DNA from: a phage
Length of the DNA stretch: 64,000 nucleotides
Direction: 5' to 3' (one strand)
Sequence record: PQ327946.1
How positions within the stretch are numbered: position 1 is the stretch's first letter; every line of letters begins with the position of its first letter. The translations under genes and the position numbers were made by a program. The notes beneath the pieces are model-generated. The model saw nothing but the letters and a program-made list of their open reading frames with translations. It ran no database searches and was not told where the DNA came from. This document shows, one piece after another, positions 1-64,000 of the stretch.

Positions 1-387
1 ACACTTAAACATGTTGAAACCATTATTAATAAATACAAAAACTATAAGTGGGATTCTGGATTACCGACTAAATATGCAGACCGAGTGGCTAAATTAGACC
101 CACAAGGAAATGTTGAGTTTAACCCTATTACAGGTGAAGCGATATATGAAATAGGCCCTATGGCTGGTCAAGATTATCCATTACCTGAAGATTATAACGC
201 TGAAAACAATAACTCCATATTTCAAGGTCAACTTCCATCGGAACGACGTAAACTGATGAGCCCATTATTTGATGCGTCCGGAACAACATTCTCTAGATTT
301 AGAGATTTGGTTGAACAACGGTTAATCGATAATGTAGGAAATCCAAGAGACCCCGTGAATCCACCACAGGTTAAATTAGATGAATGA
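1..387 (+). CDS. 7: baseplate wedge protein gp7, C-terminal part (gene continues upstream of window)
   Basis: Frame 1 open from base 1 to stop at 385-387; overlaps start of gp8 as in T4 order 7-8-9; identity rests mainly on synteny. Confidence 0.6.
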   Translation, partial: TLKHVETIINKYKNYKWDSGLPTKYADRVAKLDPQGNVEFNPITGEAIYEIGPMAGQDYPLPEDYNAENNNSIFQGQLPSERRKLMSPLFDASGTTFSRFRDLVEQRLIDNVGNPRDPVNPPQVKLDE

Positions 388-1384
388 TTCAAGTGTTATC
401 TATCGTGCAATAGTTACATCAAAATTTAGAACAGAGAAAATGCTGAATTTTTATAATTCAGTTGGGGATGGAGATGATAAGAACTCCATTTATATTACGT
501 TTGGACGTTCAGAGCCTTGGGCGTCAAATGAAAATGAGGTGGGCTTCGCCCCACCTTATCCTACAGATTCTGTTCTTGGTGTTACTGATATGTGGACCCA
601 TATGATGGGTACTGTTAAAGTTTTACCTTCAATGTTAGATTCTGTTATTCCTAGACGTGATTGGGGAGATGTGCGATATCCAGACCCTTACACGTTTAGA
701 ATTAACGATATAGTCGCATGTAATACTGCTCCGTACAACGCGACAGAAGTTGGAGCTGGTTGGTTAATTTACCGTTGTTTAGATGTCCCTGACGTAGGGC
801 TCTGTTCAATAGAATCTTTAGATAATAAAGATGAATGTCTTAAATTAGGTGGTAAATGGACTCCGTCTGTTCGTTCTATGTCTCCTCCTGAAGGCAGAGG
901 CGATGCTAATGGGGTTATCGAAACCGGTGATGGATATATTTGGGAATATCTTTATGAGATTCCTGCCGATGTGTCAATTAACCGTTGCACTAATGAATAT
1001 CTTGTAGTTCCATGGCCGGAAGAAATTAAAGAAGACCCCACCCGTTGGGGATATGAAAATAACTTAACTTGGCAACAAGATGACTACGGCTTGATTTACC
1101 GTGTTAAAGCCAATACGATGCGGTTTAAAGCATATTTTGATTCTGTTTATTTCCCTGAGGCAGCTTTGCCTGGTAACAAGGGTTTTAGACAGATATCAAT
1201 TATCACAAACCCGTTAGAAGCTAAGAAAAATCCAAATGACCCTAATGTTAAAGCAGAAAAGGATTATTACGACCCTAGAGACCTGCAGCGTCATTCCGGT
1301 GAAATGATTTATATGGAAAACCGACCACCTGTTATTATGGCAATGGACCAAACAGAAGAAATTAACATTTTGTTTATGTTTTAA
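380..1384 (+). CDS. 8: baseplate wedge protein gp8
   Basis: 334 aa; N-terminus MNDSSVIYRAIVTSKFRTEKMLNFYNS and length match T4 gp8; synteny. Confidence 0.93.
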   Translation: MNDSSVIYRAIVTSKFRTEKMLNFYNSVGDGDDKNSIYITFGRSEPWASNENEVGFAPPYPTDSVLGVTDMWTHMMGTVKVLPSMLDSVIPRRDWGDVRYPDPYTFRINDIVACNTAPYNATEVGAGWLIYRCLDVPDVGLCSIESLDNKDECLKLGGKWTPSVRSMSPPEGRGDANGVIETGDGYIWEYLYEIPADVSINRCTNEYLVVPWPEEIKEDPTRWGYENNLTWQQDDYGLIYRVKANTMRFKAYFDSVYFPEAALPGNKGFRQISIITNPLEAKKNPNDPNVKAEKDYYDPRDLQRHSGEMIYMENRPPVIMAMDQTEEINILFMF

Positions 1385-1387
1385 TTA

Positions 1388-1412
1388 GGGAGCCTTCGGG
1401 CTCCCATTTTTG
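1388..1412 (+). terminator. intrinsic terminator after gene 8
   Basis: GGGAGCCTTCGGGCTCCC hairpin followed by ATTTTTG. Confidence 0.7.
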
Positions 1413-1416
1413 TATC

Positions 1417-1424
1417 TATAAATA
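1417..1424 (+). promoter_or_regulatory. late promoter (TATAAATA) for gene 9
   Basis: Exact T4 late consensus TATAAATA 33 nt upstream of gene 9 ATG. Confidence 0.7.
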
Positions 1425-1456
1425 GAATATAATATCGGACAACAAAAGGCAGAATT

Positions 1457-2329
1457 ATGGCATTTTTTAAGCAAACTCCTAAACAATTAATCGATACCGG
1501 CGAAATTGGTAATGCCTCAACAGGTGATATCTTATTCGACGGTGGTAATAAAATAAATGACGATATCAACGCTATTTACAATGCATTTGGCGATCAACGT
1601 AAAATGGCCGTAGCAGATGGAACCGGACCAACAGGTCAAACTATTCATGCCACAGGCTATTATCAAAAAGGAAAGGCTGTCGATTATCAAACTCCTATTA
1701 AACCAGGCACTATGCATGATATTGATGCTTCTGATGGCGGTGTGATTGTTATTATTGACCGTCCTGAATTAGGTGACTCTGTAGAATTCATAAACTCTAA
1801 TGGGTCTATTTCTGTTAACAATCCTTTAAGTATCCAAGTAACCGATGGTTCAATTAAAGGCGTTCTTAATAATCTTGTTATTTCCACCCCTTATACCCAT
1901 GTTGTTCTTCGTTGTATTGAAATTAATGGGCCAACTTCAGTATGGAATTATTCTACTGATAGCATGTTTGGGCAGAAAGAATCTCCTGTCGATGGGACTT
2001 GGAGTCTTACAGGAAACACAGTTTCTATTCCTCTCTTTTATCGTACAGATTATAACATGGCTAAATTGCTTGTTACATGCCAATCCGCTGACGGTAGAAA
2101 AATAAAAACATGCGAAATAAATATTCTAATAGATACAATTAACTCAGAAGTTCTTTCTACCGAATTTGCAGTAATGCGAGTTGGTAATGTAGATGAAACC
2201 GACGAGATTGCTAATATTAGCTTTAGTATTATTAACAACTTTGTTACTATGACGATTACATCTGATATTATTGGATTACGTTCGGCAGTTAAAATTATCT
2301 CAACTCAGAAAATTGGGGTCGCTCAATAA
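1457..2329 (+). CDS. 9: baseplate wedge protein gp9 (long tail fibre socket)
   Basis: 290 aa, T4 gp9-like sequence and size; preceded by TATAAATA late promoter; synteny. Confidence 0.9.
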   Translation: MAFFKQTPKQLIDTGEIGNASTGDILFDGGNKINDDINAIYNAFGDQRKMAVADGTGPTGQTIHATGYYQKGKAVDYQTPIKPGTMHDIDASDGGVIVIIDRPELGDSVEFINSNGSISVNNPLSIQVTDGSIKGVLNNLVISTPYTHVVLRCIEINGPTSVWNYSTDSMFGQKESPVDGTWSLTGNTVSIPLFYRTDYNMAKLLVTCQSADGRKIKTCEINILIDTINSEVLSTEFAVMRVGNVDETDEIANISFSIINNFVTMTITSDIIGLRSAVKIISTQKIGVAQ

Positions 2330-4134
2330 TGAAACAAAATATTAAAATTGGTAACGTCGTTGATGACGGACAAGGCGATTACCTTCGTCGAGGTGGTGAA
2401 AAAATAAATGAGAACTTTGACGAAATCTATTATGAATTAGGTGATGGTGAAGTTCCTTATTCCGCTGGCGCATGGAAGACTTATGATGCGGCTGATGGTC
2501 TTAATCTTAAGGCGGCTTGGGGTAAATCTTATGCAATTAATACTACTTCTGGCCGGGTTTCGGTAAATCTTCCTAAAGGGACAATTGCAGACTATAATAA
2601 AGTTATTCGTGCTCGTGACGTATTTGCAACTTGGAACATTAACCCTGTTACTTTAATTCCGGCAAACGGAGACACGATTAAAGGTTCTTCATCTCCGGTA
2701 GAAATTAACGTTCAGTTCTCTGATTTAGAATTAGTTTATTGTGCTCCTGGACGTTGGGAATATATCAAGAACAAACAAATTGATAAAATAGTTAGCTCTG
2801 ACATTAGTAATGTTGCTCGTAGAGAATATCTGGTTGAAACCCAAGGACAGACCGATTTCATGGATGTTTTTAACGGGACCTCTTATAACGTTAACAACAT
2901 TCGCGTAAAACATCGTGGCAACGAATTGTATTATGGTGATGTATTCAGTGATAATAGTGATTTTGGTTCTCCAGGCGCTAATCCCGGTGAACTGGTTGCA
3001 CTTGATGGATTTAATATCAGATTACGCCAACCATGTAATGTTGGGGACACCGTACAAATTGAGACATTCCTAGATGGTGTTTCTCAGTGGCGTAGTTCAT
3101 ATACTCGTCGCCAAGTTCGCATTTTAGATAGTAAATTGACTGCTAAAAAGTCTATTGACGGAAGTATTTACGTCACTGATTTGAGTACGTTCCGGTCTAT
3201 TCCATTTACAGCATTTGGTATTAATCCTACGGAACCACCTAACCCGAATTCGTTAGAAGTTCGCTTCAATGGTATTCTCCAAGAATTAGCTGGCACTGTT
3301 GGTACTCCTATTTTCCGTTGTGAAGGTGTGGATGCTGATTCTGAAGAGTCATGCACAAACCTCGGCGGGACATGGACTCAATCGTATACAGATTATGCGA
3401 TTGAGTATACTGATAATATCCCTAGCGCAATTTTGTTTGATCGTCAATTTGAAGACCAAGACATTATTACCATCACATGGTTTAATAACGATTTAGGAAC
3501 TCTTCTTGAAATGGACGAAATCCTTGATGTCGCTGATGAGAAATATGTTTCTCAAGGGTCTAACATTGAAATTACTGGTGACGTTGCATTAACCGATTTC
3601 GATAAAATTGGATGGCCTAATGTAGAACCTGTTCCTAAGTATGAACGTGAATTCTCGACTATCTCAGCAATATTTGATACAATTTATCCTGTCGGGACTA
3701 TTTACGAAAATGCGGTTAACCCTAATAATCCGGCAACTTATTTAGGTTTTGGTTCGTGGAAAATTTGGGGACAAGGCAAAGTATTAGCAGGTTGGAATGA
3801 TGACGCGTCAGATCCTAATTTTGCATTAAATAATAATGACCTTGACGTCAATGGTAACCCTACTCATACCGCAGGTGGTACCGTTGGTGTAACAACCATC
3901 ACATTAGAAAATGCTGATTTACCAGCTACACAAACCGATGAAAAGGTTCTTATTTCTGATGATAATGGTACAGTAATTATAGGCGGTTGCCAATATGACC
4001 CAGATGAAGAAGGTCCTATTTACACTAAATATCGTGAAGACCATGCAAAGACTAATGGATCTCATGTTCCAGCGCGTTCTATAACTAATATTCAGCCATC
4101 TATAACTGTATACCGTTGGGTAAGGATTGCATAA
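2329..4134 (+). CDS. 10: baseplate wedge protein gp10
   Basis: 601 aa, size and position as T4 gp10; ATGA-type overlap with gp9 stop. Confidence 0.9.
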
Positions 4135-4793
4135 TGACTGTACTTAATACAAAGGCGGGAGTTATTTCCCGTCATGCTGATTTTTTAAATTACAGAAAAA
4201 ATCCAGCTCAAATTGATGTTTTAAACAACCAAGCTGTAGGTTCCGTGACTATTTCTCAGTTAGCTCGCGGTTTTTATGATGCTAACGTAGAATCTGCAAT
4301 AAATGATGTCCATAATATGGCACGAGCTGATATTGGTACTGTTATCACAAACACTTCAGGCATATCACCTGAAGGTACAGCACAAGTTGATTATTGGACT
4401 TTTTCTGGTGATGTTCTCGACGATACTTTGGCCCCTGGAACGCCGGTCGTTATTAACGTATTTGGACTTGCTGTTAAAGCAACAATCGGTATGACTGATA
4501 ACGAATTAACGGCACAAGTTCGTATAGCTTTACAAGAAGCCATTGCTAATCAAATCGCTATTTCTTCTTATAAAGACCATCCGACCGAAGGTAATAAACT
4601 TCAGGTGACATATTTAGATAACCAACGTCATGTGTTGCCAACATATGCTTCGTTTGGTGTAACAATTTCACAAGAAATTTTGTCTGAAGCAAAATCCGGA
4701 TACGGAACATGGAATTTATTGGGTGCCCAAACGGTTACTCTTGATAACCATAACACTCCTACCGTTTTCTACCACTTTGTGAGAGCCTCATGA
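4134..4793 (+). CDS. 11: baseplate wedge protein gp11 (short tail fibre attachment)
   Basis: Start moved to the ATG overlapping gp10 stop (TAATG); product [17 protein letters not shown]... matches T4 gp11 N-terminus; track ORF starts 6 codons earlier. Confidence 0.9.
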
Positions 4794-6373
4794 GTAATAA
4801 CAATACATACCAACACGTTTCAAACGAATCCATTTACGTTGAATTCGACCCTACGGGGTCGAATTTTCCAGATACAGTCACTAATGTCCAAGCCGCATTA
4901 GCTGCTATTTCTCCTTCAGGTGTTAATGGCGTACCGGAAGCAACAACTACTACACCAGGAATTATTCAAATAGCTACTCCACAAGAAGTTATTGATGGAT
5001 TAGATAATAGTAAAGCTGTTACTCCGGCAACACTGAATGCTCGTCTACAATATCCTAATGCAACCGAAACACAATATGGCTTAACTCGTTATGCTACTGA
5101 AGATGAAGCAGTAACCGGAGCTATTGACGATGCATCAATTACTCCGCTTAAATTGAATCAAAAAATAGACAATGTATTTCAGACAAAAGTGTCAACAGAA
5201 GCAACAAATGGTGTAATTAAAATTTCAACTTCTGCCGCGGCATTAGCTGGTTCTGACGATACAACGGCAATGACTCCGTTAAAAACGCAACAATTAGCAA
5301 TTAAACTTATTTCGCAAATTGCTCCAAATAATAGTGACGCCACCGAATCTATTACAGGTGTTGTTCGTTTGGCTACAGTTGCTCAAGCACAACAAGGCAC
5401 CCTGCGTGAAGGCTATGCAATTTCACCTTATACCTTTATGAATTCAGTAGCATCAGAAACTAATAAAGGTGTCGTTAAACTAGGGACACAGACTGAAGTA
5501 AATAGTAACAACTCTTCAGTTGTAGTGACCGGCGCAACATTAAACGGGCGTGGGGCTACAACTTCTTTACGTGGAGTTGTTCGTTTAACTACACAAGCGG
5601 GTAGCCAATCAGGTGGTGATGGTTCTTCTGCCCTTGCTTGGAATGCTGATGTTATCCACCAACGAGGTGGACAAACTATTAATGGCACGCTTCGCATTAA
5701 TAATACGTTGACGGTTGGTTCTGGTGGCGCTAATATAACGGGTAATGTCAATATGACTGGTGGTTATATTCAAGGCAATCGTATTGTGACTCAAAATGAA
5801 TTAGACCGAATTCTTCCAGTTGGCGCTATTACAATGTGGGCTGCAGATAGTTTACCGAGTTCTGACTGGCGTTTCTGTCACGGTGGGACTGTTTCTGCTT
5901 CAGAATGTCCGGTATATGCTTCCAGAATTGGAACACGATATGGTGGTAGTTCTTCTAACCCAGGCTTGCCTGATATGCGTGGATTATTTGTTCGCGGCTC
6001 AGGTCGTGGTAACCATTTAACTAACCCTAATGTTAATGGTAATGACCAATTCGGTAAGCCTCGTCTGGCGGTAGGTTGTACTGGTGGATATGTTGGTGAA
6101 GTGCAAAAACAACAGATGTCATATCATAAGCATGCTGGTGGTTTTGGTGAACATGACGATTCCGGTGCATTTGGTAATACTCGTCGTTCAAACTTTGTTG
6201 GTACTCGTAAAGGACTTGACTGGGATAACCGTTCGTATTTTACTAACGAGGGATATGAAATTGATCCAGCGTCTCAGCGTAACTCTAAATATACCATGAA
6301 TCGTCCGGAATTAATTGGAAATGAAACTCGCCCATGGAATATTTCTTTAAACTATATCATTAAGGTAAAATAA
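4790..6373 (+). CDS. 12: short tail fibre protein gp12
   Basis: 527 aa as in T4 gp12; repetitive Thr/Gly/Val-rich fibre sequence; synteny. Confidence 0.92.
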
Positions 6374-7821
6374 TGACTGATATAACTCTGGTAGATTTAC
6401 CATATGTTGACGGCCCGCCAGACGCGGGTCAGAGTCGTATTGAATGGATTAAAAACGATGAAGAAATAACAGGTGCTGACACAAAATACGGTTCTGAAGG
6501 TGTAATGAACCGTCCTATTGTTGAAGTTCAACGTAACGTAGAAGCGTTAGATGTTAATATTAAAACTATAGCATCTTCTTTGAATACGGCCAATGAAGAT
6601 ATCAAAGTTATTCAAGGTATTTTAGATGTTTCCGGGGATGTTGATGCTCTTGCACAGATAGGCCAGAACACCCAAGATATCGATGTCATTAAAGTCACAG
6701 TTCAAACCCATGCTAGTGAATTGAATGATTTGAATAAACATATTGATGCGAATACTGATGATATTGGCGTTTATAATCAGGAAACAGATTCAGTTTATAG
6801 AACGGTTCGTAACGACCTGCTTTGGATTAAAAATGAATTAGGACAATATACCGGTCAAGATATTAATGGGGTTCCTACTCCAGGAAATGATAGCACTGGT
6901 ATGAAACGCCGTATTATGACTAATAGCTCCGTGATTGTTGACCACGGTGTTCGATTAACTGATCTAGAAACTAAATTTGCTGATTCTGACGTCGGCTCTT
7001 TAACTAATGAAGTCGAACACTTACGCGAAGAAATGGGACCTCGCACTTCTTTCACTACTCCAGTATTTAGTCGTCTTTCCGGTATTGATTTAACTTTGTC
7101 GCGTCAAAATGCTGACTTAGATGGCATTAAACAGTCTATTGGGTATCCTAATACGACTTCTATTATTACTACAACTAATGCGAATAGTTCAGCAATAAAC
7201 GACATTAATCTTGAGCTCAATCAATCGGGTGGTATTAAACCTCGTTTGACTACAGTAGAAACTGCCATTGGCACCGATGATTTGCCTACTACAATCCAAG
7301 GACGTATTAAACTCAATACTGATGCTATCGGAGCATTGAACACTGTTGTCGGCTCTGATTCTTCGTCAGGATTGCGTTTTAATGTGTCATGGTTAAATAA
7401 CGTAGTCGGTGTTGACGCTTCAGGTGGGAAACCTGAACCAGACGGCTCTTTGCTTTATCGTACTCGAGCGCTTGAAGGATCTATCGGTGAGATGAGTAAT
7501 GACGTTCAGAACATTCAAACTGATGTTGGGACTAATACCACAGGGATTAAGGGTTCTGTAAACACATTAAATACTCTTATAAATGGCACCAACCCAAATG
7601 GTTCGACTGTTGAAGAACGTGGTATATTGCCTACAGTTAAAAGTCATGATACGACAATTAATGGTTTAACTTCTAGAATTGCTACTCTTGAAACTGATTT
7701 AGCCGCCGCAGAAGCTGAAATCCAAACTCTTAAGGAAGCTGGATATATTGAAGATGCTCCTTCAGACGGTAAATTCTATGTTCGCAAAGATGGTGCATGG
7801 GTTGAACTTCCTACAGCTTAA
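6373..7821 (+). CDS. wac: fibritin (whisker/neck fibre) Wac
   Basis: 482 aa coiled-coil-rich protein ending in a foldon-like C-terminus GYIEDAPSDGKFYVRKDGAWVELPTA; synteny. Confidence 0.92.
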   Translation: MTDITLVDLPYVDGPPDAGQSRIEWIKNDEEITGADTKYGSEGVMNRPIVEVQRNVEALDVNIKTIASSLNTANEDIKVIQGILDVSGDVDALAQIGQNTQDIDVIKVTVQTHASELNDLNKHIDANTDDIGVYNQETDSVYRTVRNDLLWIKNELGQYTGQDINGVPTPGNDSTGMKRRIMTNSSVIVDHGVRLTDLETKFADSDVGSLTNEVEHLREEMGPRTSFTTPVFSRLSGIDLTLSRQNADLDGIKQSIGYPNTTSIITTTNANSSAINDINLELNQSGGIKPRLTTVETAIGTDDLPTTIQGRIKLNTDAIGALNTVVGSDSSSGLRFNVSWLNNVVGVDASGGKPEPDGSLLYRTRALEGSIGEMSNDVQNIQTDVGTNTTGIKGSVNTLNTLINGTNPNGSTVEERGILPTVKSHDTTINGLTSRIATLETDLAAAEAEIQTLKEAGYIEDAPSDGKFYVRKDGAWVELPTA

Positions 7822-7827
7822 TGAAAA

Positions 7828-7841
7828 GGGCCTTCGGGCCC
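7828..7841 (+). terminator. GC hairpin (UUCG loop) after wac
   Basis: GGGCCTTCGGGCCC; no clear U-run, so possibly an RNA-stabilising hairpin rather than a terminator. Confidence 0.4.
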
Positions 7842-7853
7842 TAAAGGATTTAT

Positions 7854-8780
7854 ATGTCAGGTTATAATGCACAAAACCCTAAAGAATTAAAGGACGTAAT
7901 ATTACGTCGTTTAGGCGCTCCTATTGTAAATGTTGAATTAACTACAGACCAAATTTATGATTGTATTTCACGAGCGTTAGAACTTTATGGCGAATACCAT
8001 TTTGACGGGTTGAATAAAGGTTTCCATGTATTTTTTGTTGATGACGAAGAAAAATACCGTCACGGCGTATTTGATATGCGCGGTTCTAACGTATTTGCTG
8101 TAACAAGAATTATAAGAACAAATGTTGGCTCTATTACTTCAATGGATGGTAATGCAACTTATCCATGGTTCACTGATTTCCTTTTAGGAATGGCAGGTGT
8201 TTCAGGTGGTATGGGTAGTAATTGTGGTAAATTCTACGGTCCGAACGCTTTTGGCGCTGACCTCGGGTATTATTCTCAATTAGTATCTTATATGGGTATG
8301 CTTCAAGATATGATTGCTCCTCTTCCAGATTTTTGGTTTAACTCTGCAAACGAGCAATTAAAAGTAATGGGTAACTTTAGACAGAAAGATGTCATTATCG
8401 TTGAATCGTATGTTCGCTCTTATATCGAGACCCATAAGATGGTAGGAAATACAGTAGGGTACGGACAGGTCGGTCCTCGTGATTCATGGTCTATTTCTGA
8501 ACGTTATGATAATCCAGACCATAATTTGGTCGGACGTCTAGTTGGTGAAGATCCTGCAACTAAACAAGGCGCATATAACAACCGCTGGGTTAAAGATTAT
8601 GCAACTGCATTAGCTAAAGAGCTTAACGGACAAATTCTTGCTAGACATCAAGGTATGATGTTACCTGGTGGCGTCACTGTTGATGGTGTTCGATTAATTG
8701 AAGAAGCTCGTTTAGAGAAAGAAGCTTTACGAGAAGAGTTATATTTACTGGACCCTCCTGCAGGTATTTTGGTAGGTTAA
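7854..8780 (+). CDS. 13: neck protein gp13
   Basis: 308 aa, T4 gp13 size and position. Confidence 0.9.
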
Positions 8781-8781
8781 T

Positions 8782-9417
8782 ATGGCAACATACTACAGAT
8801 TGTATATTACAACATTTGAAACATCCACCGGTATAAAGATTTATGGTGGTAAACACAAATCAGTTTACGAAGACCCTTCAAAAGACCCTTATACTGGGTC
8901 TGGCACCTTTATACGAAGGGCCAAAAGAAAATACGGTCCGTCTTGTATAAAAGAAATTATATGGTCTAAGCCATTTGAATCTAAAGCTCTAATGGATGAA
9001 GCTGAAGAGTTACTGGTAGATGAATTATCCATTTTAGAAAATTGCGCAAATCTTGTTAAAGGTGGTGCAGGCGGAAGGTCGTATATTAACCCAGAAGATA
9101 ATCCATCTATAGGACAAAAACGTTCAGCCCAATCTAAAAAGAAAATGTCTGACGCCGCAAAATCAAGAAAATGGACTGAAGAAGGGTTAAGAAAACGTAA
9201 AGAATCTACAGCAAGAATGTGGAAAGATTTCAAACATAGACATCCTGATTTTTCTGGTTCAAAAAATCCAGCAGCTCGAAAAGTTAGTGTAAATGGTAAA
9301 ATATTTAACACCTGCAAAGAATGTGGTGAAGAATTTAATATCACATCAAGCGCGGTTATAGGCCGATGCAAAAACAACAAACCTAAATGGGCAGGATGGA
9401 ATTATGTCGACGTATAA
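8782..9417 (+). CDS. seg-like GIY-YIG homing endonuclease (putative), inserted between genes 13 and 14
   Basis: N-terminal [21 protein letters not shown] (degenerate GIY-x10-YIG), shared D-x-Y-x-GSG...KYG motif with the two other seg-like ORFs in this window, basic K/R-rich C-terminal half; no counterpart at this position in T4. Confidence 0.6.
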
Positions 9418-10168
9418 TTCAAATTTATTTGCAAAGTTAGAAAACCGAGAAGGCTATTCTAAAACTAATGAAACCGAGATTTTAAACAAATACGTGAACT
9501 TCAACAAATACGAAAATAGCCAGACATTAGCCGATGTTCTAGTGGCAGAAAGCATACAGATGCGCGGTATTGAATGTTTTTATGTTCCACGTGAATATGT
9601 TGCCGTGGACCTTATCTTTGGTGAGGACCTTAAAAATAAATTTACTAAAGCATGGAAATTTGCTGCATATCTGAACTCTTTTGAAGGTTATGAAGGAGCG
9701 AAATCGTTCTTCAGCAACTTCGGAATGCAAGTTCAAGACGAAGTTACATTATCTATTAACCCAGGTCTTTTCAAACACCAGGTCAACAATCAGGAGCCCA
9801 AGGAAGGTGATTTAATATACTTCCCAATGGATAACAGTTTGTTTGAGATTAACTGGGTTGAACCATATGACCCATTCTATCAAGTAGGTAAAAATGCGAT
9901 TCGTAAAATTACTGCAGGCAAGTTTATTTACTCTGGCGAAGAAATCAATCCGGTGCTTCAGAAAAATGAAGGTATCAATATACCTGAATTTAGTGACTTG
10001 GAACTTAACCCTGTTAGAAATCTTGACGGTATCCATGACATTAATATCGATGAATATTCTGAAGTTGAGCAAATCAATTCAGAGGCAAGTGAATACGTTG
10101 AGCCGTATGTAGTAGTTAACAACCGTGGTAGACAAAATTCACCATTTGACGATGGGTTTATGAATTAA
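9404..10168 (+). CDS. 14: neck protein gp14
   Basis: 254 aa, T4 gp14 size and position. Confidence 0.88.
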
Positions 10169-10220
10169 TAAATAGATAAGATAAAGCAAACACCGGTCGA
10201 AAGGCCGGTTAGGAGAAATG

Positions 10221-11042
10221 ATGTTTGGTTATTTTTACAACTCGTCGTTCAGGCGATATATCACAATGATGGGCGATTTGTTTTCAAATATCCAAGTTAA
10301 CCGTCAATTGTCTACAGGCAATAAATTAATTAGAGTTCCTATTACGTACGCATCTAAAGAGCACTTTATGATGAAACTTAATAAATGGACCTCTATAAAC
10401 TCACAAGAAGATGTGGCTAAAGTCGAAACTATTCTACCGCGTATAAATCTTCAAATGGTAGATTTCGTTTATAACCCAACGTTTAAAACGAATATATTGA
10501 ATAACTCTCTTTTGAGTAAATCGACTAAGGATATTGTAGACCAATACAACCCATCACCAATTAAAATGATTTTTGAACTGAGCATCTTTACTCGTTATGA
10601 AGATGATATGTTCCAAATCGTTGAGCAAATTATTCCATATTTTCAGCCGCATTTTAATACGACTATGATTGAGCAATATGGGCAGGATATTCCATTTGAA
10701 AGGGATATTAAAGTCGTATGGATGTCAGCAGCAATGGATGAACAAATAGACGGTGATAATTTATCCCGTCGACGTTTAGAGTGGTCATTAACATTTGAAG
10801 TAAATGGATGGATGTATCCTCCGGTAGGCGCAGCAGAAGGCCTTATTAAAACGACTTATCTTGATTTTCATGCTAATGAACGAGACCTTCAATCAGCCGC
10901 CAGCGTTTTTGAATCAGTTGATACAGAAATTAAACCGAGAGACGTTGAAGCACAAGATTGGAATGGCGAAGTTGAACAAACTTATACTCATGATATTCCA
11001 ATCCCGACTCCACCAACCCCTCCTGGTCCTAGAAAACAATAA
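10221..11042 (+). CDS. 15: tail sheath stabiliser / tail completion protein gp15
   Basis: MFGYFYNSSFRRY... matches T4 gp15 N-terminus; second ATG chosen for SD spacing (AGGAGA). Confidence 0.92.
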   Translation: MFGYFYNSSFRRYITMMGDLFSNIQVNRQLSTGNKLIRVPITYASKEHFMMKLNKWTSINSQEDVAKVETILPRINLQMVDFVYNPTFKTNILNNSLLSKSTKDIVDQYNPSPIKMIFELSIFTRYEDDMFQIVEQIIPYFQPHFNTTMIEQYGQDIPFERDIKVVWMSAAMDEQIDGDNLSRRRLEWSLTFEVNGWMYPPVGAAEGLIKTTYLDFHANERDLQSAASVFESVDTEIKPRDVEAQDWNGEVEQTYTHDIPIPTPPTPPGPRKQ

Positions 11043-13368
<2,326 letters not shown>

Positions 13369-13395
13369 AAATAAAGCAAATTAAGAGGAATTAAA

Positions 13396-15378
13396 ATGGC
13401 ACTTCTCTCTCCGGGCGTTGAGCTCAAAGAAACTACCGTACAGAGTACTGTAGTTAATAACTCCACTGGTACCGCTGCCCTGGCTGGAAAATTCCAATGG
13501 GGACCTGCATTCCAGATTAAACAAATCACTGATGAAGTTGCATTGGTTGATATGTTTGGTACTCCTAATACGGATACAGCAGATTATTTCATGTCTGCTA
13601 TGAACTTCCTTCAATATGGTAATGACCTTCGTGTTGTACGCGCAGTTGATCGTGATGCTGCTAAGAACTCATCTCCTGTAGCAGGCAATATTGAATTCAC
13701 AATCTCTGCTGCTGGTAGTAACTATGCAGTTGGTGATAAAATTATCGTTAAGTATTTGACCGAAACTGTTGAAGCAGATGGTTATGTCACTTCAGTTGAT
13801 GTCGATGGTAAAATTCTTAACATTTATATCCCAACCGGTAAAATTATTGCTCGTGCAAAAGAAATTAATGAATATCCGGCATTGGGTTCTAATTGGACCG
13901 CCGAAGTTGCCAGTTCTTCTTCTGGACTTTCTGGCGTTATTACAATTGGTTCTATCGTAACCGATTCAGGTATTCTGTTAACTGAAGTTGAAACTTCTGA
14001 AGAAGCTATTACTTCTCTAACTTTCCAAGAATCTATTAAAAAATACGGTGTCCCAGGCGTAGTTGCTCTTTATCCTGGTGAACTTGGCGACCAGCTCGAA
14101 ATTGAAATCGTATCTAAAGCAGACTATGACAAAGGTGCTTCAGCCCAGTTAAAAATTTATCCTGATGGTGGTACTCGTGCGTCTACTGCTAAAGCAATCT
14201 TTGGATATGGCCCACAAACTGATGACCAATATGCAATTATCGTTCGTCGTAACGATGCTGTAGTTCAGAGCGTAATTCTTTCTACTAAGCGTGGTGAACG
14301 CGATATTTATGGTAGTAATATCTTTATTGATGATTTCTTTGCTAAAGGCGCAAGCAATTATATTTTCGCTACTGCACAAGGTTGGCCAAAAGGTTTCTCT
14401 GGCGTAATCAAACTGAGTGGTGGCTTATCATCTAATGAAACGGTTGACGCTGGTGATTTAATGGAAGCTTGGGATTTGTTTGCTGACCGTGAATCTGTTA
14501 ATGCGCAGTTGTTTATTGCCGGTTCTTGTGCAGGTGAATCTTTAGAAGTTGCTTCTACAGTTCAGAAACATGTTGTAGCAATTGGTGATTCTCGCCAAGA
14601 TTGTTTGGTTCTTTGCTCACCGCCACGTGCAACTATAGTCGGTATTCCTGTTAATCGTGCAGTTGATAATCTGGTCGATTGGCGTACTGCGTCAGGAACT
14701 TACACTGATAATAACTTTAATATAAGTTCTACTTATGCTGCTATTGACGGTAACTATAAATATCAATATGACAAATATAATGACGTGAATCGTTGGGTTC
14801 CATTAGCTGCTGATATTGCTGGTCTTTGTGCTCGCACAGACAATATTTCTCAGCCTTGGATGTCTCCTGCCGGTTATAACCGTGGACAAATTCTTAACGT
14901 TATTAAGCTTGCAATTGAAACTCGCCAACCACAGCGTGATCGTTTGTATCAGGAAGCTATTAACCCTGTTACTGGTACCGGTGGTGATGGGTATGTTCTG
15001 TATGGTGATAAAACTGCCACTTCTGTTCCTTCACCATTTGACCGTATTAACGTTCGTCGTTTGTTCAATATGGTTAAAACGAACATTGGTTCAGCATCTA
15101 AATATCGCCTGTTTGAATTGAACAACGCATTTACCCGTTCTTCTTTCCGTACAGAGACTTCTCAATATCTACAGGGTATTAAAGCTCTTGGTGGTGTATA
15201 TAACTTTAAAGTTGTTTGTGATACTACCAATAACACCCCAGCAGTTATCGACCGTAATGAATTTGTAGCTACTTTCTACTTACAACCTGCCCGCTCGATA
15301 AATTATATTACGTTGAACTTTGTAGCAACAGCAACTGGTGCCGATTTCGACGAACTAATTGGTACTGTAAGTGGCTAA
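13396..15378 (+). CDS. 18: tail sheath protein gp18
   Basis: 660 aa; MALLSPGVELKETTVQSTVVNN... as T4 gp18. Confidence 0.95.
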   Translation: MALLSPGVELKETTVQSTVVNNSTGTAALAGKFQWGPAFQIKQITDEVALVDMFGTPNTDTADYFMSAMNFLQYGNDLRVVRAVDRDAAKNSSPVAGNIEFTISAAGSNYAVGDKIIVKYLTETVEADGYVTSVDVDGKILNIYIPTGKIIARAKEINEYPALGSNWTAEVASSSSGLSGVITIGSIVTDSGILLTEVETSEEAITSLTFQESIKKYGVPGVVALYPGELGDQLEIEIVSKADYDKGASAQLKIYPDGGTRASTAKAIFGYGPQTDDQYAIIVRRNDAVVQSVILSTKRGERDIYGSNIFIDDFFAKGASNYIFATAQGWPKGFSGVIKLSGGLSSNETVDAGDLMEAWDLFADRESVNAQLFIAGSCAGESLEVASTVQKHVVAIGDSRQDCLVLCSPPRATIVGIPVNRAVDNLVDWRTASGTYTDNNFNISSTYAAIDGNYKYQYDKYNDVNRWVPLAADIAGLCARTDNISQPWMSPAGYNRGQILNVIKLAIETRQPQRDRLYQEAINPVTGTGGDGYVLYGDKTATSVPSPFDRINVRRLFNMVKTNIGSASKYRLFELNNAFTRSSFRTETSQYLQGIKALGGVYNFKVVCDTTNNTPAVIDRNEFVATFYLQPARSINYITLNFVATATGADFDELIGTVSG

Positions 15379-15410
15379 TAAGACGCCTGATGGGCTATTT
15401 CGGTAGCCCA

Positions 15411-15418
15411 TATAAATA
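15411..15418 (+). promoter_or_regulatory. late promoter (TATAAATATAACTATA) for gene 19
   Basis: Extended motif TATAAATATAACTATA shared with the gene 20 and uvsW sites. Confidence 0.7.
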
Positions 15419-15491
15419 TAACTATATCGTTTAAAAATTAATTCTATGGGCATCTGGTTAATCCTAAGCCCATATTACTACAGAGGCTAAT

Positions 15492-15983
15492 ATGTTTGTA
15501 GATGACGTAACTCGTGCCTTCGAATCAGGTGATTTCGCTCGCCCTAACCTGTTTGAAGTAGAAATCTCTTATCTTGGGCAAAACTTTAGCTTCCAGTGTC
15601 GTGCTACGGCTCTTCCTGCTGCGATCGTTGAAAAGGTTCCTGTTTCTTATATGAACCGTAAAATTAACGTGGCCGGTGATCGTACATTCGATGATTGGAC
15701 TATTACAGTAATGAACGATGATGCTCATAGCATTCGTCAGAAATTTGTTGATTGGCAAGGTATTGCAGCAGGACAAGGTAATGAAATTACCGGTGGTAAA
15801 CCTGCTGAATATAAAAAGACTGCTATCGTTCGTCAATTTGCTCGTGATGCTAAAACCGTCACTAAAGAAGTTGAAATTGTCGGCTTGTGGCCTACTAACG
15901 TTGGTGAAGTATCTCTTGACTGGGACAGCAATAACGAGATTGAAACGTTCGAAGTAACTCTTGCTCTTGATTGGTGGGAATAA
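15492..15983 (+). CDS. 19: tail tube protein gp19
   Basis: 163 aa; MFVDDVTRAFESGDFARPNLFEVEISYLG as T4 gp19. Confidence 0.95.
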   Translation: MFVDDVTRAFESGDFARPNLFEVEISYLGQNFSFQCRATALPAAIVEKVPVSYMNRKINVAGDRTFDDWTITVMNDDAHSIRQKFVDWQGIAAGQGNEITGGKPAEYKKTAIVRQFARDAKTVTKEVEIVGLWPTNVGEVSLDWDSNNEIETFEVTLALDWWE

Positions 15984-16031
15984 TCTGGTTGGGGAGAAAT
16001 CCCCAGCTTCCCGTGATGACGGAGAAGTCCA

Positions 16032-16039
16032 TATAAATA
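16032..16039 (+). promoter_or_regulatory. late promoter (TATAAATATAACTATA) for gene 20
   Basis: TATAAATA 29 nt upstream of gene 20 ATG. Confidence 0.7.
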
Positions 16040-16067
16040 TAACTATAATTCCCATTCGGAGAATACA

Positions 16068-17639
16068 ATGAAATTTAATATCTTAAGTTTGTTTGCTCCA
16101 TGGGCAAAAATGGACGAACGTGATTACAAAGACCAAGAAAAAGAAAATTTAGAATCTATCACCGCACCAAAATTGGACGACGGCGCTAAAGAATATGAAG
16201 TATCTGAAAATGAAGCACAGCAAACATATAATGCTATGTTTCAGAGAATGTTCGGTAGTCAAGAACCAGGGCTCAAATCAACCCGTGAATTAATCGATAC
16301 GTATCGAAATTTGATGACGAACTATGAAGTGGATAACGCGGTCTCTGAAATAGTTTCTGATGCTATCGTGTATGAAGATGATACAGAAGTCGTTTCTATA
16401 AATTTAGACAACACAAAATTTAGTCCAAATATCAAATCAATGATGTTGGATGAATTTAACGAAGTGTTAAATCATTTATCTTTCCAACGTAAAGGTTCAG
16501 ATCATTTTAGACGTTGGTATGTGGATTCTCGAATTTTCTTCCATAAAATTATTGACCCTAAACGCCCTAAAGAAGGTATTAAAGAGCTTCGTCGTTTAGA
16601 CCCACGTCAAGTTCAATATGTCCGTGAAGTTATTACAACCACTGAAGCCGGTGTTAAAATAGTCAAGGGTTATAAAGAATATTTCATTTATGACACATCA
16701 CAAGAATCTTATGCTTGCGATGGTCGCATATATGAAGCTGGCACAAAAATAAAAATCCCTAAAGCCGCGATTGTTTATGCCCATTCTGGTTTAGTTGATT
16801 GTTGTGGTAAAAATATCATCGGTTATTTGCATCGGGCTATTAAGCCAGCGAACCAATTAAAACTTCTTGAAGATGCCGTAGTAATTTATCGTATTACTCG
16901 TGCTCCCGATCGTCGTGTATGGTACGTTGATACAGGTAATATGCCTTCAAGAAAAGCAGCAGAACATATGCAACATGTTATGAATACGATGAAAAACCGT
17001 ATTGCATATGACGCTACTACAGGCAAGATTAAAAACCAGCAGCATATTATGTCGATGACCGAAGATTATTGGTTACAACGACGTGATGGTAAAGCAGTAA
17101 CAGAAGTTGACACATTACCAGGTGCAGATAATACCGGGAATATGGAAGATGTACGTTGGTTCCGTAATGCGCTTTATATGGCTTTACGTATTCCTATTAC
17201 CCGTATTCCAAGTGACCAAGGTGGTATACAGTTTGATGCTGGTACTTCTATTACACGAGATGAATTGACATTTGGTAAATTTATTCGTGAGCTGCAACAT
17301 AAATTTGAAGAGATATTCCTAGACCCGCTTAAAACTAATTTAATTCTTAAAGGAATTATTACAGAAGATGAGTGGAATGATGAAATAAATAATATTAAGA
17401 TAAAATTTCATCGGGATAGTTATTTCTCGGAATTAAAGGATGCTGAGATTCTGGAGCGTCGCATTAATATGCTTCAGATGGCCGAACCATTTATTGGTAA
17501 ATATATTTCTCACAGAACAGCTATGAAAGATATTCTTCAGATGTCTGACGAGGAAATTGAACAAGAGGCTAAGCAAATTGAAGAAGAGTCGAAAGAGGCT
17601 CGTTTCCAAGACCCCGACCAAGAACAAGAGGATTTTTAA
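16068..17639 (+). CDS. 20: portal vertex protein gp20
   Basis: 523 aa; near-identical to remembered T4 gp20 sequence. Confidence 0.96.
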
Positions 17640-17875
17640 TGGACGATTTAATTCAAGCTATTAAATCAAACGACCTCGTTGCTACTCGAAAGTTTTTTGA
17701 AAGTGCAATGGCAGAAAAAACGGTTCGTTTGATTGAAGCACGCAAAGCAGAAATCGCTTCTCAATTTTTGATTGAAGGCGAAGAACCTGAAGAAGAAAAG
17801 AAAGCTAAAGCTTCGGAAGACGACGCTGATGAAGGCGATGACGACGAAGACGAAGATGATGAGGACGATGAATAA
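17639..17875 (+). CDS. 67: prohead core protein gp67
   Basis: 78 aa with acidic D/E-rich C-terminus; position between 20 and 68. Confidence 0.85.
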
Positions 17876-18300
17876 TGTATCTTATCCCTGAATCTTATGA
17901 ATTGGTACTCGAAAATGTCGAAGCACTTATTCCTGAAGCACAGGGCCGAATCGATGCATTGTCTTCTGCTCTCGATATTGACGATATAAATACTATTATC
18001 GAGAACATGCTTGAAACTGAAACGGATTTAGCTGTTGCAATGGCTTCCATTATTAATGAAGAACAGTTAAATGAGTTTATCGTTAAACATGTTTCTTCTC
18101 GTGGTGAAGTCACTCGCACTAAAGACCGTAAAACTCGTGAACGTAACGCGTTCCAAACAACTGGTCTTTCTAAAGCAAAACGTAGACAAATCGCTCGTAA
18201 GGTCGTTAAAGCTAAAAAAGCTAACCCTTCAGGCCAAGTTAAAGGCTTGCGTAAGCGTAAAAAAGCTCTTAAACGTCGTAAAGCATTAGGATTAAGCTAA
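17875..18300 (+). CDS. 68: prohead core protein gp68
   Basis: 141 aa, basic C-terminus; T4 synteny. Confidence 0.85.
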
Positions 18301-18941
18301 TGAATAAACCCGAGTTACTTATTGAAACTTGGGGTCAACCCGGTGAGATTATTGATGGCGTTCCAATGTTGGAATCTCATGATGGAAAAGATTCTGGCTT
18401 AAAACCAGGGCTTTATATAGAAGGTATTTTTCTTCAGGCAGAGGTTGTTAACCGAAATAAACGTTTATATCCTAAACGTGTTTTGGAAAAAGCAGTAAGT
18501 GACTATATTAAAGAACAAGTCGAAACCAAACAAGCCCTTGGAGAATTAAACCATCCACCTCGTGCAAATGTTGACCCTATGCAAGCCGCTATCATTATTG
18601 AAGATATGTGGTGGAAAGGAAACGATGTATATGGACGTGCTAGAATTATTGAAGGCGACCATGGTCCCGGCGATAAATTAGCTGCTAATATACGCGCTGG
18701 TTGGATTCCAGGTGTTTCCTCTCGTGGTCTTGGTTCTTTAACCGACACCAATAAAGGGTACCGTATCGTGAACGAAGGATTTAAATTAACCGTCGGCGTA
18801 GATGCCGTATGGGGACCTTCTGCTCCAGATGCTTGGGTTACTCCTAAACAAATATCAGAATCAGAAAATTCGGTGGAAATCACCAAAAACAGTGCTGATG
18901 AAGCATTTAAAGCTCTCACAGAGAGTTTAAAAGCATTATAA
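18300..18941 (+). CDS. 21: prohead core scaffold protease gp21
   Basis: 213 aa; T4 gp21-like, position before 22/23. Confidence 0.92.
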   Translation: MNKPELLIETWGQPGEIIDGVPMLESHDGKDSGLKPGLYIEGIFLQAEVVNRNKRLYPKRVLEKAVSDYIKEQVETKQALGELNHPPRANVDPMQAAIIIEDMWWKGNDVYGRARIIEGDHGPGDKLAANIRAGWIPGVSSRGLGSLTDTNKGYRIVNEGFKLTVGVDAVWGPSAPDAWVTPKQISESENSVEITKNSADEAFKALTESLKAL

Positions 18942-18944
18942 ATA
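18937..18944 (+). promoter_or_regulatory. late promoter (TATAAATA) for gene 22
   Basis: TATAAATA overlapping gene 21 stop, 31 nt upstream of gene 22. Confidence 0.65.
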
Positions 18945-18974
18945 ATAATGTAATCTAAACCACAGGACACTAAA

Positions 18975-19787
18975 ATGATCAAAGAACAACTTTTGAAAGA
19001 AGCTCAAAACATCGAGACTTCAGTTGCTCTTAATAGTGTTTTCGAATCAGTAGAACTGTCTCCGGACGTTAAAGCTAATTTCAGCACTGTATTCGAAGCC
19101 ACCGTTAAGCAGGAAGCAGTCAAACTGGCTGAATCTCATATCAAAGCCATCGCCGAAAAAGCCGAAGAAGAAGTTGAAAAGGCTAAAGAAGATGCTGAAG
19201 AGAAAGCTGATAAAAAATTGGCTGAACAAGCTTCTAAATTCCTAGACCATCTTGCAAAAGAATGGCTCGCAGAAAACCAAATCGCAGTTGATAAAGGCAT
19301 TAAAGCTGATTTGTTCGAATCCATGCTTGGTGGTCTGAAAGAACTGTTTGTTGAACATAACGTTGTTGTTCCAGAAGAATCTGTAGATGTTGTAGCAGAA
19401 ATGGAAGAAGAGCTGGCCGAACATAAAGAAGAAACCGCTCGTTTGTTCGAAGAAGTTACCAAACGTGATGCATATATCAATTACGTTCAGCGTGAAACCG
19501 CTATTAATGAAAGCGTAAAAGACCTGACTGAATCTCAGAAAGAAAAAGTTATTGGCCTGGTTGAAGGTATGGATTATTCTGACGCATTTGGTACTAAGTT
19601 AACTGCTATTGTAGAAATGGTTAAAGGTTCTACTAAAGAAGAAGCCGCTATCACCGAAAGTATAAATACAGTTGACAATGACGCTGCCGGTCTTAATTTT
19701 GTTGCCGAAGCAGTTGACACTACCACAACTCAGGTAGAACAGAATTCTAATGTAAGTTTATATGCGAAAGTCGCATCTCGTTTCTAA
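18975..19787 (+). CDS. 22: prohead core scaffold protein gp22
   Basis: 270 aa, highly acidic coiled-coil-like (KEDAEEKADKK...) as T4 gp22. Confidence 0.92.
   Translation: MIKEQLLKEAQNIETSVALNSVFESVELSPDVKANFSTVFEATVKQEAVKLAESHIKAIAEKAEEEVEKAKEDAEEKADKKLAEQASKFLDHLAKEWLAENQIAVDKGIKADLFESMLGGLKELFVEHNVVVPEESVDVVAEMEEELAEHKEETARLFEEVTKRDAYINYVQRETAINESVKDLTESQKEKVIGLVEGMDYSDAFGTKLTAIVEMVKGSTKEEAAITESINTVDNDAAGLNFVAEAVDTTTTQVEQNSNVSLYAKVASRF
19661..19668 (+). promoter_or_regulatory. late promoter (TATAAATA) for gene 23, inside 3' end of gene 22
   Basis: TATAAATA 137 nt upstream of gene 23 ATG. Confidence 0.6.
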
Positions 19788-19804
19788 TTTAAAGGTTAAC
19801 ACAA

Positions 19805-21373
19805 ATGACTACTATCAAAACTAAAGCTCAGCTCGTAGACAAATGGAAAGAACTGCTGGAAGGTGAAGGCCTGCCGGAAATCGCTAATAGCAAGCAGGCT
19901 ATTATCGCTAAAATCTTCGAAAACCAGGAAAAAGATTTCGAAGTATCCCCTGAATATAAAGACGAGAAAATCGCTCAGGCATTTGGTTCTTTCTTGACCG
20001 AAGCTGAAATTGGTGGGGACCACGGTTATAATGCTCAGAACATCGCAGCAGGTCAAACCTCCGGTGCAGTAACCCAGATTGGGCCGGCAGTTATGGGTAT
20101 GGTTCGTCGTGCTATTCCTAATCTGATCGCTTTTGATATTTGTGGTGTTCAGCCTATGAACAGCCCTACCGGTCAGGTATTTGCTCTCCGTGCAGTATAT
20201 GGTAAAGACCCTATCGCTGCTGACGCTAAAGAAGCTTTCCATCCGATGTATGCTCCAGACGCGATGTTCTCTGGTCAGGGTGCTGCTAAGAAATTCCCAG
20301 CTCTGGCTGCTAGCACACAAACCGTTGTAGGTGATATCTATACTCACTTCTTCCAGGAAACTGGTACTGTGTATCTACAAGCTTCCGCTGTAGTAACAAT
20401 CGATGCTGGCGCTACCGATGCAGCTAAATTAGATGCTGAAATTAAGAAACAAATGGAAGCTGGTGTACTGGTAGAAATCGCTGAAGGTATGGCTACTTCT
20501 ATCGCTGAACTTCAGGAAGGTTTCAATGGTTCTACCGACAACCCGTGGAACGAAATGGGCTTCCGTATCGACAAACAAGTTATTGAAGCTAAATCTCGTC
20601 AGCTGAAAGCAGCTTACTCCATCGAATTGGCACAAGACCTCCGTGCAGTACACGGTATGGATGCTGATGCTGAACTGAGCGGTATTCTTGCTACTGAAAT
20701 TATGCTGGAAATCAACCGTGAAGTTGTTGACTGGATTAACTACTCCGCTCAGGTTGGTAAATCTGGTATGACTAATATCGTTGGTTCTAAAGCTGGTGTA
20801 TTTGACTTCCAGGACCCGATTGATATCCGTGGTGCTCGTTGGGCCGGTGAAAGCTTTAAAGCTCTGTTGTTCCAGATTGATAAAGAAGCAGTTGAAATTG
20901 CTCGTCAAACCGGTCGTGGTGAAGGTAACTTCATTATCGCTTCCCGTAACGTAGTTAACGTACTGGCTTCAGTTGATACTGGTATTTCTTACGCTGCACA
21001 GGGTCTGGCTTCTGGTTTTAATACCGACACTACTAAGTCTGTATTTGCCGGTGTACTTGGTGGTAAATACCGCGTATACATCGACCAGTATGCTAAACAG
21101 GATTACTTCACCGTTGGTTACAAAGGCGCTAACGAAATGGATGCAGGTATTTACTATGCTCCTTACGTTGCACTTACCCCACTGCGTGGTTCCGATCCTA
21201 AGAACTTCCAGCCGGTAATGGGCTTTAAAACTCGTTACGGTATCGGTGTTAACCCGTTTGCTGAAAGTTCCCTGCAGGCTCCAGGTGCTCGCATCCAGTC
21301 CGGTATGCCGTCTATCCTGAACAGCCTTGGTAAGAACGCTTACTTTAGACGCGTCTACGTTAAAGGAATTTAA
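19805..21373 (+). CDS. 23: major capsid protein gp23
   Basis: 522 aa; near-identical to T4 gp23 (…GLPEIANSKQAIIAKIFENQEKDF… to C-terminal NAYFRRVYVKGI). Confidence 0.98.
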   Translation: MTTIKTKAQLVDKWKELLEGEGLPEIANSKQAIIAKIFENQEKDFEVSPEYKDEKIAQAFGSFLTEAEIGGDHGYNAQNIAAGQTSGAVTQIGPAVMGMVRRAIPNLIAFDICGVQPMNSPTGQVFALRAVYGKDPIAADAKEAFHPMYAPDAMFSGQGAAKKFPALAASTQTVVGDIYTHFFQETGTVYLQASAVVTIDAGATDAAKLDAEIKKQMEAGVLVEIAEGMATSIAELQEGFNGSTDNPWNEMGFRIDKQVIEAKSRQLKAAYSIELAQDLRAVHGMDADAELSGILATEIMLEINREVVDWINYSAQVGKSGMTNIVGSKAGVFDFQDPIDIRGARWAGESFKALLFQIDKEAVEIARQTGRGEGNFIIASRNVVNVLASVDTGISYAAQGLASGFNTDTTKSVFAGVLGGKYRVYIDQYAKQDYFTVGYKGANEMDAGIYYAPYVALTPLRGSDPKNFQPVMGFKTRYGIGVNPFAESSLQAPGARIQSGMPSILNSLGKNAYFRRVYVKGI

Positions 21374-21402
21374 TGCTTTAACGTTAAAATACATAACCTT
21401 AT

Positions 21403-21430
21403 GGGAGACTCCGGTCTCCCATTCTTGTTT
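21403..21430. terminator. bidirectional terminator between gene 23 (+) and segD-like gene (-)
   Basis: GGGAGACTCCGGTCTCCC then ATTCTTGTTT. Confidence 0.65.
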
Positions 21431-22090
21431 CTATAGCTTAAAACAATCATCGCGTTCATTAATCCAATTTCTTATAGTTTTTGCGGATACGTTAAAGAAT
21501 TCGGCAGCGTAATCGTAGTGGTTAAATTCATGACCTTTAATAGAAATATCCACAAATACAAATTTCTTACCTTTATTAGAATTCTTTCTAATTTTTGCTT
21601 TATGCTCTTCTGATAGTTTTCTACCTTTAAGATGAGAATCTCTATTTTTATAAAACTTTTTATTTGATATAGATTTGTTTTCTCGATGTTCTTTAGATTC
21701 TTTAGAACCTAATTTCTTTTTAGATATTTTGGCCCGAACTTCTTCAGTCATACCAGCTTTTGTCTTTTCGGATAACATCTCACGATACCCAGGTTCCTGT
21801 AAAGCTACTATAACAGGATTACCCTTGCCGCCTAAGGCGGCATTATAAGTATCTGTTCTCATGACAAAAGCCTCGTCAACTAGTTCGGCTTCCTTAGCAT
21901 ACATCTCTTCAGATGTTTCGAAATTGAAAAGGATTTCCTTTTTAAAATTCTCTAAGCCGTATTTCTTTATGGATTTTACTATGTTAACCCCGGAACCCAT
22001 ATAAGAATCGTTAACATCTGTAGTGGCATGGGCTCCAATATAAATCTTGTTATTAATGAGATTGGTTATTTTGTAAATTAAATAATTCAT
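21431..22090 (-). CDS. segD: seg-like GIY-YIG homing endonuclease (segD position)
   Basis: N-terminal YLIYKITNLINNKIYIGAH (GIY...YIG) plus DSYMGSG...KKYG motif; sits between genes 23 and 24 on the opposite strand, as T4 segD. Confidence 0.8.
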   Translation of the reverse strand: MNYLIYKITNLINNKIYIGAHATTDVNDSYMGSGVNIVKSIKKYGLENFKKEILFNFETSEEMYAKEAELVDEAFVMRTDTYNAALGGKGNPVIVALQEPGYREMLSEKTKAGMTEEVRAKISKKKLGSKESKEHRENKSISNKKFYKNRDSHLKGRKLSEEHKAKIRKNSNKGKKFVFVDISIKGHEFNHYDYAAEFFNVSAKTIRNWINERDDCFKL

Positions 22091-22093
22091 AAT

Positions 22094-22360
22094 TTACGCT
22101 GCTTTGACACGACGGTTGATGATATCACGGAAGTCAATACGATTTTCTTGGATTTTCAGCCAGTTACCAGATTTGTCTTTGGTATGGGTAGAATATTCAC
22201 CGTTCCACCAGAAGTCGGTTTCATAAGCCAAGGCTTCGTATTTCTTAACCAATGCATTAACTGCATTACCGTTAGGATTGGTACCAAATTTTTCTACCAG
22301 AGCTTTGATGTCTTTGTCAAGGTTAGAAAGTGTGGTACGGATAAAGTTTAATTTGTTCAT
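22094..22360 (-). CDS. hypothetical protein (88 aa) upstream of segD-like gene
   Basis: Start moved to MNKLNF... (ATG 22358-22360) preceded by GAGGAG; the track's first 5 codons are the conserved early-leader ATGAGGAG. Confidence 0.55.
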   Translation of the reverse strand: MNKLNFIRTTLSNLDKDIKALVEKFGTNPNGNAVNALVKKYEALAYETDFWWNGEYSTHTKDKSGNWLKIQENRIDFRDIINRRVKAA

Positions 22361-22389
22361 TTTTAATCTCCTCATGTTTTGATAGGTCT

Positions 22390-22419
22390 ATAGTAACACA
22401 ACGCTTTTTGTGTGTAAAC
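22390..22419 (-). promoter_or_regulatory. early (sigma70-type) promoter for the 88-aa ORF and segD-like gene
   Basis: Minus strand GTTTACA-N17-TACTAT, then leader ...CAAAACATGAGGAG. Confidence 0.6.
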
Positions 22420-22425
22420 CACTTT

Positions 22426-22433
22426 TATAAATA
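22426..22433 (+). promoter_or_regulatory. late promoter (TATAAATA) for gene 24
   Basis: TATAAATA 31 nt upstream of gene 24 ATG. Confidence 0.7.
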
Positions 22434-22463
22434 AAATTATATTCTCAATAAGGAAAAAATGCA

Positions 22464-23747
22464 ATGAGTAAAATCCAAAAATTATTGCGTGAATCTACAA
22501 CGTCTATTAGCAACTCAATTGGTCGCCCAAATCTCGTTGCTTTGACTCGCGCTACGACTAAACTAATATATTCTGACATTGTAGCAACACAAAGAACTAA
22601 TCAACCTGTTGCTGCTTTTTATGGTATCAAATATCTTAACCCGGATAACGAATTCACATTTAAAACTGGTGCTACTTATGCTGGCGAAGTTGGATATGTA
22701 GACCGAGAAAAAATTACTGAGCTCACAGAAGAATCAAAAGTCACACTAAATAAAGGCGATTTTTTCAAATATAATAATATCGTCTATAAAGTGTTAGAAG
22801 ATACACCATTTGCAGATATTCAAGAAAGTGATCTAGAATTAGCTCTTCAGATTGCGGTCGTTCATTTAAAGGTACGGTTATTTTCAGATGCAGCGGTAAC
22901 AAGCAAATTTGAAAGCTCTGATAGCGAAATTTCTGATGCAAGATTCCAGATTAATAAATGGCAAACTTCGGTCAAATCTCGTAAACTTAAAACTGGACTC
23001 ACGGTTGAATTAGCGCAAGATTTGGAAGCGAATGGATTTGATGCCCCTAACTTCTTAGAAGATTTGCTTGCTACTGAAATGGCTGATGAAATTAATAAAG
23101 ATATTCTTCAGTCTTTAATTACTGTATCGAAACGTTATAAAGTTACTGGAATTACTGACACCGGATTTATTGACTTGAGCTATGCATCCGCTCCAGAAGC
23201 AGGTCGTTCATTATATCGAATGGTGTGTGAAATGGTATCACACATTCAAAAAGAGACAACTTATACTGCAACGTTTTGTGTAGCCTCAGCTCGTGCAGCT
23301 GCTATTCTTGCTGCTTCCGGTTGGTTGAAACATAAGCCAGAAGATGACAAGTATCTTTCACAAAATGCTTATGGATTCTTGGCAAATGGATTACCTCTTT
23401 ACTGCGATACCAACAGCCCGTTAGATTATGTTATTGTGGGTGTTGTAGAAAATATCGGTGAAAAAGAAATTGTAGGGTCCGTCTTTTATGCTCCATACAC
23501 TGAAGGAGTAGATTTAGATGACCCGGAACATGTTGGTGCATTTAAAGTTGTAGTTGATCCAGAAAGCTTGCAACCGTCTATCGGATTATTGGTTAGATAT
23601 GCTTTATCAGCAAATCCTTACACAGTAGCAAAAGATGAAAAAGAAGCGAGAATAATTGATGGCGGGGACATGGATAAAATGGCAGGACGTTCAGACTTGT
23701 CTGTTTTACTCGGTGTTAAATTGCCTAAAATTATCATTGATGAATAA
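22464..23747 (+). CDS. 24: capsid vertex protein gp24
   Basis: 427 aa, gp23 paralogue; T4 gp24 size and position; TATAAATA upstream. Confidence 0.93.
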   Translation: MSKIQKLLRESTTSISNSIGRPNLVALTRATTKLIYSDIVATQRTNQPVAAFYGIKYLNPDNEFTFKTGATYAGEVGYVDREKITELTEESKVTLNKGDFFKYNNIVYKVLEDTPFADIQESDLELALQIAVVHLKVRLFSDAAVTSKFESSDSEISDARFQINKWQTSVKSRKLKTGLTVELAQDLEANGFDAPNFLEDLLATEMADEINKDILQSLITVSKRYKVTGITDTGFIDLSYASAPEAGRSLYRMVCEMVSHIQKETTYTATFCVASARAAAILAASGWLKHKPEDDKYLSQNAYGFLANGLPLYCDTNSPLDYVIVGVVENIGEKEIVGSVFYAPYTEGVDLDDPEHVGAFKVVVDPESLQPSIGLLVRYALSANPYTVAKDEKEARIIDGGDMDKMAGRSDLSVLLGVKLPKIIIDE

Positions 23748-23776
23748 AAAAAAAGGGACCTTACGGTCCCTTTTTT
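23746..23776. terminator. bidirectional intrinsic terminator between gene 24 (+) and rnlB (-)
   Basis: A9-GGGACCTTACGGTCCC-T6: hairpin with A-run and T-run on either side. Confidence 0.8.
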
Positions 23777-23777
23777 A

Positions 23778-24785
23778 TTATGATACTAATTCAATCCATG
23801 CAGGACGCAGAACATCTTGCACCATTCGGACCAATTCTTTCTTAACAAGATTCGGATTATCAGATGATGTTAATACAATACCTTCACGAGAAGTTTCTTC
23901 CAGAATATCTTGAACAGTCAATCCCATCACTTTGCCAAAATCTTTTGGCGTTACAGTCCCAATCTTAGAAATCACATTATTAACACGATTTAATGTAACA
24001 TAACAAGCTAGAACATTAAGCAAGTTTTTGTCAATTTCGGTTAATGGAACCTGAGTTTTAATAGGCTTATCAGACTTTTTCTTTTCACTGAATTTAGAGT
24101 TCTTGCACTTAATAGCTACACGAGTACCGTTTGGCAGCCATTTAGGGAAACAAGGCTTCAGAACATAACCTTCTGCTGTATTATCGCCAATAACATTAGC
24201 ATCAAATACACAATTATTTGCTTCGACAAGGTCTTCTGACGCAGTAGCATTATAAGCGGCTAAGACTGAATCAAGGTCATTTGGAATCATGATAAGAGAA
24301 TCAAATGTTCCACGACCAAGCATTGGTGCCATTTTAAAACCAAACGTATTACAGAAATCTTGCATTTCGTAATCACTCATATAATAAGTATCATCACTTT
24401 CCGTGTTTATGATGATATCGAACACATAAAAATCTTTTTCACCGTAGTCAACACCTTTCTGGATTCCACCACCGGCGAATTCACCAAAGACTTGATATGA
24501 CACCGGCACTGAAGTTGAAATACTTTCCATAACTTCTTGAACACCTTTAATAGCTTTATCATACTTCTTGAGTACGATTTCATAGCCGTAAAAATCTTCT
24601 GCTGGAAGAATAGGGCCTGTGCGCTTGGCGCATGTGACGTTGTCACGTTCAATTATTAACGAGAAGTTGGTCCCATGGATTTTCTCACGTGCTACCCAAA
24701 CACCAGTAGTCAAACCATTAGTGTAGAGTTTTTCAATAAACTTGGAGTTGTAGTGGTTTTCAAGACTGCTGTATTTCTTAAACAT
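23778..24785 (-). CDS. rnlB: RNA ligase 2 (Rnl2)
   Basis: 335 aa; [20 protein letters not shown]... and KIHGTN nucleotidyltransferase motif I as T4 Rnl2. Confidence 0.93.
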
Positions 24786-24877
24786 AAATCACCATTATAA
24801 ATAATAATATCAAAATAATTAGCAGAGACTCTGTCTCCGACCCAATGTTTAATTTGAATGGATAGAACCTAGATTCA

Positions 24878-24902
24878 TTATACCATCAAAAAATGTAAAG
24901 CA
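24878..24902 (-). promoter_or_regulatory. putative middle (MotA-dependent) promoter for rnlB
   Basis: Minus strand TGCTTTA, 12-nt spacer, TATAAT. Confidence 0.4.
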
Positions 24903-24904
24903 TA

Positions 24905-25156
24905 CTAGAACTTGATTTCTATCCAGTGCCCATCACGCTGGTCGTGATTAATTTTGTACTGAAAGCCGTTATCACGGAACCACTGGCCGATTTGCTCGGT
25001 GATAGTTAAATCATTCTTTGACGGATAGTATGTAAATTGTGTCTGGCCTTTGTCAGCGGCTTTCTCTGCCATCACAGAGAAGTTAGCAATAAAATCTTTC
25101 AACAAATTGGCTTTAGTGGCCAGGGCCCTTTCTCTTAATTCCTGTGCAAAACTCAT
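24905..25156 (-). CDS. 24.2: hypothetical protein (T4 24.2 position)
   Basis: 83 aa ORF between rnlB and hoc; synteny only. Confidence 0.6.
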   Translation of the reverse strand: MSFAQELRERALATKANLLKDFIANFSVMAEKAADKGQTQFTYYPSKNDLTITEQIGQWFRDNGFQYKINHDQRDGHWIEIKF

Positions 25157-25347
25157 TTCTTCACCTTTCTGTTAATCAAACGTTTACGGTATACAACTTT
25201 TTCTTTTGCTTTAAACTTTGACCGAGCTGTCTCGGCTTTAGTCCATAATAATCCAACTTCTTTAGGTTGTAAACCGATTTTTTGAGCAATTTCTACGAAT
25301 GAAAATCCCGCCTCATGTAATGTATAAACTTCAACTTCAGCTCTCAT
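25153..25347 (-). CDS. 24.3: hypothetical small basic protein, possible HTH (T4 24.3 position)
   Basis: 64 aa; AGFSFVEIAQKIG resembles a helix-turn-helix; synteny. Confidence 0.55.
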   Translation of the reverse strand: MRAEVEVYTLHEAGFSFVEIAQKIGLQPKEVGLLWTKAETARSKFKAKEKVVYRKRLINRKVKK

Positions 25348-25413
25348 AATAAATCCCGTATTATTTGGTTTGTGCCATTATACATCAATCTCAAGATGTG
25401 TTTTGTATGCTTT

Positions 25414-25440
25414 AAAAACGAAGAAAGGGGCCGAAGCCCC
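25414..25440 (-). terminator. intrinsic terminator after hoc
   Basis: Minus strand GGGGCTTCGGCCCC (UUCG loop) then TTTCTTCGTTTTT. Confidence 0.65.
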
Positions 25441-25446
25441 TTACGA

Positions 25447-26577
25447 TTATGGATAGGTATAGATGATACCAGTTTCTAAAGCAGTTTTATGAATGATGTA
25501 TCCATTACGTGATTCTTGAACATCAACTTCTGGATAGTCTTTCATCATCTTCTGAAGGGTGTAACGATGCAAGTAGTACTTACTATCTGGGTCGTCAGTT
25601 TTCCAATCTTTACCTTCTTCAGTCATTTTTTGGATTTCATCCATAACCCACCAACCGCACCAGATATAAGCTGAAGTACGATGTGGAAGAGGATGAACAT
25701 AAGGTAATTCACCTTCTGGTTCCGGAGCAACTTTATCAGTTACCTGAACTTGACCTGTTGTTTTAACTGTTTTGCTATCATAGTCAGTTGCTGTAACGAC
25801 AGCAGTAACTTCAATAGTTTGACTTCCAACAGATGAGGTATCAATAGTATATACGTTAGTTGACCCTTCTACAGGAGAAGAATCTTTCTTCCACGAGTAA
25901 GTAATTTGTGCTGCGTCAGGTGCGCCAGTAACATTAGCAGTAAATGTAGCCGAAGCATCTTGCTGAACGTTAATAGAAGGAGGAGTCAATGCAATCTGTG
26001 GATTCATTGTCTTCTTATTAACCGTCAATGATACTTCATTAGAAGTAACGCTCAGTGCATCATAATCTGTCGCTGTTACTTGAGCTACACACTTGATTTT
26101 TTTAACTCCGCTTGTAGTAGGAGTGTAATTGAATGTAGCGCTAGTTGCTTCGCTCACAGGAGAACCATCTACATGCCACTGATACGTAGCAGATGCGCCT
26201 GGTGGTTGAGAAGCTAAGGCAGCAGTAAATTGAACTGGGGTTCCAATTACTCCAGCTGAAGGACTATCAGGAGTTACAGCTAAGGTAGTCGTCTGTGTCT
26301 TGTTTTGAACTGTGATAGTTGTAGTAGCTTCTGCTGTTTCAGCATCAGAATCAGGAATAGTATTTGTTGCAACTACCTTAATAGTCTTTTGACCGGCAGG
26401 TCCTTTTAATACATAATCAAAAGTTGCTTCAGCTCCATCTTGTGGAACATTATCTACAGTCCAAGCATATGTAATAGGTCCATCTCCAGTTTGACCACTG
26501 GGTGTAGCAGTAAACTGCTTGGTTTCATCAATAACTCCTGTTGGTGTTTTAGGAGTTATATCAACTGTAAAAGCCAT
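25447..26577 (-). CDS. hoc: highly immunogenic outer capsid protein Hoc (Ig-like repeats)
   Basis: 376 aa, Thr/Val-rich repeated beta-strand pattern; size and position as T4 Hoc. Confidence 0.9.
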   Translation of the reverse strand: MAFTVDITPKTPTGVIDETKQFTATPSGQTGDGPITYAWTVDNVPQDGAEATFDYVLKGPAGQKTIKVVATNTIPDSDAETAEATTTITVQNKTQTTTLAVTPDSPSAGVIGTPVQFTAALASQPPGASATYQWHVDGSPVSEATSATFNYTPTTSGVKKIKCVAQVTATDYDALSVTSNEVSLTVNKKTMNPQIALTPPSINVQQDASATFTANVTGAPDAAQITYSWKKDSSPVEGSTNVYTIDTSSVGSQTIEVTAVVTATDYDSKTVKTTGQVQVTDKVAPEPEGELPYVHPLPHRTSAYIWCGWWVMDEIQKMTEEGKDWKTDDPDSKYYLHRYTLQKMMKDYPEVDVQESRNGYIIHKTALETGIIYTYP

Positions 26578-26586
26578 AAGTTATCC

Positions 26587-27255
26587 TTATTTTAATGTTA
26601 CGAAAGAAGAATTACGAGATTCACGAATTAGAACTGATCCATCGCGATTAATATAATAAATTAAGCTAAATAATGTTTGGTGAGCAGAAGCATGCACAAA
26701 ACTAGTTGGGCGAGATTTCCAATCTGGGGTTTCGGCTATCCATTGATAAATCCACCAAGGAACAGTAACATATCCTGGGGCTTTGCCTAATTTAATGAGT
26801 GTAGGACTAAAATTTTCAGGCAGAACAAAGTTTACTTCTTTATTTACCTCTGCCTCAGGCTCTTTTTCGGATTCAACAACCTGAGTAATTGCTTCTTCGA
26901 ATTTATCATGGTCGAATTCTTTTTCTTGTTCGACAACTTCTAATACTTCAACTTGTTCTGTTGGAGAATCAAACAACAGAATAGCTTCTTCTTTAACTTC
27001 TTCGTTGGTGAAATTAACACCGTCTACATCATCTGCGGCAGTAATTAAATCGGTGATAGATAATCCATCAGTTTCAGGTAATGGTTCATCAGCCAGTGCG
27101 TTAAGAGCTTCTTCGATATCAATAACAATATTGTCGAATGATTTTGTTTTCTTAACACTAATGCCAAATTGTTCCGCATATTCAAACAGTTTAGCTTTGG
27201 CTTCCTTTTTATCAGAAAGAGCACGTAACTCTTCAATATAGTCTTTATCGATCAT
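26587..27255 (-). CDS. inh: inhibitor of prohead protease Inh
   Basis: 222 aa acidic protein between hoc and uvsW as in T4. Confidence 0.8.
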   Translation of the reverse strand: MIDKDYIEELRALSDKKEAKAKLFEYAEQFGISVKKTKSFDNIVIDIEEALNALADEPLPETDGLSITDLITAADDVDGVNFTNEEVKEEAILLFDSPTEQVEVLEVVEQEKEFDHDKFEEAITQVVESEKEPEAEVNKEVNFVLPENFSPTLIKLGKAPGYVTVPWWIYQWIAETPDWKSRPTSFVHASAHQTLFSLIYYINRDGSVLIRESRNSSFVTLK

Positions 27256-27268
27256 GGTATTTCCTCAT

Positions 27269-27276
27269 TATAAATA
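27269..27276 (+). promoter_or_regulatory. late promoter (TATAAATATAACTATA) for uvsW
   Basis: TATAAATA 30 nt upstream of uvsW ATG. Confidence 0.65.
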
Positions 27277-27305
27277 TAACTATATTTATTACATGGTAAT
27301 TTGAC

Positions 27306-28820
27306 ATGACTGACATTAAAGTACATTTTTATGATTTTAGTCACGTGCGCATTGAATGCGACGAAAGTACGTTTTACGAACTTCGTGACTTTTTTAGCTT
27401 TGAAGCTGACGGGTATAAATTTAACCCAAAATATCGCTATGGGCAATGGGATGGTAGAATTCGACTTTTAGATTACAATCGTTTGTTACCATATGGACTT
27501 GTAGGACAAATAAAAAAGTTCTGTAACAATATGAGTTATTCTGTATGGATTGATCCTAAAATCTTTGAGACAGAAGACCTTACCAGGGAAGATTTTGACG
27601 CATGGCTTTCTAAACAAGAAATTTATTCTGGCAATTCCAAAATCGAACCACATTGGTATCAAAAAGATGCAGTATACGAAGGACTAGTTAATCGTCGTCG
27701 AATTTTAAACCTTCCGACATCAGCAGGTAAATCGCTAATCCAAGCACTTTTAGCTCGATATTATCTAGAGAACTATGAAGGTAAAATTCTCATTATCGTC
27801 CCTACAACAGCATTGACAACCCAGATGGCTAATGATTTTGTTGATTATCGCTTGTTTAGTCATTCGATGATTAAGAAAATTGGCGGTGGTGCTGATAAAG
27901 CAGACAGAGATAAAAACGACGCTCCAATTATTGTTGGCACATGGCAAACAGTAGTTAAGCAGCCTAAAGAATGGTTCTCTCAGTTCGGTATGATGATGAA
28001 CGATGAATGCCACTTAGCAACAGGCAAAAGTATTTCTTCAATCATCTCAGGATTAAATAATTGCATGTTTAAATTCGGTTTATCTGGCTCATTAAGAGAC
28101 GGAAAAGCCAATGTAATGCAGTACGTAGGTATGTTCGGCGAAATCTTCCGTCCTGTTAGCACGTCTAAATTAATGGAAGACGGACAGGTAACTGAGCTTA
28201 AGATTAATAGTATTTTCCTTCGTTATCCAGACGAATTCACTGTTAAATTAAAAGGTAAAACATACCAAGAAGAAGTTAAAATTATTACCGGACTAAAACG
28301 ACGTACAAAGTGGATTGCTCAACTTTCAGTCAAATTGGCTAAGAAAGACGAGAACGCCTTTGTAATGTTTAAACACGTTACACATGGTAAAGAAATATTT
28401 GAAGCTATTAAAGAGCTTGGATACGAAAAAGTTTATTACGTATCAGGTGAAGTTGATACTGAAACACGTAACGCGCTTAAAGTCATGGCAGAAAATGGTA
28501 AAGGCATTATTATTGTCGCATCATATGGAGTATTCTCTACTGGTATTTCAGTCAAGAATCTTCATCATGTTATTTTCGCCCATGGTGTTAAATCAAAAAT
28601 TATCGTACTTCAAACCGTAGGTCGTGTGCTTCGTAAGCATGGTTCTAAAGCTGTTGCTACAGTTTGGGATCTCATAGATGACGCAGGTGTAAAACCTAAA
28701 TCATTAAATACTAAAAAGAAGTATACTCATCTTAATTACTTGTTAAAACACGGTATTGATCGTATCCAACGTTACGCTGATGAGAAATTTAACTATGTAA
28801 TGAAAACAATTAATTTATAA
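27306..28820 (+). CDS. uvsW: UvsW DNA/RNA helicase
   Basis: 504 aa; MTDIKVHFYDFSHVRIECDESTFYEL...; SF2 helicase motifs (PTSAGKS, DECH). Confidence 0.95.
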   Translation: MTDIKVHFYDFSHVRIECDESTFYELRDFFSFEADGYKFNPKYRYGQWDGRIRLLDYNRLLPYGLVGQIKKFCNNMSYSVWIDPKIFETEDLTREDFDAWLSKQEIYSGNSKIEPHWYQKDAVYEGLVNRRRILNLPTSAGKSLIQALLARYYLENYEGKILIIVPTTALTTQMANDFVDYRLFSHSMIKKIGGGADKADRDKNDAPIIVGTWQTVVKQPKEWFSQFGMMMNDECHLATGKSISSIISGLNNCMFKFGLSGSLRDGKANVMQYVGMFGEIFRPVSTSKLMEDGQVTELKINSIFLRYPDEFTVKLKGKTYQEEVKIITGLKRRTKWIAQLSVKLAKKDENAFVMFKHVTHGKEIFEAIKELGYEKVYYVSGEVDTETRNALKVMAENGKGIIIVASYGVFSTGISVKNLHHVIFAHGVKSKIIVLQTVGRVLRKHGSKAVATVWDLIDDAGVKPKSLNTKKKYTHLNYLLKHGIDRIQRYADEKFNYVMKTINL

Positions 28821-28832
28821 GGGCTTCGGCCC
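28821..28832 (+). terminator. GC hairpin (UUCG loop) after uvsW
   Basis: GGGCTTCGGCCC immediately after stop; followed by the SD of uvsW.1, so likely a stability element. Confidence 0.35.
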
Positions 28833-28845
28833 TTAGGAGATAAAA

Positions 28846-29079
28846 ATGGTACTTGAATTTAAACAATTTTTATACGAAGCATCTATTGACGAATTCATGG
28901 GTAAAATTGCTAGTTGTCATACCTTAGAAGGGCTTGAAGAATTGGAAGCTTATTATAAGAAACGTATAAAAGAAACGGAATTAAAAGATACAGATGATAT
29001 TTCTGTCAGGGATGCCTTAGCAGGTAAGCGTGCCGAACTTGAAGGCGACGATGATGAGGATGAGGAAGAAGACTTCTAA
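28846..29079 (+). CDS. uvsW.1: UvsW.1 small acidic protein
   Basis: 77 aa immediately after uvsW with SD AGGAGA; synteny. Confidence 0.85.
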   Translation: MVLEFKQFLYEASIDEFMGKIASCHTLEGLEELEAYYKKRIKETELKDTDDISVRDALAGKRAELEGDDDEDEEEDF

Positions 29080-29136
29080 TTAAAAAAAGGCCCGACCTTT
29101 TTGGAAGGGCCAAAAACCATAGGCAAAAAGGTAACA

Positions 29137-29304
29137 CTATAGTAAAAGTTGGGTTTCGTTCAATTGCTCTTCTGAACTTTCTGAAACCGGCATTTGTTGG
29201 ACATAATTATAACAAGGACCAGGATGTGCTGGACCTTTGTCTGTTTCAACAACCAATGCAGAATCGATTGGAGTTTTACAGACAACACAAATCTTATCTG
29301 ACAT
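29137..29304 (-). CDS. small Cys-containing protein (55 aa), not in ORF track; T4 uvsY.-2 position
   Basis: Hand-translated: MSDKICVVCKTPIDSALVVETDKGPAHPGPCYNYVQQMPVSESSEEQLNETQLLL; AGGAGG 7 nt upstream of ATG; TATAAATA late promoter 28 nt upstream. Confidence 0.6.
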   Translation of the reverse strand: MSDKICVVCKTPIDSALVVETDKGPAHPGPCYNYVQQMPVSESSEEQLNETQLLL

Positions 29305-29333
29305 GATTGCCTCCTAAGTTGAAATTACATATC

Positions 29334-29341
29334 TATTTATA
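29334..29341 (-). promoter_or_regulatory. late promoter (TATAAATA on minus strand) upstream of the 55-aa ORF
   Basis: Plus-strand TATTTATA at 29334-29341. Confidence 0.55.
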
Positions 29342-29561
29342 CCATTCGCATGCACATATCGATACCCATATCTTTTGTATAAAAATACTCGTCGATGTAC
29401 CCAGCAAACTTCCCTTTAATATAAAGGACGTCTTCGCCACAAGGGTGGTCTGCCAGAATACGAATATCCTGACGACGTAGATGATACTTTTCCATTAAGA
29501 ATTTAATTTCAGTTTCAAATTCTTCATCATTATTAAAGGCATCTTCAATTGAATACCGCAT
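29337..29561 (-). CDS. hypothetical protein (T4 uvsY.-1 position)
   Basis: 74 aa ORF directly downstream of uvsY, sharing its stop/start junction. Confidence 0.65.
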   Translation of the reverse strand: MRYSIEDAFNNDEEFETEIKFLMEKYHLRRQDIRILADHPCGEDVLYIKGKFAGYIDEYFYTKDMGIDMCMRMV

Positions 29562-29974
29562 TATTGCCCCGCTTCAAATTCTCGCATATCCTGGATATGT
29601 TTAAGTGCAAAACTACGAGACTTAACTGCGTCAAGTGCACCACTACAGAACTCAAGTAAAATTCCCCAGTATTGTAAAGTAGTCTCTATTTTAAGCACAT
29701 CTTTATCTGCAGCCAGGACAGTTTTCATTTCAGATTTCTCGTATCGGTCCATACTGAATTCATCACCGTCACCTCGTCCCGAGTAGTAGTCTAATCTTGC
29801 TTTTAGAGCAGTTTTCTTCTGAGTCTCTATACGCAACATTTCTTTACGAATAAATGAGTGCTTACGTAGCCATTTGCTATATAACTTAACATTATTCGCC
29901 GTCTCATATTGCAACTTTGTCATATCAATAGCTAAGTCTGCGTCTAACTCTTCCTGTAAATCTTCCAGCTTCAT
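29561..29974 (-). CDS. uvsY: UvsY recombination mediator protein
   Basis: Start moved to MKLEDLQEELDADLAIDMTKLQYETANNV... (137 aa) matching T4 UvsY; track ORF begins 27 codons upstream. Confidence 0.92.
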   Translation of the reverse strand: MKLEDLQEELDADLAIDMTKLQYETANNVKLYSKWLRKHSFIRKEMLRIETQKKTALKARLDYYSGRGDGDEFSMDRYEKSEMKTVLAADKDVLKIETTLQYWGILLEFCSGALDAVKSRSFALKHIQDMREFEAGQ

Positions 29975-30054
29975 AATGTTCTCTCTTTTAACTAATAATC
30001 TCCCGGCTGTATCGGAAGGACCTAAAACCATTATACATAGGTTGCCTTGAAGCA

Positions 30055-30453
30055 TTACACTCTATTGCTTGACGCTAACTGAAGTTTAATTTGTTCAATA
30101 TCGTCAGGGTTGTCTACGACCGAAAATCTAATCTCTACTATAACCGTATAGTCATCATATACTGGCGTTACACTTACAGAAAGTTTATCGATGCGTGGCT
30201 CATAGTTACGAACAGCTGCCTGTATATTACGCTCAATCGTATCGGCTGTAAGTGGTGTCATGTTCTCGAAAAGTTCGTCGACCAAATCGCATCCAAATTC
30301 AGGGTCGAAGGGGCGTGAGCCTTTTCTAGTTGTCACTATGCCAAGAAGACTATTTTTAATAGAACGAAGTCCTACAGAACGAGCAACGTCCTTGTTCCAA
30401 TCCATACGCATTTCTGGGTCGATATCTGAATAAAGTTTATTGATATTAGACAT
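30055..30453 (-). CDS. 25: baseplate wedge protein gp25 (lysozyme-like fold)
   Basis: 132 aa; T4 gp25 size, sequence and position. Confidence 0.93.
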   Translation of the reverse strand: MSNINKLYSDIDPEMRMDWNKDVARSVGLRSIKNSLLGIVTTRKGSRPFDPEFGCDLVDELFENMTPLTADTIERNIQAAVRNYEPRIDKLSVSVTPVYDDYTVIVEIRFSVVDNPDDIEQIKLQLASSNRV

Positions 30454-31079
30454 TATAGTAACTCAAAGAATTCTTTGAGGCCTCGTATTGTGTGAACGTG
30501 TGACGCCCCACATTTGGGACATTTAATAGGGGTTGCCAGATAAATTGATGGCGATACTAAAAGATTTTTAATATTGATCATGTCATCTTCTGTTATAAGG
30601 CCGTAAAGGTCGTTTATTTCTGCTTCAGTTAAATCTTCAACAGGGATGGACTCTCCATTGACAAAAACGGCCTCAATACATGAAGCAATCATTAATGCGA
30701 TATTTTTATCGTCAAATAATTTAGGTTGACGGAACTTAATTTTAATACCGCTGAACGAATACCAGGGATCGGCCTGTTCATCTAATTGAGTGTGCAATAA
30801 ATTCATATAGACTTGAAATGAATGCCCACAGGAACAATTCCAGGTGTGTTCTTGATTCACTTCACCTAATGAATGTGCCCACAGATTTACCAACAATAAC
30901 TCGGCTTCTTGTTTAGTCAAGTTTTTAGCGTTAGAGCAATTAGTGATAATATTGTTCACTGCTGATTCAATAGTACCGGTAGCCCGCGCACCTATGAGTC
31001 CTAAATATTCTTTTAAAGTAAAGGCTCTACAATTCACTTCTTTATCGCCTAAACGTACGGTAAATGTATATTTGTACAT
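30453..31079 (-). CDS. 26: baseplate hub protein gp26
   Basis: 208 aa; divergent from gene 51 across a shared late-promoter region as in T4. Confidence 0.85.
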   Translation of the reverse strand: MYKYTFTVRLGDKEVNCRAFTLKEYLGLIGARATGTIESAVNNIITNCSNAKNLTKQEAELLLVNLWAHSLGEVNQEHTWNCSCGHSFQVYMNLLHTQLDEQADPWYSFSGIKIKFRQPKLFDDKNIALMIASCIEAVFVNGESIPVEDLTEAEINDLYGLITEDDMINIKNLLVSPSIYLATPIKCPKCGASHVHTIRGLKEFFELL

Positions 31080-31097
31080 GTTAACTCCTTTATTGTG

Positions 31098-31105
31098 TAT
31101 TTATA
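31098..31105 (-). promoter_or_regulatory. late promoter (TATAAATA on minus strand) for gene 26
   Basis: Plus-strand TATTTATA at 31098-31105, 19 nt upstream of gene 26 start. Confidence 0.65.
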
Positions 31106-31109
31106 AATA
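31102..31109 (+). promoter_or_regulatory. late promoter (TATAAATA) for gene 51
   Basis: TATAAATA 18 nt upstream of gene 51; overlaps the opposing gene 26 promoter in the palindromic core TATTTATAAATA. Confidence 0.7.
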
Positions 31110-31126
31110 ATAGAAAAGGAGTAATT

Positions 31127-31879
31127 ATGGCTAATATAATTCGTTGTAAATTACCGGATGGTGTTCATCGTTTTAAGCCGTTCACTGTGGCGGATTATAG
31201 AGACTTTTTACTAGTTAGAAATGATATCGAACATCGTTCGCCGCAAGAACAAAAAGAAATAATTGCCGATCTGATTGATGATTATTTTGGCGAGTACCCT
31301 AAAACATGGCAACCATTTATATTCCTGCAAGTTTTTGCAGGCTCTATAGGCAAAACAAAAGTTCCCGTTATTTTCACTTGCCCTAAATGCTCTAAAGAAA
31401 AAACTGCACCATTTGAGATATATCAAAAAGAACTAGTCGAACCTGAACTTGACGTTGCTGGTATAAAAATACGTTTTTCTTTCCCTGAAAAGTTTTATGA
31501 CAATAAGGCATTAATGATAAGTGAAAACATAAAAGAAATATATTATAATGATGAATGGTACCCATGGAATGATTTGACTGAAGAGAACCAAATCCAAGTA
31601 ATAGAAGCAATAGACATTGACTCACTCGAGAAGGTTATTGCTTCTATGAACCCTATTAATTTGACCCTTAGATTAGGTTGTTGCGAACGTCATGTTAAAA
31701 CATATACTGATATCTTAGAGGTTTTTAAATTGTTAGTTAACCCTGATGAGATTTTTACATTCTATCAGATAAACCATTCACTAGTAAAGAGTCAATACAC
31801 ATTGGATTCTATTATGCAAATGATTCCTGTTGAACGTGGTATTGCTTTAACATTAGTAGAAAAGGACCATAAAAAATGA
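31127..31879 (+). CDS. 51: baseplate hub assembly protein gp51
   Basis: 250 aa; position upstream of 27. Confidence 0.85.
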
Positions 31880-33048
31880 CAGTATTCCAACGTCCAGGAT
31901 ATCCTAACTTAAGCGTTAAATTATATCAAGATTATTCGGCTTGGCAAGAAAATAGATACGTTGAACTCGCGGCAACAATAACAACTTTAACCATGCGAGA
32001 TTCGCTATATGGAAGAAATGAAGGGATTCTTCAATTTTATGACACTAAAAACATCCACACTAAAATGGATGGTAGACAGATAGTCCAAATCTCTGTTTCA
32101 AATTCAAACACACCTCTCCAAGTTAGAACTCGAATTTACGGATGTAGACATTATTCTGTGTCTGTGGACTCAAAAGGTGACAATATTATTGCAATTGAGC
32201 TTGGAACAATACATTCTATAGAGAACCTTAAATTTGGGCGACCATTCTTCTCAGACGCAGGAGAATCTATACGTGAAATGTTAGGTGTCATATATAAAGA
32301 CCGTACGTTAATTACTCCGCCAATAAACACTATTAATGCTTATGTTCCTGATATTCCTTGGACAAGCACATTTGATGATTATTTGGCATATGTCAGAGAA
32401 TTAGGACTTGCTACAGCGAGTGATAAGTTCGTATTCGTATGGCAAGATATTTTAGGCGTAAACATGATTGACTATGATACTCTTATTGGTCAGGAAGGCA
32501 TTAAGATGATTGTAGGCGAGCCAAATACTGTAGGTCAGTATATTCAAGAGCTTGAGTATCCATTAGTATGGGATTTCACCTGGATGACTAAAGCTAACCA
32601 ATTTACAAGAGACCCTATTAAAAACGCCACGGTATTCGCTCATTCATTTTTAGATACATCTATTCCGGTTATTGTTACAGGTGATGGTGATAATGCTATT
32701 CTTGTGTCAAGATCAGGTGGATATTCTGAAATGACCTATCGTAATGGATTTGAAGAAGCAAGTCGTCTTCAGACAATGGCTCAATATGACGGATATGCTA
32801 AATGCACTACTACAGGTAATTTTAACATAACGCCTGCCACTAAAATTATATTTGTTGACCAAAAGAACCAATTCAAATCTGAATTTTACGTGGATGAAGT
32901 TATTCATGAGTTATCAAATAACAACTCACAAACTCATCTGTACATGTTTACCAACTCAATGGTGTTAGAACCTGTTAACCCAGTTAAGGTTAAAAATGAA
33001 CTTAAATCTGATTCTACCTCTAAAGAAAATAATTCTACCACAGTCTAA
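31876..33048 (+). CDS. 27: baseplate hub protein gp27
   Basis: 390 aa; T4 gp27 size and position. Confidence 0.9.
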
Positions 33049-33529
33049 TAAAAAGGTAATGATTCCCAAATTAGGGCTCAAACATTATAATCTTTTAAAG
33101 GACGTTAAAGGTCCTGACGAAAACATGAAAATCTTAGCTGATTCTATTTGTAAAAATATGAGTCCCGCAGATTTTGATTTTGCATGTCTACACATATTGG
33201 AATTTAATAACAAACTTAAGTCTGAAGTTGAAAAAGATGGATTCACTTATAAACTAGATGACGTCTATGTATGCCAACGAACAGAATTCCAATTTCAAGG
33301 TAATACTTTTTATTTTAGGCCCCCAGGCAAATTTGAACAATTCGCTACAATCAGTGAAATGCTATCAAATTGCTTAATAAAAGTTAATGACGAAGAGAAA
33401 GAAATTTCTTTCCTTGAGATGCCTGCTTTTGTAATCAAATGGGCAGAAGACCTTTCGACAACTATTGCTATTCCAGGCCCTAATGGCCCTATTAAGGGTA
33501 TAGCAGAAATTATTGGATTGCTTGAATGA
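32996..33529 (+). CDS. 28: baseplate hub distal subunit gp28
   Basis: 177 aa; overlaps end of gene 27 in another frame, as in T4. Confidence 0.85.
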
Positions 33530-35301
33530 AACCTGAAGAAATGAAATCCATGCGTAGAAATAAGGTCATTGCCGATAATAAACCACAAAAAGTAGCTGCA
33601 ACAGCAGCTACTGATTCATTAGAAGCATTGAATGACATTTCATCAAAACTAGACGATGTCCAAGCCGCGTCTGAACTCACATCGCAAAGTGTAGAAGATA
33701 AAGGCAATGGAATTATTGAATCAATTGGAGACTTAAAGAATTCGACAGATAATACTGCTGAAGGCACAGAGCTTATCGCAGAAGTTATTGAAAAACAAAC
33801 TGAAGTCACTAAAAGTATAAACGAAGTTTCTAGTGCAATAAGCTCCAAGTTAGACCGATTAGCTACATTATTAGAGCAAAAATTACAAACATCTACCGCT
33901 ATTCAAAATACAGGAGGCACCTCTCTTGAAGTAATTGAGAACGCAATACCTGTTAAAGTGGTTGATAACGAAACTTATGATGAGTTGTTTAAAGCATTAC
34001 CTACACCTGAAAAGATTGATAATAAGCCAGACGAAGATTTCTTCCCAGCCCCGGTTCAAGAAAGTGCTAATTCTACTTCTTCTGATTCTAAAGGCGGAAT
34101 TAGCTTTAAATTGAGCGATAAAATTGCAATGCTCACCAAAACAGTTCAAGCCGGGTTTAATAAATCAATATCAATTTCAGACAGAATTGCTGGAATGCTT
34201 TTCAAATACACTATAACGGCTGCTATTGAAGCAGCAAAAATGGCCGCACTTATTCTTGGTATTGTTATCGGTATTGATTTATTGATAGTCCATTTCAAAT
34301 ATTGGACAGACAAGTTCACTTCTGCCTGGGATTTATTTGATGAAAACTTTACTAAATTCTCCGATGAAGCTAAAGAGTGGGGTAAATTCTTAAGTGATAT
34401 ATTCACTTCTATTGACTCTATAAAACAATTGTGGGAAGCTGGAGACTGGGGCGGTTTAACCGTTGCTATTGTCAAAGGTGTAGGAACAGCATTAATGAAC
34501 TTAGGTGAACTAATTCAATTAGGAATGGCTAAACTCTCCGCGTCTATATTGCGTGCTATAGGTTTTGGTGATACCGCAGACGAAATAGAAGGACGTGCTT
34601 TGGAAGGATTCCAAGAAACTACTGGGAACAAATTAAAGAAAGAAGACCAAGAGAAAGTCGCTAAATATCAAATGAAGCGTGACGATGGAGAATTAGGAAC
34701 CGTTTCTAAAGGTCTTGATATGTTACAACGCGGCAAAACATTCGTTACTAACTGGGTTCGTGGTAATGACAATAAAGAAGAGTTTAGTACAAGCGATGAG
34801 CGTGCTGCGGAATCAGCAAAATTAAAAGAGTTACCTGAAGAGGAGCGTAAAGAGGCGTATATAAAAGCTAATGAAACTCGTGCAGCACTGGTTAGATTTG
34901 AGGATTATATCGATAAAATCGATATGACTAATCCAGAAAATGCTAAAAACGTCGAGAAGTCTTATGCTGATTTAAGTAAACTTATTAAAGACCCTGAACT
35001 TAATAAAACTCCTGTTGTTAAAAAGGAATTAGATGCTAGATTTGAAAAGCTAAATAATAAAATGGCTGAAGCCAAAAAGGCCCAGACAACAGTTAAGCCT
35101 GAATCTTCGACTAAATCTCCTGAAGCAAAACAAGTTCAGTCAATAGAGAAAGGACGTGCTTCTGAATCTAAACAACAGCAACCGGTAGCGGCGATTAGTA
35201 ACACAAATAATGTCGTCAAAAAGAATACCGTAGTCCAGAATATGACCCCTGTAACAAGTACAACGGCTCCTGGAATTTTCCATGCCACCGGTGTTAATTA
35301 A
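33526..35301 (+). CDS. 29: tail tape-measure / baseplate hub protein gp29
   Basis: 591 aa with central hydrophobic segment; size and position as T4 gp29. Confidence 0.9.
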   Translation: MKPEEMKSMRRNKVIADNKPQKVAATAATDSLEALNDISSKLDDVQAASELTSQSVEDKGNGIIESIGDLKNSTDNTAEGTELIAEVIEKQTEVTKSINEVSSAISSKLDRLATLLEQKLQTSTAIQNTGGTSLEVIENAIPVKVVDNETYDELFKALPTPEKIDNKPDEDFFPAPVQESANSTSSDSKGGISFKLSDKIAMLTKTVQAGFNKSISISDRIAGMLFKYTITAAIEAAKMAALILGIVIGIDLLIVHFKYWTDKFTSAWDLFDENFTKFSDEAKEWGKFLSDIFTSIDSIKQLWEAGDWGGLTVAIVKGVGTALMNLGELIQLGMAKLSASILRAIGFGDTADEIEGRALEGFQETTGNKLKKEDQEKVAKYQMKRDDGELGTVSKGLDMLQRGKTFVTNWVRGNDNKEEFSTSDERAAESAKLKELPEEERKEAYIKANETRAALVRFEDYIDKIDMTNPENAKNVEKSYADLSKLIKDPELNKTPVVKKELDARFEKLNNKMAEAKKAQTTVKPESSTKSPEAKQVQSIEKGRASESKQQQPVAAISNTNNVVKKNTVVQNMTPVTSTTAPGIFHATGVN

Positions 35302-35309
35302 GGATTATT

Positions 35310-36419
35310 ATGATTAGTGTAAAAGAAATAGTAGTAGATGCAAAGGATTTAAATAAAGCAATCCCAGTCTCAGAAAGTGCTGGGCAAAGCACTAAAACCG
35401 AAACAACTACTAAAACTTATGTTGCTCAATTTCCTACAGGAAGAGCAGCCGGAAATGACTCCACAGGAGACTTCCAGGTAACAGACCTTTATAAGAATGG
35501 ATTATTATTTACCGCGTACAATATGTCTGCACGCGATTCAGGATCCCTCAGGAATTTACGTCCGGCATACGCCGGCACTTCATCTAATGGTATCATATCA
35601 GATTTAACTGATAATGTGAAAGATGCAGTGACTAAATTCTCTAATGGGTTGCTTCCTGCCGGAGCTAATAAACCTACTATAAATAAAACTCCTGTTGCTA
35701 ATATACTTTTGCCACGTTCCAAATCTGACGTTGATACAACTTCACATCGTTTTAATGATGTTGGTGATAGCCTTATTACTAAAGGTGGAGGTACTGCTAC
35801 GGGTGTTTTAAGTAACATTGCTTCTACTGCAGTTTTTGGTGCATTAGATTCTATTACTCAAGGGCTTATGGCTGATAATAACGAACAGATTTATACGACT
35901 TCTCGTAGTATGTATGGCGGTGCAGAGAACCGTACTAAAGTCTTTACATGGGATTTAACTCCACGTTCAACTGAAGACCTTATGGCTATTATAAACATTT
36001 ACCAGTATTTTAACTATTTCTCATATGGTGAGACCGGTAAATCACAGTACGCCCAAGAGATTAAAAGTTATTTAGACGAATGGTACCGTTCAACGTTTAT
36101 TGAGCCTATGACACCAGACGATGCAGTAAAAAATAAGACATTGTTTGAAAAGATTACTGCGTCATTAACAAACGTATTAGTTGTAAGCAACCCTACAATT
36201 TGGATGGTTAAAAACTTTGGTTATACGTCTAAATTTGATGGATTAACTGACGTATTTGGCCCATGTCAAATTCAAAGCGTACGTTTTGATAAAACTCCAA
36301 ATGGACAATTTAATGGTCTTGCTGTTGCTCCTAACTTACCATCAACATTTACGTTAGAGATAACAATGCGAGAAATTATTACATTAAACCGTTCTTCACT
36401 TTATGCGGGGACTTTCTAA
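35310..36419 (+). CDS. 48: baseplate tail tube cap protein gp48
   Basis: 369 aa; synteny. Confidence 0.88.
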   Translation: MISVKEIVVDAKDLNKAIPVSESAGQSTKTETTTKTYVAQFPTGRAAGNDSTGDFQVTDLYKNGLLFTAYNMSARDSGSLRNLRPAYAGTSSNGIISDLTDNVKDAVTKFSNGLLPAGANKPTINKTPVANILLPRSKSDVDTTSHRFNDVGDSLITKGGGTATGVLSNIASTAVFGALDSITQGLMADNNEQIYTTSRSMYGGAENRTKVFTWDLTPRSTEDLMAIINIYQYFNYFSYGETGKSQYAQEIKSYLDEWYRSTFIEPMTPDDAVKNKTLFEKITASLTNVLVVSNPTIWMVKNFGYTSKFDGLTDVFGPCQIQSVRFDKTPNGQFNGLAVAPNLPSTFTLEITMREIITLNRSSLYAGTF

Positions 36420-37381
36420 TGTACTCTTTAGAAGAATTTAATAACCAAGCTATAAATGCAGATTTCCAACGAAACAATATGTTTAGTTGTGTATTTGCTA
36501 CTACACCATCGACTAAATCATCTTCACTAATTTCGTCAATTGGTAGTTTTGCTTATAATAACTTAGGGTTGGATTCAGATTGGCTAGGATTGTCTCAAGG
36601 TGATATCAATCAGGGCGTAACAACCCTGATTACAGCAGGAACACAGAAATTAATTCGAAAATCAGGTATAAGTAAATATCTGATTGGAGCAATGAGTCAA
36701 CGTACGGTACAAAGCTTGTTAGGCGAGTTCACAGTAGGATCTTATCTGATAGACTTCTTCAATATGGCATATAATAATACAGGTTTAATGATTTATTCTG
36801 TAAAAATGCCTGAGAACCGATTATCTTATGAAACGGATTTCAACTATAACTCCCCGAACATCCGAATTACCGGCCGTGAAATGGACCCGTTAGTAATAAG
36901 CTTTAGAATGGATTCCGAAGCATCTAACTTTAGAGCAATGCAAGACTGGGTAAACTCAGTCCAAGACCCTGTAACAGGTCTTCGTGCTTTACCACAAGAC
37001 GTCGAAGCAGATATTCAGGTTAATTTACACGCACGAAATGGTTTACCACATACCGCTGTCATGTTCACAGGATGTATTCCTGTTAGTGTCTCTTCTCCTG
37101 AGTTAACGTATGATGGTGATAATCAGATAACAGTTTTTGATGTAACATTTGCTTATCGCGTTATGCAATCAGGTGCTGTAAATAGACAGGCTGCTTTAGA
37201 ATGGCTGGAATCAGGACTTATTAGTAGTGTTTCAGGAATGTTTGGAAATAATCAGAATGATTCTGGACTAGGAAGTGCAGTATCAAGACTTTCTAGATTA
37301 GGTGGGACTGCTGGTGGTGTGTCTAATATAAACACATTGACAGGTGTGGTGAATTCTGCGTCAAGAGTTTTAGGACTATAA
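36419..37381 (+). CDS. 54: baseplate tail tube initiator gp54
   Basis: 320 aa; synteny. Confidence 0.88.
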   Translation: MYSLEEFNNQAINADFQRNNMFSCVFATTPSTKSSSLISSIGSFAYNNLGLDSDWLGLSQGDINQGVTTLITAGTQKLIRKSGISKYLIGAMSQRTVQSLLGEFTVGSYLIDFFNMAYNNTGLMIYSVKMPENRLSYETDFNYNSPNIRITGREMDPLVISFRMDSEASNFRAMQDWVNSVQDPVTGLRALPQDVEADIQVNLHARNGLPHTAVMFTGCIPVSVSSPELTYDGDNQITVFDVTFAYRVMQSGAVNRQAALEWLESGLISSVSGMFGNNQNDSGLGSAVSRLSRLGGTAGGVSNINTLTGVVNSASRVLGL

Positions 37382-37387
37382 GAAAAA

Positions 37388-37410
37388 GGGAGACAACGTC
37401 TCCCTTTAGG
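37388..37410. terminator. bidirectional terminator between gene 54 (+) and alt.-1-like ORF (-)
   Basis: A5-GGGAGACAACGTCTCCC-TTT. Confidence 0.65.
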
Positions 37411-37413
37411 GGT

Positions 37414-37707
37414 TTATTTACGGAATGAAAGGAATGCTGGTGCTCGGAATGGAGTATCATCTTTAGAGTATTTAACTAATACGACCATTGGCACCTCTGT
37501 TTCTAAATGACCTGTCACTACACCGATAAAAATTTGATCAGTGTGCTCAGGGTCACGAAAGTTTTTAAGAGGTTCCATAGCAATATGGAATGCACCTGGG
37601 AATACTCGATTCAATTCGTCAATCACAGCTTCGTTAAAAACATCATCCGCCGGGATAACATCTTCAACTACTAGTTCTTGACCATTAAAGCGAAGCATAG
37701 ATTTCAT
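37414..37707 (-). CDS. hypothetical protein (97 aa), alt.-1-like position
   Basis: Start moved to MKSMLRFNGQ... preceded by leader CAACATGAGGAAAACGTT; the track's N-terminal 24 codons run through the early promoter and leader. Confidence 0.6.
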   Translation of the reverse strand: MKSMLRFNGQELVVEDVIPADDVFNEAVIDELNRVFPGAFHIAMEPLKNFRDPEHTDQIFIGVVTGHLETEVPMVVLVKYSKDDTPFRAPAFLSFRK

Positions 37708-37736
37708 AACGTTTTCCTCATGTTGTTGATGGGATG

Positions 37737-37766
37737 ATAGTATCACACATTCATGTGTTTGTAAAC
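37737..37766 (-). promoter_or_regulatory. early promoter for the alt.-1-like ORF
   Basis: Minus strand GTTTACAAACACATGAATGTGTGATACTAT, then leader CATCAACAACATGAGGAAAACGTT-ATG. Confidence 0.6.
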
Positions 37767-39853
37767 TATCCTTGGACAAATTTAAACGGAACTGATTCTA
37801 AATCCATTAAAGATGCTAACAATTTCAATCCTTTAGGAGCACTAGTTTTTTCTACAAACGTGGAGAACGATACCAGCTCATCTGATTCGATTTCACCCGT
37901 CATAGCAACCACCTCGCCTGTTTCCATGAGAACATCACCGTCGTAAATGACAGCTTCGTCCAACTGGTCCGAGGACATGACTTCAGCTTGAATAAATTTA
38001 AGGTTGGATTCTAAACCTGCACCAGTGTCAGATGACGCATCTGTAATTTTATTTATCTGCAAGAGAATACCTCTAGGCAAAATAATTTCTTGCTCGTTAG
38101 GGTGATTACTCAACTGTCCAGGATAAATCACGTTAACTTTATGGGCGCCATCAATAGCCCATCCAACGTTAACACGGATTTGGTCTGGTGCATGCATAGC
38201 TGTTCTTACTTGACTAGGAGAAATAGTAACACCTTCGTCATTATTATCAATGTTAAGCTCTTTGCGAACTTCTTCAGGAGCAAGTCCAAGGGCAACGTTC
38301 TCTTTAAACCCACCGAAAATAATAGGAGCTAGTGAAGTGGAAACATAGTTTCTGAAGTAGAATACCTTATTTTTAACCATTGCTTCGTAAATAGGCATTC
38401 TGATAGACTGGGCTCTATATAACGTTAGTCCTTCAGGTAAACGGTCTCCATTTAAAAACGCTGAATCAAGACCATCAATAGCGCGTTTAACTTCATCTTC
38501 ATCTGCAACATCGTAAAAATCTGGTTTATAACGACCTAACAGCATATTATTGATATCGGTATACGCAGAAGAGGCATATTCACGAATAGCTCGTTTTTCA
38601 GCAACAGAGTATTGATTAGGGACCCGATTCATTGTTATATTAAAGGTGCCTCTAGCCGATTCTCGTGCATAAGTATACATCACATTAGACAAGAACGCTG
38701 ATTTACGTTGTTTCCAAGTTCTTTCAGATACTTCAGCTAAAACGTCGTCGGGCAGTTGGAAATTATCACGTCTAAAATCTTCAAACCATTCGTCTTTAAT
38801 AGAGTCTGCAATTTCATTTGCAGCTTCAACAAAAGCAGCTAATGCTTTAACAGATGTTGTTTTTTCAGTTTTAATTTTCTTAGCAAACTTTTCTAAAGTC
38901 GGCTTAATAACACTACCATAAGAAACTTCATCAGCAAATTTAAAGGATTCATCAATACGATTATAAATCTTATTTTCGATATCAGCAACTAAAGTGCCTT
39001 TTGCTGTGGACGATGCTTGGGCTAGTACGATTTCATATGCTTCAGGAAGTAATTCGGCTGTAGCTGGGCCACTAACTTCTTTAGCAGAATTTTCATATTT
39101 CTGGAATAACTCACCTTCTTGGCGGTCAGCTTCTAAAGATTGACTTGCTGCAATAGCACGACGAGAAATTTTAGTACGAGCAATAACAGGCTTATCTTTA
39201 CGTTTTTCTTCTACAGCAGCAATAGAACCAGCGATAGCCGTTTCTTTGGTGACCTTTTCACCAGTCTTTTTACTCACATAAACTTCGCCAACTTCAGAAT
39301 CTACTTTCGTGTACAACTCTGTGTTAATGTTAGGGATGCCTTTAATATCTTCAATGTTGGCATTTTTACGAACCATCATCACATAGGTGTGTTTACCTGT
39401 GAATTGATACATTGCTGACAATACTTTAAAACGACCGCCAGTTTTAGTAGAAACTAAACGAGCAAGAAGAGTTTGAAGCTGTTGTCCACGTCCTTTCAAT
39501 TTCTTGGTAGGGAATCGGAACAGAACTGCATCCATACGAAGAGCTTTAACCTGTTCATATACTGTATTGAAAATGGTGTTGATTGCATCAATAGGAGCAG
39601 GACCAAGGCCGTTTTTCAATTCAGCGAGATTACCCTTTTCAGACAGACTCATAATAACAACATGAGCGTATTTGTCGCCAAGTTTAACTTGTTTTACAGC
39701 ATCGCCTTCAGAAAGGTAAGAGAATAAGCGAACTACGATGTTTGTATCAACATCACCAATTTTCCAGACTTGTGGAACTTTAGCTTTAGGGTTCAAATTG
39801 ACGACAGGAAGACTGCCTTCAGATTCAAACACTTCATTTAATTGTTCAGACAT
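37766..39853 (-). CDS. alt: Alt-like ADP-ribosyltransferase (capsid-packaged, modifies host RNA polymerase)
   Basis: 695 aa; size and position between gene 54 and ligase as T4 Alt. Confidence 0.8.
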   Translation of the reverse strand: MSEQLNEVFESEGSLPVVNLNPKAKVPQVWKIGDVDTNIVVRLFSYLSEGDAVKQVKLGDKYAHVVIMSLSEKGNLAELKNGLGPAPIDAINTIFNTVYEQVKALRMDAVLFRFPTKKLKGRGQQLQTLLARLVSTKTGGRFKVLSAMYQFTGKHTYVMMVRKNANIEDIKGIPNINTELYTKVDSEVGEVYVSKKTGEKVTKETAIAGSIAAVEEKRKDKPVIARTKISRRAIAASQSLEADRQEGELFQKYENSAKEVSGPATAELLPEAYEIVLAQASSTAKGTLVADIENKIYNRIDESFKFADEVSYGSVIKPTLEKFAKKIKTEKTTSVKALAAFVEAANEIADSIKDEWFEDFRRDNFQLPDDVLAEVSERTWKQRKSAFLSNVMYTYARESARGTFNITMNRVPNQYSVAEKRAIREYASSAYTDINNMLLGRYKPDFYDVADEDEVKRAIDGLDSAFLNGDRLPEGLTLYRAQSIRMPIYEAMVKNKVFYFRNYVSTSLAPIIFGGFKENVALGLAPEEVRKELNIDNNDEGVTISPSQVRTAMHAPDQIRVNVGWAIDGAHKVNVIYPGQLSNHPNEQEIILPRGILLQINKITDASSDTGAGLESNLKFIQAEVMSSDQLDEAVIYDGDVLMETGEVVAMTGEIESDELVSFSTFVEKTSAPKGLKLLASLMDLESVPFKFVQG

Positions 39854-39909
39854 AGTGTTTTCCTTTTAGTAATAATTTATATTTATGCCAAAAAAGAGCC
39901 CGAAGGCTC

Positions 39910-40098
39910 TTAATCCACAATCGGGAGCAAAGTACGATAAACTTCAAAATTAGGGCCTTTTTCGTACTTATCAAAATTGTCCATAAAAATACGATAGGAA
40001 TCGTTATTAGGAAAATCTAATACAATTTGGGAACAAGAGGTGGAAACATTGCGACCATCTTTATTAGCGACAACTACTGTTTCTAAATAAGCTTTCAT
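39910..40098 (-). CDS. hypothetical protein (62 aa)
   Basis: Start moved to MKAYLETVVV... whose ATG overlaps the ligase stop (TAATG); track ORF starts 7 codons earlier. Confidence 0.5.
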   Translation of the reverse strand: MKAYLETVVVANKDGRNVSTSCSQIVLDFPNNDSYRIFMDNFDKYEKGPNFEVYRTLLPIVD

Positions 40099-41591
40099 TA
40101 TAAACCTGTCTGGGACCACGGTCCAAATACGTCTTCAAATGAATCCGCTTCTGTTTTATCAAAACGGAACCCTTTAATAATTGGAAGGAAAATACCTACA
40201 GTACCTTCACGGCCTTTAGAATGAACCCAACCATTACATTCACAATCAGCGATACGTCCAATTAATTTACCTTCACGGGCTTCTGTCATTAATCGTTCAC
40301 GGTCTAAATCATGACGCTCGTCTAAAGGAATAAGAACCTTTACACCGTCAACTGTTTTATGAGTTGTATCTTTAAACCCTGAACCACAATCGGTTGTAAT
40401 ACGACGACAACGTGATACGAGTTCGACACCACCTAATTTGTTAGGGTCTTTAGAGTGTTCATAGTATCCTACAACTTCTAAAGCGATATCAATAACTTCT
40501 TTAAATTTAATTAGGTTCTTAGAGCGTTTGTTTTCCCAATATGAATCACGGTTTTTAAGGATAATACCTTCAAGGCCTTGGTCAACATATTTTTTATAAA
40601 CCACTTTAGCTTCGTCAAGATTACGAACTAACTGGTTTTCGATAGGTTCAATTCGCTTAAAGCCTTCAGCCATATTTTCAAGAGCAGCAAAACGAACATC
40701 GTATTTCTGACCTTTAATTTTGCCATCAGAATAGACTTCATCTAAAGGAACATAGTCCCAGGCTTGAAGAACCATACCTTCCGCTTCTTTAGGAGAAATA
40801 GTCCCTTGAAGAGATTTATTTGCTAAACCATTTGAAGTGCTACGGTCTGCAACTTGTACTTCTTCGGATTCTTCATTATCACCAAATAAGAACGACAGAT
40901 CATTTCCTGAGCTCACAGCCTTTTTAATATCGAATGAATGATAAACTAATTCACCGTCGATTAAAACCCCATTAGGGTGTCTTTCACGAGCTTCTTTAGT
41001 CATTTCCATTAGTTCATCCGCTAATAGAGTAAGACCATGGTATTCGTTACCGGCACGAGAAAAGAATTGAACACCACCATCGCGGACTTCAGCGAAACAA
41101 CGAGCACCATCTGCTTTTAATTGGGCAAATGCGGGCCATTTAATATTTTTAGTAATCAATTTCTCATCATATGCAGATGCTAACATCTGTGGTTGCAATT
41201 GAATAAGTCCAGGCCACACCTTATTCGCGATAGACACTGAAGCACCTACTTCAAGGTCTCGCATCATTACACGGCGTAGTACTTCAACATCATCAGGTTT
41301 ACCGTCGGCGATATAACCCATGAGCTCTTTAATTGCTGCATTACCAGTGAGTTTACGAGTGGCCAATGTGAACTCAATAAAATCCAACATGTCATCTAAT
41401 TCAAGAAGGCCATACGCTTGAGACCTTTCACCTGGCCCCGGCCATTTCTTAATATAATACTGAATGCCATGTGCATACGTTAAACGATATACACGTTCAA
41501 GTAATTTGTTGTCCTTATTTTTCTTAAGGATTTCCTGTTTTGTTTTAGTAGAACCGATCGCAGCTATTTGGTTTAAAATATCTAAAATCAT
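40098..41591 (-). CDS. 30: ATP-dependent DNA ligase gp30
   Basis: 497 aa; MILDILNQIAAIGSTKTKQEIL...; adenylation motif KADGAR; closely matches T4 DNA ligase. Confidence 0.96.
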   Translation of the reverse strand: MILDILNQIAAIGSTKTKQEILKKNKDNKLLERVYRLTYAHGIQYYIKKWPGPGERSQAYGLLELDDMLDFIEFTLATRKLTGNAAIKELMGYIADGKPDDVEVLRRVMMRDLEVGASVSIANKVWPGLIQLQPQMLASAYDEKLITKNIKWPAFAQLKADGARCFAEVRDGGVQFFSRAGNEYHGLTLLADELMEMTKEARERHPNGVLIDGELVYHSFDIKKAVSSGNDLSFLFGDNEESEEVQVADRSTSNGLANKSLQGTISPKEAEGMVLQAWDYVPLDEVYSDGKIKGQKYDVRFAALENMAEGFKRIEPIENQLVRNLDEAKVVYKKYVDQGLEGIILKNRDSYWENKRSKNLIKFKEVIDIALEVVGYYEHSKDPNKLGGVELVSRCRRITTDCGSGFKDTTHKTVDGVKVLIPLDERHDLDRERLMTEAREGKLIGRIADCECNGWVHSKGREGTVGIFLPIIKGFRFDKTEADSFEDVFGPWSQTGL

Positions 41592-41857
41592 TTGATATCC
41601 TCGATTTTGGTTACGGTTCTATTATAAGCCACTTCATCTAGAAGCGATTTCAGCGTTTTCTGATAAGTGGTAATCCATTTACCGAGTCCTTCAACATAAT
41701 ATTCTGAAATGTAGATGAACCCTTGTTCAACACACTCTTTAAATATTTCTGCGTCTTTTACTGAACGAAACATTGGCCAGTCTCTAAAGAACATGTTAAC
41801 GTGACCGTAGTCACGCGTTGTGTTTTTGCCATCTGTAATATCATGAACTACAAACAT
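41588..41857 (-). CDS. 30.1: hypothetical protein (T4 30.1 position)
   Basis: 89 aa; synteny. Confidence 0.6.
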   Translation of the reverse strand: MFVVHDITDGKNTTRDYGHVNMFFRDWPMFRSVKDAEIFKECVEQGFIYISEYYVEGLGKWITTYQKTLKSLLDEVAYNRTVTKIEDIK

Positions 41858-41866
41858 AATTAACCC

Positions 41867-42682
41867 TTAACAATTTATAGACCAAGTCCATTTGGACGAA
41901 TCTAAAGGAAAGTTTTGAATCGTCCACCATGGCTGCATATCGGTTGGTCCTTGGTTTCGCCAGGTATACGGATTCGACGGAGTGCCAATTTGATTAGGCC
42001 ATGCACCTGGACTTGTTGCACCAGATTCTTTAAGCAAATCTGCCAATCGTTTTAAAAGGTCTTCACTATCTGAATCTGAATTATGCTCTGGCGGAACCAA
42101 TCGAGATTCAATATCATCCCACGTGTGTACACGTTGTGCAGTACGAGGAATGGCATCACGTTCACCACGAGCCAACCAATAAATCGGTACATTAAGAATT
42201 TCTGCTGCATGGTCACAGTGATGAGCTAAATCGTCAACGTAACAAATCACGTTATATTTTGTTTTAGCTAGTTCAAATAATTGTTCCTTTGAAGAATCAT
42301 GACCACACATCATTACTTCAGAGAAAGCGCCTGGGAACAAAGCATTCAAATTAAATTGTCTATTCAATCGAGCATCAATTGAATCACCTAGCGCCGTCAC
42401 GGCTACAAAATTATAGTCTTCTTTTAGTTTATTGATAACTCGAAGAGCATCAGAATAAGGCGCTAAGTAACGAATAAAATCAGAGCTATTATATTTTTCT
42501 ATTAATTGTTTACCAAGGTTATCGTCGGTATTGAACAGTTTACCAGGAGAAATAAATTTTTCGTCCTGAATCATTTTTAAAATATGTTCTAATGGAAGAT
42601 TATATTTTTGGGCAAAATAAGGAAGTCCAGATTGCCAGCTTAAACATACACCATCAATATCAGTCAAAATAGTAGGCTTCAT
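41867..42682 (-). CDS. 30.2: HAD-superfamily hydrolase-like protein (T4 30.2 position)
   Basis: 271 aa; N-terminal ILTDIDGV resembles HAD motif I (DxDG). Confidence 0.65.
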   Translation of the reverse strand: MKPTILTDIDGVCLSWQSGLPYFAQKYNLPLEHILKMIQDEKFISPGKLFNTDDNLGKQLIEKYNSSDFIRYLAPYSDALRVINKLKEDYNFVAVTALGDSIDARLNRQFNLNALFPGAFSEVMMCGHDSSKEQLFELAKTKYNVICYVDDLAHHCDHAAEILNVPIYWLARGERDAIPRTAQRVHTWDDIESRLVPPEHNSDSDSEDLLKRLADLLKESGATSPGAWPNQIGTPSNPYTWRNQGPTDMQPWWTIQNFPLDSSKWTWSINC

Positions 42683-43146
42683 AAAGAGTCTCTTAATAGG
42701 TTTAACACATCAATAAATTCGGCTTCGGTTAATATTGTATCATCTTTTGTTAGGTGGCTGGCCATGCTGTGCTTCAAAATTTTTCCTTTAGAGGCTTGTA
42801 AGGCATCGCGAAACCCCTTGTTTTGGATCGCGGCTTCAAAATATGCATTTGTGTATAATTCTTTCCACGCTTCAGAGTATCTTGAAAATGGAACTCCTAA
42901 CCAGAAGAGAGTCCCACGGTCCTGAGCTCTTGCATAAGACCTTCCAGCTTGCTGTGCGGCCAGACCTGACAGCCCAAATATACGTCTTTGTTGTTCAACA
43001 TTTTTCACCTTACATCCTTGGAGAAATCCTTCAAGACCTCCGAATTGAATACCATCCATAACAAAAGGCCATTGAGCAAAGTTACTTAATGCACATGACG
43101 GCCACTTGAAATTACTTCTTATTTCTAATTCAGACATCTTTAACAC
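42679..43146 (-). CDS. 30.3: NADAR (YbiA/DUF1768) family protein (T4 30.3 position)
   Basis: 155 aa; LSNFAQWPFVMDGIQFGGLEGFLQGCK aligns with E. coli YbiA FSNFAAWPIKVDGKTWPTSEHYFQAQK. Confidence 0.7.
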   Translation of the reverse strand: MLKMSELEIRSNFKWPSCALSNFAQWPFVMDGIQFGGLEGFLQGCKVKNVEQQRRIFGLSGLAAQQAGRSYARAQDRGTLFWLGVPFSRYSEAWKELYTNAYFEAAIQNKGFRDALQASKGKILKHSMASHLTKDDTILTEAEFIDVLNLLRDSL

Positions 43147-43342
43147 TTATAATTTCAACATCAGCCCAATGACCGTAACTAGGCAGACGGTCTTCAATGG
43201 ATAAACCACCGTCATTTTTAAGCATTTTAATTGTCTTGATATACGGTTCATCCTGTGGATGAATAGGCGAGCAGTCAGTCACACGATAAGTAACTTCGAC
43301 CATTTCCGTGCCTAACAATTTCTGGATTAATTTATTCAACAT
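43130..43342 (-). CDS. hypothetical protein (70 aa)
   Basis: ORF in the 30.x cluster, tightly packed with neighbours. Confidence 0.5.
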   Translation of the reverse strand: MLNKLIQKLLGTEMVEVTYRVTDCSPIHPQDEPYIKTIKMLKNDGGLSIEDRLPSYGHWADVEIISVKDV

Positions 43343-43529
43343 GTTTCAACCCTTTAATAGGAGATAACTCTTTACCCATACGTATGTCAGAAGTCCAATC
43401 AACCCATTGAACAGCATACGCTTCATTGATAATTCCAGCGGCGGTTTTAAATTCAGGGAGAACTTTAAAAATCACCCCAGGGATTCCAACACCTTTTAAT
43501 TGGACTGTTTGTGCTATTAAAAATTTCAT
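43332..43529 (-). CDS. hypothetical protein (65 aa)
   Basis: Start moved from the track's GTG to ATG (MKFLIAQ...); sigma70-like promoter upstream. Confidence 0.5.
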   Translation of the reverse strand: MKFLIAQTVQLKGVGIPGVIFKVLPEFKTAAGIINEAYAVQWVDWTSDIRMGKELSPIKGLKHVE

Positions 43530-43555
43530 ATTTTTTTCCACTTACTAAAGAAATC

Positions 43556-43585
43556 ATTATACTCTAATCCGTCCTTGGATGTACA
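43556..43585 (-). promoter_or_regulatory. putative early promoter (TGTACA-N18-TATAAT)
   Basis: Minus strand TGTACATCCAAGGACGGATTAGAGTATAAT upstream of the 65-aa ORF; weaker -35. Confidence 0.4.
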
Positions 43586-44200
43586 CTACTTAATGAAATT
43601 AATTTCTACCGGATGAACAACAGGTTGAGCAGTGATATATTGAGTAATTGCTTTCATGACTAGAGCTTCAGAACCAGGATTTTTCTCAACGAATTCACGT
43701 GCTCGGTTATGAGCTTCGAGTTCACTCAATAAACCGGAACGTTGGCATCCACGGTCTTGAGTACCCTGTTCAGATAAAAGGACTACTACATATTTTTCAT
43801 CGTCGTAGGGCTTAGCCAGTTGAGCAAATGTTCCTTTACTTCCAAAAGGAGAGTTATGTCGCCACATCACGCCGTGAGGAGTTTCAACCTTCGTATATTC
43901 GTGCGGGCCATTTTTCTTAGTTTCTTGATGTGGAACTTCATAGACCTTAGGGTTAGGACATTCAATAAAATGCTCATCTAAATCGGTCGAGAATATTAAA
44001 GTAAAACAATTACTGAATTTACCAACACCCGCCTGATAAATTTTACCTTCAGAAGTTCTAATTTCACAAACCGAGCCGGCATCAGTAACTTCTAAAACTT
44101 CAAAAGGCTCAATAAGGTCATATGAGAACATGTTTTTAAGGCGTGGAGTAATATCCCCATTTTTAAAATTCATTTTATAAAAAGTATTAACTTTAAACAT
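43586..44200 (-). CDS. hypothetical protein (204 aa)
   Basis: Start moved to MFKVNTFYK... with SD GAGGAA; the track's TTG-initiated extension (MGASAPTEEI) is a read-through of the upstream GC hairpin. Confidence 0.6.
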   Translation of the reverse strand: MFKVNTFYKMNFKNGDITPRLKNMFSYDLIEPFEVLEVTDAGSVCEIRTSEGKIYQAGVGKFSNCFTLIFSTDLDEHFIECPNPKVYEVPHQETKKNGPHEYTKVETPHGVMWRHNSPFGSKGTFAQLAKPYDDEKYVVVLLSEQGTQDRGCQRSGLLSELEAHNRAREFVEKNPGSEALVMKAITQYITAQPVVHPVEINFIK

Positions 44201-44212
44201 AATTTCCTCAGT

Positions 44213-44228
44213 GGGAGCCGAAGCTCCC
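44213..44228 (-). terminator. GC hairpin (UUCG loop) between two minus-strand ORFs
   Basis: Minus strand GGGAGCTTCGGCTCCC; no U-run. Confidence 0.4.
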
Positions 44229-44235
44229 AATTAAT

Positions 44236-44601
44236 TTAGATATCAAATTCGTTAAGAACTACATCAAAGATTGCTTCGAGATGTTCAGGTTTAGCTCGGT
44301 TACTCAGGATATGACGAATCCAAGTTTTAACCAGAAGTTTACGATTAACACCATTCCAGCAAGGATGAGTACCTAAATCACGCTGACGGAAATCATCATC
44401 TAATGCAATTTTAAAATTTGAACCTTCCATCGTGATTGAAACCGTGATACCATTTTCAAATCGCATATAAACGTAATTAGGAGTCATGCACTGTTCGATT
44501 TCACAAACTGTACCATTTTCGTGTTTCCATAAGCAAATAACTTCAGAAGAACCAGCAATACCGTTAGAAACATATTTACGTTCGAAGTTGGTGTAGTTCA
44601 T
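44236..44601 (-). CDS. hypothetical protein (121 aa)
   Basis: ORF with early promoter and SD (GGAGAA) upstream. Confidence 0.6.
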   Translation of the reverse strand: MNYTNFERKYVSNGIAGSSEVICLWKHENGTVCEIEQCMTPNYVYMRFENGITVSITMEGSNFKIALDDDFRQRDLGTHPCWNGVNRKLLVKTWIRHILSNRAKPEHLEAIFDVVLNEFDI

Positions 44602-44642
44602 TTTATTCTCCGGATGTTTAAGTTGTTTGTTGGTACAGGTCT

Positions 44643-44671
44643 ATAATAACATAACCTGTACCAAAGTAAAC
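44643..44671 (-). promoter_or_regulatory. early promoter (GTTTAC-N17-TATTAT)
   Basis: The -10 lies in the loop of a 9-bp inverted repeat (GGTACAGGT...ACCTGTACC). Confidence 0.55.
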
Positions 44672-44675
44672 TGTT

Positions 44676-45044
44676 TTATGCAACTTTAATCCAATTGTCT
44701 AAATTTAAAACACCTTTGGCTTTCATTTTTTCGATCAGGTTATCTGCTGTAATGCGTCCATTTTGATACCATGTAACATCTTCAGAGTAACCAGTTTCTT
44801 CGTCAACATATGTTTCTGAACGAATTTTACCGGTAATAATAGTTTTTAATTCGTATGTGTCACCTGTGAAAAAGTTTGCTAACACAATTTTCCAAGAGAA
44901 ATCATCTGAAGGACCTTCAGGGGTCATACAACCTACGAACTCAAATTGCTCTTTGTATAACATCCACTGGAATTCTTTAATTTCGATAGCTTTATAACCG
45001 TCTTGGTCTTTACATTTGATGTATGAGTTCAGATTGATTTTCAT
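44676..45044 (-). CDS. hypothetical protein (122 aa)
   Basis: ORF with early promoter and SD upstream. Confidence 0.6.
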   Translation of the reverse strand: MKINLNSYIKCKDQDGYKAIEIKEFQWMLYKEQFEFVGCMTPEGPSDDFSWKIVLANFFTGDTYELKTIITGKIRSETYVDEETGYSEDVTWYQNGRITADNLIEKMKAKGVLNLDNWIKVA

Positions 45045-45085
45045 TTTATTCTCCGATTGTTTTATTGATTAGGCGGTACAAGTCT

Positions 45086-45114
45086 ATAGTAACACATCCT
45101 ACAGGAGAGTAAAC
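45086..45114 (-). promoter_or_regulatory. early promoter (GTTTAC-N17-TACTAT)
   Basis: Minus strand GTTTACTCTCCTGTAGGATGTGTTACTAT upstream of the 122-aa ORF. Confidence 0.55.
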
Positions 45115-45147
45115 ATCTTTTTTAAACTTTTTCTGCCCTAAACGCAC

Positions 45148-45169
45148 AAAAGGGAGACCGAAGTCTCCC
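45148..45169 (-). terminator. intrinsic terminator after the 59-aa basic ORF
   Basis: Minus strand GGGAGACTTCGGTCTCCC then TTTTGTG; same 23-nt core as the gene 32 terminator. Confidence 0.7.
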
Positions 45170-45174
45170 TAAAA

Positions 45175-45354
45175 TTATGCAACAACCTTTCCAAAACGAG
45201 AAGCATCATCTCGAAGAACTGCACGTGCTCTGCGCATGATCTTCTCAACTGTTTGATTAATACGAGAGTTCGACCCACGCTTGTATCCAGCGCGTTTAGA
45301 GGTACCATCAACTTTCTTTTCAACTGCTTTCTTTGCTTTAGCTTGTTTTGCCAT
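45175..45354 (-). CDS. small basic protein (59 aa), not in ORF track
   Basis: Hand-translated: MAKQAKAKKAVEKKVDGTSKRAGYKRGSNSRINQTVEKIMRRARAVLRDDASRFGKVVA; followed by a GC hairpin plus U-run; replaces the track's 45138-45323 ORF, which reads through the hairpin. Confidence 0.55.
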   Translation of the reverse strand: MAKQAKAKKAVEKKVDGTSKRAGYKRGSNSRINQTVEKIMRRARAVLRDDASRFGKVVA

Positions 45355-45616
45355 TATAAATTCTCTTTAAATGAAAATGCAGGACTTATTGACATTGCCT
45401 GCTCAAGCCCTCAAGGGGAACATAGGTTTTGGATATTTAACGACAGGATAACCATAAACCCGTCATCATACCTACCACGACTTACACAGATAACACTTTT
45501 CTGACGCATGATAGTAACATTCAAGAGGTACACCGTAAAATTGTCGGGGCGGTACTTCTAAAACATACCGATTCGCAAATCGATAATCAGACAATTCGAC
45601 GGCTCCTCGATTTAAC

Positions 45617-45865
45617 TTACTTCAGGGTAATAACAAAATGACGAACTGCTTTGCGTGCTGCAGAAGCCAGAGGCTTAGCATATTTCAATTCATCTTTAGC
45701 TTCCAGTTCAGAAGCCAGAGTAGCCTGAGCAGGATTCAGATGTTTGAAATATCGCAGGATTTCCAGTGCTTCGGCTTCAACATCAATTGACGCACCGTAG
45801 TTTTCGTGACCGTTATTCCATGCGTTTCGTTGCAGTTCAAGAGCGTGTTGTAATTGTTTAATCAT
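45617..45865 (-). CDS. rIII: RIII lysis inhibition accessory protein
   Basis: 82 aa; MIKQLQHALELQRNAWNNGHENYGASIDVEAEALEILRYFKHLNPAQ... near-identical to T4 RIII. Confidence 0.93.
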   Translation of the reverse strand: MIKQLQHALELQRNAWNNGHENYGASIDVEAEALEILRYFKHLNPAQATLASELEAKDELKYAKPLASAARKAVRHFVITLK

Positions 45866-45989
45866 TTTAAATTCTCAATTCGAGATAATATTTAGTAGCC
45901 ACGTTCGTCTGAATTTCACCTTCTTTCGACAGGTCTCTCAGTTGTAGGCTACCGCTTAGAAGAGTGTTCTCTTCATATAGTTATTTATA

Positions 45990-46322
45990 TCACTTATAAA
46001 GACACGGAATAGCTTTATAGTGGCATGTTACGAATTTCTGTTTAATTTCTTTAGGTTGTTTAAGTCCCAAAGCCACAAATGGATGTGGAACATTTCGAAT
46101 TTGTCCAACTGGTAGTGGAGTCAAATCACCGACTTCAACAAAACCTTCAGGAACATCAGGACCTACAGAATGAACTACACATAGTTCAGGAACTTCACCT
46201 TGAACACGTTTACCAATCACAAGTCCTGATTCTGTAACTTCTTCATCACCTGCTTGAGCGGGTTCAGAAACCAGAATGACATATTCACCAACAGCACGAA
46301 TTGGGAGTTGTACTTCAGACAT
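45990..46322 (-). CDS. 31: co-chaperonin gp31 (GroES analogue)
   Basis: 110 aa; [34 protein letters not shown]... near-identical to T4 gp31. Confidence 0.96.
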
Positions 46323-46352
46323 CTTATTTCCTTGTTGTTTGACGATAGATTA

Positions 46353-46379
46353 ATAATACCATACTATTCGTAAAGCATA
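46353..46379 (-). promoter_or_regulatory. putative middle (MotA-dependent) promoter for gene 31
   Basis: Minus strand ATGCTTTA (MotA-box-like), 12-nt spacer, TATTAT, upstream of gene 31 ATG. Confidence 0.4.
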
Positions 46380-46688
46380 TTACATAAGAAGCAAACGCTC
46401 CGCCGGAGTACCATCAACCGAAATTACTTTATCAAGGCGGAAAGAACGCCACTGGCCTAACTTGGTATCGAATGCTCGAACTGATTCACGAGGTTCATAA
46501 CGAACTTCTGTTGCTGGATTGTTATTTTCATATTTGACTTCAAGTTCATCGCGCGAAGCAAACATAGTGCGTACCTCGCCGTTAGCCTTTTCAAATACAA
46601 CACAATGAACGCCTACAGACAGAATAGTTTTAATACGTTCACGAAGAACCATAGTTTCTTGTTCAGTTAAAATCATATTATTCACCAC
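46380..46688 (-). CDS. 31.1: hypothetical protein (T4 31.1 position)
   Basis: 102 aa between cd and 31; alternative start at 46676 (MILTEQ...) lies 1 nt after the cd stop. Confidence 0.6.
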   Translation of the reverse strand: MVNNMILTEQETMVLRERIKTILSVGVHCVVFEKANGEVRTMFASRDELEVKYENNNPATEVRYEPRESVRAFDTKLGQWRSFRLDKVISVDGTPAERLLLM

Positions 46689-47259
46689 AAAAGTTTCGGA
46701 TTTGTTCCCAATTCAGAGAACGAAGATTATTACGAGAGTACTGAATTACTTCAATACCAGCTTGTTTAAGAATGTCTGCCCAATTTTCAGGAGATCGGTC
46801 ATATAATTCTGCATATACAACCTTTTTAATACCTGACTGTGTAATAGCTTTAGTGCAATCAGGACATGGAGAAAGTGTCGTATACAACGTAGCACCTTCA
46901 ATAGAATTACCTTTGCGAGCAGCAAACAAAATGGCATTCAATTCTGCATGGATTTCATTATTAGCAGACCATGCACTATGAGCGGCCCGATGTTCTTTAG
47001 CCAAAACAAAATTATCTGCCCGTCCAAATGATGTAGTGCCTTCTTTATGCCCAGCAACGATGACCGGGCTTGGTTTATTCTTCAACCAACCGTTTTCGGA
47101 TGCATGTTCACAACAGTTAACACCACCTGCAGGTGAACCATTATATCCGGTAGAAATAATGCGTCCATCTTTTTCAATGACGGCACCAACTTTCCATGAA
47201 CAACATTTTGATTCTTGAGAAATCAGATATGCAATCTGAAGGTATGTGCTAGCTTTCAT
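46678..47259 (-). CDS. cd: dCMP deaminase
   Basis: 193 aa; zinc-binding cytidine/dCMP deaminase motifs (CEHA...SPCPDC); matches T4 Cd. Confidence 0.95.
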   Translation of the reverse strand: MKASTYLQIAYLISQESKCCSWKVGAVIEKDGRIISTGYNGSPAGGVNCCEHASENGWLKNKPSPVIVAGHKEGTTSFGRADNFVLAKEHRAAHSAWSANNEIHAELNAILFAARKGNSIEGATLYTTLSPCPDCTKAITQSGIKKVVYAELYDRSPENWADILKQAGIEVIQYSRNNLRSLNWEQIRNFCGE

Positions 47260-48251
47260 TATTGAACCTTATTAATATAAGTTAACAGCTCTTTAGTTTG
47301 TTCCCAACTGATGCACGCATCGGTAATGGAAACGCCATAGGACATATTATCAGAAATTTTTTGATTTCCTTCATGTAGGAATGATTCTATCATAATTCCT
47401 TTGACCAAATCATTAGCTGCTAAATTTTTACCAATACCAATTTGATTGCTATAATGTCCAGCAGCGTTTGCATGGCTACAGTCAACCATTACATAATGAT
47501 TCAGACCTACTGCACTTGCTTTGTTAGAAGCTTCTTGAATATCAGAAGAATGATAGTTCGGGCCGTTGGTCCCGCCACGCAATACGATATGCGTATTCTG
47601 ATTACCTTCAGCTTCAACAATGCCTACAGTACCATCGACGTCCATACCCATATACCGATGAGGCCAGGCGGCACTATACATCGCGTCTGTAGCTACTTTA
47701 ATAGAACCATTGGTTGCGTTCTTGAAGCCTACGCACATCGGTAGACCTGAAGCAATTTCACGATGTGTCTGACTTTCAGTCGTACGGGCGCCAATAGCAA
47801 CCCATGAGAAAATACCAGAAAGATACTTAATCGTGAATGGGTCTAATACTTCAGTTGCTAATGGAAGTCCCATACGTAGAAGTTTACGACACAATGTTCG
47901 TGCAACTATAAGACCGTGGTTCATATCAAAACTTCCGTCAAGATATGGATCATTTACAAGACCTTTCCAACCTACGGTAGTTCGAGGCTTTTCAAAATAA
48001 ACGCGCATCACTAACAGAACATTAGGAAGACGAGTTTGAAGTTCAGCCAGACGTTTGCCGTATTCAACAGCAGCAATAGGGTCATGAATTGAACAAGGAC
48101 CTACAACAATAAGTTTGCGTGGGTCTTCACCGTTCATAATCGAATTAACTTGTTCGCGATGAGAAGCCACTTGTGATGCGTAAGCTTCCGACAAAGGAAT
48201 AATCTCAGCCAGTTCTTTTGGAGAAATAAGTTTTCTGATGACAGGTAACAT
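47259..48251 (-). CDS. 3-deoxy-7-phosphoheptulonate (DAHP) synthase, class I (AroG/AroF/AroH-like)
   Basis: 330 aa; LIVVGPCSIHDP, RVYFEKPRTTVGWKGLVNDP, IGARTTESQTHREIASGL, ITDACISWE all align with E. coli AroG; stop overlaps cd start (TAATG). Confidence 0.85.
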   Translation of the reverse strand: MLPVIRKLISPKELAEIIPLSEAYASQVASHREQVNSIMNGEDPRKLIVVGPCSIHDPIAAVEYGKRLAELQTRLPNVLLVMRVYFEKPRTTVGWKGLVNDPYLDGSFDMNHGLIVARTLCRKLLRMGLPLATEVLDPFTIKYLSGIFSWVAIGARTTESQTHREIASGLPMCVGFKNATNGSIKVATDAMYSAAWPHRYMGMDVDGTVGIVEAEGNQNTHIVLRGGTNGPNYHSSDIQEASNKASAVGLNHYVMVDCSHANAAGHYSNQIGIGKNLAANDLVKGIMIESFLHEGNQKISDNMSYGVSITDACISWEQTKELLTYINKVQ

Positions 48252-48371
48252 AACAATCCTTAGGAGATATAAACAGATTCTGATTCAACAATACCTTTAA
48301 CCGGATTAGACAGGCTAAGTTGGTAGTTCTCAGATTTATGACCATTCACGATAGTAATGAGATAGCTCTCA

Positions 48372-48608
48372 TTATAGTGTTCCATATACTCGAGTTGCTT
48401 CAACAAGACCATCACTGCCTAATTTAAGATTAGTAATTTGGTCACCATCTTTAGGATTAACGATTATGAGAAAAGAACGTGGAGATTCTTGAATAACTCG
48501 TAATGTTGCATCTTGGAAACGTTCAGACACTTTATTGATGAGTGCTTGAGCAAATTCTTTTACTTTAATCTGAAATTCGTGTACTGTAATTGGGTTTTCA
48601 CTTAGCAT
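48372..48608 (-). CDS. hypothetical protein (78 aa)
   Basis: ORF with early promoter and conserved leader upstream. Confidence 0.55.
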   Translation of the reverse strand: MLSENPITVHEFQIKVKEFAQALINKVSERFQDATLRVIQESPRSFLIIVNPKDGDQITNLKLGSDGLVEATRVYGTL

Positions 48609-48636
48609 TTCTATTTCCTCATTTGTTGGTAGAGTT

Positions 48637-48666
48637 ATAGTATCACAACTCCACCATGTTGTAAAC
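48637..48666 (-). promoter_or_regulatory. early promoter (GTTTACA-N17-TACTAT)
   Basis: Minus strand GTTTACAACATGGTGGAGTTGTGATACTAT, then leader CCAACAAATGAGGAAATAGAA-ATG. Confidence 0.6.
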
Positions 48667-48668
48667 CA

Positions 48669-48944
48669 TTAAATTGCTTTGCATTCAATTTTTTGTGTAC
48701 CGAAATTGATATCACATTGGATAACTAAATCGCCGTCAAGATCAAATACCACTATGACGTGTGCAGACCCAGGGAGAAGAGTAATAGCAATAGAATCTAC
48801 TTGGTCTGGGAGCAAAGCATTGAGTACATGAGTTAGTTGAGCATGAACTCTGAGTTCGGCTGCATTATCAAGCACTTCAAACATATTATTAGCAATAATC
48901 TGACTGAAGACTACCTTTACAATTTCAGAATAAGTTGGGAACAT
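48669..48944 (-). CDS. hypothetical protein (91 aa)
   Basis: ORF in cd-pseT interval. Confidence 0.5.
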   Translation of the reverse strand: MFPTYSEIVKVVFSQIIANNMFEVLDNAAELRVHAQLTHVLNALLPDQVDSIAITLLPGSAHVIVVFDLDGDLVIQCDINFGTQKIECKAI

Positions 48945-48951
48945 AATTACC

Positions 48952-49176
48952 TCAGTGCACAGTATTTACTTTAACTCGAACAACAAATCGCTCGGTTGGT
49001 TCACCTACAGGAACAAACTCTACATGATATTCACCTTTGTAACGAGTATTCAGATCGTTACGAATTCCTGCGAGTTTGTTGATTAATGTAGGACTCATAT
49101 TAAGTCCCACTAGTTTACGAAGCATTTTGTATGCTTCATCTTCGATTTCATGATGTTTATCGTACATAGTTTTCAT
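48952..49176 (-). CDS. hypothetical protein (74 aa)
   Basis: ORF in cd-pseT interval. Confidence 0.5.
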   Translation of the reverse strand: MKTMYDKHHEIEDEAYKMLRKLVGLNMSPTLINKLAGIRNDLNTRYKGEYHVEFVPVGEPTERFVVRVKVNTVH

Positions 49177-49357
49177 TTAACCATTCAATTGCCTGGTCGA
49201 CGTTATCAAATATACTGCCGTCCAACCATTCTTCATGTTCATAGTCCAGCACATCAATACCGAACCGTCCATTTACTAAAGGCCATACGCAGAAGAAAAA
49301 GCATTTACGTTTTTCAATTTCTTCGATTGTACGAAAAATCTTTTCGATATTATTCAT
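49157..49357 (-). CDS. hypothetical protein (66 aa)
   Basis: ORF in cd-pseT interval, overlapping neighbours by a few codons. Confidence 0.45.
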   Translation of the reverse strand: MNNIEKIFRTIEEIEKRKCFFFCVWPLVNGRFGIDVLDYEHEEWLDGSIFDNVDQAIEWLNENYVR

Positions 49358-50072
49358 AGGTTTTCCATTTGCGGCCTAATTGCCAATCAGGATGGCTCAA
49401 TCTAGGGTCGTTTTCATCTGTTGTAGAAGATTTCTTACCTGAAATATGGATAAGCCATTTTCTGGATTTAGCTGCTTTAGAATAGTTTTCTTTTGCCTTA
49501 TCTGAACGAATCTTACCTTTATTCGCTTCGGATATTTTATTACCCCATTCTATAATAGCTTCTTCGCTCATAAAATCTTTTACATTTTTACCGTACATAG
49601 GATTATTTTCGCCTTCAAATGAATTACCATTTTTAAGACGACTTTCTTTAGATTTAATCCCATGCCCTGGTAATTTCTTGCCTTTAATCCATGGCACGGC
49701 ACCGTTTTTATATCTCTGTTTTTGTGTTTCTGAAATTTTTAATGAAGTTTCAGGGCTGGAATTAACATTAATACGGTTTTCATTGATATAATCCCAGCCT
49801 CCTTCTCCACCAGGTTTCAAATTATAATTAGTATCCAATTTTATAAATTCTTTAGTTACTAATTCGGCTTCTAAATCATATGCTTCTTGTTTAGTTTCAA
49901 ATATTTTTATGATTTCTTTATTAAAAGAATCTTTACCATATTTTGATTCGGCATTTTTAAAAGCTGTACCAGAACCTAAATAAGAATCATTTTCTTTTAA
50001 GGTCTTATGAACCCCTATATAAATTTTGTTGTTAACCAAACATGTGGTTTTATACACAGTGTACTTTTCCAT
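49350..50072 (-). CDS. seg-like GIY-YIG homing endonuclease
   Basis: Start moved to ATG (MEKYTVYKTTCLVNNKIYIGVHKT); GIY-YIG module plus DSYLGSG...KYG motif; TATAAATA late promoter 20 nt upstream; no seg gene at this position in T4. Confidence 0.75.
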   Translation of the reverse strand: MEKYTVYKTTCLVNNKIYIGVHKTLKENDSYLGSGTAFKNAESKYGKDSFNKEIIKIFETKQEAYDLEAELVTKEFIKLDTNYNLKPGGEGGWDYINENRINVNSSPETSLKISETQKQRYKNGAVPWIKGKKLPGHGIKSKESRLKNGNSFEGENNPMYGKNVKDFMSEEAIIEWGNKISEANKGKIRSDKAKENYSKAAKSRKWLIHISGKKSSTTDENDPRLSHPDWQLGRKWKTYE

Positions 50073-50091
50073 TAGAATCACCTCTATAGAT

Positions 50092-50099
50092 ATTTATAC
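50092..50099 (-). promoter_or_regulatory. late promoter (TATAAATA on minus strand) for seg-like endonuclease
   Basis: Minus strand reads GTATAAATATCTATAGAGGTGATTCTA-ATG. Confidence 0.6.
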
Positions 50100-50119
50100 T
50101 TAACTATGGAGATTTCTAA

Positions 50120-51206
<1,087 letters not shown>

Positions 51207-51207
<1 letters not shown>

Positions 51208-51506
51208 TATTTTATTCCTAAGAAAATTTCAAGAATACGAATGTTATGCTCGCGCCGGTCTTTATTAATTTCAGCAACGTTTTTATTAATTGACGTACTT
51301 CTAACGTTTGAAGAAATAAATTTAATCATATGACTTTTGAGTTGTTGCAAATCCAACCCTTTTTCTTTAGCAGCTTTACGAAGAGCTTTACCTGCTTCAT
51401 CTAGTGCCTTTGCTGCATCTTTGTCATAATTGCCGAGTGACATTCCACGACAGATATCAATATACTCATCAGACCGTTTGATGTAATTCTCTAGTAATGT
51501 TTTCAT
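51207..51506 (-). CDS. hypothetical protein (99 aa)
   Basis: ORF with early promoter (TATAAT) and SD GAGGAAAT upstream. Confidence 0.55.
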
Positions 51507-51534
51507 TTAGATTTCCTCAATTATCCATAGGAGC

Positions 51535-51564
51535 ATTATACTCTGCTCCTGAGAGTTTGTAAAC
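51535..51564 (-). promoter_or_regulatory. early promoter (GTTTACA-N17-TATAAT)
   Basis: Minus strand GTTTACAAACTCTCAGGAGCAGAGTATAAT; -10 flanked by inverted repeat AGGAGCA/TGCTCCT. Confidence 0.6.
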
Positions 51565-51788
51565 TATTTTACTAAAGATTCAATATACTCGTGAAGAGCT
51601 TTAGTCGCTACTGCCCACTTATTCTGATATTCATTTTTCAGATTAGCACGAGACTGAACTAACAATCGGTCATTAGTCGGAGGCAAAGATTCTAATCGTT
51701 GAATCTGGCGCCCATAAATCATAGCCGCCATTTCAGATTCATAGATAAGCCCTTTAATGTATTCATGTTGTTCTTTAGTCATTGGCAT
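51564..51788 (-). CDS. hypothetical protein (74 aa)
   Basis: ORF downstream of the spanin pair. Confidence 0.5.
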   Translation of the reverse strand: MPMTKEQHEYIKGLIYESEMAAMIYGRQIQRLESLPPTNDRLLVQSRANLKNEYQNKWAVATKALHEYIESLVK

Positions 51789-52069
51789 TTTTCCTCTTTT
51801 AAACCACTACGATAATAACATATCATAGTCTTCTGGTCATGTACATATCTTTTTACATCGTTTAACCAGATACGAAATTCTTGAGAGTCTTCAAACGGCA
51901 TTCCAACCCACGGATTACCATCAATAACCTTTACTTGCCATTTCTGGTTATATTCAACAATAGATTCAGGCCATGGCGGATGTAAAGTTTCTTTAGGGCT
52001 TAAGGGCACATCCTGGGCACATCCAGCCAAAATACTAATAGATAATACAACTGCGGTTAATTTAATCAT
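51779..52069 (-). CDS. pseT.2: outer-membrane spanin (o-spanin) lipoprotein
   Basis: 96 aa; signal peptide with lipobox ILAGC, periplasmic Cys residues; directly follows the i-spanin as in T4 pseT.3/pseT.2. Confidence 0.8.
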   Translation of the reverse strand: MIKLTAVVLSISILAGCAQDVPLSPKETLHPPWPESIVEYNQKWQVKVIDGNPWVGMPFEDSQEFRIWLNDVKRYVHDQKTMICYYRSGLKEEKCQ

Positions 52070-52422
52070 TCTGAGAGCTTCCTGAGGTCTTCTGCAAAGG
52101 AATCGAAGGACCTGTTGATTTGTTTTTCGACCAATCCTGGTTTACTTGCCACCACGTTCTTCTTCTTCGAATCCTTACGGAGCTTTTCATTTTCGGCCTT
52201 AAGTTGGTCAACTAAAACACGGTTCTTATAAGTCATTTCTTCGATTGACTGATATTGAACCTTGAAGTCGTCTAATACTTTAGCATTGTTTTTAGCGGTC
52301 TCTTTGACAGAAGCTAATTCAGTATTCAACGAATCAACTTTGTTGTTTAAGACAACTATTGTTACCGTAGAAACTAGAGCAAAAGCTGCTACTATAGCAT
52401 AAATCGGATTTACTTTAAGCAT
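52066..52422 (-). CDS. pseT.3: inner-membrane spanin (i-spanin)
   Basis: 118 aa; N-terminal TM helix (IYAIVAAFALVSTVTIVVL) followed by coiled-coil-like periplasmic domain. Confidence 0.8.
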   Translation of the reverse strand: MLKVNPIYAIVAAFALVSTVTIVVLNNKVDSLNTELASVKETAKNNAKVLDDFKVQYQSIEEMTYKNRVLVDQLKAENEKLRKDSKKKNVVASKPGLVEKQINRSFDSFAEDLRKLSE

Positions 52423-52910
52423 GTTTTAATAATCTCAATGATTTCATCTCGGGATAATCCATTGATAAGAACGGTTTTCGGACCATCGCACTGGATTTTG
52501 TACGATTCAAACAATACACACAACTCTTCTGCTGTATGATACGGACTTGAGATTCCGAGACGGTTGAATTTGTCGGTAAGAGGGTCGCAAATAATGTAGA
52601 ATTTTATACCTGCAATATGTACGTTTGGTTGACTAATATTAATGAATACATTAGCGTCATATTTAGTCAAATTGTTTTGAAGAAATTCTATCATGGCATT
52701 AACTGCTTCCGGCATCGCTTCACGTTTCTCTTCGGTGTAACGTGTTGAATATTCCTTTTGCTTTAACTTCTTTTTAGCATTTTTCGCTAGAGTAACACGT
52801 AGGTCAGTAAGATAACCAACTGGACGTCCTTTCTTAAAGACTCGGATTCCATCTGTAGAATCACCAAATGCTGCCACAACCATATCATTAGTAATCAATT
52901 GCATATTCAT
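52410..52910 (-). CDS. alc: Alc-like protein (host transcription unfolding/termination factor)
   Basis: Start moved to MNMQLITNDM... (166 aa) with SD GAGGAG; track ORF starts inside the promoter -35 element; position between spanins and rnlA as T4 alc. Confidence 0.6.
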   Translation of the reverse strand: MNMQLITNDMVVAAFGDSTDGIRVFKKGRPVGYLTDLRVTLAKNAKKKLKQKEYSTRYTEEKREAMPEAVNAMIEFLQNNLTKYDANVFINISQPNVHIAGIKFYIICDPLTDKFNRLGISSPYHTAEELCVLFESYKIQCDGPKTVLINGLSRDEIIEIIKTCLK

Positions 52911-52940
52911 AATTTTCTCCTCGTGTTGTTGATAAAAACC

Positions 52941-52970
52941 ATAGTAACACCTTCCTTGGTGTTTGTAAAC
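52941..52970 (-). promoter_or_regulatory. early promoter for alc
   Basis: Minus strand GTTTACAAACACCAAGGAAGGTGTTACTAT, then leader TATCAACAACACGAGGAGAAAATT-ATG. Confidence 0.6.
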
Positions 52971-52972
52971 CA

Positions 52973-54106
<1,134 letters not shown>

Positions 54107-54122
54107 TCAGTTAGTTTTTTTA

Positions 54123-54152
54123 AATTGTACCACAATCCTTGTGGCATGTAAA
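54123..54152 (-). promoter_or_regulatory. early promoter for rnlA
   Basis: Minus strand GTTTACATGCCACAAGGATTGTGGTACAAT, then SD GAGGA and ATG. Confidence 0.55.
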
Positions 54153-54563
54153 CTACTTTTTCTTATGTTGGATATTCCAAGGCGGGTTGAACTTTTTGAT
54201 AAAAAGCGGTTCTTCAAGGTCCATTGTTGCGATGGTCATTGAACCAAGTTCGTTGGTGACTGAAAGGTCAAAACATTGGCGGGCCCAGAATTCAACCTTT
54301 TTGCCTTGCATTAAGGCATCCAAAATCATAAGTGATTTTCTTGAATCTGAAGTCTGGTCTTTTCGATTTATGGCTGTTCGATAATAGTTAATGCGTTTCT
54401 TTAAATTCTTGGTTTTACCAATATACACAAGTTCGTCATCTATAGCAATAGCGTATATGACATTTTTCTTATTAGGGACATCAACTGTTTTAATTGTTGC
54501 ATCTTCTAATAGCTCCAATTCTGTATATTTAATAAAGGAATATTCGGCGGCAATATCTTTCAT
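54153..54563 (-). CDS. denA: endonuclease II (GIY-YIG family)
   Basis: 136 aa; VIYAIAIDDELVYIGKTKNLKKRINYY; matches T4 DenA. Confidence 0.93.
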   Translation of the reverse strand: MKDIAAEYSFIKYTELELLEDATIKTVDVPNKKNVIYAIAIDDELVYIGKTKNLKKRINYYRTAINRKDQTSDSRKSLMILDALMQGKKVEFWARQCFDLSVTNELGSMTIATMDLEEPLFIKKFNPPWNIQHKKK

Positions 54564-54571
54564 AATAAAGT

Positions 54572-54585
54572 GGGACCGAAGTCCC
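54572..54585 (-). terminator. GC hairpin (UUCG loop) between nrdB and denA
   Basis: Minus strand GGGACTTCGGTCCC. Confidence 0.4.
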
Positions 54586-54589
54586 GTCC

Positions 54590-55768
54590 TTAGAAATATT
54601 TTTTGTATGAATTGATTACATTTTGGTCTACATCATTATCAATTTGTGCGACAAGATAAGAACTGATTTCAACTTCTTGAGGAGCTGCTTGAACTAAATC
54701 AGAGTTCAGATATTCACGAATCCAAGGATACGGATGCTTGGTCGGAGCATCAGTGATTGGGCATGGCAAACCGCACTGTTTCATACGAGACACAGTCAAG
54801 TAATCAACAAAAGCACACATACTCTGCGTATTGATACCTGGACATGTACCATCTTTAAAGAGGTGTGCAGCCCATTCCTTCTCTTGACTATTTACTTCCA
54901 TAAAGATATCTACTGCTTCTTGCTCACACTCTTTAGCAATTTGAACCCATTCATCCCCATCAACGCCAAGTTGGAGCTGTCGAATAATGTACTGAGTGCC
55001 TTTAAGGTGGAGTTGTTCGTCACGAGCGATGAACTTCATAATCTTTGCATTACCTTCCATGATTTCCATGTTCTTATGGAAGTTGAAAGTACATGCAAAA
55101 GATACATAAAAACGAATAGCTTCTAAGGCGTTAATAACGTGTAAGCAGAGATAAAGAGACTTCATTAATGCACGTTTACATTCTTCCACATGCATAAGAC
55201 TATTTGAATATGCATCCAAATCATATTCATTTTCGGAAAAACATTTAAAAATTTCTTTAGCATTTTCCCATTCACGTGTTTTAACTAGAATATCATCATA
55301 ATATTTGCCGATTGATTCCGCACGTTTCATGATTGCTTCGTCTAATACAATTTCATCAAATACCTTAGATGGATCCGTATAAAGATTTCGCATAATATGA
55401 GTATACGAACGAGAGTGAATAGTTTCACTGAATGTCCATGTTGCAACCCACGTATCTAATGAAGGGTCGGAAATCAGTGCCATAAGTACCGCAGATGGGG
55501 CCCTGCCTTGGATAGAATCTAATAATGATTGATACTTAAGATTGTTTGTAAAGATGTCCTGTTGGAACTGAGGAAGCTTATTGAACTGCGCAGAGTCCAA
55601 CATCAAGTTTACCTCTTCTGGGCGCCAAAAAAACGAGAGCTGACGTTCAATAAGTTCTTCAAAAACTTTATGACGCTGAATATCATAACGTGCGAGACCA
55701 AGACCAGAACCAAAGAACATCGGCTCATTCAAAACATCGACTTGTTGTGTGTTAAAAACTGTACTCAT
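54590..55768 (-). CDS. nrdB: ribonucleotide reductase small (beta) subunit NrdB, intronless
   Basis: Start moved to ATG (MSTVFNTQQVDVLNEPMFFGS...); diiron/tyrosyl-radical R2 fold; contiguous ORF, unlike T4 nrdB which carries a group I intron. Confidence 0.93.
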   Translation of the reverse strand: MSTVFNTQQVDVLNEPMFFGSGLGLARYDIQRHKVFEELIERQLSFFWRPEEVNLMLDSAQFNKLPQFQQDIFTNNLKYQSLLDSIQGRAPSAVLMALISDPSLDTWVATWTFSETIHSRSYTHIMRNLYTDPSKVFDEIVLDEAIMKRAESIGKYYDDILVKTREWENAKEIFKCFSENEYDLDAYSNSLMHVEECKRALMKSLYLCLHVINALEAIRFYVSFACTFNFHKNMEIMEGNAKIMKFIARDEQLHLKGTQYIIRQLQLGVDGDEWVQIAKECEQEAVDIFMEVNSQEKEWAAHLFKDGTCPGINTQSMCAFVDYLTVSRMKQCGLPCPITDAPTKHPYPWIREYLNSDLVQAAPQEVEISSYLVAQIDNDVDQNVINSYKKYF

Positions 55769-55820
55769 TATATTTCTCACTTAGTTTAACTCATCCATGA
55801 GTAAATTATAATCAAAAGTC

Positions 55821-56810
55821 TTAAAGCTTACAAGCAGAACAATCTTCAGCTTTAGGTGTTTCTAATTCATAGTCATCTGTACCTGACCCATCACGAGTGT
55901 TATGATAGTAGAGGTTTTTTCCGCCAAAGTACCAGAAGTAAAGCAGATCGTCAAGCATTACCGACATTGGCACTTTACCTTTCTCAAATACTGCAGGGTC
56001 ATAGTAAGTATTAGCAGAAGCAGATTGGCATACCCATTTCAACATGATAGCAACTTGGGTCAAATAAGGTTTATTACCTTTCTTAGCAAGTTTCCACGCA
56101 TAGTCGTAAAGACTCATGTTATGTTCGATATTAGGAACAACCTGTCGGAAGTTGCCTTCTTTAGATTCTTTAATACTTACTGGACCACGTGGGGGCTCAA
56201 TCCCGTTTGTAGAGTTCGATACTTGACTGCTTGACTCACAAGGCATGAGTGCAGACAACGTTGAGTTACGAATTCCGTGTTCTTTGAGTTCAGCTCGAAG
56301 TTCTTCCCAGTCACAGACGTAGTTCGGGGCTGCGATTTGGTCAATTTTTTTATTGTACCAGTCGATAGGTAATTCGCCTCTAGACCATTTAGTGTCTGAA
56401 TAATACTCACAAGGTCCTTTTTCTTTGGCGAGTTTGATTGAAGCTCGGATAAGCCCATATTGTAATCTCTCAAACAGTTCATGAGTTAAATCGTTTGCGT
56501 CTTCATAAGAAGCAAAGTTGCTTGCTAACCATGCAGCATAGTTCGTAACACCAACACCGAGGTTTCGACGCTTTTTAGCTTTTAAAGCTTCTGGAACCGG
56601 ATAATCTTGATAGTCTAACAGGTTATCAAGTGCACGTACTTGTACTTCAGCAAGTTCATTAATTTTATCTTGGTCTTGCCAATCAAATTTATCAAGAACA
56701 AAGGCAGAAAGAGTGCAGAGGCCCACTTCACCTTTGTTTTCAATAACTTGTATTGTTGTATACTCATCATCTTCGTAAAATTCATCTACAAATTCATAAT
56801 CAATATTCAT
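55821..56810 (-). CDS. nrdA: ribonucleotide reductase large subunit NrdA, C-terminal fragment (split gene)
   Basis: 329 aa; from ...GEVGLCTLSAF onward aligns with the C-terminal third of class Ia NrdA, ending in redox tail CSACKL; own ATG plus 24 non-NrdA leading codons. Confidence 0.85.
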   Translation of the reverse strand: MNIDYEFVDEFYEDDEYTTIQVIENKGEVGLCTLSAFVLDKFDWQDQDKINELAEVQVRALDNLLDYQDYPVPEALKAKKRRNLGVGVTNYAAWLASNFASYEDANDLTHELFERLQYGLIRASIKLAKEKGPCEYYSDTKWSRGELPIDWYNKKIDQIAAPNYVCDWEELRAELKEHGIRNSTLSALMPCESSSQVSNSTNGIEPPRGPVSIKESKEGNFRQVVPNIEHNMSLYDYAWKLAKKGNKPYLTQVAIMLKWVCQSASANTYYDPAVFEKGKVPMSVMLDDLLYFWYFGGKNLYYHNTRDGSGTDDYELETPKAEDCSACKL

Positions 56811-57510
56811 TTAATTCTTCTACCTTTTTTCGAGATATTCCTAGAGCTTTAGATGCTCGATGTATTGATTGATATTCTATACCGTTTATTTTTACAGCAA
56901 TTAAGTTATGGGGTTTTAATCCCTTTGGATGAGGTTTACTGACGTATTCTTGATTATCGTTTTCAGAGATATTATCAAGCTTTCGACACTTAAAGCCTTT
57001 ATGTTGAGACCTTTTGCCTTTGCATACGGCCGACATTGCCGAAGCATTGAGTGAATGTAGTTCGCAAAATTCTCTTAGGCCTTTATGGATTTCTTCATGA
57101 CCGTCTGGGAAAGTAAATACCCAAGTTGTTTGAAGTTTTTCTCTATGCTCGTCAGTTACCGGAATACCTTTGTTCCAAGCTGGTTTGCCTTTATTATTTT
57201 CAGATACAGAAATAGCCAATTTTCTTCTAAGCCACCCATGGCGTTTATTGGTGTTCTTTCGTTCAATATTATCTTCAGAATAAACACACATCATATTAGC
57301 GGCAAATACCAATTTATAATTATCTGGATATATCTTTACTAATAATTGATGAGCTATGTAATGCTCTTCGGGTGTCAAATCTACCAGGTTTTCCTTTGTA
57401 TCAGAACCACCAATACACAGAGGTATAATATGGTGTGATTCGGTATAGCAATCTAATTTTCTGTTCTTAGCTTTAGAAATAAGGTTATTGTAAATTTTAG
57501 AATAATCCAT
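56800..57510 (-). CDS. HNH homing endonuclease (mobE-like) inserted within nrdA
   Basis: 236 aa; HNH motif ESHHIIPLCIGGSDTKENLVDLTPEEHYIAH; strong SD AAGAGGAAAAGTT-ATG; stop overlaps start of the nrdA C-terminal fragment. Confidence 0.85.
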   Translation of the reverse strand: MDYSKIYNNLISKAKNRKLDCYTESHHIIPLCIGGSDTKENLVDLTPEEHYIAHQLLVKIYPDNYKLVFAANMMCVYSEDNIERKNTNKRHGWLRRKLAISVSENNKGKPAWNKGIPVTDEHREKLQTTWVFTFPDGHEEIHKGLREFCELHSLNASAMSAVCKGKRSQHKGFKCRKLDNISENDNQEYVSKPHPKGLKPHNLIAVKINGIEYQSIHRASKALGISRKKVEELNEY

Positions 57511-57555
57511 AACTTTTCCTCTTGTTATGGATTATTTATTAACGGTCTGTGTACT

Positions 57556-58980
57556 TTATTTGCTTTGAATTATACCGCCAGGATTAGCTTCATAAAACTT
57601 AGCTACATCCGACTTCTTAATTTTGATTAAACGGGTTTGTTGGCTATTCACATCATTAGTTGGAATAGCGATTTCACAACATAAGTTACTCTGACGAATT
57701 GGAGCTTTTTCACGAATAAATGGAGTGTAGTTATTCGTGTTATCAACAAACTGTGGATAAATTCGAGCAGTACCAGAACGTTCAGTCATGAACAATTCAA
57801 AGAGTTCTAGTGCTTTGATTCTTTTCTTTCTGATTGTTGGGTCTTTTTCAGCTTTCTCATAAAGCTCACGGAATTTATCTTGGTCTTCAAAGAACGAGTA
57901 GTATAGTTCGCCTGACATTTCGTGAGGGCTAAATAAAGTAATATAATCATTTTTACCAAGGCGTTCCATCATAAGGTCATTAATCTGAATTCCGTAGTCC
58001 ATATGACGAATACGGTTTTCATCCACACCTTTGTTATTTTTCAGAACTAATAGGTTCTCTACTTCTAAGTGCCACATCGGATAATACGCTGTAGCAGCAC
58101 CACCACGAATACCACCTTGAGAACAAGATTTTACTGCAGTTTGGAAATGTTTCCAGAATGGAATAACACCTGTATGTCGAACTTCACCCATACCGATCTT
58201 AGAACCTTCTGCACGAAGCATACCAACGTTGATACCGATACCAGCTCGTTTAGAAATATATTCAATAATTGATGCTGAAGTTTTGTTAATAGATTTTAAC
58301 GAATCACCTGCTTCAATAACTACACAACTAGAGAACTGGCGAGTCGGAGTACGAGCACCTGCCATAATTGGGGTAGGCAATGAAACTTGATGAGTAGAAA
58401 CGGCATCATAAAAACGAATAATATGTTTCAAACGGTCATGAGTTTCGTCTTGGTGTAAGGCCATACCAATAGCCATGATAGCAAACTGTGGAGTTTCATA
58501 AATCTTCCCAGTTGTTTTATCTTTAACTAGATATTTTTCTTTAAGCTGCATAGCACCAGCATAAGTCAGGTCAAAATCTCGTTCATGTTTAATCTGTGAA
58601 TCGAGATAAATGATTTCTTCTGCTGAATATTGAGACAACAGCTCAGGGTCGTATTTGCCTTCATTAACACAGTAAGAAATATGGTCGATAAAAGCAGGCG
58701 GTTCAAACTGTCCGTATACATCTTTACGAAGTGCAAACATTAGCCCTTTGGCTGCGACATACTGATAATCAGGTTCTTCGACAGAAATCGAGTTAGCTGC
58801 AACTTTAATACAAATCTTCTGAATATCTTTGGTGCTCATCCCGTCGACAAGATGGGTCTTAATTTCTTCGTACAATTCATATGGGTCAATTTGTGTTCCT
58901 TCACATTGCCAAGTTAAGACTTGAATAATTTTCTGTGCATCAAAATTTTGGGATACCCCACTGCTCTTAGTTACTTGCAT
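57556..58980 (-). CDS. nrdA: ribonucleotide reductase large subunit NrdA, N-terminal fragment (split gene)
   Basis: 474 aa; ATP-cone and catalytic core through active-site loop SNLCCEIAIPTNDVN, then 29 non-NrdA codons and TAA. Confidence 0.88.
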   Translation of the reverse strand: MQVTKSSGVSQNFDAQKIIQVLTWQCEGTQIDPYELYEEIKTHLVDGMSTKDIQKICIKVAANSISVEEPDYQYVAAKGLMFALRKDVYGQFEPPAFIDHISYCVNEGKYDPELLSQYSAEEIIYLDSQIKHERDFDLTYAGAMQLKEKYLVKDKTTGKIYETPQFAIMAIGMALHQDETHDRLKHIIRFYDAVSTHQVSLPTPIMAGARTPTRQFSSCVVIEAGDSLKSINKTSASIIEYISKRAGIGINVGMLRAEGSKIGMGEVRHTGVIPFWKHFQTAVKSCSQGGIRGGAATAYYPMWHLEVENLLVLKNNKGVDENRIRHMDYGIQINDLMMERLGKNDYITLFSPHEMSGELYYSFFEDQDKFRELYEKAEKDPTIRKKRIKALELFELFMTERSGTARIYPQFVDNTNNYTPFIREKAPIRQSNLCCEIAIPTNDVNSQQTRLIKIKKSDVAKFYEANPGGIIQSK

Positions 58981-59276
58981 ATGTCCTCTATATTAAATTC
59001 ATCTTTAAAAAGTTTATTAACCACTAGAGCTATTATATCACCATGACAGGCTTTTGGTTTACATGTGCATCCTAATCGCATCCCACGTAAAGGTTCAAGA
59101 TGAGCTTTTGTGATTTCTCCACTTCTAATTCTTTTAATAAAATCCTTTTTGAAAAGCTCAATAGCTTCTTCTCGAGAAGAGGCATCCTTGCCTACATAAT
59201 TTCCCCAGAATGTGCCACGATGAATATTAACATCAAAATCTGATTTGTATTTATTCACTACGCGGCATATTTTCAT
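58971..59276 (-). CDS. hypothetical Cys-rich protein (101 aa)
   Basis: Contains GCTCKPKACHGD motif; directly upstream of nrdA. Confidence 0.5.
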   Translation of the reverse strand: MKICRVVNKYKSDFDVNIHRGTFWGNYVGKDASSREEAIELFKKDFIKRIRSGEITKAHLEPLRGMRLGCTCKPKACHGDIIALVVNKLFKDEFNIEDICK

Positions 59277-59494
59277 GTTACGTCAACCTCAAACCAACAG
59301 TCATAAACATTATCCAAAAGATTATGCTTATTATATTCATACACCTTTGTAACAGAGAGAACTCTCTCTTCAAAGCCGTCAACATTAATTGTCTCAGTTT
59401 TAATAGGGAGCTCAAGAGGATTAGCATTATAAAGTTCAGCTAACACCTTTTTACTACCATGTCCTTTACGAACAATACGAATATTGATACCCAT
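59273..59494 (-). CDS. hypothetical protein (73 aa)
   Basis: ORF between td and nrdA. Confidence 0.5.
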   Translation of the reverse strand: MGINIRIVRKGHGSKKVLAELYNANPLELPIKTETINVDGFEERVLSVTKVYEYNKHNLLDNVYDCWFEVDVT

Positions 59495-59742
59495 TAGTTA
59501 CGTTCCAATTCTTCGTATTCTTTAGGTGTCAAGACTGTGATATCGAAATAAACCAACGGTTCTTTTTCTATACCGTAACCACCACAAAATTCACGATATT
59601 CATAAATTCGTTCGTGTGAATAGCAAATGAATCGTTCACCTTTAACTGTGATTTCACTATTCGGTGAAGGGATATCCAGTTCGGTAGGATTTTTCATTTC
59701 AAAAATTGTGGTGCCGTATGAATTAATAAAACGTAAAATCAT
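59494..59742 (-). CDS. hypothetical protein (82 aa)
   Basis: ORF between td and nrdA. Confidence 0.5.
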   Translation of the reverse strand: MILRFINSYGTTIFEMKNPTELDIPSPNSEITVKGERFICYSHERIYEYREFCGGYGIEKEPLVYFDITVLTPKEYEELERN

Positions 59743-59743
59743 T

Positions 59744-60604
59744 TTATACCGCCATTTTAGCTTTGATAGCTGGATGTGATTCGTAATTTTTAAGAATAAA
59801 GTCTTTAGGACGAAGTTTTAATACATATTCAATTTGTTCTTCGGTTGATAGATGTCTAAATTTGTATGGTAATCCGTTAATAACTAATTCACACAGTTCT
59901 TTAGGCTCACGACGTAAAACTTCTTTGCATTGCTCTACGTGGTTGCTGTAGATATGCGTATTGCCGCCTGAGAACACTAAATCACCTGGGATAAGGTTAC
60001 ACATCTTCGCTACAATATGTGTCAAGGCAGCGTACGAGGCAATGTTGAACGGCAAACCCAAGAAAACATCGACACTGCGTTGATACCATTGTAAATCAAG
60101 ATGACCATTACGCACATTGAACTGATAGAACATATGGCAAGGAGGAAGTGCCATTTGATTTATTTCAGCTGGATTCCAGGCAGAAACAATTTGACGACGA
60201 TCAGTTGGTAATTTTTTAATACGGTCGATTGTTTCAACTAATTGGTCTACACCGCCGAAATCACGCCATTGTTTACCATATATAGGACCAAGTTCACCGC
60301 TATGGTACCCAAGGTCTTTTGCCTGATTTTCGTAATTATCGTCCCAAATAGTTTTACCTTCAATTAGACTACCATGGGTACGAAGACGTAATTCGTTAAC
60401 ATTAGTAGAACCGGACATGAACCACAGTAGTTCGGCAATACAAGCTTTCCATGCTAATTTCTTAGTTGTTACTGCAGGGAATCCTTTAGTCAGGTCCCAA
60501 CGTAATTTAGTTCCGAACAGGGCAATTGTTCCTGTGCCTGTACGGTCGTCTGTTTCATAGCCGTTTTCAAGGATATTTTTAATTAAATCTTGATATTGTT
60601 TCAT
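59744..60604 (-). CDS. td: thymidylate synthase, intronless
   Basis: 286 aa; ...AWNPAEINQMALPPCHMFYQFNV... active-site Cys motif; contiguous ORF, unlike T4 td with its I-TevI-containing group I intron. Confidence 0.96.
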   Translation of the reverse strand: MKQYQDLIKNILENGYETDDRTGTGTIALFGTKLRWDLTKGFPAVTTKKLAWKACIAELLWFMSGSTNVNELRLRTHGSLIEGKTIWDDNYENQAKDLGYHSGELGPIYGKQWRDFGGVDQLVETIDRIKKLPTDRRQIVSAWNPAEINQMALPPCHMFYQFNVRNGHLDLQWYQRSVDVFLGLPFNIASYAALTHIVAKMCNLIPGDLVFSGGNTHIYSNHVEQCKEVLRREPKELCELVINGLPYKFRHLSTEEQIEYVLKLRPKDFILKNYESHPAIKAKMAV

Positions 60605-60617
60605 TTAGCACCTATAA

Positions 60618-61575
<958 letters not shown>

Positions 61576-61857
61576 TCAAAACCCCTTTTCAATAAACCAT
61601 TCAGTGGCTTTATTAGCGTCAAAGAATAACTCTTCATATGTCTTTTCTTTGTTTTCAAAAACTGTCACACAAACACGTTGACATTCTCCGCAGTATTCTT
61701 CTGACATACTCAAAGCGTCAGAAAACATTTCATTAAATTCACTTAAATCGGGATTATGCAATGCGTTAAAAATTGCATAATCGAATTCGTCATTCATAAA
61801 TTCAAATACAAAAATCATATTATTTTTCCTCAAACAGACTTTTTCACAATTTTCCAA
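61576..61857 (-). CDS. hypothetical protein (frd.1 position)
   Basis: 93 aa ORF upstream of frd; true start may be the internal MIFVFEF... Confidence 0.5.
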   Translation of the reverse strand: MENCEKVCLRKNNMIFVFEFMNDEFDYAIFNALHNPDLSEFNEMFSDALSMSEEYCGECQRVCVTVFENKEKTYEELFFDANKATEWFIEKGF

Positions 61858-62072
61858 TCAGCTTTAAACGATTCAATGTCAGAGTGGTAAATCCAGAATC
61901 CTGCACTTTCACCATCTTCATAGAGTGGACATCCATCGCATTCATCTTCCCAACCCATATCGCGTAAAAGATGTTCAGCTTTTTCAACAAGTTCAGCGTC
62001 TTTACCGACGATGTTGAAGTACCATTTACCTCTAACTTCAGAATCTTTGATGCTCTGGCGTTGCAATCTCAT
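61830..62072 (-). CDS. hypothetical protein (80 aa; frd.2 position)
   Basis: Start moved to MRLQRQ... (ATG at 62070-62072) with SD AAGGAG 7 nt upstream; the track's GTG start lies inside the SD. Confidence 0.55.
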   Translation of the reverse strand: MRLQRQSIKDSEVRGKWYFNIVGKDAELVEKAEHLLRDMGWEDECDGCPLYEDGESAGFWIYHSDIESFKADWKIVKKSV

Positions 62073-62104
62073 TTTATTCTCCTTCACTTTTATTTGATAG
62101 GGCT

Positions 62105-62134
62105 ACTATAACATAGCCCTATCTTGTTATAAAC
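62105..62134 (-). promoter_or_regulatory. early promoter (GTTTATA-N17-TATAGT)
   Basis: The -10 sits inside a 9-bp inverted repeat ATAGGGCTA...TAGCCCTAT. Confidence 0.5.
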
Positions 62135-62526
62135 TACTTTTTAAAAGTTTTTTGCAAAAGTTTGATGATTTCGTCGACGTTGGTTTCGTCTACGATACAA
62201 TGGATTTTTGTTACACCTAAAGTTATACCTTCGTTAGTAGGTTGAGGCTTTACTAAATCTACCTCAATAAAGTATTTGAACTCGTCAGGATAAATCTCAA
62301 AATAAGTTTCAATTCCACCACCGGCAGAACATACAGTACCATCTTCCATAGTTACACTTACTACGTTTGACGTATCGCTATCATAATCAGGTTCCATTCC
62401 GTTTACAACAAAACTAGGCCCGTGGAGTTCAATTAATTTTAACATCTTAGCGTTATTGTGTGGTGCTTCTTGAACAAAGTCGTCTTTAAATAAAGGGTTA
62501 ATGATATAAGATTTTCCGATTTCCAT
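62134..62526 (-). CDS. hypothetical protein (130 aa; frd.3 position)
   Basis: ORF with early promoter and leader CAACATGAGGAAATCAAA-ATG upstream. Confidence 0.6.
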   Translation of the reverse strand: MEIGKSYIINPLFKDDFVQEAPHNNAKMLKLIELHGPSFVVNGMEPDYDSDTSNVVSVTMEDGTVCSAGGGIETYFEIYPDEFKYFIEVDLVKPQPTNEGITLGVTKIHCIVDETNVDEIIKLLQKTFKK

Positions 62527-62555
62527 TTTGATTTCCTCATGTTGTTGATAAGTCT

Positions 62556-62584
62556 ATAGTATCATGTTTAAAGGAAAAGTAAAC
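62556..62584 (-). promoter_or_regulatory. early promoter (GTTTAC-N17-TACTAT) for the 130-aa ORF
   Basis: Minus strand GTTTACTTTTCCTTTAAACATGATACTAT, then leader TATCAACAACATGAGGAAATCAAA-ATG. Confidence 0.6.
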
Positions 62585-62610
62585 AACTTTTTCGGTAATT
62601 TACAGATACT

Positions 62611-62633
62611 CAAAAGGGAGACCGAAGTCTCCC
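62611..62633 (-). terminator. intrinsic terminator after gene 32
   Basis: Minus strand GGGAGACTTCGGTCTCCC then TTTTGAG directly after the gene 32 stop. Confidence 0.7.
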
Positions 62634-62639
62634 AATTTA

Positions 62640-63542
62640 TTATAGACCAGCTAACAGGTCGTCGAGGTCGCCATCATCAGAGGATGAGGTAGAGCTCATG
62701 AAGTCATCTTCAGTTTTTGCAGAACTAAAGGCTTCCATATCTTTATCAAAATCGTCAAGGTCAGAAGCAACTTTATCTGCAACAGAAGCTGCTGCGGCTG
62801 CTGCACCACCAAGAGCGGCAGTACCAAGAACCTTAGCGAAAGATTCATTTAATTTTTCAAAGGATTTGAACTGGTCTTTAGCCGTCAAAGTAGTAAGGTC
62901 TACCATCTGGTCATACAGTTCTTTCTGGAATGCTTCGTCATTAATACGAGGAATTTCAGATTGACCCAAGAATTTAGATTCGTCATAGTTGCTAAAACCT
63001 GAAACCTGCTTAGCTTTCAGAACAAAGTTAGCACCTTCAAACGGACAAGTAACATCAACTGGAGTTTCACCCATTTCGGTATCAACTGCAATCATTGCAT
63101 TGATTTTGTCCCAAATCTTTTTACCGAAACGATATTTAAATACTTTACCTTCGTTATCTGGAGCTTGAGGGTCTTTAACAACCAGAATATTAGCCCAATA
63201 AGAAGTTTTACGTTTCAGTTGAGAATATTCAGTTTTGTTGGTATTGTACAGGTCATTTTTACTAATGTACTGACATACAGGACAAGAGTCGTAATCACCA
63301 TGTGTAGAAGAGCAATTTTCAATATACCATTTACCATTTTTCTTGAAACCGTGGTTAACGAGAATTGCAAATGGTAGTGCATCATCAGTTTTTGCTGGCA
63401 AGAAACGAATTACCGCTTGACCATTACCGGATGCATCTAGCTTCAGCTTCCATTCGCCTTTATCTTCTGAAGAGAAACCTTTGTTACCATTCAGTTTAGC
63501 CATTTGAGCAGCGAGGTCAGCAGTAGATTTACGTTTAAACAT
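62640..63542 (-). CDS. 32: single-stranded DNA-binding protein gp32
   Basis: 300 aa; [36 protein letters not shown]..., zinc ligand region and acidic C-terminal tail; near-identical to T4 gp32. Confidence 0.97.
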
Positions 63543-63623
63543 GGATTATTACCTTTTATTTAGATTATTTAATTTATTTACAGTTGGTTGCTACGACACT
63601 TATACCTCGTAGCTGGTATGATT
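63543..63623 (-). promoter_or_regulatory. gene 32 mRNA leader: putative autoregulatory translational operator
   Basis: Leader reads ...CTACGAGGTATAAGTGTCGTAG (hairpin)...GTAAATAAATTAAATAATCTAAATAAAAGGTAATAATCC-ATG: structured element followed by an A/U-rich unstructured tract with repeated UAAA(U) units, as described for T4 gene 32 autoregulation. Confidence 0.5.
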
Positions 63624-63631
63624 TATTTATA
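63624..63631 (-). promoter_or_regulatory. late promoter (TATAAATA on minus strand) for gene 32
   Basis: Plus-strand TATTTATA at 63624-63631 upstream of gene 32 leader. Confidence 0.55.
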
Positions 63632-63660
63632 AAGTAATTTTAACACACAAGAAATAAAGC

Positions 63661-64000
63661 TTAATACTTACATGATTTGATTGTTTCTATGAACAATTTC
63701 TTAGCAGCATTTCCATCGATTTGAAGTATTTTTCGATATGCCTTTAATTTGGTAGAATAATTTTGCCAGACTAAGTTATCGGTGAGTTCGTCGTGCTTAT
63801 CTATAATATTCAAAAATGAGTCCAACAATAAGAAAGTCTCAAATGAAATTATATTGCTTTGTAGCAATTTGAATATGTAGCTCGACTGAACGTTGTTATT
63901 ATAATCAAATATCTCTTGAAGCGCACTAACTTCAACTTTCTTACTGAAATAGTAGATGTTACGTACATCTTCAGCAAACGTCTCCTTGGCTTGTTTGAGA
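63661..64000 (-). CDS. 59: probable gene 59 helicase loader, C-terminal part (gene continues beyond window end)
   Basis: Minus-strand frame open from stop at 63661-63663 to the window edge; T4 places 59 next to 32; the track's 68-aa ORF begins at a TTG inside this frame. Confidence 0.45.
   Translation of the reverse strand, partial: LKQAKETFAEDVRNIYYFSKKVEVSALQEIFDYNNNVQSSYIFKLLQSNIISFETFLLLDSFLNIIDKHDELTDNLVWQNYSTKLKAYRKILQIDGNAAKKLFIETIKSCKY

Follow-up and report, generated by a model that had tools for sequence, protein, structure and literature searches.

T4-like phages have many homing endonucleases close to essential genes, and these are well understood. The closest described systems are the Seg enzymes of T4 (SegA-G, among which SegB, SegE, SegF and SegG are best studied), which are free-standing between conserved phage genes and co-oriented with them, join an N-terminal GIY-YIG domain to a basic NUMOD3 linker and a C-terminal DNA-binding domain, are carried as promoter-less cassettes on the host message, are optional among close relatives, and have donor flanking sequence travelling along with them. 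A second reference is I-TevI, the endonuclease of the T4 td intron (PDB entries 1LN0/1MK0 for the catalytic domain and 1I3J/1T2T for the DNA-binding domain). Hairpins that sequester the ribosome-binding site (RBS) occur in I-TevI and segB, and T4 segC is located at 5.1/5.3. SegB and SegE have been shown to home (PMC2330249), and promoter-less seg cassettes (segC, segF, segG) together with embedded host signals are known in T4 (PMC2988022). The 13/14 junction of T4 carries no seg gene (Table 1 of Edgell et al., 2010, PMC2988022).

The stretch of phage DNA analyzed here (sequence record PQ327946.1, 64,000 nt, hereafter the window) is from a Mosigvirus-type T4-like phage (Straboviridae). Over the region under study, identity is 99.8% to Escherichia phage vB_EcoM_JQD51 and 98-99.6% to F2, moskry, mogra, SQ17 and others, which are without exception Mosigvirus-type Straboviridae. 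Gene 13 ends with a TAA at 8780, so that the ATG-initiated ORF of 211 codons that follows starts 1 nt past this stop; it overlaps the start of gene 14 by 14 nt. Genes 13 and 14, between which it is placed, are both complete, and outside this pair lie fibritin (wac) and gp15 (Table 1). A preliminary description of the window, made from the letters alone, had given the same position relative to both neck genes and had noted that T4 is not known to have a gene there; the coordinates were confirmed, and the absence from T4 agrees with the published gene table cited above. Neither terminal repeats nor a target-site duplication were found at the insert, which also shows no compositional anomaly, and a transposon-like element was rejected on these grounds. 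By tblastn the ORF has ~33% identity to T4 SegC. We consider it probable (roughly 0.8) that its product is a free-standing Seg-type GIY-YIG homing endonuclease, functional now or until very recently, with the 13/14 junction of T4-like phages as its homing site.

Table 1. Features of the gene 13-gene 14 region of the window, with the evidence for each.
Feature	Position	Strand	Evidence
Gene 13, neck protein, upstream flank	7854..8780	+	308 aa; PHROG 211 head-tail adaptor (gp13)
Captured translation start: native Shine-Dalgarno region, ATG and first codons of gene 14 (ATGGCAAC)	8766..8789	+	identity to empty alleles
Putative free-standing Seg-type homing endonuclease gene	8782..9417	+	ORF, 211 aa; PHROG 314 (homing endonuclease) at E 2.6e-37; canonical Seg enzymes by hhalign, 99.3%
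Divergent GIY-YIG nuclease domain, aa 1-~98	8782..9075	+	RLY8...IY21GG...Y37xGSG...KYG...E75...N90...GG
Basic linker with NUMOD3-like motif, aa ~99-158 (motif aa 105-123)	9076..9255	+	NUMOD3 E 0.006; lowest pLDDT aa 93-99
C-terminal I-TevI-type helix-turn-helix DNA-binding domain, aa ~159-211	9256..9414	+	PF20987 9.9e-5; Foldseek 1i3j
Replacement gene 14 initiation region (AGGA, 7 nt spacer, ATG 9404)	9390..9417	+	read from sequence
Recoded 5' end of gene 14, codons 1-17	9404..9454	+	16-17 differences from empty alleles
Gene 14, neck protein, downstream flank, predicted target gene	9404..10168	+	254 aa; Pfam T4_neck-protein E 2e-127; divergence pattern

The C-terminal half of the protein, in which the preliminary description had seen a K/R-rich DNA-binding tail, is unambiguously a NUMOD3 motif followed by an I-TevI-type DNA-binding region. 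NUMOD3 was matched by 11 of the 12 close family members (best E 3.9e-4) and PF20987 likewise by 11 of 12 (best 1.6e-10). A profile built from the 12 members matched PDB 1I3J, the DNA-binding domain of I-TevI (E 2.7e-5), and the same structure was the top Foldseek match of the AlphaFold model (prob 1.00). The pLDDT minimum of this model marks the domain boundary (Table 1). The resulting modular layout, GIY-YIG domain, NUMOD3-type linker and C-terminal helix-turn-helix, is that of the Seg enzymes, and on this predicted architecture the ORF belongs with the free-standing GIY-YIG homing endonucleases of T4-like phages. Compared with I-TevI (245 aa), the protein is shorter, no zinc finger was detected in its linker, and the DPYxGSG insertion between the YIG strand and the first helix is Seg-like.

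In some GenBank records the gene is named as if it were intron-encoded (the labels 'group I intron endonuclease' and 'intron-associated endonuclease' appear in records H7 and H46), and TIGR01453, a model of group I intron endonucleases, matched aa 95-208 weakly (27 bits; the cut-off is 56). This match covers only the DNA-binding part that both kinds of enzyme share. Moreover, no Rfam family, group I introns included, was found in 7700-10300 at E<=1, and the flanks are two separate complete genes with their own stop and start. Location within a group I intron was rejected, and an intron-encoded endonuclease has practically no probability as an explanation of the locus, which sets the ORF apart from I-TevI in this respect also.

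The HMM search for GIY-YIG and NUMOD domains that the preliminary description had proposed gave a divided outcome, in which NUMOD3 and the I-TevI DNA-binding domain were matched while the GIY-YIG models stayed silent on the N-terminus. Residues 1-107 had zero matches in Pfam even at E<=10 (PF01541 and PF19835 included), NCBIfam gave no N-terminal match, and curated GIY-YIG HMMs detected the catalytic domain in none of the 12 close family members. Among 39 more distant relatives, the GIY-YIG Pfam models produced one weak match. Because these models miss nearly the whole subfamily, the miss reflects model coverage and not decay of the window copy. Sequence searches of the PDB with the protein, with the 12-member profile and with a 39-member N-domain profile (dominated by heterogeneous C-terminal tails) did not reach the catalytic domain of I-TevI, and even the canonical seg of the window failed to reach it.

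Membership of the N-terminal half in the GIY-YIG superfamily is nevertheless supported by BLASTP, hhalign, the AF2 model and residue conservation. BLASTP aligned the protein with the two other seg products of the window, at 39% identity over 127 aa for the gene at 49350-50078(-), which itself passes PF01541 at 30 bits (E 3e-14), and at 25% identity over 198 aa for the gene at 21431-22087(-) (E 2e-9); the D-x-Y-x-GSG and KYG signatures, which had earlier been noticed as common to all three, fall within both alignments. The enzyme of phage Phi1, which passes PF19835, was matched at E 9e-17. Profile-profile comparison bridged the gap left by the HMMs, since hhalign links the family to four canonical Seg-type enzymes that pass the Pfam GIY-YIG/SegE thresholds (PF01541/PF19835) with 99.3% probability (E 2.5e-20, 193 columns). 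The fold of the model is alpha/beta, with a three-stranded antiparallel sheet flanked by helices, as in the GIY-YIG superfamily.

The motif tyrosines lie in R6-L7-Y8 and I20-Y21-G22-G23, and the residues around them are degenerate relative to the consensus, much as the preliminary description had it. Y8, Y21 and G23 are invariant in the 12 close and the 39 distant relatives; in the latter, Y37, G39, G41, E75 and G94 are invariant as well, and R6, N90, K50 and Y51 nearly so. Conservation in these 39 sequences reproduces the Tyr...Tyr...Glu...Asn layout. In hhalign, E75 and N90 pair with the E and N found in canonical Seg enzymes, and judged from their position they would be the equivalents of Glu75 and Asn90 of I-TevI. 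An equivalent of the catalytic Arg27 of I-TevI was sought among the conserved residues and none was assigned: helix 42-51 holds zero invariant Arg, K50 is invariant or nearly so, position 46 is mostly R/K, and the near-invariant R6 lies in strand 1; R6, R46 and K50 are the candidates. Relative to the T4 Seg enzymes, the family has a set of motifs of its own (RLY / IYGGK[HR]HS / DPYxGSG / WS / CxN) and forms a divergent catalytic subfamily that PF01541 and PF19835 do not detect.

Degenerate GIY and YIG motifs, the lack of an assigned Arg27 equivalent and an N-terminus without a Pfam or NCBIfam GIY-YIG match are also what a catalytically dead or decaying remnant would present, one kept only because the RBS, start and first codons of gene 14 are embedded in it; the gene 14 start signals are indeed inside the ORF. 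We regard this as unlikely. The Pfam models fail on the subfamily as a whole (one weak match in 39), and the Tyr/Tyr/Glu/Asn set is invariant or near-invariant across the same 39 distant relatives. Reading frames are intact, with zero stops or frameshifts, in the 13 Mosigvirus copies and in 5 cross-genus orthologs, and dN/dS is 0.13-0.34 in both domains (with dS near saturation), which points to purifying selection on both. Furthermore, a near-identical cassette sits on backgrounds that are 20-48% diverged nearby, which argues for recent transfer. Judged by its frames and substitution pattern, the endonuclease gene is not decaying.

Distribution of the gene was determined by megablast of the 13-ORF-14 segment against 50,697 phage records. 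The full arrangement was recovered from 13 records (12 phages) among ~155 close Mosigvirus-level records, while the central 622 bp are absent from ~140 records that are 95-98% identical and in which gene 14 directly follows gene 13. The seg-less Mosigviruses include vB_Eco_F27 (OP870146, 96.5-97.2 kb) and O157 typing phage 3. The empty Mosigvirus junction reads TAA-T-ATG (gene 13 stop, T, gene 14 start) and is seamless and translationally coupled. In an alignment of 12 genomes over ~14 kb (6 occupied and 6 empty), the mean pairwise divergence was the same for occupied-occupied, occupied-empty and empty-empty pairs, except at the junction. SQ17, a carrier, differs by 0.4-3% from the seg-less Shf125875 across genes 9-wac and by 20-48% from all other carriers in the same genes, whereas its cassette differs from theirs by only 0-0.8%; therefore the cassette sits on distinct lineages. 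Genes 13-18 differ by only ~1-3% across Mosigviruses. Comparison of the 13/14 junction across T4-like genomes, which the preliminary description had put forward, thus found the ORF in 13 of ~155 close records and on differing backgrounds, so that it is not an ancestral gene present at this site in all relatives. Overall, the computational checks proposed in the preliminary description favored its reading of the ORF. Such presence/absence polymorphism among close relatives with homologous flanks is typical of Seg genes.

Homologs with 53-63% identity occupy the identical junction in four other lineages, co-oriented and overlapping the gene 14 ATG. They were found in MX01 only among ~47 close records of Dhakavirus, in G37-3, G5211 and Brandy among ~58 records of Krischvirus, in 9 of ~33 Gaprivervirus-type records (P8, TH40, RZ, SP18 and VR26 among the carriers), and in 16 of ~112 records of Klebsiella phages. 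That position, orientation and gene 14 overlap are alike in five lineages, and that the Seg lineages are old (53-62% identity), could be taken to mean an ancestral neck-region gene that descended vertically and was repeatedly lost. However, inter-genus Seg identity is flat at 53-62% while gp13 identity ranges from 50 to 89% (MX01 vs P8, gp13 89% and Seg 58%; window vs Earwig, gp13 50% and Seg 58%). Since the Seg proteins do not follow the divergence of their flanks, repeated loss of a vertically inherited gene is disfavored. Occupancy within each genus is only ~2-27%, the empty junctions are seamless and coupled, the cassette is near-identical across diverged Mosigvirus backgrounds, and every occupied allele carries a foreign-looking patch at the 5' end of gene 14, which repeated precise deletion would leave unexplained. 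An ancestral origin is highly improbable on this evidence.

The edges of the insertion were located by comparison with empty alleles. Identity to them spans the last ~115 nt of gene 13 and the following 8 nt (ATGGCAAC), with which gene 14 starts in those alleles; it runs through 8789, and difference begins at 8790, which sets the left edge of the foreign DNA at 8789/8790. Given this identity, the endonuclease ORF uses the native Shine-Dalgarno region and start codon of gene 14, and the endonuclease begins with MATY, as gp14 does. The new ATG of gene 14 is formed from endonuclease codons (..AAT TAT GTC..) among the last of the ORF, and this start arrangement is common to MX01, P8, G37-3 and Earwig. 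Unlike the T4 Seg enzymes, which have no counterpart at the 13/14 site (free of homing endonuclease genes in T4; PMC2988022 Table 1), the ORF takes over the start codon of a downstream essential gene and supplies a replacement.

Downstream of the new start, codons 2-17 of gene 14 (9407-9454) differ from the empty alleles at 16-17 of 48 nt, with only four amino-acid changes (A2S, D5N, K6S, G16E); beyond this patch gene 14 differs by ~1%. The patch is perfectly linked to the endonuclease gene, being present at >=98.8% identity only in the 13 occupied records. A search for its donor returned nothing above 79% identity outside these 13 records, the next best sequences in the collection being 76-79% identical.

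Patches of this kind were found in all five lineages when differences per 30 nt were counted from the gene 14 ATG between an occupied and a congeneric empty allele. The successive counts were 10, 6, 1, 2, 3, 1, 0... in Mosigvirus, 8, 6, 7, 0, 0... in Dhakavirus, 7, 3, 9, 0, 1, 0... in the Gaprivervirus type, 6, 5, 7, 0, 0... in the Klebsiella phages, and 16, 16, 12, 8, 0, 0... in Krischvirus. Over the first 60-120 nt of gene 14, occupied and congeneric empty alleles are thus 16-52 nt apart, and after that they differ by ~0. Across the five lineages the recoding is mostly synonymous and falls in the first 50-120 nt of gene 14, and the 3' end of gene 13 is mostly unchanged. It is this shared recoding that leads us to place the target of the endonuclease in the 5' end of gene 14, rather likely within its first ~50-120 nt. 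We read the patch either as the stretch between insertion and break or as the recognition region itself, which would in both cases always be co-converted and would immunize the carrier. SegF with gene 56 and SegG with gene 32 offer analogues in T4 (in part after PMC2988022). A divergence of ~35% would by itself push crossovers past the patch, so the linkage does not prove a cut inside it.

With respect to expression, the ORF lies within the co-oriented late block wac-13-14-15. A perfect late promoter (TATAAATA) was not found on the + strand of 1417-13361, and one-mismatch TATAAATA sites occur at chance frequency. Scans for sigma-70 promoters and for terminators gave results at or below the shuffled expectation, and in the search for an RBS-sequestering hairpin the folds at both starts were no stabler than shuffles (z +1.2, +1.4 and -0.1). 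With no promoter, terminator or hairpin signal, the ORF is a promoter-less cassette within the wac-13-14-15 block, of the kind that segC, segF and segG represent in T4, and late expression is plausible from its gene context.

Taken with the domain architecture, these observations suggest the following course of events. Having no promoter of its own, the gene would be transcribed on the late wac-13-14-15 message and translated from the former RBS and start codon of gene 14. During co-infection with a seg-less relative, the helix-turn-helix domain would bind the empty junction or the 5' end of gene 14, and the tethered GIY-YIG domain would cut both strands within about the first 50-120 nt of gene 14. 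Repair by recombination would then use the donor as template, so that the endonuclease gene is copied along with the neighboring part of gene 14 (intronless homing with co-conversion). Presumably the donor itself would be immune, since its site is interrupted by the insertion and its gene 14 is recoded at the 5' end, mostly synonymously. As the Shine-Dalgarno region, ATG and first codons of gene 14 lie inside the ORF, imprecise deletion would be lethal, which may favor retention of the cassette.

A domesticated nuclease or DNA-binding protein, serving in exclusion of competitors, in autoregulation or repression of the neck operon, or in local recombination or amplification, would differ from this in its purpose. 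Precedents for such roles exist, in that I-TevI is both a repressor (of its own promoter) and an endonuclease (PMC2988022) and that SegB is reported to promote amplification of anti-defense loci (PMC13096335); also, the protein would be produced from gene 14's own, presumably efficient, start site. We nonetheless hold domestication to be very unlikely, as no sign of a second function is seen at the locus, the sporadic distribution together with a linked recoded patch on the target side is a classic signature of homing, and exclusion of competitors would use an identical cleavage mechanism and is compatible with homing.

The probable Seg-type homing endonuclease described here is not the only kind of GIY-YIG enzyme at this site. 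In Krischvirus, the junction also holds two canonical SegE-type enzymes, 'SegC' of Phi1 (EF437941, phi1p149.1) and an enzyme of KFS-EC (YP_010097173), both encoded by GIY-YIG plus I-TevI-DNA-binding-domain genes lying co-oriented at the exact 13/14 junction. The Phi1 enzyme is only 29% identical to that of the window, and its catalytic domain is of the canonical SegE type (PF19835, 29.5 bits). The KFS-EC enzyme has 271 aa, and the gene 14 beside it is unrecoded over its first ~110 nt, unlike that of the window, which implies a different target position. With at least three GIY-YIG lineages using it, the 13/14 junction is a hot spot.

A more far-reaching reading has, in our view, about even odds. 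The family of the window could be a distinct Seg lineage with a catalytic domain that escapes the curated HMMs and perhaps a relocated catalytic basic residue, homing specifically to the gene 14 5' end in at least five Straboviridae genera. It would spread as a self-contained 'start-swap' cassette that takes over the gene 14 start and brings with it a new Shine-Dalgarno sequence, ATG and recoded 5' patch, by which gene 14 is restored and the carrier immunized. If so, the 13/14 junction would be a contested homing hot spot, at which at least three lineages of GIY-YIG enzymes cut at different positions.

The literature search found no paper describing or testing a Seg family or homing site at 13/14. 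Same-site genes have been labeled 'segC' in the records of Phi1 and of Shigella phage SP18 since ~2007-2010, a name given by similarity only; the SP18 gene belongs to the family of the window (P8-type, DNA 96% identical to P8). Identical or >=99% identical proteins in the 13 phage records are named 'homing endonuclease', 'GIY-YIG endonuclease' or 'putative endonuclease' in GenBank. What is modestly new is a catalytic subfamily that the HMMs overlook, the recoding on the target side in five genera, the exchanged start signals of gene 14, and the presence of three endonuclease lineages at one junction; otherwise this is an ordinary homing-endonuclease finding that adds little conceptually. For annotation, the lesson is that a whole Seg-type GIY-YIG subfamily is invisible to PF01541, PF19835 and TIGR01453. 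The locus further provides a natural example, in five genera, of what would be intronless homing into a late structural operon with a predicted and sharply delimited target, and the way in which the cassette rewires the translation start of an essential gene is relevant to how selfish nucleases may spare their hosts and become hard to lose.

Naming of the subfamily in public records is inconsistent ('hypothetical protein', 'intron-associated endonuclease' and 'segC' are all in use). Empty and occupied alleles of the junction are both present in sequenced, cultured phages.

The entire N-terminus of gp14 is replaced in the seg+ Krischvirus G37-3 (positions 2117-2240 of comparison record L006), with two additional residues (MIQYNSNLFARLENGSGYDKT... 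versus MFNNTLFARLESQKDYENT...). Because this replacement resembles the Tevenvirinae-type N-terminus of the cassette in the window (YNSNLFA.LEN), its sequence hints at a cross-subfamily origin of the cassette together with its flank. Further into the gene, positions 9460-9515 of the window (gene 14 nt ~57-115) were compared with comparison records L014-L019. Seg-less Mosigviruses carried two haplotypes there, about 7% apart over the interval compared, and the F27/O157tp3-like haplotype was found in all seg+ genomes examined (6/6). Either a longer co-conversion tract or a leftover from the first recipient background may account for this pattern.

A profile search with the family alignment, together with alignment A4, revealed that the divergent N-terminal nuclease domain is common to many metagenomic proteins (29-56% identity), the C-terminal regions of which are longer than, and unrelated to, those of the family. 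Phi1 and KFS-EC show the reverse pairing, a similar DNA-binding tail joined to a different nuclease subfamily. Judged from these comparisons, the nuclease and DNA-binding modules are evidently shuffled in a modular way.

The endonucleases of KFS-EC and Phi1 are two SegE-type enzymes also held at the Krischvirus 13/14 junction. In KFS-EC, gene 14 is unrecoded over its first ~110 nt, which suggests that its endonuclease would cleave at a different position.

Coordinates of the additional GIY-YIG genes and of the spacer hairpin
Feature	Source	Position	Strand	Location	Characteristics
segD-like GIY-YIG gene	window	21431-22090	-		TIGR01453 match
Third seg-type gene	window	49350-50081	-		PF01541 30 bits, PF19835 26.8 bits, NUMOD3
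KFS-EC GIY-YIG homing endonuclease	record L024	1287-2102		13/14 junction	canonical SegE-type catalytic domain
Phi1 GIY-YIG homing endonuclease	record L008	1501-2085		13/14 junction	canonical SegE-type catalytic domain
UUCG-tetraloop hairpin	window	7827-7842	+	32-nt wac/gene 13 spacer	

Two other seg-type genes lie in the window. The segD-like gene barely passes TIGR01453 (56.5 bits, cut-off 56.05) and falls under threshold for PF01541 and PF19835. It is antisense, flanked by the major capsid gene (19805-21373) and a gp24-like gene (22464-23747), the same odd placement as T4 segD. The third gene adjoins a polynucleotide-kinase-like gene (50120-51019), and a perfect late-promoter motif, TATAAATA, is located immediately upstream of it (50091-50098, minus strand).

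Unusual records were detected among the relatives. In NicPhage (OY726582; L013 8368-9316), the annotation gives two overlapping CDS for gene 15, and every gene downstream of it shows a +127-nt offset from its position in other Mosigviruses; this layout suggests either an assembly error or that gene 15 contains an insertion or a frameshift. The Dhakaviruses vB_EcoM_005 (MK295203), vB_EcoM_FB (MT682711) and IME540 (MT150133) gave odd spans or piece counts in the 13-14 matches, and a 'hypothetical protein' is listed alongside their neck genes. These genomes may contain more, different inserts at or near the junction.

Upstream of gene 13, the spacer between the end of wac (7821) and the gene 13 start (7854) holds a GGGCC-UUCG-GGCCC hairpin with a perfect stem. 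No T-run follows this hairpin, and the element looks like an mRNA-stabilising or processing element rather than a terminator.

Follow-up and report, generated by a model that had tools for sequence, protein, structure and literature searches.

A segD-type endonuclease gene that probably exploits a resident early gene between capsid genes 23 and 24 of a T4-like phage

Between the capsid genes 23 and 24 of a T4-like phage, a free-standing GIY-YIG homing endonuclease gene of the segD type lies on the minus strand behind a small gene for an 88-aa protein (ORF88). This arrangement is probably best explained by the insertion of segD into the 3′ end of a resident early unit, where it would use the promoter of ORF88 and the ribosomes that translate it. 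The presence of a segD orthologue at the 23/24 site is already known, and the gene is so annotated in GenBank. What is modestly new is the regulatory context, which bears on segD of T4. Beyond that context and the behavior of the 23/24 space as a recombination hotspot, the locus appears to be a routine case of a selfish endonuclease gene using the expression signals of a host gene.

The window (the whole 64,000-nt stretch of DNA analyzed) comes from a T4-like phage, and its positions 21300-22500 share 99.7% identity with Escherichia phages F2, PNJ-9, and JQD51. The late genes on either side of the locus are on the plus strand. They are gene 23 (major capsid protein; 19805-21373), which is in the list of open reading frames (ORFs) and is annotated in F2 with 99.7% identity, and gene 24 (capsid vertex protein; 22464-23747, ATG at 22464), which is supported by the same list and the F2 annotation. 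An earlier, sequence-only reading of the window had placed two minus-strand genes between them, a segD-like gene and an 88-aa ORF, and the ORF list contains both where it put them. In F2, PNJ-9, and JQD51, the two genes are labeled “SegD / homing endonuclease” and “hypothetical protein.” The next minus-strand gene upstream of the ORF88/segD unit is rnlB. A 12-bp terminator called by the terminator scan at 23749-23776 is predicted to block minus-strand read-through from rnlB. No Rfam family was matched in 21000-22800.

The segD-like gene (21431-22090, minus strand) was assigned from PHROG 314 and from homology to T4 SegD. It encodes 219 aa, with a catalytic domain in residues 1-90, a NUMOD3-like linker, and a C-terminal helix-turn-helix (HTH). 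The segD-type GIY-YIG identity first proposed from the letters is borne out by comparison with T4. The protein is 58.8% identical to T4 SegD over 100% of its length and has the same three-part architecture, and, as in T4, the gene sits at the 23/24 locus and runs against genes 23 and 24. GenBank names the identical gene SegD in F2, PNJ-9, and IME08. The match to the PHROG 314 “homing endonuclease” profile is strong (E 5.4e-54). In Pfam, the matches fall below the gathering cut-offs (PF19835, 23.1 bits with a cut-off of 25; PF01541, 15.9 bits with a cut-off of 22.6), and NUMOD3 and HTH are matched weakly. Many close homologues of SegD carry PF19835 or PF01541.

The catalytic residues, for which the sequence-only reading had asked for a comparison with T4 segD, are intact. 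In an alignment of 38 diverse family members, SegD keeps 18 of the 18 invariant columns, including Y6, Y17, G19, E67, and N83; IY6 and Y17-I-G19 belong to the GIY-YIG motif, and E67 and N83 are the conserved catalytic Glu and Asn. Foldseek matches the AF2 model of SegD (pLDDT 84.8) best to I-TevI, the endonuclease of the T4 td group I intron, with probability 1.00 each for the catalytic structures 1mk0 and 1ln0 (TM 0.66 on target) and the DNA-binding structure 1i3j. At the sequence level, phmmer returned a chance match only and no direct match to PDB chains. Like I-TevI, SegD is built from a modular catalytic domain, a linker, and an HTH. Unlike I-TevI, which is intron-encoded, SegD is free-standing, and the two share ~22% identity. 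I-TevI has a late promoter, with RNA structure and autorepression controlling its expression (Edgell et al., PMC2988022).

Across five alleles, the dN/dS of SegD is 0.12-0.24 for the full protein and drops to 0.03-0.10 in the catalytic domain. Because these values are well below 1, the protein is probably made and selected. By its residues, fold model, and dN/dS, SegD looks intact. In phage 04086, the gene is unannotated and was considered as a pseudogene, yet it is intact there as well. The GC content of segD is 32.4%, compared with 39% for ORF88 and 46% for gene 23. Low GC is usual for inserted endonuclease genes.

Direct comparison of junctions shows that the insert is essentially the segD ORF alone, and that it sits between the ORF88 stop codon and the terminator hairpin of gene 23. 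A three-way MAFFT alignment misplaced the large gap and hid the left junction, and the junctions were set by direct comparison instead. The insert (21436-22093, minus strand) is absent from the segD-less phages SQ17 and MX01. Relative to SQ17, it is a clean 658 nt with flanks that are 99% identical. It consists of the segD ORF minus the stop codon and 2 nt of the last codon, which are supplied by the shared flank, plus a 3-nt spacer. Collinearity between the window and SQ17 holds through 21435 and resumes at 22113. The 19 nt next to the insert (22094-22112) form a recoded 3′ end of ORF88 that departs from the segD-less allele at 9 of the 19 positions. The recoding covers the last six codons, and the protein changes only from RRVKIA-stop to RRVKAA-stop; over the rest of ORF88, about 3 positions differ from SQ17. 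In all four segD-bearing alleles, the ORF88 TAA is followed by 3 nt and the segD ATG, and the last few codons of ORF88 vary from allele to allele. IME08 has the same recoded end as the window, and UP19 and 04086 carry other variants. This variable C-terminus could reflect relaxed constraint rather than recoding of a target site. A replaced ORF88 C-terminus in segD-less alleles, as tblastn seemed to indicate by aligning residues 1-72 only, was rejected on direct reading, which follows the identity to residue 82.

ORF88 (22094-22360, minus strand, ATG at 22360) belongs to the RB69ORF188c family (PHROG 6003, function unknown). Its ATG has GAGGAG 7 nt upstream. An alternative, mechanical reading of 93 aa, annotated in some GenBank records, would start at an ATG inside this Shine-Dalgarno sequence. 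ORF88 occupies the same 23/24 site without segD in genomes of Mosigvirus, Dhakavirus, and Gaprivervirus, and SQ17, MX01, VR7, and JS09 carry ORF88, its promoter, and its leader without segD. About 82 of the 120 phage records with ORF88 lack segD. Because they are present without segD, the gene, promoter, and leader are resident, and ORF88 is a resident early gene rather than a partner of seg genes. In JS09, which lacks segD, a diverged ORF88 allele (31% identity) occupies this site next to an equally back-to-back promoter pair, and no seg gene neighbors the remote homologue in an Acinetobacter phage. The suggestion that the 88-aa ORF might be conserved together with seg genes is contradicted by these genomes, since most copies of ORF88 have no adjacent segD and segD of T4 has no ORF88.

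ORF88 has no match in Pfam, and a profile search finds only a handful of small phage proteins as homologues. Its AF2 model has moderate confidence (pLDDT 75) and an alpha-alpha-beta-beta-alpha fold, for which a search in PDB and BFVD gave no credible match outside the protein’s own family. Three further candidate homologues were rejected on reading as compositional or assembly artefacts, namely two large repetitive proteins (P0129 and P0132) and a 160-aa chimera (P0130). Two frameshifts break the gene into ORF188c and ORF189c in the RB69 record.

The resident unit has a predicted T4-type (sigma-70-like) early promoter at 22390-22419 on the minus strand, GTTTACA-N17-TACTAT with TG before the -10, which was identified by pattern and generic scans. 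This promoter was already part of the sequence-only reading, and the pattern search supports it. In the 64-kb window, GTTTAC-N16-19-TANNAT is matched 10 times, each time on the minus strand; chance alone would give 1.06 matches. The site scores 9/12 with TG before the -10 in the generic scan and has an A/T-rich zone upstream. Its spacer contains a 6-bp inverted repeat, ACACAA/TTGTGT (-4.5 kcal/mol), which is matched by 3% of shuffles; for 7 of the 10 early promoters in the window, the spacer folds better than at least 92% of its own shuffles. In a cross-genus alignment, the promoter sequence is kept in alleles with and without segD, and T4 has one change. The 5′ leader of ORF88 occupies 22361-22389, and the unit has a 22-nt leader with a strong Shine-Dalgarno sequence (GAGGAG, 22368-22373). 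Its conservation, also claimed earlier, holds within the window, where close variants stand behind four other early promoters and are followed by a Shine-Dalgarno sequence and an ATG. A near-identical leader lies at 62533-62555, downstream of the early promoter at 62556-62584.

The 35 nt that precede the ATG of segD contain no Shine-Dalgarno-like motif, and a MotA-type middle promoter was likewise not found for the gene. Upstream of segD on the minus strand, nothing matches the late promoter motif TATAAATA even when one mismatch is allowed. The terminator scan calls nothing between the early promoter and segD, and there is no notable RNA structure at the ORF88/segD junction. If segD depends on the resident unit, host RNA polymerase would start at 22390-22419 soon after infection. 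Ribosomes would translate ORF88 and halt at its UAA, and a fraction would reinitiate 3 nt later at the segD AUG. Reinitiation behind ORF88 would yield a low early dose of SegD. The minus-strand transcript would run to the hairpin, which would be a weaker terminator in this direction than in that of gene 23. Late in infection, TATAAATA would drive gene 24, and gene 23 transcripts would end at the hairpin.

Several of these features are shared with the free-standing endonuclease genes of T4. T4 segA, segB, segE, segF, segG, and mobE are likewise inserted between conserved genes. As a group, the T4 free-standing seg and mob genes show presence/absence polymorphism among relatives and flanking patches that resemble co-conversion, as the window segD does. 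They also lie tight to or overlap the upstream ORF, often without a ribosome-binding site (PMC2988022). However, their promoters are middle or late, never early (PMC2988022), whereas the only promoter upstream of the window segD is early.

The intergenic module takes alternative forms among relatives. ORF88 and segD occur together in the window, IME08, UP19, and 04086 (38 records covering at least 80% of 21300-22500). ORF88 stands alone in SQ17, MX01, VR7, and JS09; the window’s ORF88 type is carried by 120 records in all. segD stands alone in T4 (53 records). Neither gene is present in G8 and most Tequatrovirus genomes, which have a 56-nt spacer and account for most of the 656 records matching the T4 query. 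In the window, the module is itself foreign to its surroundings. With segD removed, identity to JS09 (Mosigvirus) and MX01 (Dhakavirus) was profiled in 40-nt bins, and this profile and mismatch histograms delimit an imported intergenic module at about 21340-22440, across both strands. The module is 95-100% identical to MX01 and 35-58% identical to JS09. Gene 23 up to ~21320 and gene 24 from ~22450 are instead 98-100% identical to JS09 and 50-90% identical to MX01. The patch ends near 21320-21360 and 22440-22465 and includes the last ~15 codons of gene 23 and both promoters. From the terminator through ORF88 to both promoters, the module is of Dhakavirus type, set in a backbone of Mosigvirus type.

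Endonuclease activity offers one route to such a patch. SegD would cut the segD-less allele of a co-infecting relative, and repair would copy segD together with flanking DNA, which could explain the 1.1-kb foreign module in the Mosigvirus backbone. Seg enzymes of T4 are known to carry out intronless homing with co-conversion (PMC2988022). Co-conversion during endonuclease-driven repair could thus have left this patch, but SQ17 weakens that inference. SQ17 has the same Dhakavirus-type module in a Mosigvirus backbone, with no segD and an unrecoded ORF88 end, and therefore the module can move, or has moved, without segD. T4 and G8 also differ across the whole intergenic module. Together with the SQ17 patch, this difference indicates that the locus behaves like an exchangeable unit whose breakpoints fall within conserved terminal parts of the capsid genes. 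The short 23/24 space behaves as a recombination hotspot: it has at least four alternative module types, and whole modules cross genus boundaries.

The same observations are also points for a rival view, in which segD is an intact but effectively non-homing passenger. The module would move by ordinary homologous recombination rather than through SegD cuts, either via conserved sequence at the ends of the two capsid genes or via cassettes like the PeSL elements of RB49 and phi1. Both the SQ17 module and the wholesale swapping of intergenic units, of which there are at least four types with breakpoints in gene ends, fit this view. The promoter region resembles the PeSL cassettes in its A/T-rich zone, sigma-70-like -35 and -10 elements, spacer inverted repeat, Shine-Dalgarno sequence, and start codon, and PeSL cassettes are also tied to exchangeable small early ORFs (Arbiol et al., 2010). 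The layout has been linked to modular shuffling (Arbiol et al., 2010), and with its spacer inverted repeat it may help recombination here. However, the window’s candidate differs from the PeSL cassettes in that it sits in the late structural block rather than in a hyperplastic region and has a short, 6-bp spacer stem. To judge by its title, a study by Sokolov et al. in Virology in 2018 reportedly found no self-homing for T4 SegD, which is a further point for a passenger, and by analogy the window SegD may also be a poor homer. Against this, strong purifying selection, above all on the catalytic domain, argues for an activity that matters. The presence and absence of segD in the near-isogenic backbones of the window and SQ17 is the usual signature of a mobile endonuclease, and homing is established for other Seg enzymes (PMC2988022). 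On balance, a passenger without homing appears rather unlikely.

Comparison with T4 bears on whether segD is expressed at all. In T4, segD is the only endonuclease gene oriented against its neighbors, no segD-specific promoter was found, and transcript levels were suggested to be vanishingly low (Edgell et al., PMC2988022). No T4 RNA-seq literature that mentions segD was found. In both phages, the segD stop codon adjoins the T-tract of the gene 23 terminator. However, T4 has no ORF88, and its segD comes straight after the leader. The DNA-binding part of SegD is far more diverged between the two phages than the catalytic part (dN 0.55 vs 0.17), and the target site may therefore differ from that of T4 SegD. 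At the exact position of the early promoter, 21-30 nt ahead of segD and beside the late promoter of gene 24, T4 has ATTTACA-N17-TATTAT, with ATTTACA in place of GTTTACA. In the generic scan, this site (TTTACA-N17-TATTAT) has 10/12 matches plus TG before the -10, and it is the best promoter-like site in the T4 region. By sequence, the T4 arrangement appears to be the window’s early unit minus ORF88. An early promoter followed by a small resident gene and then segD is an architecture from which the T4 arrangement could derive.

It is very improbable that segD is silent, or that, as has been proposed for T4, its only source is occasional read-through of minus-strand middle or late transcripts that originate far away. 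The T4 findings of Edgell et al. (PMC2988022) and the missing Shine-Dalgarno sequence of segD are in its favor. Yet segD has a consensus early promoter 300 nt upstream on its own strand and no intervening terminator, the upstream minus-strand unit (rnlB) closes with a strong terminator, dN/dS is well below 1, and T4 itself retains the promoter-like site. A wider proposal is tentative. The segD lineage might be switched on within the first minutes after infection, from a strong early promoter and through termination-reinitiation downstream of a small resident gene, with the T4 promoter surviving, and early SegD might serve as an exclusion weapon against co-infecting relatives at the capsid locus. 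This is possible rather than likely. If true, it would explain how the supposedly promoterless, antisense segD of T4 is expressed and would set the lineage apart from the characterized T4 homing endonuclease genes. Together with the architecture of the window's locus, the conserved promoter-like site of T4 opens the timing and route of segD expression to direct experiment.

The late promoter of gene 24, TATAAATA, lies at 22426-22433 on the plus strand, 30 nt before the gene 24 ATG, and is kept in all relatives aligned. It is inside the A/T-rich zone upstream of the early promoter, 6 nt from the -35 hexamer, in agreement with the earlier estimate of a separation within ~10 nt. In the alignment, the early promoter with its leader and the late promoter that adjoins it back to back are kept in all ORF88-bearing genomes, with segD or without it. 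The convergent transcription that had been proposed across the locus holds at the hairpin, where plus-strand gene 23 meets the minus-strand unit. It does not describe the two promoters, which are divergent. From promoter type, transcription of the early and late units would be separated in time.

The hairpin ATGGGAGAC-TCCG-GTCTCCCAT (21401-21422), with a 9-bp stem, is the predicted intrinsic terminator of gene 23 on the plus strand. In minus-strand RNA, the same stem forms 8 nt after the segD stop codon. In a 70-nt context, it folds at -18.8 kcal/mol on the plus strand (z -5.0) and -19.7 kcal/mol on the minus strand (z -3.9). The terminator scan calls it on the plus strand only, which is also the only strand with a U-tract directly after the stem. 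Its description as bidirectional is thus correct for the fold but not for the U-tract. The hairpin is kept in alleles with and without segD.

The sequence-only reading had joined segD and the 88-aa ORF into one mobile cassette with its own early promoter and had taken the promoter junction for the element boundary. The two genes do lie next to each other in one orientation with 3 nt between them, the entire intergenic module with its promoter is foreign to the backbone, and the T4 module differs from segD-less Tequatroviruses (G8) in having both segD and the promoter-like sequence, but the cassette is highly improbable and largely refuted already by the segD-less alleles: three genera and about two thirds of records have ORF88, promoter, and leader but no segD, among them JS09 with its diverged allele, T4 segD lacks ORF88, ORF88 homologues elsewhere lack a seg neighbor, and the clean presence/absence boundary encloses segD only. 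Nor does a mobile-element boundary fall at the promoter junction, since the segD insert stops at the ORF88 stop codon and the larger patch takes in both promoters. Elsewhere in the window, a second seg-like gene (49350-50081) has TATAAATA just upstream.

The segD gene between genes 23 and 24 (21431-22090, minus strand), which encodes a GIY-YIG homing endonuclease, is itself a mosaic. When it is compared with the UP19 allele (L011), the N-terminal part has a dS of 0.26 and the remainder one of 0.04; against the IME08 allele (L007), the corresponding values are 0.13 and 0.72. This uneven divergence along the gene points to recombination within segD, between the catalytic and DNA-binding parts. 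Phage 04086 (L010 433-1104) also carries an intact segD of 223 aa, which is not annotated in its record.

T4 segD has been termed promoterless in the review literature (PMC2988022). However, in T4 strain 147 a promoter-like site, TTTACA-N17-TATTAT, is found 21-30 nt upstream of the gene and on its strand (L004 1943-1971), homologous in position to the early promoter at 22390-22419 in the window. The site matches at 10 of 12 positions, and a TG precedes its -10 element. Alignment of the family also suggests that the true start of T4 SegD is the second ATG (MKYLIY...).

Among the 10 early promoters of the window, seven contain an inverted repeat within the -35/-10 spacer (22390-22419, 25245-25274, 37737-37766, 48637-48666, 51535-51564, 52941-52970, and 54124-54153). 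In two others (44643 and 45086), a repeat extends across the -10 element and the leader. This layout is like that described for the PeSL cassettes of RB49 and phi1, in which an early promoter is combined with a stem-loop.

The small early gene directly upstream of segD (ORF88) belongs to a family whose RB69 member has two frameshifts in the sequence record, which divide it into ORF188c and ORF189c (L012 8292-8532). The split gene may be either a pseudogene or the product of an old sequencing error; under either reading, the gene looks dispensable in RB69 or mis-annotated there.

A strong 12-bp hairpin with T-runs (23749-23776) lies between the convergent ends of gene 24 (plus strand) and rnlB (minus strand) and is a second terminator common to converging genes of the capsid block. 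In the terminator hairpin of gene 23, the loop (21410-21413) reads TCCG in both the window and UP19, but TTCG in SQ17, MX01, JS09, IME08, and 04086; across these genomes, no link between the loop variant and the presence of segD was apparent.

The taxonomy line of phage F2 (L001, MN864145) looks inconsistent with its backbone sequence. The record is labelled Tequatrovirus, whereas at the 23-24 locus the backbone shares 98-100% identity with Mosigvirus JS09 and 99% with SQ17 (L002), whose record is labelled Mosigvirus.

The window contains two additional seg-like GIY-YIG genes. One (49350-50081, minus strand) is located after a pseT-like gene, with TATAAATA just upstream at 50091-50098 (minus strand). 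The other (8782-9417, plus strand) follows a late gene and begins 2 nt after that gene's stop (8780/8782), a further example of an endonuclease gene packed close behind a host gene.

Follow-up and report, generated by a model that had tools for sequence, protein, structure and literature searches.

An intact orthologue of T4 adfN, encoding a predicted NADAR-family DNA ADP-ribosylglycohydrolase, in a Mosigvirus-type T-even phage

Genetic organisation of the adfN region

We analysed a 64,000-nucleotide stretch of a phage genome (sequence record PQ327946.1), referred to here as the window. Its minus strand carries the gene order 30.8, 30.7, a 214-aa ORF, a 69-aa ORF, 30.4, 30.3, 30.2, 30.1, 30 (DNA ligase), alt.1 and alt (Table 1), and the succession 30.4, 30.3, 30.2, 30.1, 30, alt.1, alt is common to the window, T4 and RB69. 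Between positions 41500 and 44300 the window shares 99.5% identity with Escherichia phage ST0; related records have been assigned to Mosigvirus, the genus of RB69.

Gene 30.3, known as adfN in T4, lies in an uninterrupted minus-strand ORF at 42679..43146 that comprises 155 aa when counted from a GTG codon. A previous reading of this DNA, made from the sequence alone (hereafter the sequence-only reading), had described a 155-aa ORF; the open frame stands, but its start is probably the ATG at 43137..43135 rather than the GTG at 43146, giving a protein of 152 aa. We prefer the ATG because the annotated length of T4 30.3 is 459 nt and the alignment spans both proteins from end to end, because close homologues in the alignment open with MSELE, and because the published T4 numbering of E36 and K43 is reproduced by the ATG start only. 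The stop codon of 30.4 overlaps this ATG (ATGTCTGA), and the stop codon of adfN overlaps the start of 30.2 in the sequence ATGA, as in T4. The alt gene sits approximately 2.8 kb beyond adfN in the same direction of transcription, and hence downstream of it, which reverses the earlier placement of 30.3 downstream of Alt. A scan for promoters and terminators between 39800 and 46000 returned counts equal to those of shuffled sequence (21 versus 19.3 and 4 versus 4.4, respectively).

Table 1. Location of adfN, its functional codons and selected neighbouring genes in the window
Feature	Position	Strand	Basis or remark
adfN (gene 30.3) CDS, predicted phage-type NADAR DNA ADP-ribosylglycohydrolase	42679..43137	-	152 aa plus stop; PF08010, T4 identity, model fold
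Nine bases GTG TTA AAG	43138..43146	-	within the 155-aa ORF; probably outside translated AdfN
Glu36 codon GAA, predicted catalytic	43030..43032	-	invariant in 56 homologues; aligned with YbiA Glu
Lys43 codon AAG, predicted catalytic	43009..43011	-	invariant in 56 homologues; aligned with YbiA Lys
His123 codon CAC, phage-NADAR residue of the last strand	42769..42771	-	invariant in 56 homologues
Codons 138-152, predicted C-terminal alpha-helix	42682..42726	-	model helix 138-151; lost in RB69
Gene 30.4 homologue, 70 aa, directly upstream of adfN	43130..43342	-	phrog_2042 E = 4e-34; arrangement as T4 30.4/30.3
Gene 30.2, predicted HAD-superfamily hydrolase, 271 aa (context; role in the mechanism not shown)	41867..42682	-	motifs, model, Foldseek
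alt, packaged ADP-ribosyltransferase, 695 aa (context only)	37766..39853	-	ADPrib_exo_Tox E = 4e-28; syntenic with T4 and RB69 alt

An internal frame designated 30.3', for which T4 annotates an out-of-frame product, is interrupted in the window (42774-43001, minus strand) by an in-frame stop at codon 35, which argues that 30.3' is no conserved gene.

Several other genes of the window were recorded in passing. The 214-aa ORF (window 43586-44230, minus strand) occupies the place of T4 30.5/30.6 and RB69 30.6; it matched only phrog_17531 (function unknown, E = 1e-146), with no match in Pfam, and seems to form a variable cassette in a region where counter-defence genes are now known to occur. Directly after the dCMP deaminase gene we found a 330-aa phage class I DAHP synthase (window 47259-48251, minus strand; PF00793, E = 6e-75) that is also annotated in phage 348Ecol098PP; the corresponding regions of T4 and RB69 lack this gene, which may serve the shikimate pathway as an auxiliary metabolic gene. 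A 243-aa GIY-YIG/NUMOD3 protein, a Seg-like homing endonuclease, is encoded at window 49350-50081 on the minus strand.

Family and predicted fold of AdfN

AdfN matched the Pfam family Phage_30_3 (PF08010) over the full length of the profile, with E = 1.9e-69 and a score of 232 bits (cut-off 36). This was the only Pfam family reported, the NADAR profile PF08719 giving no match to AdfN even at E up to 10; the missing PF08719 match has little bearing on superfamily membership, as the phage branch has a separate Pfam family. Neither NCBIfam nor PADLOC held a match to AdfN, and a single-sequence phmmer search of the PDB found nothing. Profile comparisons reached the E. coli NADAR protein YbiA from both sides: YbiA matched PF08010 with E = 0.004, a profile of the AdfN family (56 members) matched PDB entry 2b3w (YbiA) with E = 0.0011 and the SNFA...DG...E..Q..K core in register, and hhalign aligned the family profile to YbiA with 93.5% probability (E = 2.3e-7, 91 columns). 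The YbiA query sequence was checked through its match to the NADAR family of Pfam (E = 1.5e-38) and its agreement with residues 29-84 of 2b3w. For one homologue (P0082), PF08010 and PF08719 are both recorded, and at least one database record already carries the labels 'ybiA-like protein' and 'HAD-like protein' for the homologues.

An AlphaFold2 model of AdfN, built on a 55-sequence alignment from which the T4 row was left out, had a mean pLDDT of 94.1 and a pTM of 0.89, and showed an alpha+beta fold in which small beta hairpins flank a helical core, as in solved NADAR structures. A Foldseek search of the PDB with this model returned YbiA (2b3w) as the best match (E = 5.7e-5, TM 0.69, 17% identity), followed by a Phytophthora NADAR with ADP-ribose (8bau) and the NADAR of Geobacter lovleyi DarG1 (8bat), while all matches below these three NADAR structures were noise with E > 3. 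Taken together, the profile homology and the predicted fold establish AdfN as a member of the NADAR superfamily (the phage NADAR/gp30.3/AdfN family), a relationship well above chance. The sequence-only reading had identified the 30.3 homologue as a NADAR protein, and PF08010, the profile homology and the top three Foldseek matches bear this out. It had also suggested HMM searches for the NADAR and HAD families, with a mixed outcome in that PF08719 did not match and HAD_2 stayed below threshold, whereas PF08010 matched and YbiA was reached by profiles; the structure prediction that it had suggested as a further check confirmed the NADAR fold with a pLDDT of 94.

Catalytic residues and the C-terminal helix

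The residues E36, K43 and H123 are invariant across the 56 homologues, down to 35% identity. In the alignment of the AdfN motif with YbiA residues 29-55 the catalytic Glu and Lys coincide, so that the NADAR core motif to which the sequence-only reading had pointed in its comparison with YbiA is indeed present. These two conserved residues correspond to E88/K95 in the E. coli C7 NADAR and to E36/K43 in T4 AdfN. H123 directly follows strand 120-122 in the AdfN model, and extending the hhalign register by one residue would place it opposite YbiA E125. A His at this catalytic position on the last strand is a hallmark of phage NADARs, the corresponding residue being Glu in the YbiA type and Asp in the DarG1 type (PMC11125620, PMC11543638). 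Missing catalytic residues had been put forward as evidence that would speak against a NADAR enzyme; the alignment contains all three.

AdfN of the window is identical to T4 gp30.3 at 147 of 152 positions (97%) without gaps. The five substitutions relative to T4 (R11K, P89E, V120I, I125M and G128H) fall on none of the family-invariant columns; one of them, G128H, lies in the loop that follows the catalytic His. The two proteins share their length of 152 aa, the same neighbours and gene overlaps, E36/K43/H123 and the C-terminal helix; the phages differ in that T4 is a Tequatrovirus and the host phage of the present gene is a Mosigvirus, 99.5% identical to ST0 over 2.8 kb.

RB69 belongs to the same genus and its gp30.3 is 97% identical over the shared 137 residues. 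In contrast to the window and T4, however, the RB69 gene contains an extra T (alignment column 411), and the resulting +1 frameshift ends the protein at T137 with the loss of the last 15 residues. Residues 138-152 of AdfN in the window are identical to those of T4 and the RB69-type insertion is absent, so the C-terminal helix is kept. We considered an RB69-like pseudogene and rejected it, since the frameshift is absent from the window gene. RB69 with its truncated AdfN allele is DarTG1-sensitive, and a truncated T4 AdfN allele has lowered activity (PMC11825919). What our analysis documents for the gene of the window is orthology to T4 adfN, the fold, the conservation of the catalytic residues and an intact frame.

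Among the close relatives of AdfN from E. coli phages and metagenomes (P0004-P0007, P0013-P0018, P0051 and P0102), many are short (83-126 aa) or carry matches to Pfam families of neighbouring genes (PF06919, PF06019 and PF11097). This suggests that AdfN has repeatedly been inactivated or rearranged, as in RB69, although some of the short records may be contig-end fragments.

Published function of T4 AdfN

T4 gp30.3 was renamed AdfN as a guanine-specific DNA ADP-ribosylglycohydrolase that allows T-even replication on DarTG1 hosts (Johannesman et al., Nat Commun 2025, PMC11825919). Genetic mapping identified adfN as the T-even determinant of DarTG1 resistance, necessary and sufficient in the T-even context (PMC11825919), and resistance during infection has been shown for the T4 and T2 alleles (PMC11825919; bioRxiv 10.1101/2025.11.20.689424). 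Purified T4 AdfN strips ADP-ribose from DarT1-modified DNA, is weakened by the substitutions E36A and K43A, does not bind DarT1 and has no effect on the thymine-modifying DarTG2 (PMC11825919); in vitro, guanine-ADPr is hydrolysed and thymine-ADPr is not (Toxins 2024, PMC11125620; PMC12945103). In the HIDEN-SEQ screen, phages with a transposon in adfN disappear on DarTG1 hosts, which makes the gene conditionally essential there, and adfN is dispensable on K-12 hosts without DarTG1 (bioRxiv 10.1101/2025.11.20.689424). T4 AdfN does not protect uninfected cells against DarT1, and it performs poorly for T5 and Bas25 (PMC11825919, PMC11125620); the isolated enzyme therefore does not fully explain the mechanism in vivo. 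The methods of PMC11125620 give the T4 NADAR construct as 'gp30.3; residues 1-208', compared with 152 aa for T4 gp30.3.

For the protein of the window, enzymatic activity, DarTG1 phenotype and specificity are carried over from this work on the T4 protein, and we infer that the present allele, with its five substitutions, would behave like T4 AdfN. The sequence-only reading had proposed a counter-defence that reverses DarT-type guanine ADP-ribosylation, a proposal now supported by its match to the experiments on the 97%-identical T4 AdfN, with the qualification that it holds for DarTG1 only and not for DarTG2.

The neighbouring HAD gene 30.2

Among 44 homologues of the 30.2 product, D8, D10, G11, K132, D150 and D151 of the HAD motifs (DxD, Thr/Ser, Lys and DD) are invariant and T96 is nearly so. 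The AlphaFold2 model has a pLDDT mostly above 90 over residues 1-200 and shows a Rossmann-like fold with a cap, as expected of a HAD core. In contrast to this well-conserved core, the Trp/Pro-rich tail (residues 227-271, window 41867-42004) is predicted to be disordered (pLDDT < 50) and among the 44 homologues is either hypervariable, in both length and sequence, or missing. Foldseek returned 105 PDB matches for the model at E <= 0.001; the 50 that were listed are HAD-type hydrolases or designs on that fold, and the lowest rmsd among the matches listed belonged to the 5'(3')-deoxyribonucleotidases 2jao, 4mum and 4yih. None of the curated HAD models scored above threshold (HAD_2, 16 bits with a cut-off of 23.8; TIGR01428, 12.8 with a cut-off of 125), the 30.2 profile matched 2jao with E = 0.15, and the only match in NCBIfam and PADLOC, HAD_type_II, was meaningless. 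On its motifs and model, 30.2 is a genuine HAD-fold protein nearest to the 5'(3')-deoxyribonucleotidases, and it looks catalytically competent. The assignment of the 271-aa neighbour as HAD-type in the sequence-only reading is upheld by the DxDG motif I with which the protein begins, and by the motifs and model. A literature search on gp30.2 returned no papers.

Conservation of the adfN neighbourhood

We examined by HMM search 80 IMG/VR viral loci with an AdfN homologue, with up to approximately 4 kb fetched on each side. A 30.2 homologue overlaps or abuts the adfN homologue in about 14 of them, lies 0.7-1.2 kb downstream in six and was found weakly upstream in one. The DNA fetched at the remaining 59 loci contained no 30.2 homologue, one of these contigs ending inside the gene and a few others having short flanks. 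Clustering of the neighbouring ORFs of the 80 loci revealed no partner conserved outside the close T-even set, and an Alt-like ORF (cluster 8) lies within 3 kb downstream of the adfN homologue at only 13. Acinetobacter phage Acj9 has 30.3 and 30.2 side by side; Erwinia phage Cronus has 30.2 beside the ligase gene, and the 8.9 kb fetched around 30.2 contain no PF08010 gene. Judged by these gene orders, the adjacency of 30.3 and 30.2 seems to be a matter of inherited synteny in the ligase region, and the proximity of adfN to alt likewise reflects synteny of that region. The small nucleotide- or ADP-ribose-processing cluster that the sequence-only reading had seen in adfN and the HAD gene is weakened by the 59 loci that lack 30.2.

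Comparison with other antitoxin-like enzymes

The DarG1 NADARs (BC4488 family, including those of Geobacter lovleyi, 8bat, and E. coli C7) are reported to be the closest relatives of phage NADARs (PMC11825919). They share with AdfN the fold and the hydrolysis of guanine-ADPr, which for AdfN is known from the T4 work. However, DarG1 is larger (219 residues in 8bat), with extra N-terminal elements, has an Asp at the third catalytic position and has DarT1 alongside, whereas AdfN of the window is a 152-aa core with His123 and an orphan between 30.4 and 30.2. No DarT1 gene lies next to adfN, the sole nearby ADP-ribosyltransferase being Alt, approximately 2.8 kb away. AdfN is no DarG1 antitoxin, because it has no adjacent DarT1, its third residue is His and not Asp, and it consists of the core only; T4 AdfN, for its part, cannot replace DarG1 in uninfected cells (PMC11825919).

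YbiA (2b3w) is the best structural match to AdfN and has in common with it the SNFA..P...DG....E..Q..K core. In contrast to AdfN, YbiA carries Glu instead of His on the last strand and is encoded in a chromosomal LexA-regulated operon; it cannot protect cells against DarT1 (PMC11125620). AdfN is no YbiA-type enzyme. The nearest functional parallels among phages are AdfN-Bas32, AdfN-Bas60 and AdfM (the T4 tk.4 macrodomain), which like AdfN are orphan antitoxin-like ADP-ribosylglycohydrolases that counter DarTG. AdfN-Bas32 and AdfN-Bas60 differ in belonging to other NADAR branches and in functioning without the T-even context, and AdfM in being a macrodomain aimed at the thymine-modifying DarTG2.

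Alternative explanations

The enzyme might mainly process the products of the phage's own Alt, ModA or ModB, or soluble ADP-ribose derivatives or signals, with repair of DarT1-modified DNA as a side activity. The position of alt on the same strand would suit such a role; a 2022 comparative survey described T4-like NADAR genes as early and near ADP-ribosyltransferases and regarded soluble ADPr derivatives as the likelier substrates (PMC9503650), and NADARs strip guanine-ADPr from RNA too in vitro (PMC12945103). Later experiments on T4 AdfN, however, give a clear DarTG1-specific phenotype together with de-ADP-ribosylation of DNA, the dispensability of adfN on K-12 without DarTG1 (bioRxiv 10.1101/2025.11.20.689424) also speaks against a main role of this kind, and the link to alt is one of ligase-region synteny, with an Alt-like ORF nearby at only 13 of the 80 loci. 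We therefore hold a main role on Alt-type or soluble substrates to be very unlikely. Action on ADP-ribose from Alt, which the sequence-only reading had offered as a second possibility, finds no support, the T4 AdfN experiments giving no role on Alt products. That AdfN is instead a housekeeping N-glycosidase of the YbiA kind with riboflavin-pathway intermediates as substrates, an activity that has been assigned to YbiA-type NADARs (PMC11825919, PMC9503650), would fit with YbiA being its best structural match. Against this, AdfN and YbiA share only 17% identity in the fold alignment, the third catalytic residue is a His as opposed to the family-defining Glu of YbiA, the published phylogeny places phage NADARs nearest DarG1 (PMC11825919), and the neighbouring ORFs examined include no riboflavin genes, making a riboflavin-pathway role extremely improbable.

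The overlap of 30.3 and 30.2 through ATGA, here and in T4, raises the question of a two-enzyme module, in which the translationally coupled HAD phosphatase gp30.2 would be the T-even-specific factor on which the full activity of AdfN in the cell depends, for instance because it clears away the liberated ADP-ribose or a phosphorylated form of it. The requirement of T4 AdfN for a T-even context (PMC11825919), the apparent catalytic competence of 30.2 and the adjacency of the pair in Acj9 and at about 14 viral loci are compatible with this arrangement. Yet 30.2 is missing from the DNA fetched at nearly three quarters of the AdfN loci, Cronus has 30.2 with no PF08010 gene around it, no neighbouring partner is conserved beyond the close T-even set, the main text of the HIDEN-SEQ study names no gene other than adfN for DarTG1 (bioRxiv 10.1101/2025.11.20.689424), and we found no paper on gp30.2. 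We accordingly consider the module very unlikely; if it were real, T-even phages would possess a two-step counter-defence module made up of 30.3 and 30.2.

Proposed role and significance

[quoted passage not shown] Removal of the adduct would let replication go on, and the DarTG1 defence would fail. AdfN is predicted to act enzymatically, via Glu36, Lys43 and the phage-specific His123, with toxin binding not involved; it would be expected to be useless against the thymine-modifying DarTG2 and to work fully only in a T-even infection.

Publications from 2023 to 2025 already describe the family, its fold, the catalytic residues, the substrate and the role in counter-defence, and the present analysis adds no new biology. 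It provides a firm annotation of 30.3 for this window. Since its adfN looks functional, the phage is predicted, in contrast to RB69 of the same genus, to form plaques on E. coli that carries DarTG1; this prediction is of use in host-range studies of phages, phage therapy among them.

What the first reader, a model, noticed from the sequence alone, without database searches (positions are those of the whole stretch)
45175..45354. Unannotated 59-aa lysine/arginine-rich protein gene with its own terminator; the track's overlapping ORF is an artefact
Hand translation of the minus strand gives MAKQAKAKKAVEKKVDGTSKRAGYKRGSNSRINQTVEKIMRRARAVLRDDASRFGKVVA, ending 6 nt before a perfect GGGAGACUUCGGUCUCCC hairpin plus U-run. 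The track instead reports a 61-codon ORF in another frame (45138-45323) that reads through the hairpin (its ...RETSVSL... is the hairpin translated). The basic composition suggests a nucleic-acid-binding or internal-protein-like function.
Basis: seen in the sequence. Interest (0 to 1): 0.4.

Follow-up and report, generated by a model that had tools for sequence, protein, structure and literature searches.

The report
Known T4 gene 30.9 with terminator
The 59-codon reading frame is a real, conserved gene, but it is the long-known phage T4 gene 30.9 of unknown function, followed by a conserved terminator hairpin, so the finding is correct but ordinary; the structured RNA just upstream of it is the more unusual feature.

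Summary
ORF 45175-45354 (-) encodes the quoted 59-aa protein. A GGGAGAC-UUCG-GUCUCCC hairpin plus U-run follows 5 nt after its stop codon. The 61-codon ORF 45138-45323 is a frame artefact: relatives keep the 59-aa frame in 24/24 distinct sequences (pN/pS 0.39), while the other frame has stops in 17/24 (pN/pS 1.34).

The gene is not new. The window is a T4-like Mosigvirus (about 99% to HX01), and the ORF is the orthologue of T4 gene 30.9 (first ORF 31.-2, 1990; PHROG 1427). It is annotated in HX01 and PhAPEC2, the latter with its terminator.

Published T4 data class the transcript as early and the gene as dispensable in the laboratory. The protein is 6.6 kDa, pI 11.4, with an invariant SKRAxYKRxSNxR motif and an Arg-rich amphipathic helix. 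It has no relatives outside T4-like phages. My best guess is a small accessory RNA-binding protein, not an internal head protein.

In passing: the leader carries an apparently undescribed, covariation-supported pseudoknot RNA (45420-45470). Sister lineages carry a ToxI antitoxin look-alike directly after it.

The parts
45175..45354 (-). Protein-coding gene, orthologue of T4 gene 30.9. The product is 59 aa, 6.56 kDa, pI 11.35, net charge +12.5.
   Evidence: ORF list. 96-98% identical to T4 and HX01 gp30.9. PHROG 1427, E = 2.4e-31. Frame intact in 24/24 distinct relatives. Third-codon-position diversity 0.333 against 0.177 and 0.142 at positions 1 and 2. pN/pS 0.39. Protein properties.
45361..45368 (-). 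Weak Shine-Dalgarno region, AAAGAGAA, with its GAG 8-10 nt before the ATG. It can pair with UUUUC (about 45373-45377) in a small hairpin.
   Evidence: Read from the sequence. Relatives have GGAAGA preceded by (U)CUCC at the same place. The pairing is inferred and was not tested statistically.
45148..45170 (-). Intrinsic-terminator-like hairpin, (A)GGGAGAC-UUCG-GUCUCCC(U), followed by UUUU. It starts 5 nt after the stop codon.
   Evidence: Fold at -19.4 kcal/mol, z = -5.5, 0/200 shuffles as stable. A stem-loop plus T-run follows the stop codon in every related locus, with different stems: GGACUCC/GGAGUCC, GGGAACC/GGUUCCC, GGGGCUCC/GGAGCCCC. PhAPEC2 annotates it as a terminator predicted with ARNold.
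45138..45323 (-). The 61-codon TTG ORF reported by the track. It is a frame artefact, not a gene.
   Evidence: Stops in this frame in 17/24 distinct relatives; TTG start kept in 7/24. pN/pS 1.34. No PHROG or Pfam match. Its C-terminus is the translated terminator.
45086..45114 (-). T4-early-type promoter for the next gene (30.8 homologue): GTTTAC, 17-nt spacer, TG-n-TACTAT. Together with the terminator it forms a stem-loop-plus-early-promoter cassette.
   Evidence: Read from the sequence. The consensus scan did not list it; I attribute this to the hexamers falling short of its TTGACA/TATAAT match threshold. Not tested experimentally.
45511..45540 (-). Putative T4-early-type promoter of the 30.9 unit: TTTTAC, 18-nt spacer, TG-n-TACTAT. 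It carries the same TGTTACTAT as the 30.8 promoter. The predicted RNA start is near 45504.
   Evidence: Read from the sequence. T4 lacks this -10 segment through a deletion, so the promoter is inferred only for the Mosigvirus type. The T4 30.9 transcript is classed as early.
45420..45470 (-). Conserved pseudoknot RNA element in the rIII-30.9 spacer (the 30.9 leader). Stem 1 pairs 45466-45459 (AUGACGGG) with 45447-45440 (CCUGUCGU). Stem 2 pairs 45453-45450 (GGUU) with 45428-45425 (AACC). An A-rich linker, UAAAUAUCCAA, joins them.
   Evidence: Covariation on 17 distinct sequences: 87% of cells paired against 38-49% in slid controls; score 0.383 against at most 0.10; 7 of 15 pairs changed on both sides; 0/500 shuffles reach it. 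RNAalifold finds stem 1 independently. The covariance model gives a single hit in the 64-kb window, 69 bits. No Rfam family matches. In the window itself stem 2 is only 4 bp and is not better than shuffles.
45379..45417 (-). Two small leader hairpins: CCC-UUGA-GGG (45417-45408) and GCAGG...CCUGC (45402-45379).
   Evidence: RNAalifold consensus on 9 sequences. One pair of the second hairpin changes on both sides in 3 sequences (CAGG/CCUG to CUGG/CCAG).

Best explanation
The feature is the orthologue of bacteriophage T4 gene 30.9 in a Mosigvirus-type T4-like genome. I put this identity at about 0.97.

It forms a compact transcription unit on the minus strand:
- a T4-early-type promoter (about 45540-45511, inferred);
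- a roughly 150-nt structured leader that contains a conserved pseudoknot;
- a weak, possibly hairpin-masked ribosome-binding site;
- the 59-codon ORF (45354-45175);
- a UUCG-tetraloop intrinsic terminator (45170-45148);
- immediately afterwards, the early promoter of the next gene.

The product is a 6.6-kDa, very basic (pI 11.4) protein. It has a Lys/Ala-rich flexible N-terminal tail, an invariant S-K-R-A-x-Y-K-R-x-S-N-x-R-[IV] motif and an Arg-rich amphipathic helix (residues 30-54).

The most likely mechanism, inferred and not shown, at about 0.35-0.4: it is made early in infection and acts as a small accessory RNA-binding protein. The Arg-rich helix and basic tail would dock onto structured RNA, possibly its own leader, other phage RNAs or ribosomal RNA. 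It would modulate RNA fate or translation, and it would matter only in some hosts or conditions. It is not a structural or internal head protein.
For: Identity and reality of the gene:
- Searches give the same sequence, size and position between rIII and 30.8.
- The frame is conserved, with pN/pS 0.39 against 1.25-1.34 in the shifted frames.
- Distant homologues keep the position after gp31/rIII and before DNA ligase.

Terminator.

Timing and dispensability (published T4 data):
- Transcript class 'early', protein not detected (PMC9697503, Table S2).
- dCas13d knock-down of 30.9 scores 0.04, p = 0.26, 'Not Fit' (PMC11879866 supplement).
- Non-detection by mass spectrometry is expected, because only one tryptic peptide is 7 aa or longer.

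RNA-binding inference:
- Net charge +12.5, hydrophobic moment 0.59 for helix 30-54.
- The helix is predicted confidently and the N-terminus is low-confidence.
- The invariant basic motif is shown and in distant members.
- The gene sits 60-340 nt downstream of a conserved structured RNA in 25 of 29 independent pattern hits.
- A small basic RNA-binding accessory protein has a precedent in T4-like phages: TifA (PMC10853763).
Against: - No experiment or homology links gp30.9 to RNA. There is no Pfam, NCBIfam, PDB-sequence or Foldseek match and no similarity to TifA.
- Basic composition fits DNA binding, or binding to an acidic protein, equally well.
- The pseudoknot persists where 30.9 has been replaced (L045) and inside a tRNA cluster with no 30.9 homologue found within 900 nt downstream (L038). 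The covariance model did not find it next to distant 30.9 homologues. The RNA and the protein are therefore not obligately linked.
- The upstream promoter is read from sequence only, and T4 lacks its -10 box.
- The protein has never been detected directly in the data I could read.
Confidence: 0.4

Rival explanations
1. gp30.9 is a counter-defence (anti-abortive-infection) factor. It would be a small early protein that neutralises a host nuclease or toxin, possibly together with the decoy-like RNAs encoded just upstream.
For: - The gene is dispensable in a laboratory host yet conserved across about 985 phage records, which is typical of host-range or anti-defence genes.
- Sister lineages carry a near-copy of the ToxI antitoxin unit in the same spacer.
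- TifA shows that T4-like phages use small basic RNA-binding proteins against ToxN.
Against: - No similarity to TifA.
- The window itself has no ToxI-like unit.
- The association is by position only.
- No defence-system phenotype is known for 30.9.
Confidence: 0.2
2. gp30.9 is a DNA-binding, histone-H1-like protein that coats or compacts host or phage DNA early in infection.
For: Lys/Ala-rich N-terminal tail (AKQAKAKKAVEKK) and pI 11.35. Early expression.
Against: - No helix-turn-helix, HU or H-NS similarity.
- The tail is the least conserved part, whereas the invariant motif and helix are not H1-like.
- Knock-down has no fitness effect.
Confidence: 0.15
3. The main functional product of the locus is RNA (the leader pseudoknot and its hairpins). 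The short ORF would serve mainly as a translated spacer or a regulatory reading frame.
For: The pseudoknot is conserved with covariation. It survives replacement of 30.9 in L045 and occurs in a tRNA cluster in L038.
Against: The amino-acid sequence is under purifying selection (pN/pS 0.39; 16 invariant residues). It is conserved in distant phages where the covariance model finds no pseudoknot. This is not expected for a mere spacer.
Confidence: 0.1
4. gp30.9 is an internal head protein or other virion-packaged basic protein.
For: Small, basic and phage-specific.
Against: - The T4 transcript is classed as early.
- There is no conserved (L/I)xE cleavage or targeting motif at the N-terminus. The window has AVE, and relatives have VKE or none. 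The motif definition is from my knowledge of the T4 IPI-III proteins.
- The gene lies among early genes between rIII and gene 30.
Confidence: 0.03
5. The 61-codon ORF 45138-45323 is the real gene and the 59-aa frame is fortuitous.
For: It is 2 codons longer, and the frame is open in T4 and Mosigvirus types.
Against: Stops in 17/24 distinct relatives. The start codon is lost in 17/24. pN/pS is 1.34. It reads through a conserved terminator. It has no family match.
Confidence: 0.01

Closest known systems
Bacteriophage T4 gp30.9 (NP_049823; ORF 31.-2 of GenBank M37882; UniProt P17310; PHROG 1427)
   Same: - 96% identical over 56 of 59 residues.
- Same length class (58 vs 59 aa).
- Same position between rIII and 30.8, on the same strand.
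- Same stop-codon-proximal UUCG hairpin terminator.
   Different: - One extra residue and a different C-terminal tripeptide (VVA vs QKA).
- The terminator stem has a different sequence (GGGAGAC vs GGACUCC).
- The window has a TAA 5 codons upstream of the ATG. This rules out the longer 72-aa and 97-aa versions once deposited for T4.
Rho-independent terminators with a C(UUCG)G tetraloop, common in T4 intercistronic regions (from my knowledge: Tuerk et al. 1988), and the promoter-early stem-loop cassettes of T4-type phages (Arbiol et al. 2010)
   Same: A GC-rich 7-8 bp stem, a UUCG loop and a U-run, followed 34 nt later by a T4-early-type promoter.
   Different: The U-run is only 4 nt before a G interrupts it. 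Termination efficiency and promoter activity were not measured. The cassette comparison rests on memory of the paper, not on a test here.
TifA (T4 gp61.4), a small basic RNA-binding inhibitor of the ToxN toxin
   Same: A small, basic, early, accessory protein of T4-like phages. It is a precedent for the proposed kind of function.
   Different: No detectable sequence or profile similarity (hhalign probability 0.05%). Different genome location. No evidence that gp30.9 touches ToxN.
ToxI / pseudo-ToxI antitoxin RNA of type III ToxIN systems (Blower et al. 2012, PMC3475682)
   Same: Sister lineages carry one unit about 90% identical to the 36-nt ToxI repeat in the same rIII-30.9 spacer, on the gene strand: L009-L011, L021, L020 and L045, mostly Klebsiella T4-like phages.
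   Different: The window has no such unit (p = 0.63). The look-alike in T4-type sequences is not significant (p = 0.065 in L022, where that segment aligns; only an 8-nt match in the T4 spacer, p = 0.23). The window's pseudoknot has a different sequence and no bacterial counterpart.

Membership tests
T4 gp30.9 family (PHROG 1427) | Significant sequence similarity over the whole protein | tested here: met
   PHROG 1427 E = 2.4e-31, residues 1-57. 96-98% identity to T4-type and HX01-type proteins.
T4 gp30.9 family (PHROG 1427) | Conserved position downstream of gene 31 / rIII and upstream of 30.8 ... gene 30, on the same strand | tested here: met
   The window order is cd, 31.1-like, 31, rIII, 30.9, 30.8, 30.7. 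Distant members keep the position.
T4 gp30.9 family (PHROG 1427) | Translated protein, under purifying selection | tested here: met
   pN/pS 0.39. Third-position diversity is twice that of positions 1 and 2. The frame is intact in 24/24 distinct sequences. Direct detection of the peptide is not testable here, and T4 proteomics did not detect it.
Intrinsic (Rho-independent) terminator | Stable GC-rich stem-loop immediately followed by a U-run, at the 3' end of a gene | tested here: met
   -19.4 kcal/mol, z = -5.5. UUUU follows the stem. The structure is conserved with different stem sequences in all relatives.
Intrinsic (Rho-independent) terminator | Transcripts actually end there | not testable with these tools
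   This needs 3'-end mapping (Term-seq or Northern blot). The short U4 tract leaves the efficiency open.
T4 internal head proteins (IPI, IPII, IPIII) | N-terminal capsid-targeting sequence ending in a (L/I)xE prohead-protease site (definition from my knowledge) | tested here: not met
   The N-terminus is MAKQAKAKKAVEKK. There is no conserved L/I-x-E, and the region is the most variable part of the family.
T4 internal head proteins (IPI, IPII, IPIII) | Synthesis timed for head assembly and presence in virions | tested here: inconclusive
   The T4 30.9 transcript is classed as early, but the same table also classes the ipII and ipIII transcripts as early, so transcript class does not discriminate (PMC9697503 Table S2). 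The 30.9 protein was not detected there. Virion content was not tested.
TifA-like ToxN inhibitors | Sequence or profile similarity to TifA (T4 gp61.4) | tested here: not met
   hhalign probability 0.05%, E = 0.8.
ToxI / pseudo-ToxI RNA | Sequence similar to the 36-nt ToxI unit AGGTGATTTGCTACCTTTAAGTGCAGCTAGAAATTC | tested here: not met
   For the window: no nhmmer hit, and local alignment no better than shuffles (p = 0.63). The feature is met only in related loci L009-L011, L021, L020 and L045.
Any Rfam RNA family (for the leader pseudoknot) | Covariance-model match | tested here: not met
   No relevant match up to E = 10 on the spacer, up to E = 1 on the surrounding 2 kb of the window, or up to E = 0.1 in eleven related loci.

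The most novel reading that the evidence does not exclude
The rIII-30.9 unit may be an RNA-centred accessory, possibly anti-defence, module of T4-like phages.
- It contains an apparently undescribed, phage-specific pseudoknot RNA of about 50 nt (window 45420-45470). This RNA behaves as a free-standing module: it is also found between tRNA genes, and it is kept where 30.9 has been lost.
- In Klebsiella, Enterobacter and Serratia lineages the pseudoknot is followed directly by a single ToxI-antitoxin look-alike.
- gp30.9 could be the small basic protein partner or regulator of these RNAs.

If so, a 'hypothetical' T4 gene and its 'intergenic' leader would form an RNA-protein counter-defence or RNA-control system.
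Probability: 0.15. Interest if true: 0.65.

Novelty: already known. Interest (0 to 1): 0.2.

Why it matters
As reported, the finding matters little. It correctly rescues a real small gene that a 60-aa ORF cutoff hides, and it exposes a false overlapping ORF. But the gene has been in the T4 annotation for decades.

It is a useful reminder of three things:
- short phage genes fall under length thresholds;
- terminators translated in the wrong frame generate plausible-looking ORFs;
- this family carries propagated misannotations ('glycogen branching enzyme', over-extended N-termini).

What could matter is the surroundings. gp30.9 is among the more widely conserved T4-like genes of unknown function. 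Its leader holds a covariation-supported pseudoknot RNA with no Rfam family. Sister phages place a ToxI-antitoxin mimic at the same spot. That gives a concrete, testable entry point to the function of this locus.

Tried and rejected
**Protein searches that gave nothing usable**
- Pfam: only sub-threshold noise.
- NCBIfam: noise.
- PDB sequence profile: only SlmA residues 122-146 at E = 0.12. I take this as chance similarity of amphipathic helices, because the RINQ motif is not kept in distant family members.
- Foldseek against PDB: 0 hits. The model has only one confident helix.
- hhalign against TifA: no similarity.
- The exhaustive HMM search added only about 10 distant phage homologues and one spurious low-complexity 617-aa protein.

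**RNA searches**
- Rfam on the window and on relatives: nothing relevant.
- blastn of the pseudoknot against plasmids and E. coli genomes: no match.
- Strict IUPAC pattern in 185,579 bacterial and archaeal genomes: 0 hits. I therefore drop 'mimic of a bacterial antitoxin' for the pseudoknot itself.
- ToxI-like unit in the window: none. The look-alike I thought I saw in T4-type sequences is not significant (p = 0.065 in L022; only an 8-nt match in the T4 spacer, p = 0.23).
- Whole-leader fold: z = -0.54. Only local elements are structured, not the leader as a whole.
- A mini-ORF (ATGATG...) over the pseudoknot: rejected, because indels shift its frame and its stop codon among relatives.

**Other**
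- The generic sigma-70 promoter and terminator scans did not flag the features I describe. The promoters are therefore read by eye against the T4 early consensus recalled from memory.
- Literature: the Miller 2003 T4 review is not held. The two papers that studied 30.9 expression or the neighbouring gene cluster could not be read: Driukas and Nivinskas 2003 (Biologija) and Truncaite et al. 2006 (Virology 344:378). They are known only from citations.

Full report
**1. What is in the sequence**

- 45175..45354 (-), ATG, 59 aa, with exactly the quoted sequence;
- 45138..45323 (-), TTG, 61 aa, ending ...RETSVSLLCV.

Reading the minus strand, the stop codon TAA is at 45177-45175. UUUUA follows, then the stem GGGAGAC (45169-45163), the loop UUCG, the stem GUCUCCC (45158-45152), and UUUU before GUGCGUUU. 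The gap between stop and stem is 5 nt rather than 6.

The hairpin folds at -19.4 kcal/mol against -6.5 +/- 2.35 for 200 dinucleotide shuffles (z = -5.5). The generic terminator scan missed it, probably because the T-run is short. The 59-aa ORF lies one residue below the 60-aa default of the ORF lister.

**2. Which frame is real**

I collected the homologous region from HX01, T4 and 25 IMG/VR contigs. This gave 29 loci and 24 distinct gene sequences.
- The 59-aa frame is intact in all of them.
- Nucleotide diversity by codon position is 0.177 / 0.142 / 0.333.
- Nei-Gojobori pN/pS is 0.39 in this frame, against 1.34 and 1.25 in the two shifted frames.
- In the frame of the 61-codon ORF, 17 of 24 distinct sequences have at least one stop inside the span. 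The TTG start survives only in the T4 and Mosigvirus types.
- The 61-aa product matches no PHROG or Pfam family.

The track ORF is therefore an artefact. Its tail is the terminator translated.

**3. What the gene is**

The window is a T4-like genome, 99% identical here to Escherichia phages HX01, JS09 and F2 (genus Mosigvirus). The neighbours are dCMP deaminase, a 31.1-like gene, gene 31 (co-chaperonin), rIII, then this ORF, then the 30.8 and 30.7 homologues.

The ORF is the orthologue of T4 gene 30.9 (NC_000866 130364-130540, 58 aa, 'conserved hypothetical protein'). It was first deposited as ORF 31.-2 in M37882. HX01 annotates it as D299_gp257. PhAPEC2 annotates both the gene, 'similar to gp30.9', and the terminator.

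tblastn finds it in 985 phage records infecting Escherichia, Klebsiella, Shigella, Enterobacter, Yersinia, Salmonella, Serratia, Citrobacter and Erwinia. It is PHROG 1427, function unknown.

The longer versions once deposited for T4 (72 aa; 97 aa in UniProt P17310) are not conserved. The window has a TAA five codons upstream of the ATG. 'Unannotated' is therefore true only of the track.

**4. The terminator**

Every related locus has a stem-loop plus T-run directly after the stop codon. The stems differ:
- GGGAGAC/GUCUCCC in the window and L013;
- GGACUCC/GGAGUCC in T4;
- GGGACUCC/GGAGUCCC in the Klebsiella types;
- GGGAACC/GGUUCCC in other lineages;
- GGGGCUCC-CGAA-GGAGCCCC in L027.

The structure is conserved while the sequence is not.

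Thirty-four nt downstream lies GTTTAC, a 17-nt spacer, then TG-n-TACTAT (45114-45086). By my recollection of the T4 early-promoter consensus, this is the early promoter of the 30.8 homologue. A twin, TTTTAC-N18-TGTTACTAT (45540-45511), lies upstream of 30.9. Both are read from the sequence only. The consensus scan did not list them, and T4 lacks the upstream -10 box through a deletion.

**5. What is known experimentally, from papers**

- The T4 time-course study classes the 30.9 transcript as early and did not detect the protein (PMC9697503, Table S2).
- Non-detection is expected, because trypsin leaves a single peptide of 7 aa or more.
- In the dCas13d knock-down screen of T4, 30.9 scores 0.04 (p = 0.26, 'Not Fit'). 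Gene 31 next door scores 4.1 (PMC11879866 supplement). So 30.9 is dispensable in a laboratory host.

**6. The protein**

It is 6.56 kDa, pI 11.35, net charge +12.5.

The family alignment shows three parts:
- a variable Lys/Ala-rich N-terminal tail;
- an invariant core, S19-K-R-A-x-Y-K-R-x-S-N-x-R-[IV];
- a helix with an Arg-rich face (EKIMRRARAVLRDD).

AlphaFold gives a confident helix for residues 30-54 (pLDDT 82-89) and low confidence elsewhere (mean 67).

Pfam, NCBIfam, PDB sequences and Foldseek give nothing. The only near-hit is SlmA 122-146 at E = 0.12, which I take as chance.

An exhaustive profile search of 1.84 billion representative proteins finds 18 proteins, all small phage proteins except one spurious repeat protein. 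Where context could be read, distant members sit in the same place: after 31.1 / gp31 / rIII in L031, and between gp31 and DNA ligase in OP380603.

**7. Most likely function**

Shown: a real, conserved, early-transcribed, non-essential gene for a very basic helical mini-protein restricted to T4-like phages.

Inferred: it binds nucleic acid, most likely structured RNA, through an arginine-rich helix plus a basic tail, and it acts as an accessory modulator. I put this at about 0.35-0.4.

Rival readings are a counter-defence protein (0.2), a DNA-coating protein (0.15) and a locus whose main product is RNA (0.1).

The internal-head-protein idea (0.03) has little support: there is no conserved targeting or cleavage motif, and the gene lies in a cluster of early genes. 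The early transcript class adds little here, because the same table also classes ipII and ipIII transcripts as early.

**8. What I noticed upstream**

The 260-nt rIII-30.9 spacer is not featureless.

*The pseudoknot element.* A roughly 50-nt element (window 45420-45470, minus strand) is conserved in nearly all related loci. On 17 distinct sequences an H-type pseudoknot is supported:
- 87% of cells are paired, against 38-49% when partners are slid;
- the covariation score is 0.383, against at most 0.10;
- 7 of 15 pairs change on both sides;
- 0/500 shuffles reach the observed value.

A U-G pair kept in 15/17 sequences places the RNA on the gene strand. RNAalifold finds stem 1 independently. In the window itself stem 2 is only GGUU/AACC and is not better than shuffles. 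Stem 2 therefore rests on the family, not on this sequence.

No Rfam family matches.

*Distribution.* A covariance model gives one hit in the 64-kb window (69 bits) and one in each T4-like locus, but none next to the distant 30.9 homologues. A strict pattern has 0 hits in 185,579 bacterial and archaeal genomes and 29 in IMG/VR. Of those 29, 25 lie 60-340 nt upstream of a 30.9 homologue. Two more of the 29 lie too close to the end of the held DNA to tell. The remaining two are informative:
- In L045 the element is kept but 30.9 is replaced by another gene.
- In L038 the element (57 bits) sits between tRNA-Pro and tRNA-Asp in a phage tRNA cluster.

So it behaves as a free-standing RNA module.

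*A ToxI look-alike in sister lineages.* In Klebsiella-type loci the pseudoknot is followed directly by CGGTGATTTGCTACCAAAGTGCAGCTAGAAAT. I checked this against the 36-nt ToxI repeat, which occurs in 5.6 copies upstream of a ToxN/AbiQ toxin gene on E. coli plasmid pNMEC-O75B. The match is near-identical.

Similar units occur in L020 and L045 (local alignment scores 46-56 against a shuffle maximum of about 25). The 116-nt pseudoknot-plus-ToxI-like segment is in 199 phage records, mostly Klebsiella T4-like phages, and none of the 25 rows I could see annotates it as RNA.

The window has no ToxI-like unit (p = 0.63), and the look-alike in T4-type sequences is not significant (p = 0.065 in L022). 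The TifA and T4-family ToxIN papers I could read do not mention such units.

This is a lead, not part of the finding. It motivates the 'novel case'.

**9. Verdict**

The feature is already known as T4 gene 30.9, of unknown function. Interest for the finding itself is low. The structured leader RNA, and the ToxI mimic in sister lineages, are the parts worth following.

Noticed in passing
window 45420-45470 (-): A conserved pseudoknot RNA of about 50 nt lies in the rIII-30.9 spacer. Stem 1 is AUGACGGG/CCUGUCGU. The loop's GGUU pairs with a downstream AACC after an A-rich linker. Covariation across T4-like phages supports it. It has no Rfam family, a single copy in the window, 0 pattern hits in 185,579 bacterial and archaeal genomes, and 29 in IMG/VR.
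   Followed up: partly
L009 1219-1251; also L010, L011, L021, L020 1176-1211, L045 (about 11880-11920, minus strand): Directly 3' of the pseudoknot, Klebsiella, Enterobacter and Serratia T4-like phages carry one unit about 90% identical to the 36-nt ToxI antitoxin repeat of ToxIN plasmids. I verified the repeat on pNMEC-O75B (L035 1128-1327), where it lies upstream of a ToxN/AbiQ gene. The 116-nt segment occurs in 199 phage records, and none of the rows I saw annotates it as RNA. It is absent from the window.
   Followed up: partly
L038 6798-6849 (-): The same pseudoknot element (57 bits) lies between tRNA-Pro and tRNA-Asp inside a phage tRNA gene cluster, on the tRNA strand. No 30.9 homologue was found within 900 nt downstream. 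This suggests a free-standing, processed small RNA.
   Followed up: partly
L045 11201-11972 (-): rIII and the pseudoknot are kept, but 30.9 is reduced to an N-terminal remnant (MKLSKAKAKTAVKE...) fused in frame to an unrelated 214-aa ORF. This looks like a natural replacement of 30.9.
   Followed up: no
window 45379-45417 (-) and 45361-45377 (-): The leader has further small hairpins: CCC-UUGA-GGG, and GCAGG...CCUGC, which shows a compensatory change in relatives. A possible hairpin also masks the ribosome-binding site: UUUUC/GAGAA here, and (U)CUCC/GGAAG in relatives.
   Followed up: partly
window 45086-45114 (-) and 45511-45540 (-): Two T4-early-type promoters share TGTTACTAT, one on each side of the 30.9 unit. 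The downstream one sits 34 nt after the terminator, which resembles a stem-loop-plus-early-promoter cassette. They were read by eye. The consensus scan did not list them, and T4 lacks the upstream -10 box.
   Followed up: no
public records of 30.9 homologues (for example OR352946, ON210139, MT884007): Several phage records label this 58-59-aa protein '1,4-alpha-glucan (glycogen) branching enzyme, GH-13-type'. That label cannot apply to a protein of this size, so it is a propagated misannotation. Other records extend the N-terminus to 68-102 aa.
   Followed up: no
L001 (HX01 RefSeq NC_018855) 1574-1952: The RefSeq record carries several tiny overlapping 'hypothetical protein' CDSs (20-26 codons, both strands) around and inside the 30.9 gene. 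These are very likely over-prediction.
   Followed up: no
window 45500-45610 (-): The 5' part of the spacer folds into a multi-branch structure, with GAGG...CCUC enclosing GAAUUGUC/GACAAUU and CGAUU/AAUCG. By eye, changes between the window and T4 look compensatory (AAUUGUC/GACAAUU to AACUGUC/GACAGUU; CGAUU/AAUCG to UGAUU/AAUCA). A GGAG sits just after the rIII stop codon and could be a RegB site.
   Followed up: no
gp30.9 residues 30-54: A weak profile match links these residues to helix 122-146 of the nucleoid-occlusion factor SlmA (RINQLFERIEAQLRQVLRE; E = 0.12). I take it as chance, because the motif is not kept in distant family members.
   Followed up: partly
PQ850628.1 (Escherichia phage StefiGeyer_Bas88) 29410-29445: A 76.6-kb phage record whose size does not match the 155-177-kb T4-like genomes also has a 36-nt stretch 92% identical to the ToxI-like part of the query.
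   Followed up: no

Follow-up and report, generated by a model that had tools for sequence, protein, structure and literature searches.

RlhA, which makes ho5C in rRNA, requires prephenate and Fe-S (PMC5727448), and TrhP is the anaerobic, prephenate-dependent alternative to the O2-dependent TrhO (PMC6599085). In UbiU/V, prephenate is the consumed oxygen donor (PMC10990095). The DNA of RB69-like phages carries arabinosyl-5-hydroxycytosine, and 5-hydroxycytosine replaces all cytosine. RB69 gp48 is O2/FMN-dependent and, together with a kinase, is sufficient to make 5-hydroxy-dC aerobically; gp50 has no assigned function (PMC13326640). At the entry of the shikimate pathway, the main chain of the inhibitor of DAHP synthase (DAHPS) is bound by Q151 and S180, and P150L, Q151, S180F and F209A/S variants are feedback-resistant (PMC9529685). 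DAHPS genes are also carried by phages, where a phage genome paper reads the gene as an aromatic amino-acid auxiliary metabolic gene (AMG; PMC11845039).

The window, by which we mean the whole 64-kb stretch of DNA analyzed, derives from a Mosigvirus (RB69-like) and contains a DAHPS gene directly upstream of the dCMP deaminase gene. The DAHPS gene lies on the minus strand, a correction to the earlier description.

47259..48251, minus strand: class I-alpha (AroF-like) DAHP synthase coding sequence, 330 aa, stop codon included (ORF and profile matches)
46678..47259, minus strand: dCMP deaminase gene (cd), 193 aa, directly downstream of DAHPS (Pfam dCMP_cyt_deam_1, 1.5e-26; annotation of relatives)
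47257..47261, minus strand: TAATG shared by the end of DAHPS and the cd start (read from sequence)

The identification of the 330-aa translation made by the sequence-only reading is upheld: its four signature motifs (LIVVGPCSIHDP, YFEKPRTTVGWKGL, IGARTTESQTHRE and ITDACISWE) are all present, and a profile search places the protein in the class I DAHP synthase family above curated cutoffs. Scores against Pfam DAHP_synth_1 (PF00793; E=6e-75, 252 bits, cutoff 25.5) and, over the full length, NCBIfam TIGR00034 aroFGH (427.9 bits, cutoff 173.2) rule out a chance match; the AroF-type subfamily model NF009395 is also exceeded (455.7 bits, cutoff 343). The end-to-end alignment with AroG that had been reported holds at 48% identity, but AroG is not the nearest isozyme, AroF being closer at 51%. 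The best PDB match is AroF (6AGM, E=1.6e-104), so that the fold can be regarded as already fixed by sequence identity to a solved structure. A KDO8P synthase-type specificity is not indicated, since the aroFGH equivalog cutoff is exceeded and the KPRT motif is kept where KdsA has a KANRS-type motif; no KdsA model appeared among the NCBIfam matches. The gene itself is not new. It is already annotated in about 200 phage records and has its own PHROG (5045, phage phospho-2-dehydro-3-deoxyheptonate aldolase; E=6.5e-182, residues 1-330 on profile positions 8-337 of 341), and two papers mention phage DAHPS as an AMG; the novelty first assigned to it was too high. Discussion of the regulatory-site changes described below, or of an association with U32 proteins and chorismate mutase, was not found in the searchable literature, and a search whose coverage stopped short of He et al. 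2026 (Nat Chem Biol) returned nothing linking phage DAHPS, chorismate mutase, U32 and 5-hydroxycytosine.

Alignment with AroG shows the metal, PEP and erythrose-4-phosphate (E4P) residues to be intact throughout. The metal ligands C53, H260, E289 and D311 correspond to AroG Cys61, His268, Glu302 and Asp326 and are invariant in 24/24 phage-clade proteins, while R83, K88-P89-R90-T91 (KPRT), G154-A155-R156, K177 and R225 correspond to R92, K97-P98-R99-T100, G163-A164-R165, K186 and R234 of AroG. The best explanation of this conservation is that the protein would be an active enzyme, forming DAHP from PEP and erythrose-4-phosphate. The inhibitor-binding features of AroG chosen for comparison were the N-terminal extension together with D6, D7, I10, P150, Q151, S180 and F209, and in this alignment an AroG-type inhibitor site, comprising extension and pocket, was not found in phage DAHPS. 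The N-terminus is about 10 residues shorter than that of AroG, as had been noted; equivalents of AroG residues 1-9 are absent, and they are missing in 24/24 phage-clade proteins. The whole clade also carries the pocket replacements P150I, Q151K (or R), S180P and F209Y (AroG numbering), positions at which bacterial homologues have P in 86/95, Q in 95/95, S in 94/95 and F in 95/95. The protein scores below the AroG equivalog cutoff (366 against 568) and the AroH equivalog cutoff (386 against 463). Lowered feedback sensitivity, which had been proposed from the short N-terminus, is thus likely and has a stronger case than before, with four replaced pocket residues added to the missing segment, and we infer that tyrosine/phenylalanine feedback inhibition would be lost. 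As the residues I-K, P and Y are natural, fixed and conserved, the inhibitor site may have been fixed in an open state or given a new purpose, and not simply damaged.

In a distance tree the phage DAHPS proteins form a single clade with bootstraps of 100/100. Identity between the clade and E. coli AroF is about 50%, enzymes of Planctomycetota or Pseudomonadales are no nearer and no farther, and the GC3 of the gene is that of its phage neighbors. Capture from an enterobacterial host, suggested earlier, finds no support in these observations; membership of an old, monophyletic phage clade argues against any recent host capture. Among the approximately 140 Mosigvirus records the protein is 98-99% identical; in other T4-like genera, where the locus is unchanged, identity is 58-77%. 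Identities within the clade as a whole span 56-99%, and the syntenic position is found in at least four genera. Comparison with other genera gives dN/dS values of 0.15-0.19, showing that the gene is under purifying selection.

The surroundings of the gene are those of a compact block, with the following features upstream of DAHPS and at its borders.

48257..48261, minus strand: predicted Shine-Dalgarno-like AAGGA, with 5 nt between it and the DAHPS start codon (sequence reading)
48260..48415, minus strand: small upstream ORF, phrog_15876, 51 aa from GTG (a 41-aa version is annotated in relatives)
48372..48608, minus strand: cd.2-like ORF (DUF7320), 78 aa (Pfam DUF7320, 1.5e-35; homologous to the RB69 cd.2 region)
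48637..48665, minus strand: weak candidate for a promoter of sigma-70 type in front of cd.2, TTTACA-17-TACTAT with TG
47244..47262, no strand: imperfect direct repeat of 19 bp (16/19), right copy, with the real cd start inside it
48357..48375, no strand: left copy of the same repeat (19 bp), encoding MRAISLLS*, a vestigial cd-like start that follows the cd.2 stop directly

The DAHPS stop codon (TAA, 47261-47259) overlaps the cd start codon (ATG, 47259-47257) as TAATG on the coding strand, an arrangement that was described correctly from the outset and that suggests translational coupling of the two genes; the same tight junction occurs in HY126, Entb_45 and F48. DAHPS lies within the pseT-cd block, packed tightly against cd, and so does belong to the nucleotide-metabolism region. 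The genes td and frd, named earlier as neighbors, lie about 10 kb off in the close relative HY126 and are hence not immediate. The cd.2-like ORF is probably the first gene of the transcription unit that holds DAHPS. A scan of the region for promoters and terminators gave no enrichment over shuffles, with 16 promoter-like sites found and 17.5 expected. The two repeat copies bound the DAHPS segment, and RB69 lacks exactly window positions 47263-48356. A mobile homing-endonuclease gene lies near DAHPS.

Among T4-like phages, DAHPS is confined to lineages with a U32-family gene. DAHPS was found in 213 records of the phage collection (Escherichia 125, Klebsiella 25, Shigella 12, Proteus 7, Serratia 6, Enterobacter 4, Edwardsiella 3) and U32 in 222 (137, 26, 14, 7, 7, 4 and 3 in the same order), so that the counts agree by host genus; the T4-like denominators, taken from pseT, are 632 Escherichia, 285 Klebsiella and 56 Enterobacter records. 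U32 was present in all DAHPS-positive lineages cross-checked (F2, LF82-8, p000v, Entb_45, PEi20, CP-p-KP-21072, VAC36, EcS1, CHI14 and phiP4-3). Shared ancestry accounts for part of this co-distribution within the T4-like group. T4-like phages of Acinetobacter, a strict aerobe, carry arabinose and ThyA-like genes, with the isomerase in 57 records; Acinetobacter is absent from the listed host groups of the U32 matches and hence accounts for at most three records, and its DAHPS matches come from only four records, all under 60% identity (47% in the one shown). DAHPS is missing from the cd locus of RB69, and from that locus in Tegunavirus, which has U32 and chorismate mutase; under laboratory conditions at least, phages can therefore do without DAHPS. 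RB69, which also has no detectable chorismate mutase, nevertheless grows well.

The U32 gene of T4-like phages lies inside the 5-hydroxycytosine DNA-modification cluster, beside the ThyA-like synthase; this cluster is outside the window and, in T4-like genomes, far from DAHPS. RB69 gp50 matches Pfam Peptidase_U32 with 42.2 bits (cutoff 22.4), and 13 of its cysteines, including a CX4CX3CX2C motif, are invariant across genera, with 10 retained in distant phage homologues. NCBIfam returns only UbiU for it, with a weak score (E=9e-4), and a sequence search of the PDB with gp50 gave no match. Profile comparison with TrhP/RlhA by hhalign (E=4e-4) covers the N-terminal barrel/half only, with a different spacing of the Cys motif, and a MAFFT alignment made for the E-C-C motif is unreliable at its 18-21% identity; on this comparison gp50 appears to be only a distant relative of TrhP/RlhA. 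A chorismate mutase gene, found in 51 phage records, adjoins U32 or overlaps with it in Kanagawavirus, Marfavirus, Tegunavirus and Shewanella phage Thanatos; the protein matches Pfam CM_2 with 40.9 bits (threshold 27) and retains the catalytic R, R, K, E and S. Mosigvirus has no recognizable chorismate mutase, tblastn giving no match in this genus, and host PheA/TyrA would therefore have to serve. RB69 ORF049c occupies the right slot for a hidden chorismate mutase and was rejected as one, having no Pfam or NCBIfam match and an hhalign probability of 0.2% against the phage/TyrA chorismate-mutase profile.

A pairing of U32 with a DAHPS gene was found in unrelated metagenomic phages whose polymerases are PolB or DnaE and which encode gp50-like U32 proteins (51-55% identical, Cys clusters conserved). 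In 4/5 contexts examined, a short class I-beta DAHP synthase gene stands directly downstream of U32, often with a 4-nt overlap, and in one of them dCMP deaminase is the next gene. The I-beta enzyme has no regulatory domain and no significant BLASTP similarity to the DAHPS of the window (E=0.05). Neither DAHPS nor chorismate mutase adjoined U32 in 4/8 contexts sampled from the list of gp50 homologues (L022-L025). Several candidates were set aside: none of the 247-254-aa ORFs that follow U32 in L019, L020 and L025 is a DAHP synthase, P0248 is a KDO-type cluster gene with no U32 linkage, the fecal contig MT837466 carries no annotation that would make it an independent context, and the DAHPS of the non-T4 Aeromonas phage HJ05 (37% identical) has methyltransferase and Asn-synthase-like genes as neighbors, with neither U32 nor chorismate mutase. 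Other neighbors of U32 in the metagenomic phages are genes for polymerase, UDG, dUTPase, thymidylate kinase and dCMP deaminase.

The best explanation of these observations, to which we assign a probability of roughly one in two, is that a deregulated DAHPS supplies prephenate for O2-independent cytosine hydroxylation by the phage U32 protein; both the substrate of that protein and the role of DAHPS as its supplier are inferred. The feedback-blind DAHPS would reopen the entry of the host shikimate pathway despite plentiful aromatic amino acids during infection, and surplus chorismate would be converted to prephenate by the phage chorismate mutase in most related genera, or by host PheA/TyrA in Mosigvirus. 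Prephenate would then be consumed as oxygen donor by a U32-family Fe-S protein of the RB69 gp50 type, giving an O2-independent route to 5-hydroxycytosine beside the known O2/FMN-dependent ThyA-like 5-hydroxy-dCMP synthase. The wider proposal, of a prephenate line in viruses whose cytosine is replaced with glycosylated 5-hydroxycytosine, in which a feedback-blind DAHPS, usually with chorismate mutase, feeds a U32 hydroxylase, and for which two regulator-less DAHPS classes would have been recruited independently, is put forward tentatively, its chances being slightly short of even. Points counted against the prephenate reading are the sufficiency of gp48 with a kinase, the want of DAHPS in RB69 and Tegunavirus and of chorismate mutase in Mosigvirus, the distance between DAHPS and U32, the remote kinship of gp50 to TrhP/RlhA and the partly shared ancestry.

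A more general auxiliary role, in which added chorismate would serve aromatic amino acids or pABA/folate (td, frd, baseplate) with no link to DNA modification, is the view taken in published genome papers (PMC11845039) and draws on the standing of DAHPS as the committed, rate-controlling step and on its place beside cd in the nucleotide-metabolism block. A deregulated enzyme would fit it too; we nonetheless consider it rather unlikely, as it leaves the convergent U32-DAHPS pair of unrelated phages unexplained, and T4-like DAHPS occurs only in U32-carrying lineages (about 25/285 Klebsiella and 4/56 Enterobacter pseT-positive records, matching U32). The chorismate mutase of related DAHPS phages would draw chorismate towards prephenate, away from pABA/folate and Trp, and no prephenate dehydratase, prephenate dehydrogenase or pABA synthase was found within the annotated phage regions examined. 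Both this diversion and the confinement to U32 carriers tell against the folate rationale first offered for the gene, and T4-like phages without DAHPS commonly share td, frd and baseplate folate.

Prephenate or chorismate might instead feed another product, such as quinones (through a UbiU-like U32, for anaerobic energy), a siderophore or a small molecule against host defense. The weak UbiU match of gp50 and the functional diversity of U32 subfamilies (PMC10990095) speak for such a product, which we nevertheless judge improbable, since the U32 gene sits in the cytosine-modification cluster or, in metagenomic phages, among nucleotide genes, and these neighbors indicate a nucleotide substrate. 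Consumption of E4P could be the purpose in itself, drawing the non-oxidative pentose-phosphate pathway towards the pentose phosphates needed for nucleotides and towards arabinose-5-phosphate for DNA arabinosylation: RB69-like phages divert ribulose-5-phosphate to arabinose (PMC13326640), and arabinose-5-phosphate isomerase is found in many DAHPS-positive genomes. The two distributions fit poorly, however, the isomerase being present in the 57 Acinetobacter records without phage-clade DAHPS and mostly missing from the approximately 25 DAHPS-positive Klebsiella phages, and this account, which also leaves chorismate mutase and the U32-DAHPS pairs unexplained, is demoted to a highly improbable one. 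Least credible is a dispensable passenger with no selected function, retained through linkage in a plastic region; its absence from RB69, the short direct repeat at its edges and the nearby homing-endonuclease gene would suit a passenger, and the synteny in at least four genera, the dN/dS of 0.15-0.19, the invariant catalytic residues and the conserved clade-specific substitutions would not.

If the prephenate reading is correct, whole-genome cytosine hydroxylation could proceed without O2, for example in the gut, DAHPS would count as a component of DNA hypermodification and not as an amino-acid AMG, and gp50 would gain a function. With about 6.4e4 cytosines per genome copy, one-for-one consumption would take about 6e4 molecules of prephenate per genome copy and millions per burst. 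As a rough estimate from textbook cell composition, this is a large share of the normal aromatic flux; a demand on such a scale would account for a deregulated enzyme being needed at the pathway entry. The context also offers a reason why only some T4-like phages carry a shikimate entry enzyme, and a candidate function for the U32 gene in DNA modification where the O2/FMN enzyme cannot work, of relevance to phage therapy in anoxic sites and to predicting sensitivity to modification-dependent defenses. A natural, conserved solution to feedback resistance in a DAHP synthase is of interest for the production of aromatic compounds.

Compared with known systems, the phage enzyme stands closest to the Tyr-sensitive E. 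coli AroF (PDB 6AGM/6AGL), with which it shares 51% identity over the full length, the metal ligands, the PEP/E4P residues, the KPRT motif and a Gly at the equivalent of AroG S211, a mark of Tyr-type enzymes. It differs from AroF in being about 10 residues shorter N-terminally and about 25 shorter overall, in replacing the equivalents of P151, Q152 and S181 with I, K and P and an F with Y, and in being phage-borne, with AT-rich codon usage, in a separate clade (bootstraps 100/100). The pocket positions changed in engineered feedback-resistant AroG/AroF (P150L, Q151, S180F, F209A/S, D146N; PMC9529685) overlap those changed in the phage, where the residues I-K, P and Y are natural and fixed and resistance is predicted from sequence. 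The DAHPS annotated in Klebsiella phage KLB31 and Escherichia phage phiC120, and in HX01, JS09 and HY126 (PHROG 5045), is the same gene. The minimal I-beta DAHP synthases adjacent to U32 in metagenomic phages belong to the same reaction family and also have no regulatory module, but they are of a different subfamily and adjoin U32 directly, whereas the DAHPS of T4-like phages is distant from it.

The bacterial U32 proteins RlhA (ho5C2501, 23S rRNA), TrhP (ho5U34, tRNA) and UbiU/UbiV (ubiquinone) have conserved Cys clusters, as does gp50. The chemistry proposed for the phage would resemble that of RlhA and TrhP in hydroxylating C5 of a pyrimidine and in drawing on the shikimate pathway as far as prephenate, and gp48 and gp50 would parallel TrhO and TrhP as an O2-dependent enzyme with an O2-independent alternative. 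In the bacterial systems the precursor comes from housekeeping enzymes, whereas the phage would bring its own DAHPS, and mostly chorismate mutase too, to meet a demand that would be stoichiometric for a whole genome.

The open reading frame that abuts the dCMP deaminase gene (cd) is, by every family comparison made, beyond doubt a member of the DAHP synthase (DAHPS) family, which catalyzes entry to the shikimate pathway. Its TAA stop codon and the cd ATG share the sequence TAATG, as the sequence-only reading had claimed, and an AAGGA precedes the DAHPS ATG by 5 nt.

47259..48251, minus strand: DAHPS, 330 aa, a real ORF at exactly the position given earlier, with all four previously quoted motifs in its translation
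46678-47259, minus strand: dCMP deaminase cd, full-length, 193 aa, overlapping the DAHPS stop
47244-47262 and 48357-48375: 19-bp imperfect direct repeat (16/19) flanking DAHPS and bounding the segment absent in RB69

The window protein matches Pfam DAHP_synth_1 (E=6e-75) and scores 428 bits for the NCBIfam aroFGH equivalog (cutoff 173) and 456 bits for the AroF-type subfamily NF009395 (cutoff 343); it falls below the NCBIfam equivalog cutoffs for AroG and AroH. The likeness to AroG noted earlier stands at 48% identity, but AroF is nearer (51%; AroH, 45%) and provides the closest solved structure (E. coli AroF, 6AGM, E=1.6e-104), with AroG behind. Just downstream of cd, an ORF with a GTG start (46380-46688, minus strand) overlaps the cd end by 11 nt; it carries a WYL_2/Sm-like SH3 domain (Pfam, 2.2e-09) and is labelled 'tail fibers protein' or gp31.1, varying among relatives. 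The cd of RB69 (region L008, 9743-10252) is annotated as 169 aa, against 193 aa in the window, the length of T4 Cd; this probably reflects a start-codon or sequencing issue of the old record.

Residues were compared in a 123-sequence alignment that includes 24 phage-clade members and 95 cellular homologues. All phage DAHPS retain four metal ligands and ten PEP/E4P residues unchanged, and every one lacks the equivalents of AroG residues 1-9. At AroG position 150, 23/24 phage-clade proteins have Ile, while 86/95 cellular homologues have Pro; at position 151 the clade has Lys (Arg in one) in place of the Gln of 95/95 homologues, and at positions 180 and 209 Pro and Tyr, present throughout the clade, replace Ser (94/95) and Phe (95/95). 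Feedback-resistant AroG variants include P150L, changes at Q151, S180F and F209A/S, and the inhibitor main chain is contacted by Q151 and S180 (PMC9529685). As the phage changes fall at the sites of these variants, inhibition by Tyr/Phe has likely been lost, in line with the shorter N-terminus and lower feedback sensitivity proposed previously. The replacement residues are themselves conserved, so the regulatory pocket may alternatively have been re-purposed.

Phage DAHPS proteins form a single clade (100/100 NJ bootstraps) whose sister group includes AroF together with a range of bacterial sequences. The closest cellular sequences, drawn from several phyla, share ~50-55% identity with it. The GC content of the gene (40.9%; GC3 0.29) is that of neighboring phage genes, the order pseT, small ORFs, DAHPS, cd, 31 is common to Mosigvirus, Kanagawavirus, Marfavirus and Bragavirus, and dN/dS against the latter three genera is 0.15-0.19. 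These features point to a long-standing gene of this phage lineage rather than a recent capture from E. coli, and an enterobacterial origin, raised as a question earlier, is not borne out. RB69 lacks exactly 47263-48356, the stretch enclosed by the two repeat copies, pointing to its gain or loss through recombination at the 19-bp repeat; the upstream copy (48357-48375) encodes a vestigial cd-like start, MRAISLLS followed by a stop, directly after the cd.2 stop. An ORF for a GIY-YIG-like homing endonuclease (243 aa; 49350-50081, minus strand), placed between pseT and the cd.x ORFs, looks like a mobile insertion: the alignment of most close relatives ends at ~49288, and the stretch occurs only in PNJ-9 and WFbE185, annotated there as 'putative intron endonuclease'.

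By tblastn the DAHPS gene is present in 213 phage records, ~140 of them Mosigvirus (95-99% identity); other carriers include Kanagawavirus (77%), Klebsiella, Serratia and Erwinia T4-likes (67%) and the Proteus group (58%). Its distribution follows that of the U32-family protein typified by RB69 gp50, and both are present in 10/10 genomes cross-checked by accession, from six lineages.

DAHPS and U32 records in the phage collection, by host genus in the phage name; denominators are T4-like pseT records.
Escherichia: DAHPS 125, U32 137, pseT-positive 632
Klebsiella: DAHPS 25, U32 26, pseT-positive 285
Shigella: DAHPS 12, U32 14, pseT-positive 83
Proteus: DAHPS 7, U32 7, pseT-positive not listed
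Serratia: DAHPS 6, U32 7, pseT-positive not listed
Enterobacter: DAHPS 4, U32 4, pseT-positive 56
Edwardsiella: DAHPS 3, U32 3, pseT-positive not listed

This co-distribution among T4-like phages owes part to shared ancestry. Arabinose-5-phosphate isomerase tracks DAHPS less well than U32 does, occurring in 57 Acinetobacter records, all without phage-clade DAHPS. Acinetobacter is absent among the U32 host groups listed (3 records at most); among the matches listed, phages of this strict aerobe have the O2-dependent route only, while phages of facultative anaerobes carry U32.

In Mosigviruses and relatives cytosine is replaced by arabinosylated 5-hydroxycytosine, the hydroxyl being made by RB69 gp48, a ThyA-like, FMN- and O2-dependent enzyme; gp50, in the same gene cluster, was given no defined role (PMC13326640). 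Cellular U32 proteins carry out hydroxylation without O2 and in dependence on prephenate: RlhA forms 5-hydroxycytidine in 23S rRNA (PMC5727448), TrhP serves anaerobically as the counterpart of O2-dependent TrhO in making 5-hydroxyuridine (PMC6599085), and UbiU/V consume prephenate as oxygen donor (PMC10990095). The resemblance of gp50 to TrhP/RlhA is remote. Phage U32 proteins (RB69, Entb_45, F48, phiR1-RT, Thanatos-2) are unusually conserved, 81-87% identical across genera with 13/13 cysteines invariant; identities in the same genera are 58-77% for DAHPS and 39-66% for chorismate mutase.

A small chorismate mutase adjoins, and usually overlaps, U32 in Kanagawavirus, Marfavirus, Tegunavirus and Shewanella phage Thanatos. 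Found in 51 records, this enzyme scores above threshold for Pfam CM_2, and its catalytic Arg, Arg, Lys, Glu and Ser are retained. Tegunavirus lacks DAHPS at the locus, no recognizable chorismate mutase was found in Mosigvirus, and in RB69 DAHPS is missing at the cd locus and chorismate mutase is not detectable. The slot of the 75-97-aa mutase holds in Mosigvirus, between the U32 and ThyA-like genes, an unrelated ORF of similar size (79 aa, phrog_8601; RB69 region L004, 6257-6496, minus strand).

Metagenomic phages with PolB or DnaE also encode gp50-like U32 (51-55% identical, ten Cys conserved), near UDG, dUTPase, thymidylate kinase and dCMP deaminase genes. In four contigs U32 is followed directly by a class I-beta DAHPS of 248-260 aa (DAHPS 237 bits vs KDO8PS 63 bits), the two genes often overlapping by 4 nt. 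BLASTP of this DAHPS against the window enzyme gave no significant similarity; it begins at the catalytic barrel, without the regulatory domain of its 339-aa bacterial relatives. By sequence, two DAHPS classes, each minus its allosteric module, thus came to accompany the same U32 gene. ORFs of similar size (247-254 aa) after U32 in contigs L019 (11175-11939), L020 (9855-10601) and L025 (11089-11832) are not I-beta DAHPS and matched no Pfam or NCBIfam family. One contig has the order U32, DAHPS, dCMP deaminase; a dCMP-deaminase-family gene abuts U32 or the pair in L019-L021 and a 58.5-kb contig (JGI 3300075153), all non-T4 phages. The arrangement resembles the DAHPS-cd junction of the window, and the deaminase may belong to the same nucleotide-modification module.

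Distribution, chorismate mutase, the independent lineage and host oxygen lifestyle connect DAHPS to the presumed U32 chemistry. We give a probability of about 0.5 to a model in which phage DAHPS, blind to feedback, would open entry to the shikimate pathway, the resulting prephenate would go to the phage U32 protein, and U32 would hydroxylate cytosine without O2. Host DAHP synthases are repressed and inhibited in amino-acid-rich, anoxic habitats (aroF/G/H regulation). Were each hydroxyl to cost one prephenate, the ~6.4e4 cytosines per genome copy would require millions of molecules per burst.

A general auxiliary metabolic role, as in two genome papers that name such a gene for aromatic amino acids (PMC11845039, PMC8022965), is in our estimate unlikely; its folate version, one of two offered by the sequence-only reading, is argued against by the U32-adjoining mutase, which commits chorismate to prephenate. 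Supply of other prephenate- or chorismate-derived products, a sink for erythrose-4-phosphate, or a mere passenger gene each seem less probable again. The earlier interpretation as a whole is therefore partly supported, its underlying observation being sound.

As a gene, phage DAHPS is already known and is annotated in most of the records carrying it: the window protein matches PHROG 5045 ('phospho-2-dehydro-3-deoxyheptonate aldolase', 6.5e-182), and the window itself belongs to Mosigvirus, sharing 98-99% identity with PNJ-9, HX01, HY126, JS09 and others. We found no experimental work on phage DAHPS in the literature searched, nor, in the searchable literature, discussion of its deregulated design or of the apparent link to U32-based DNA hydroxylation; both are directly testable.
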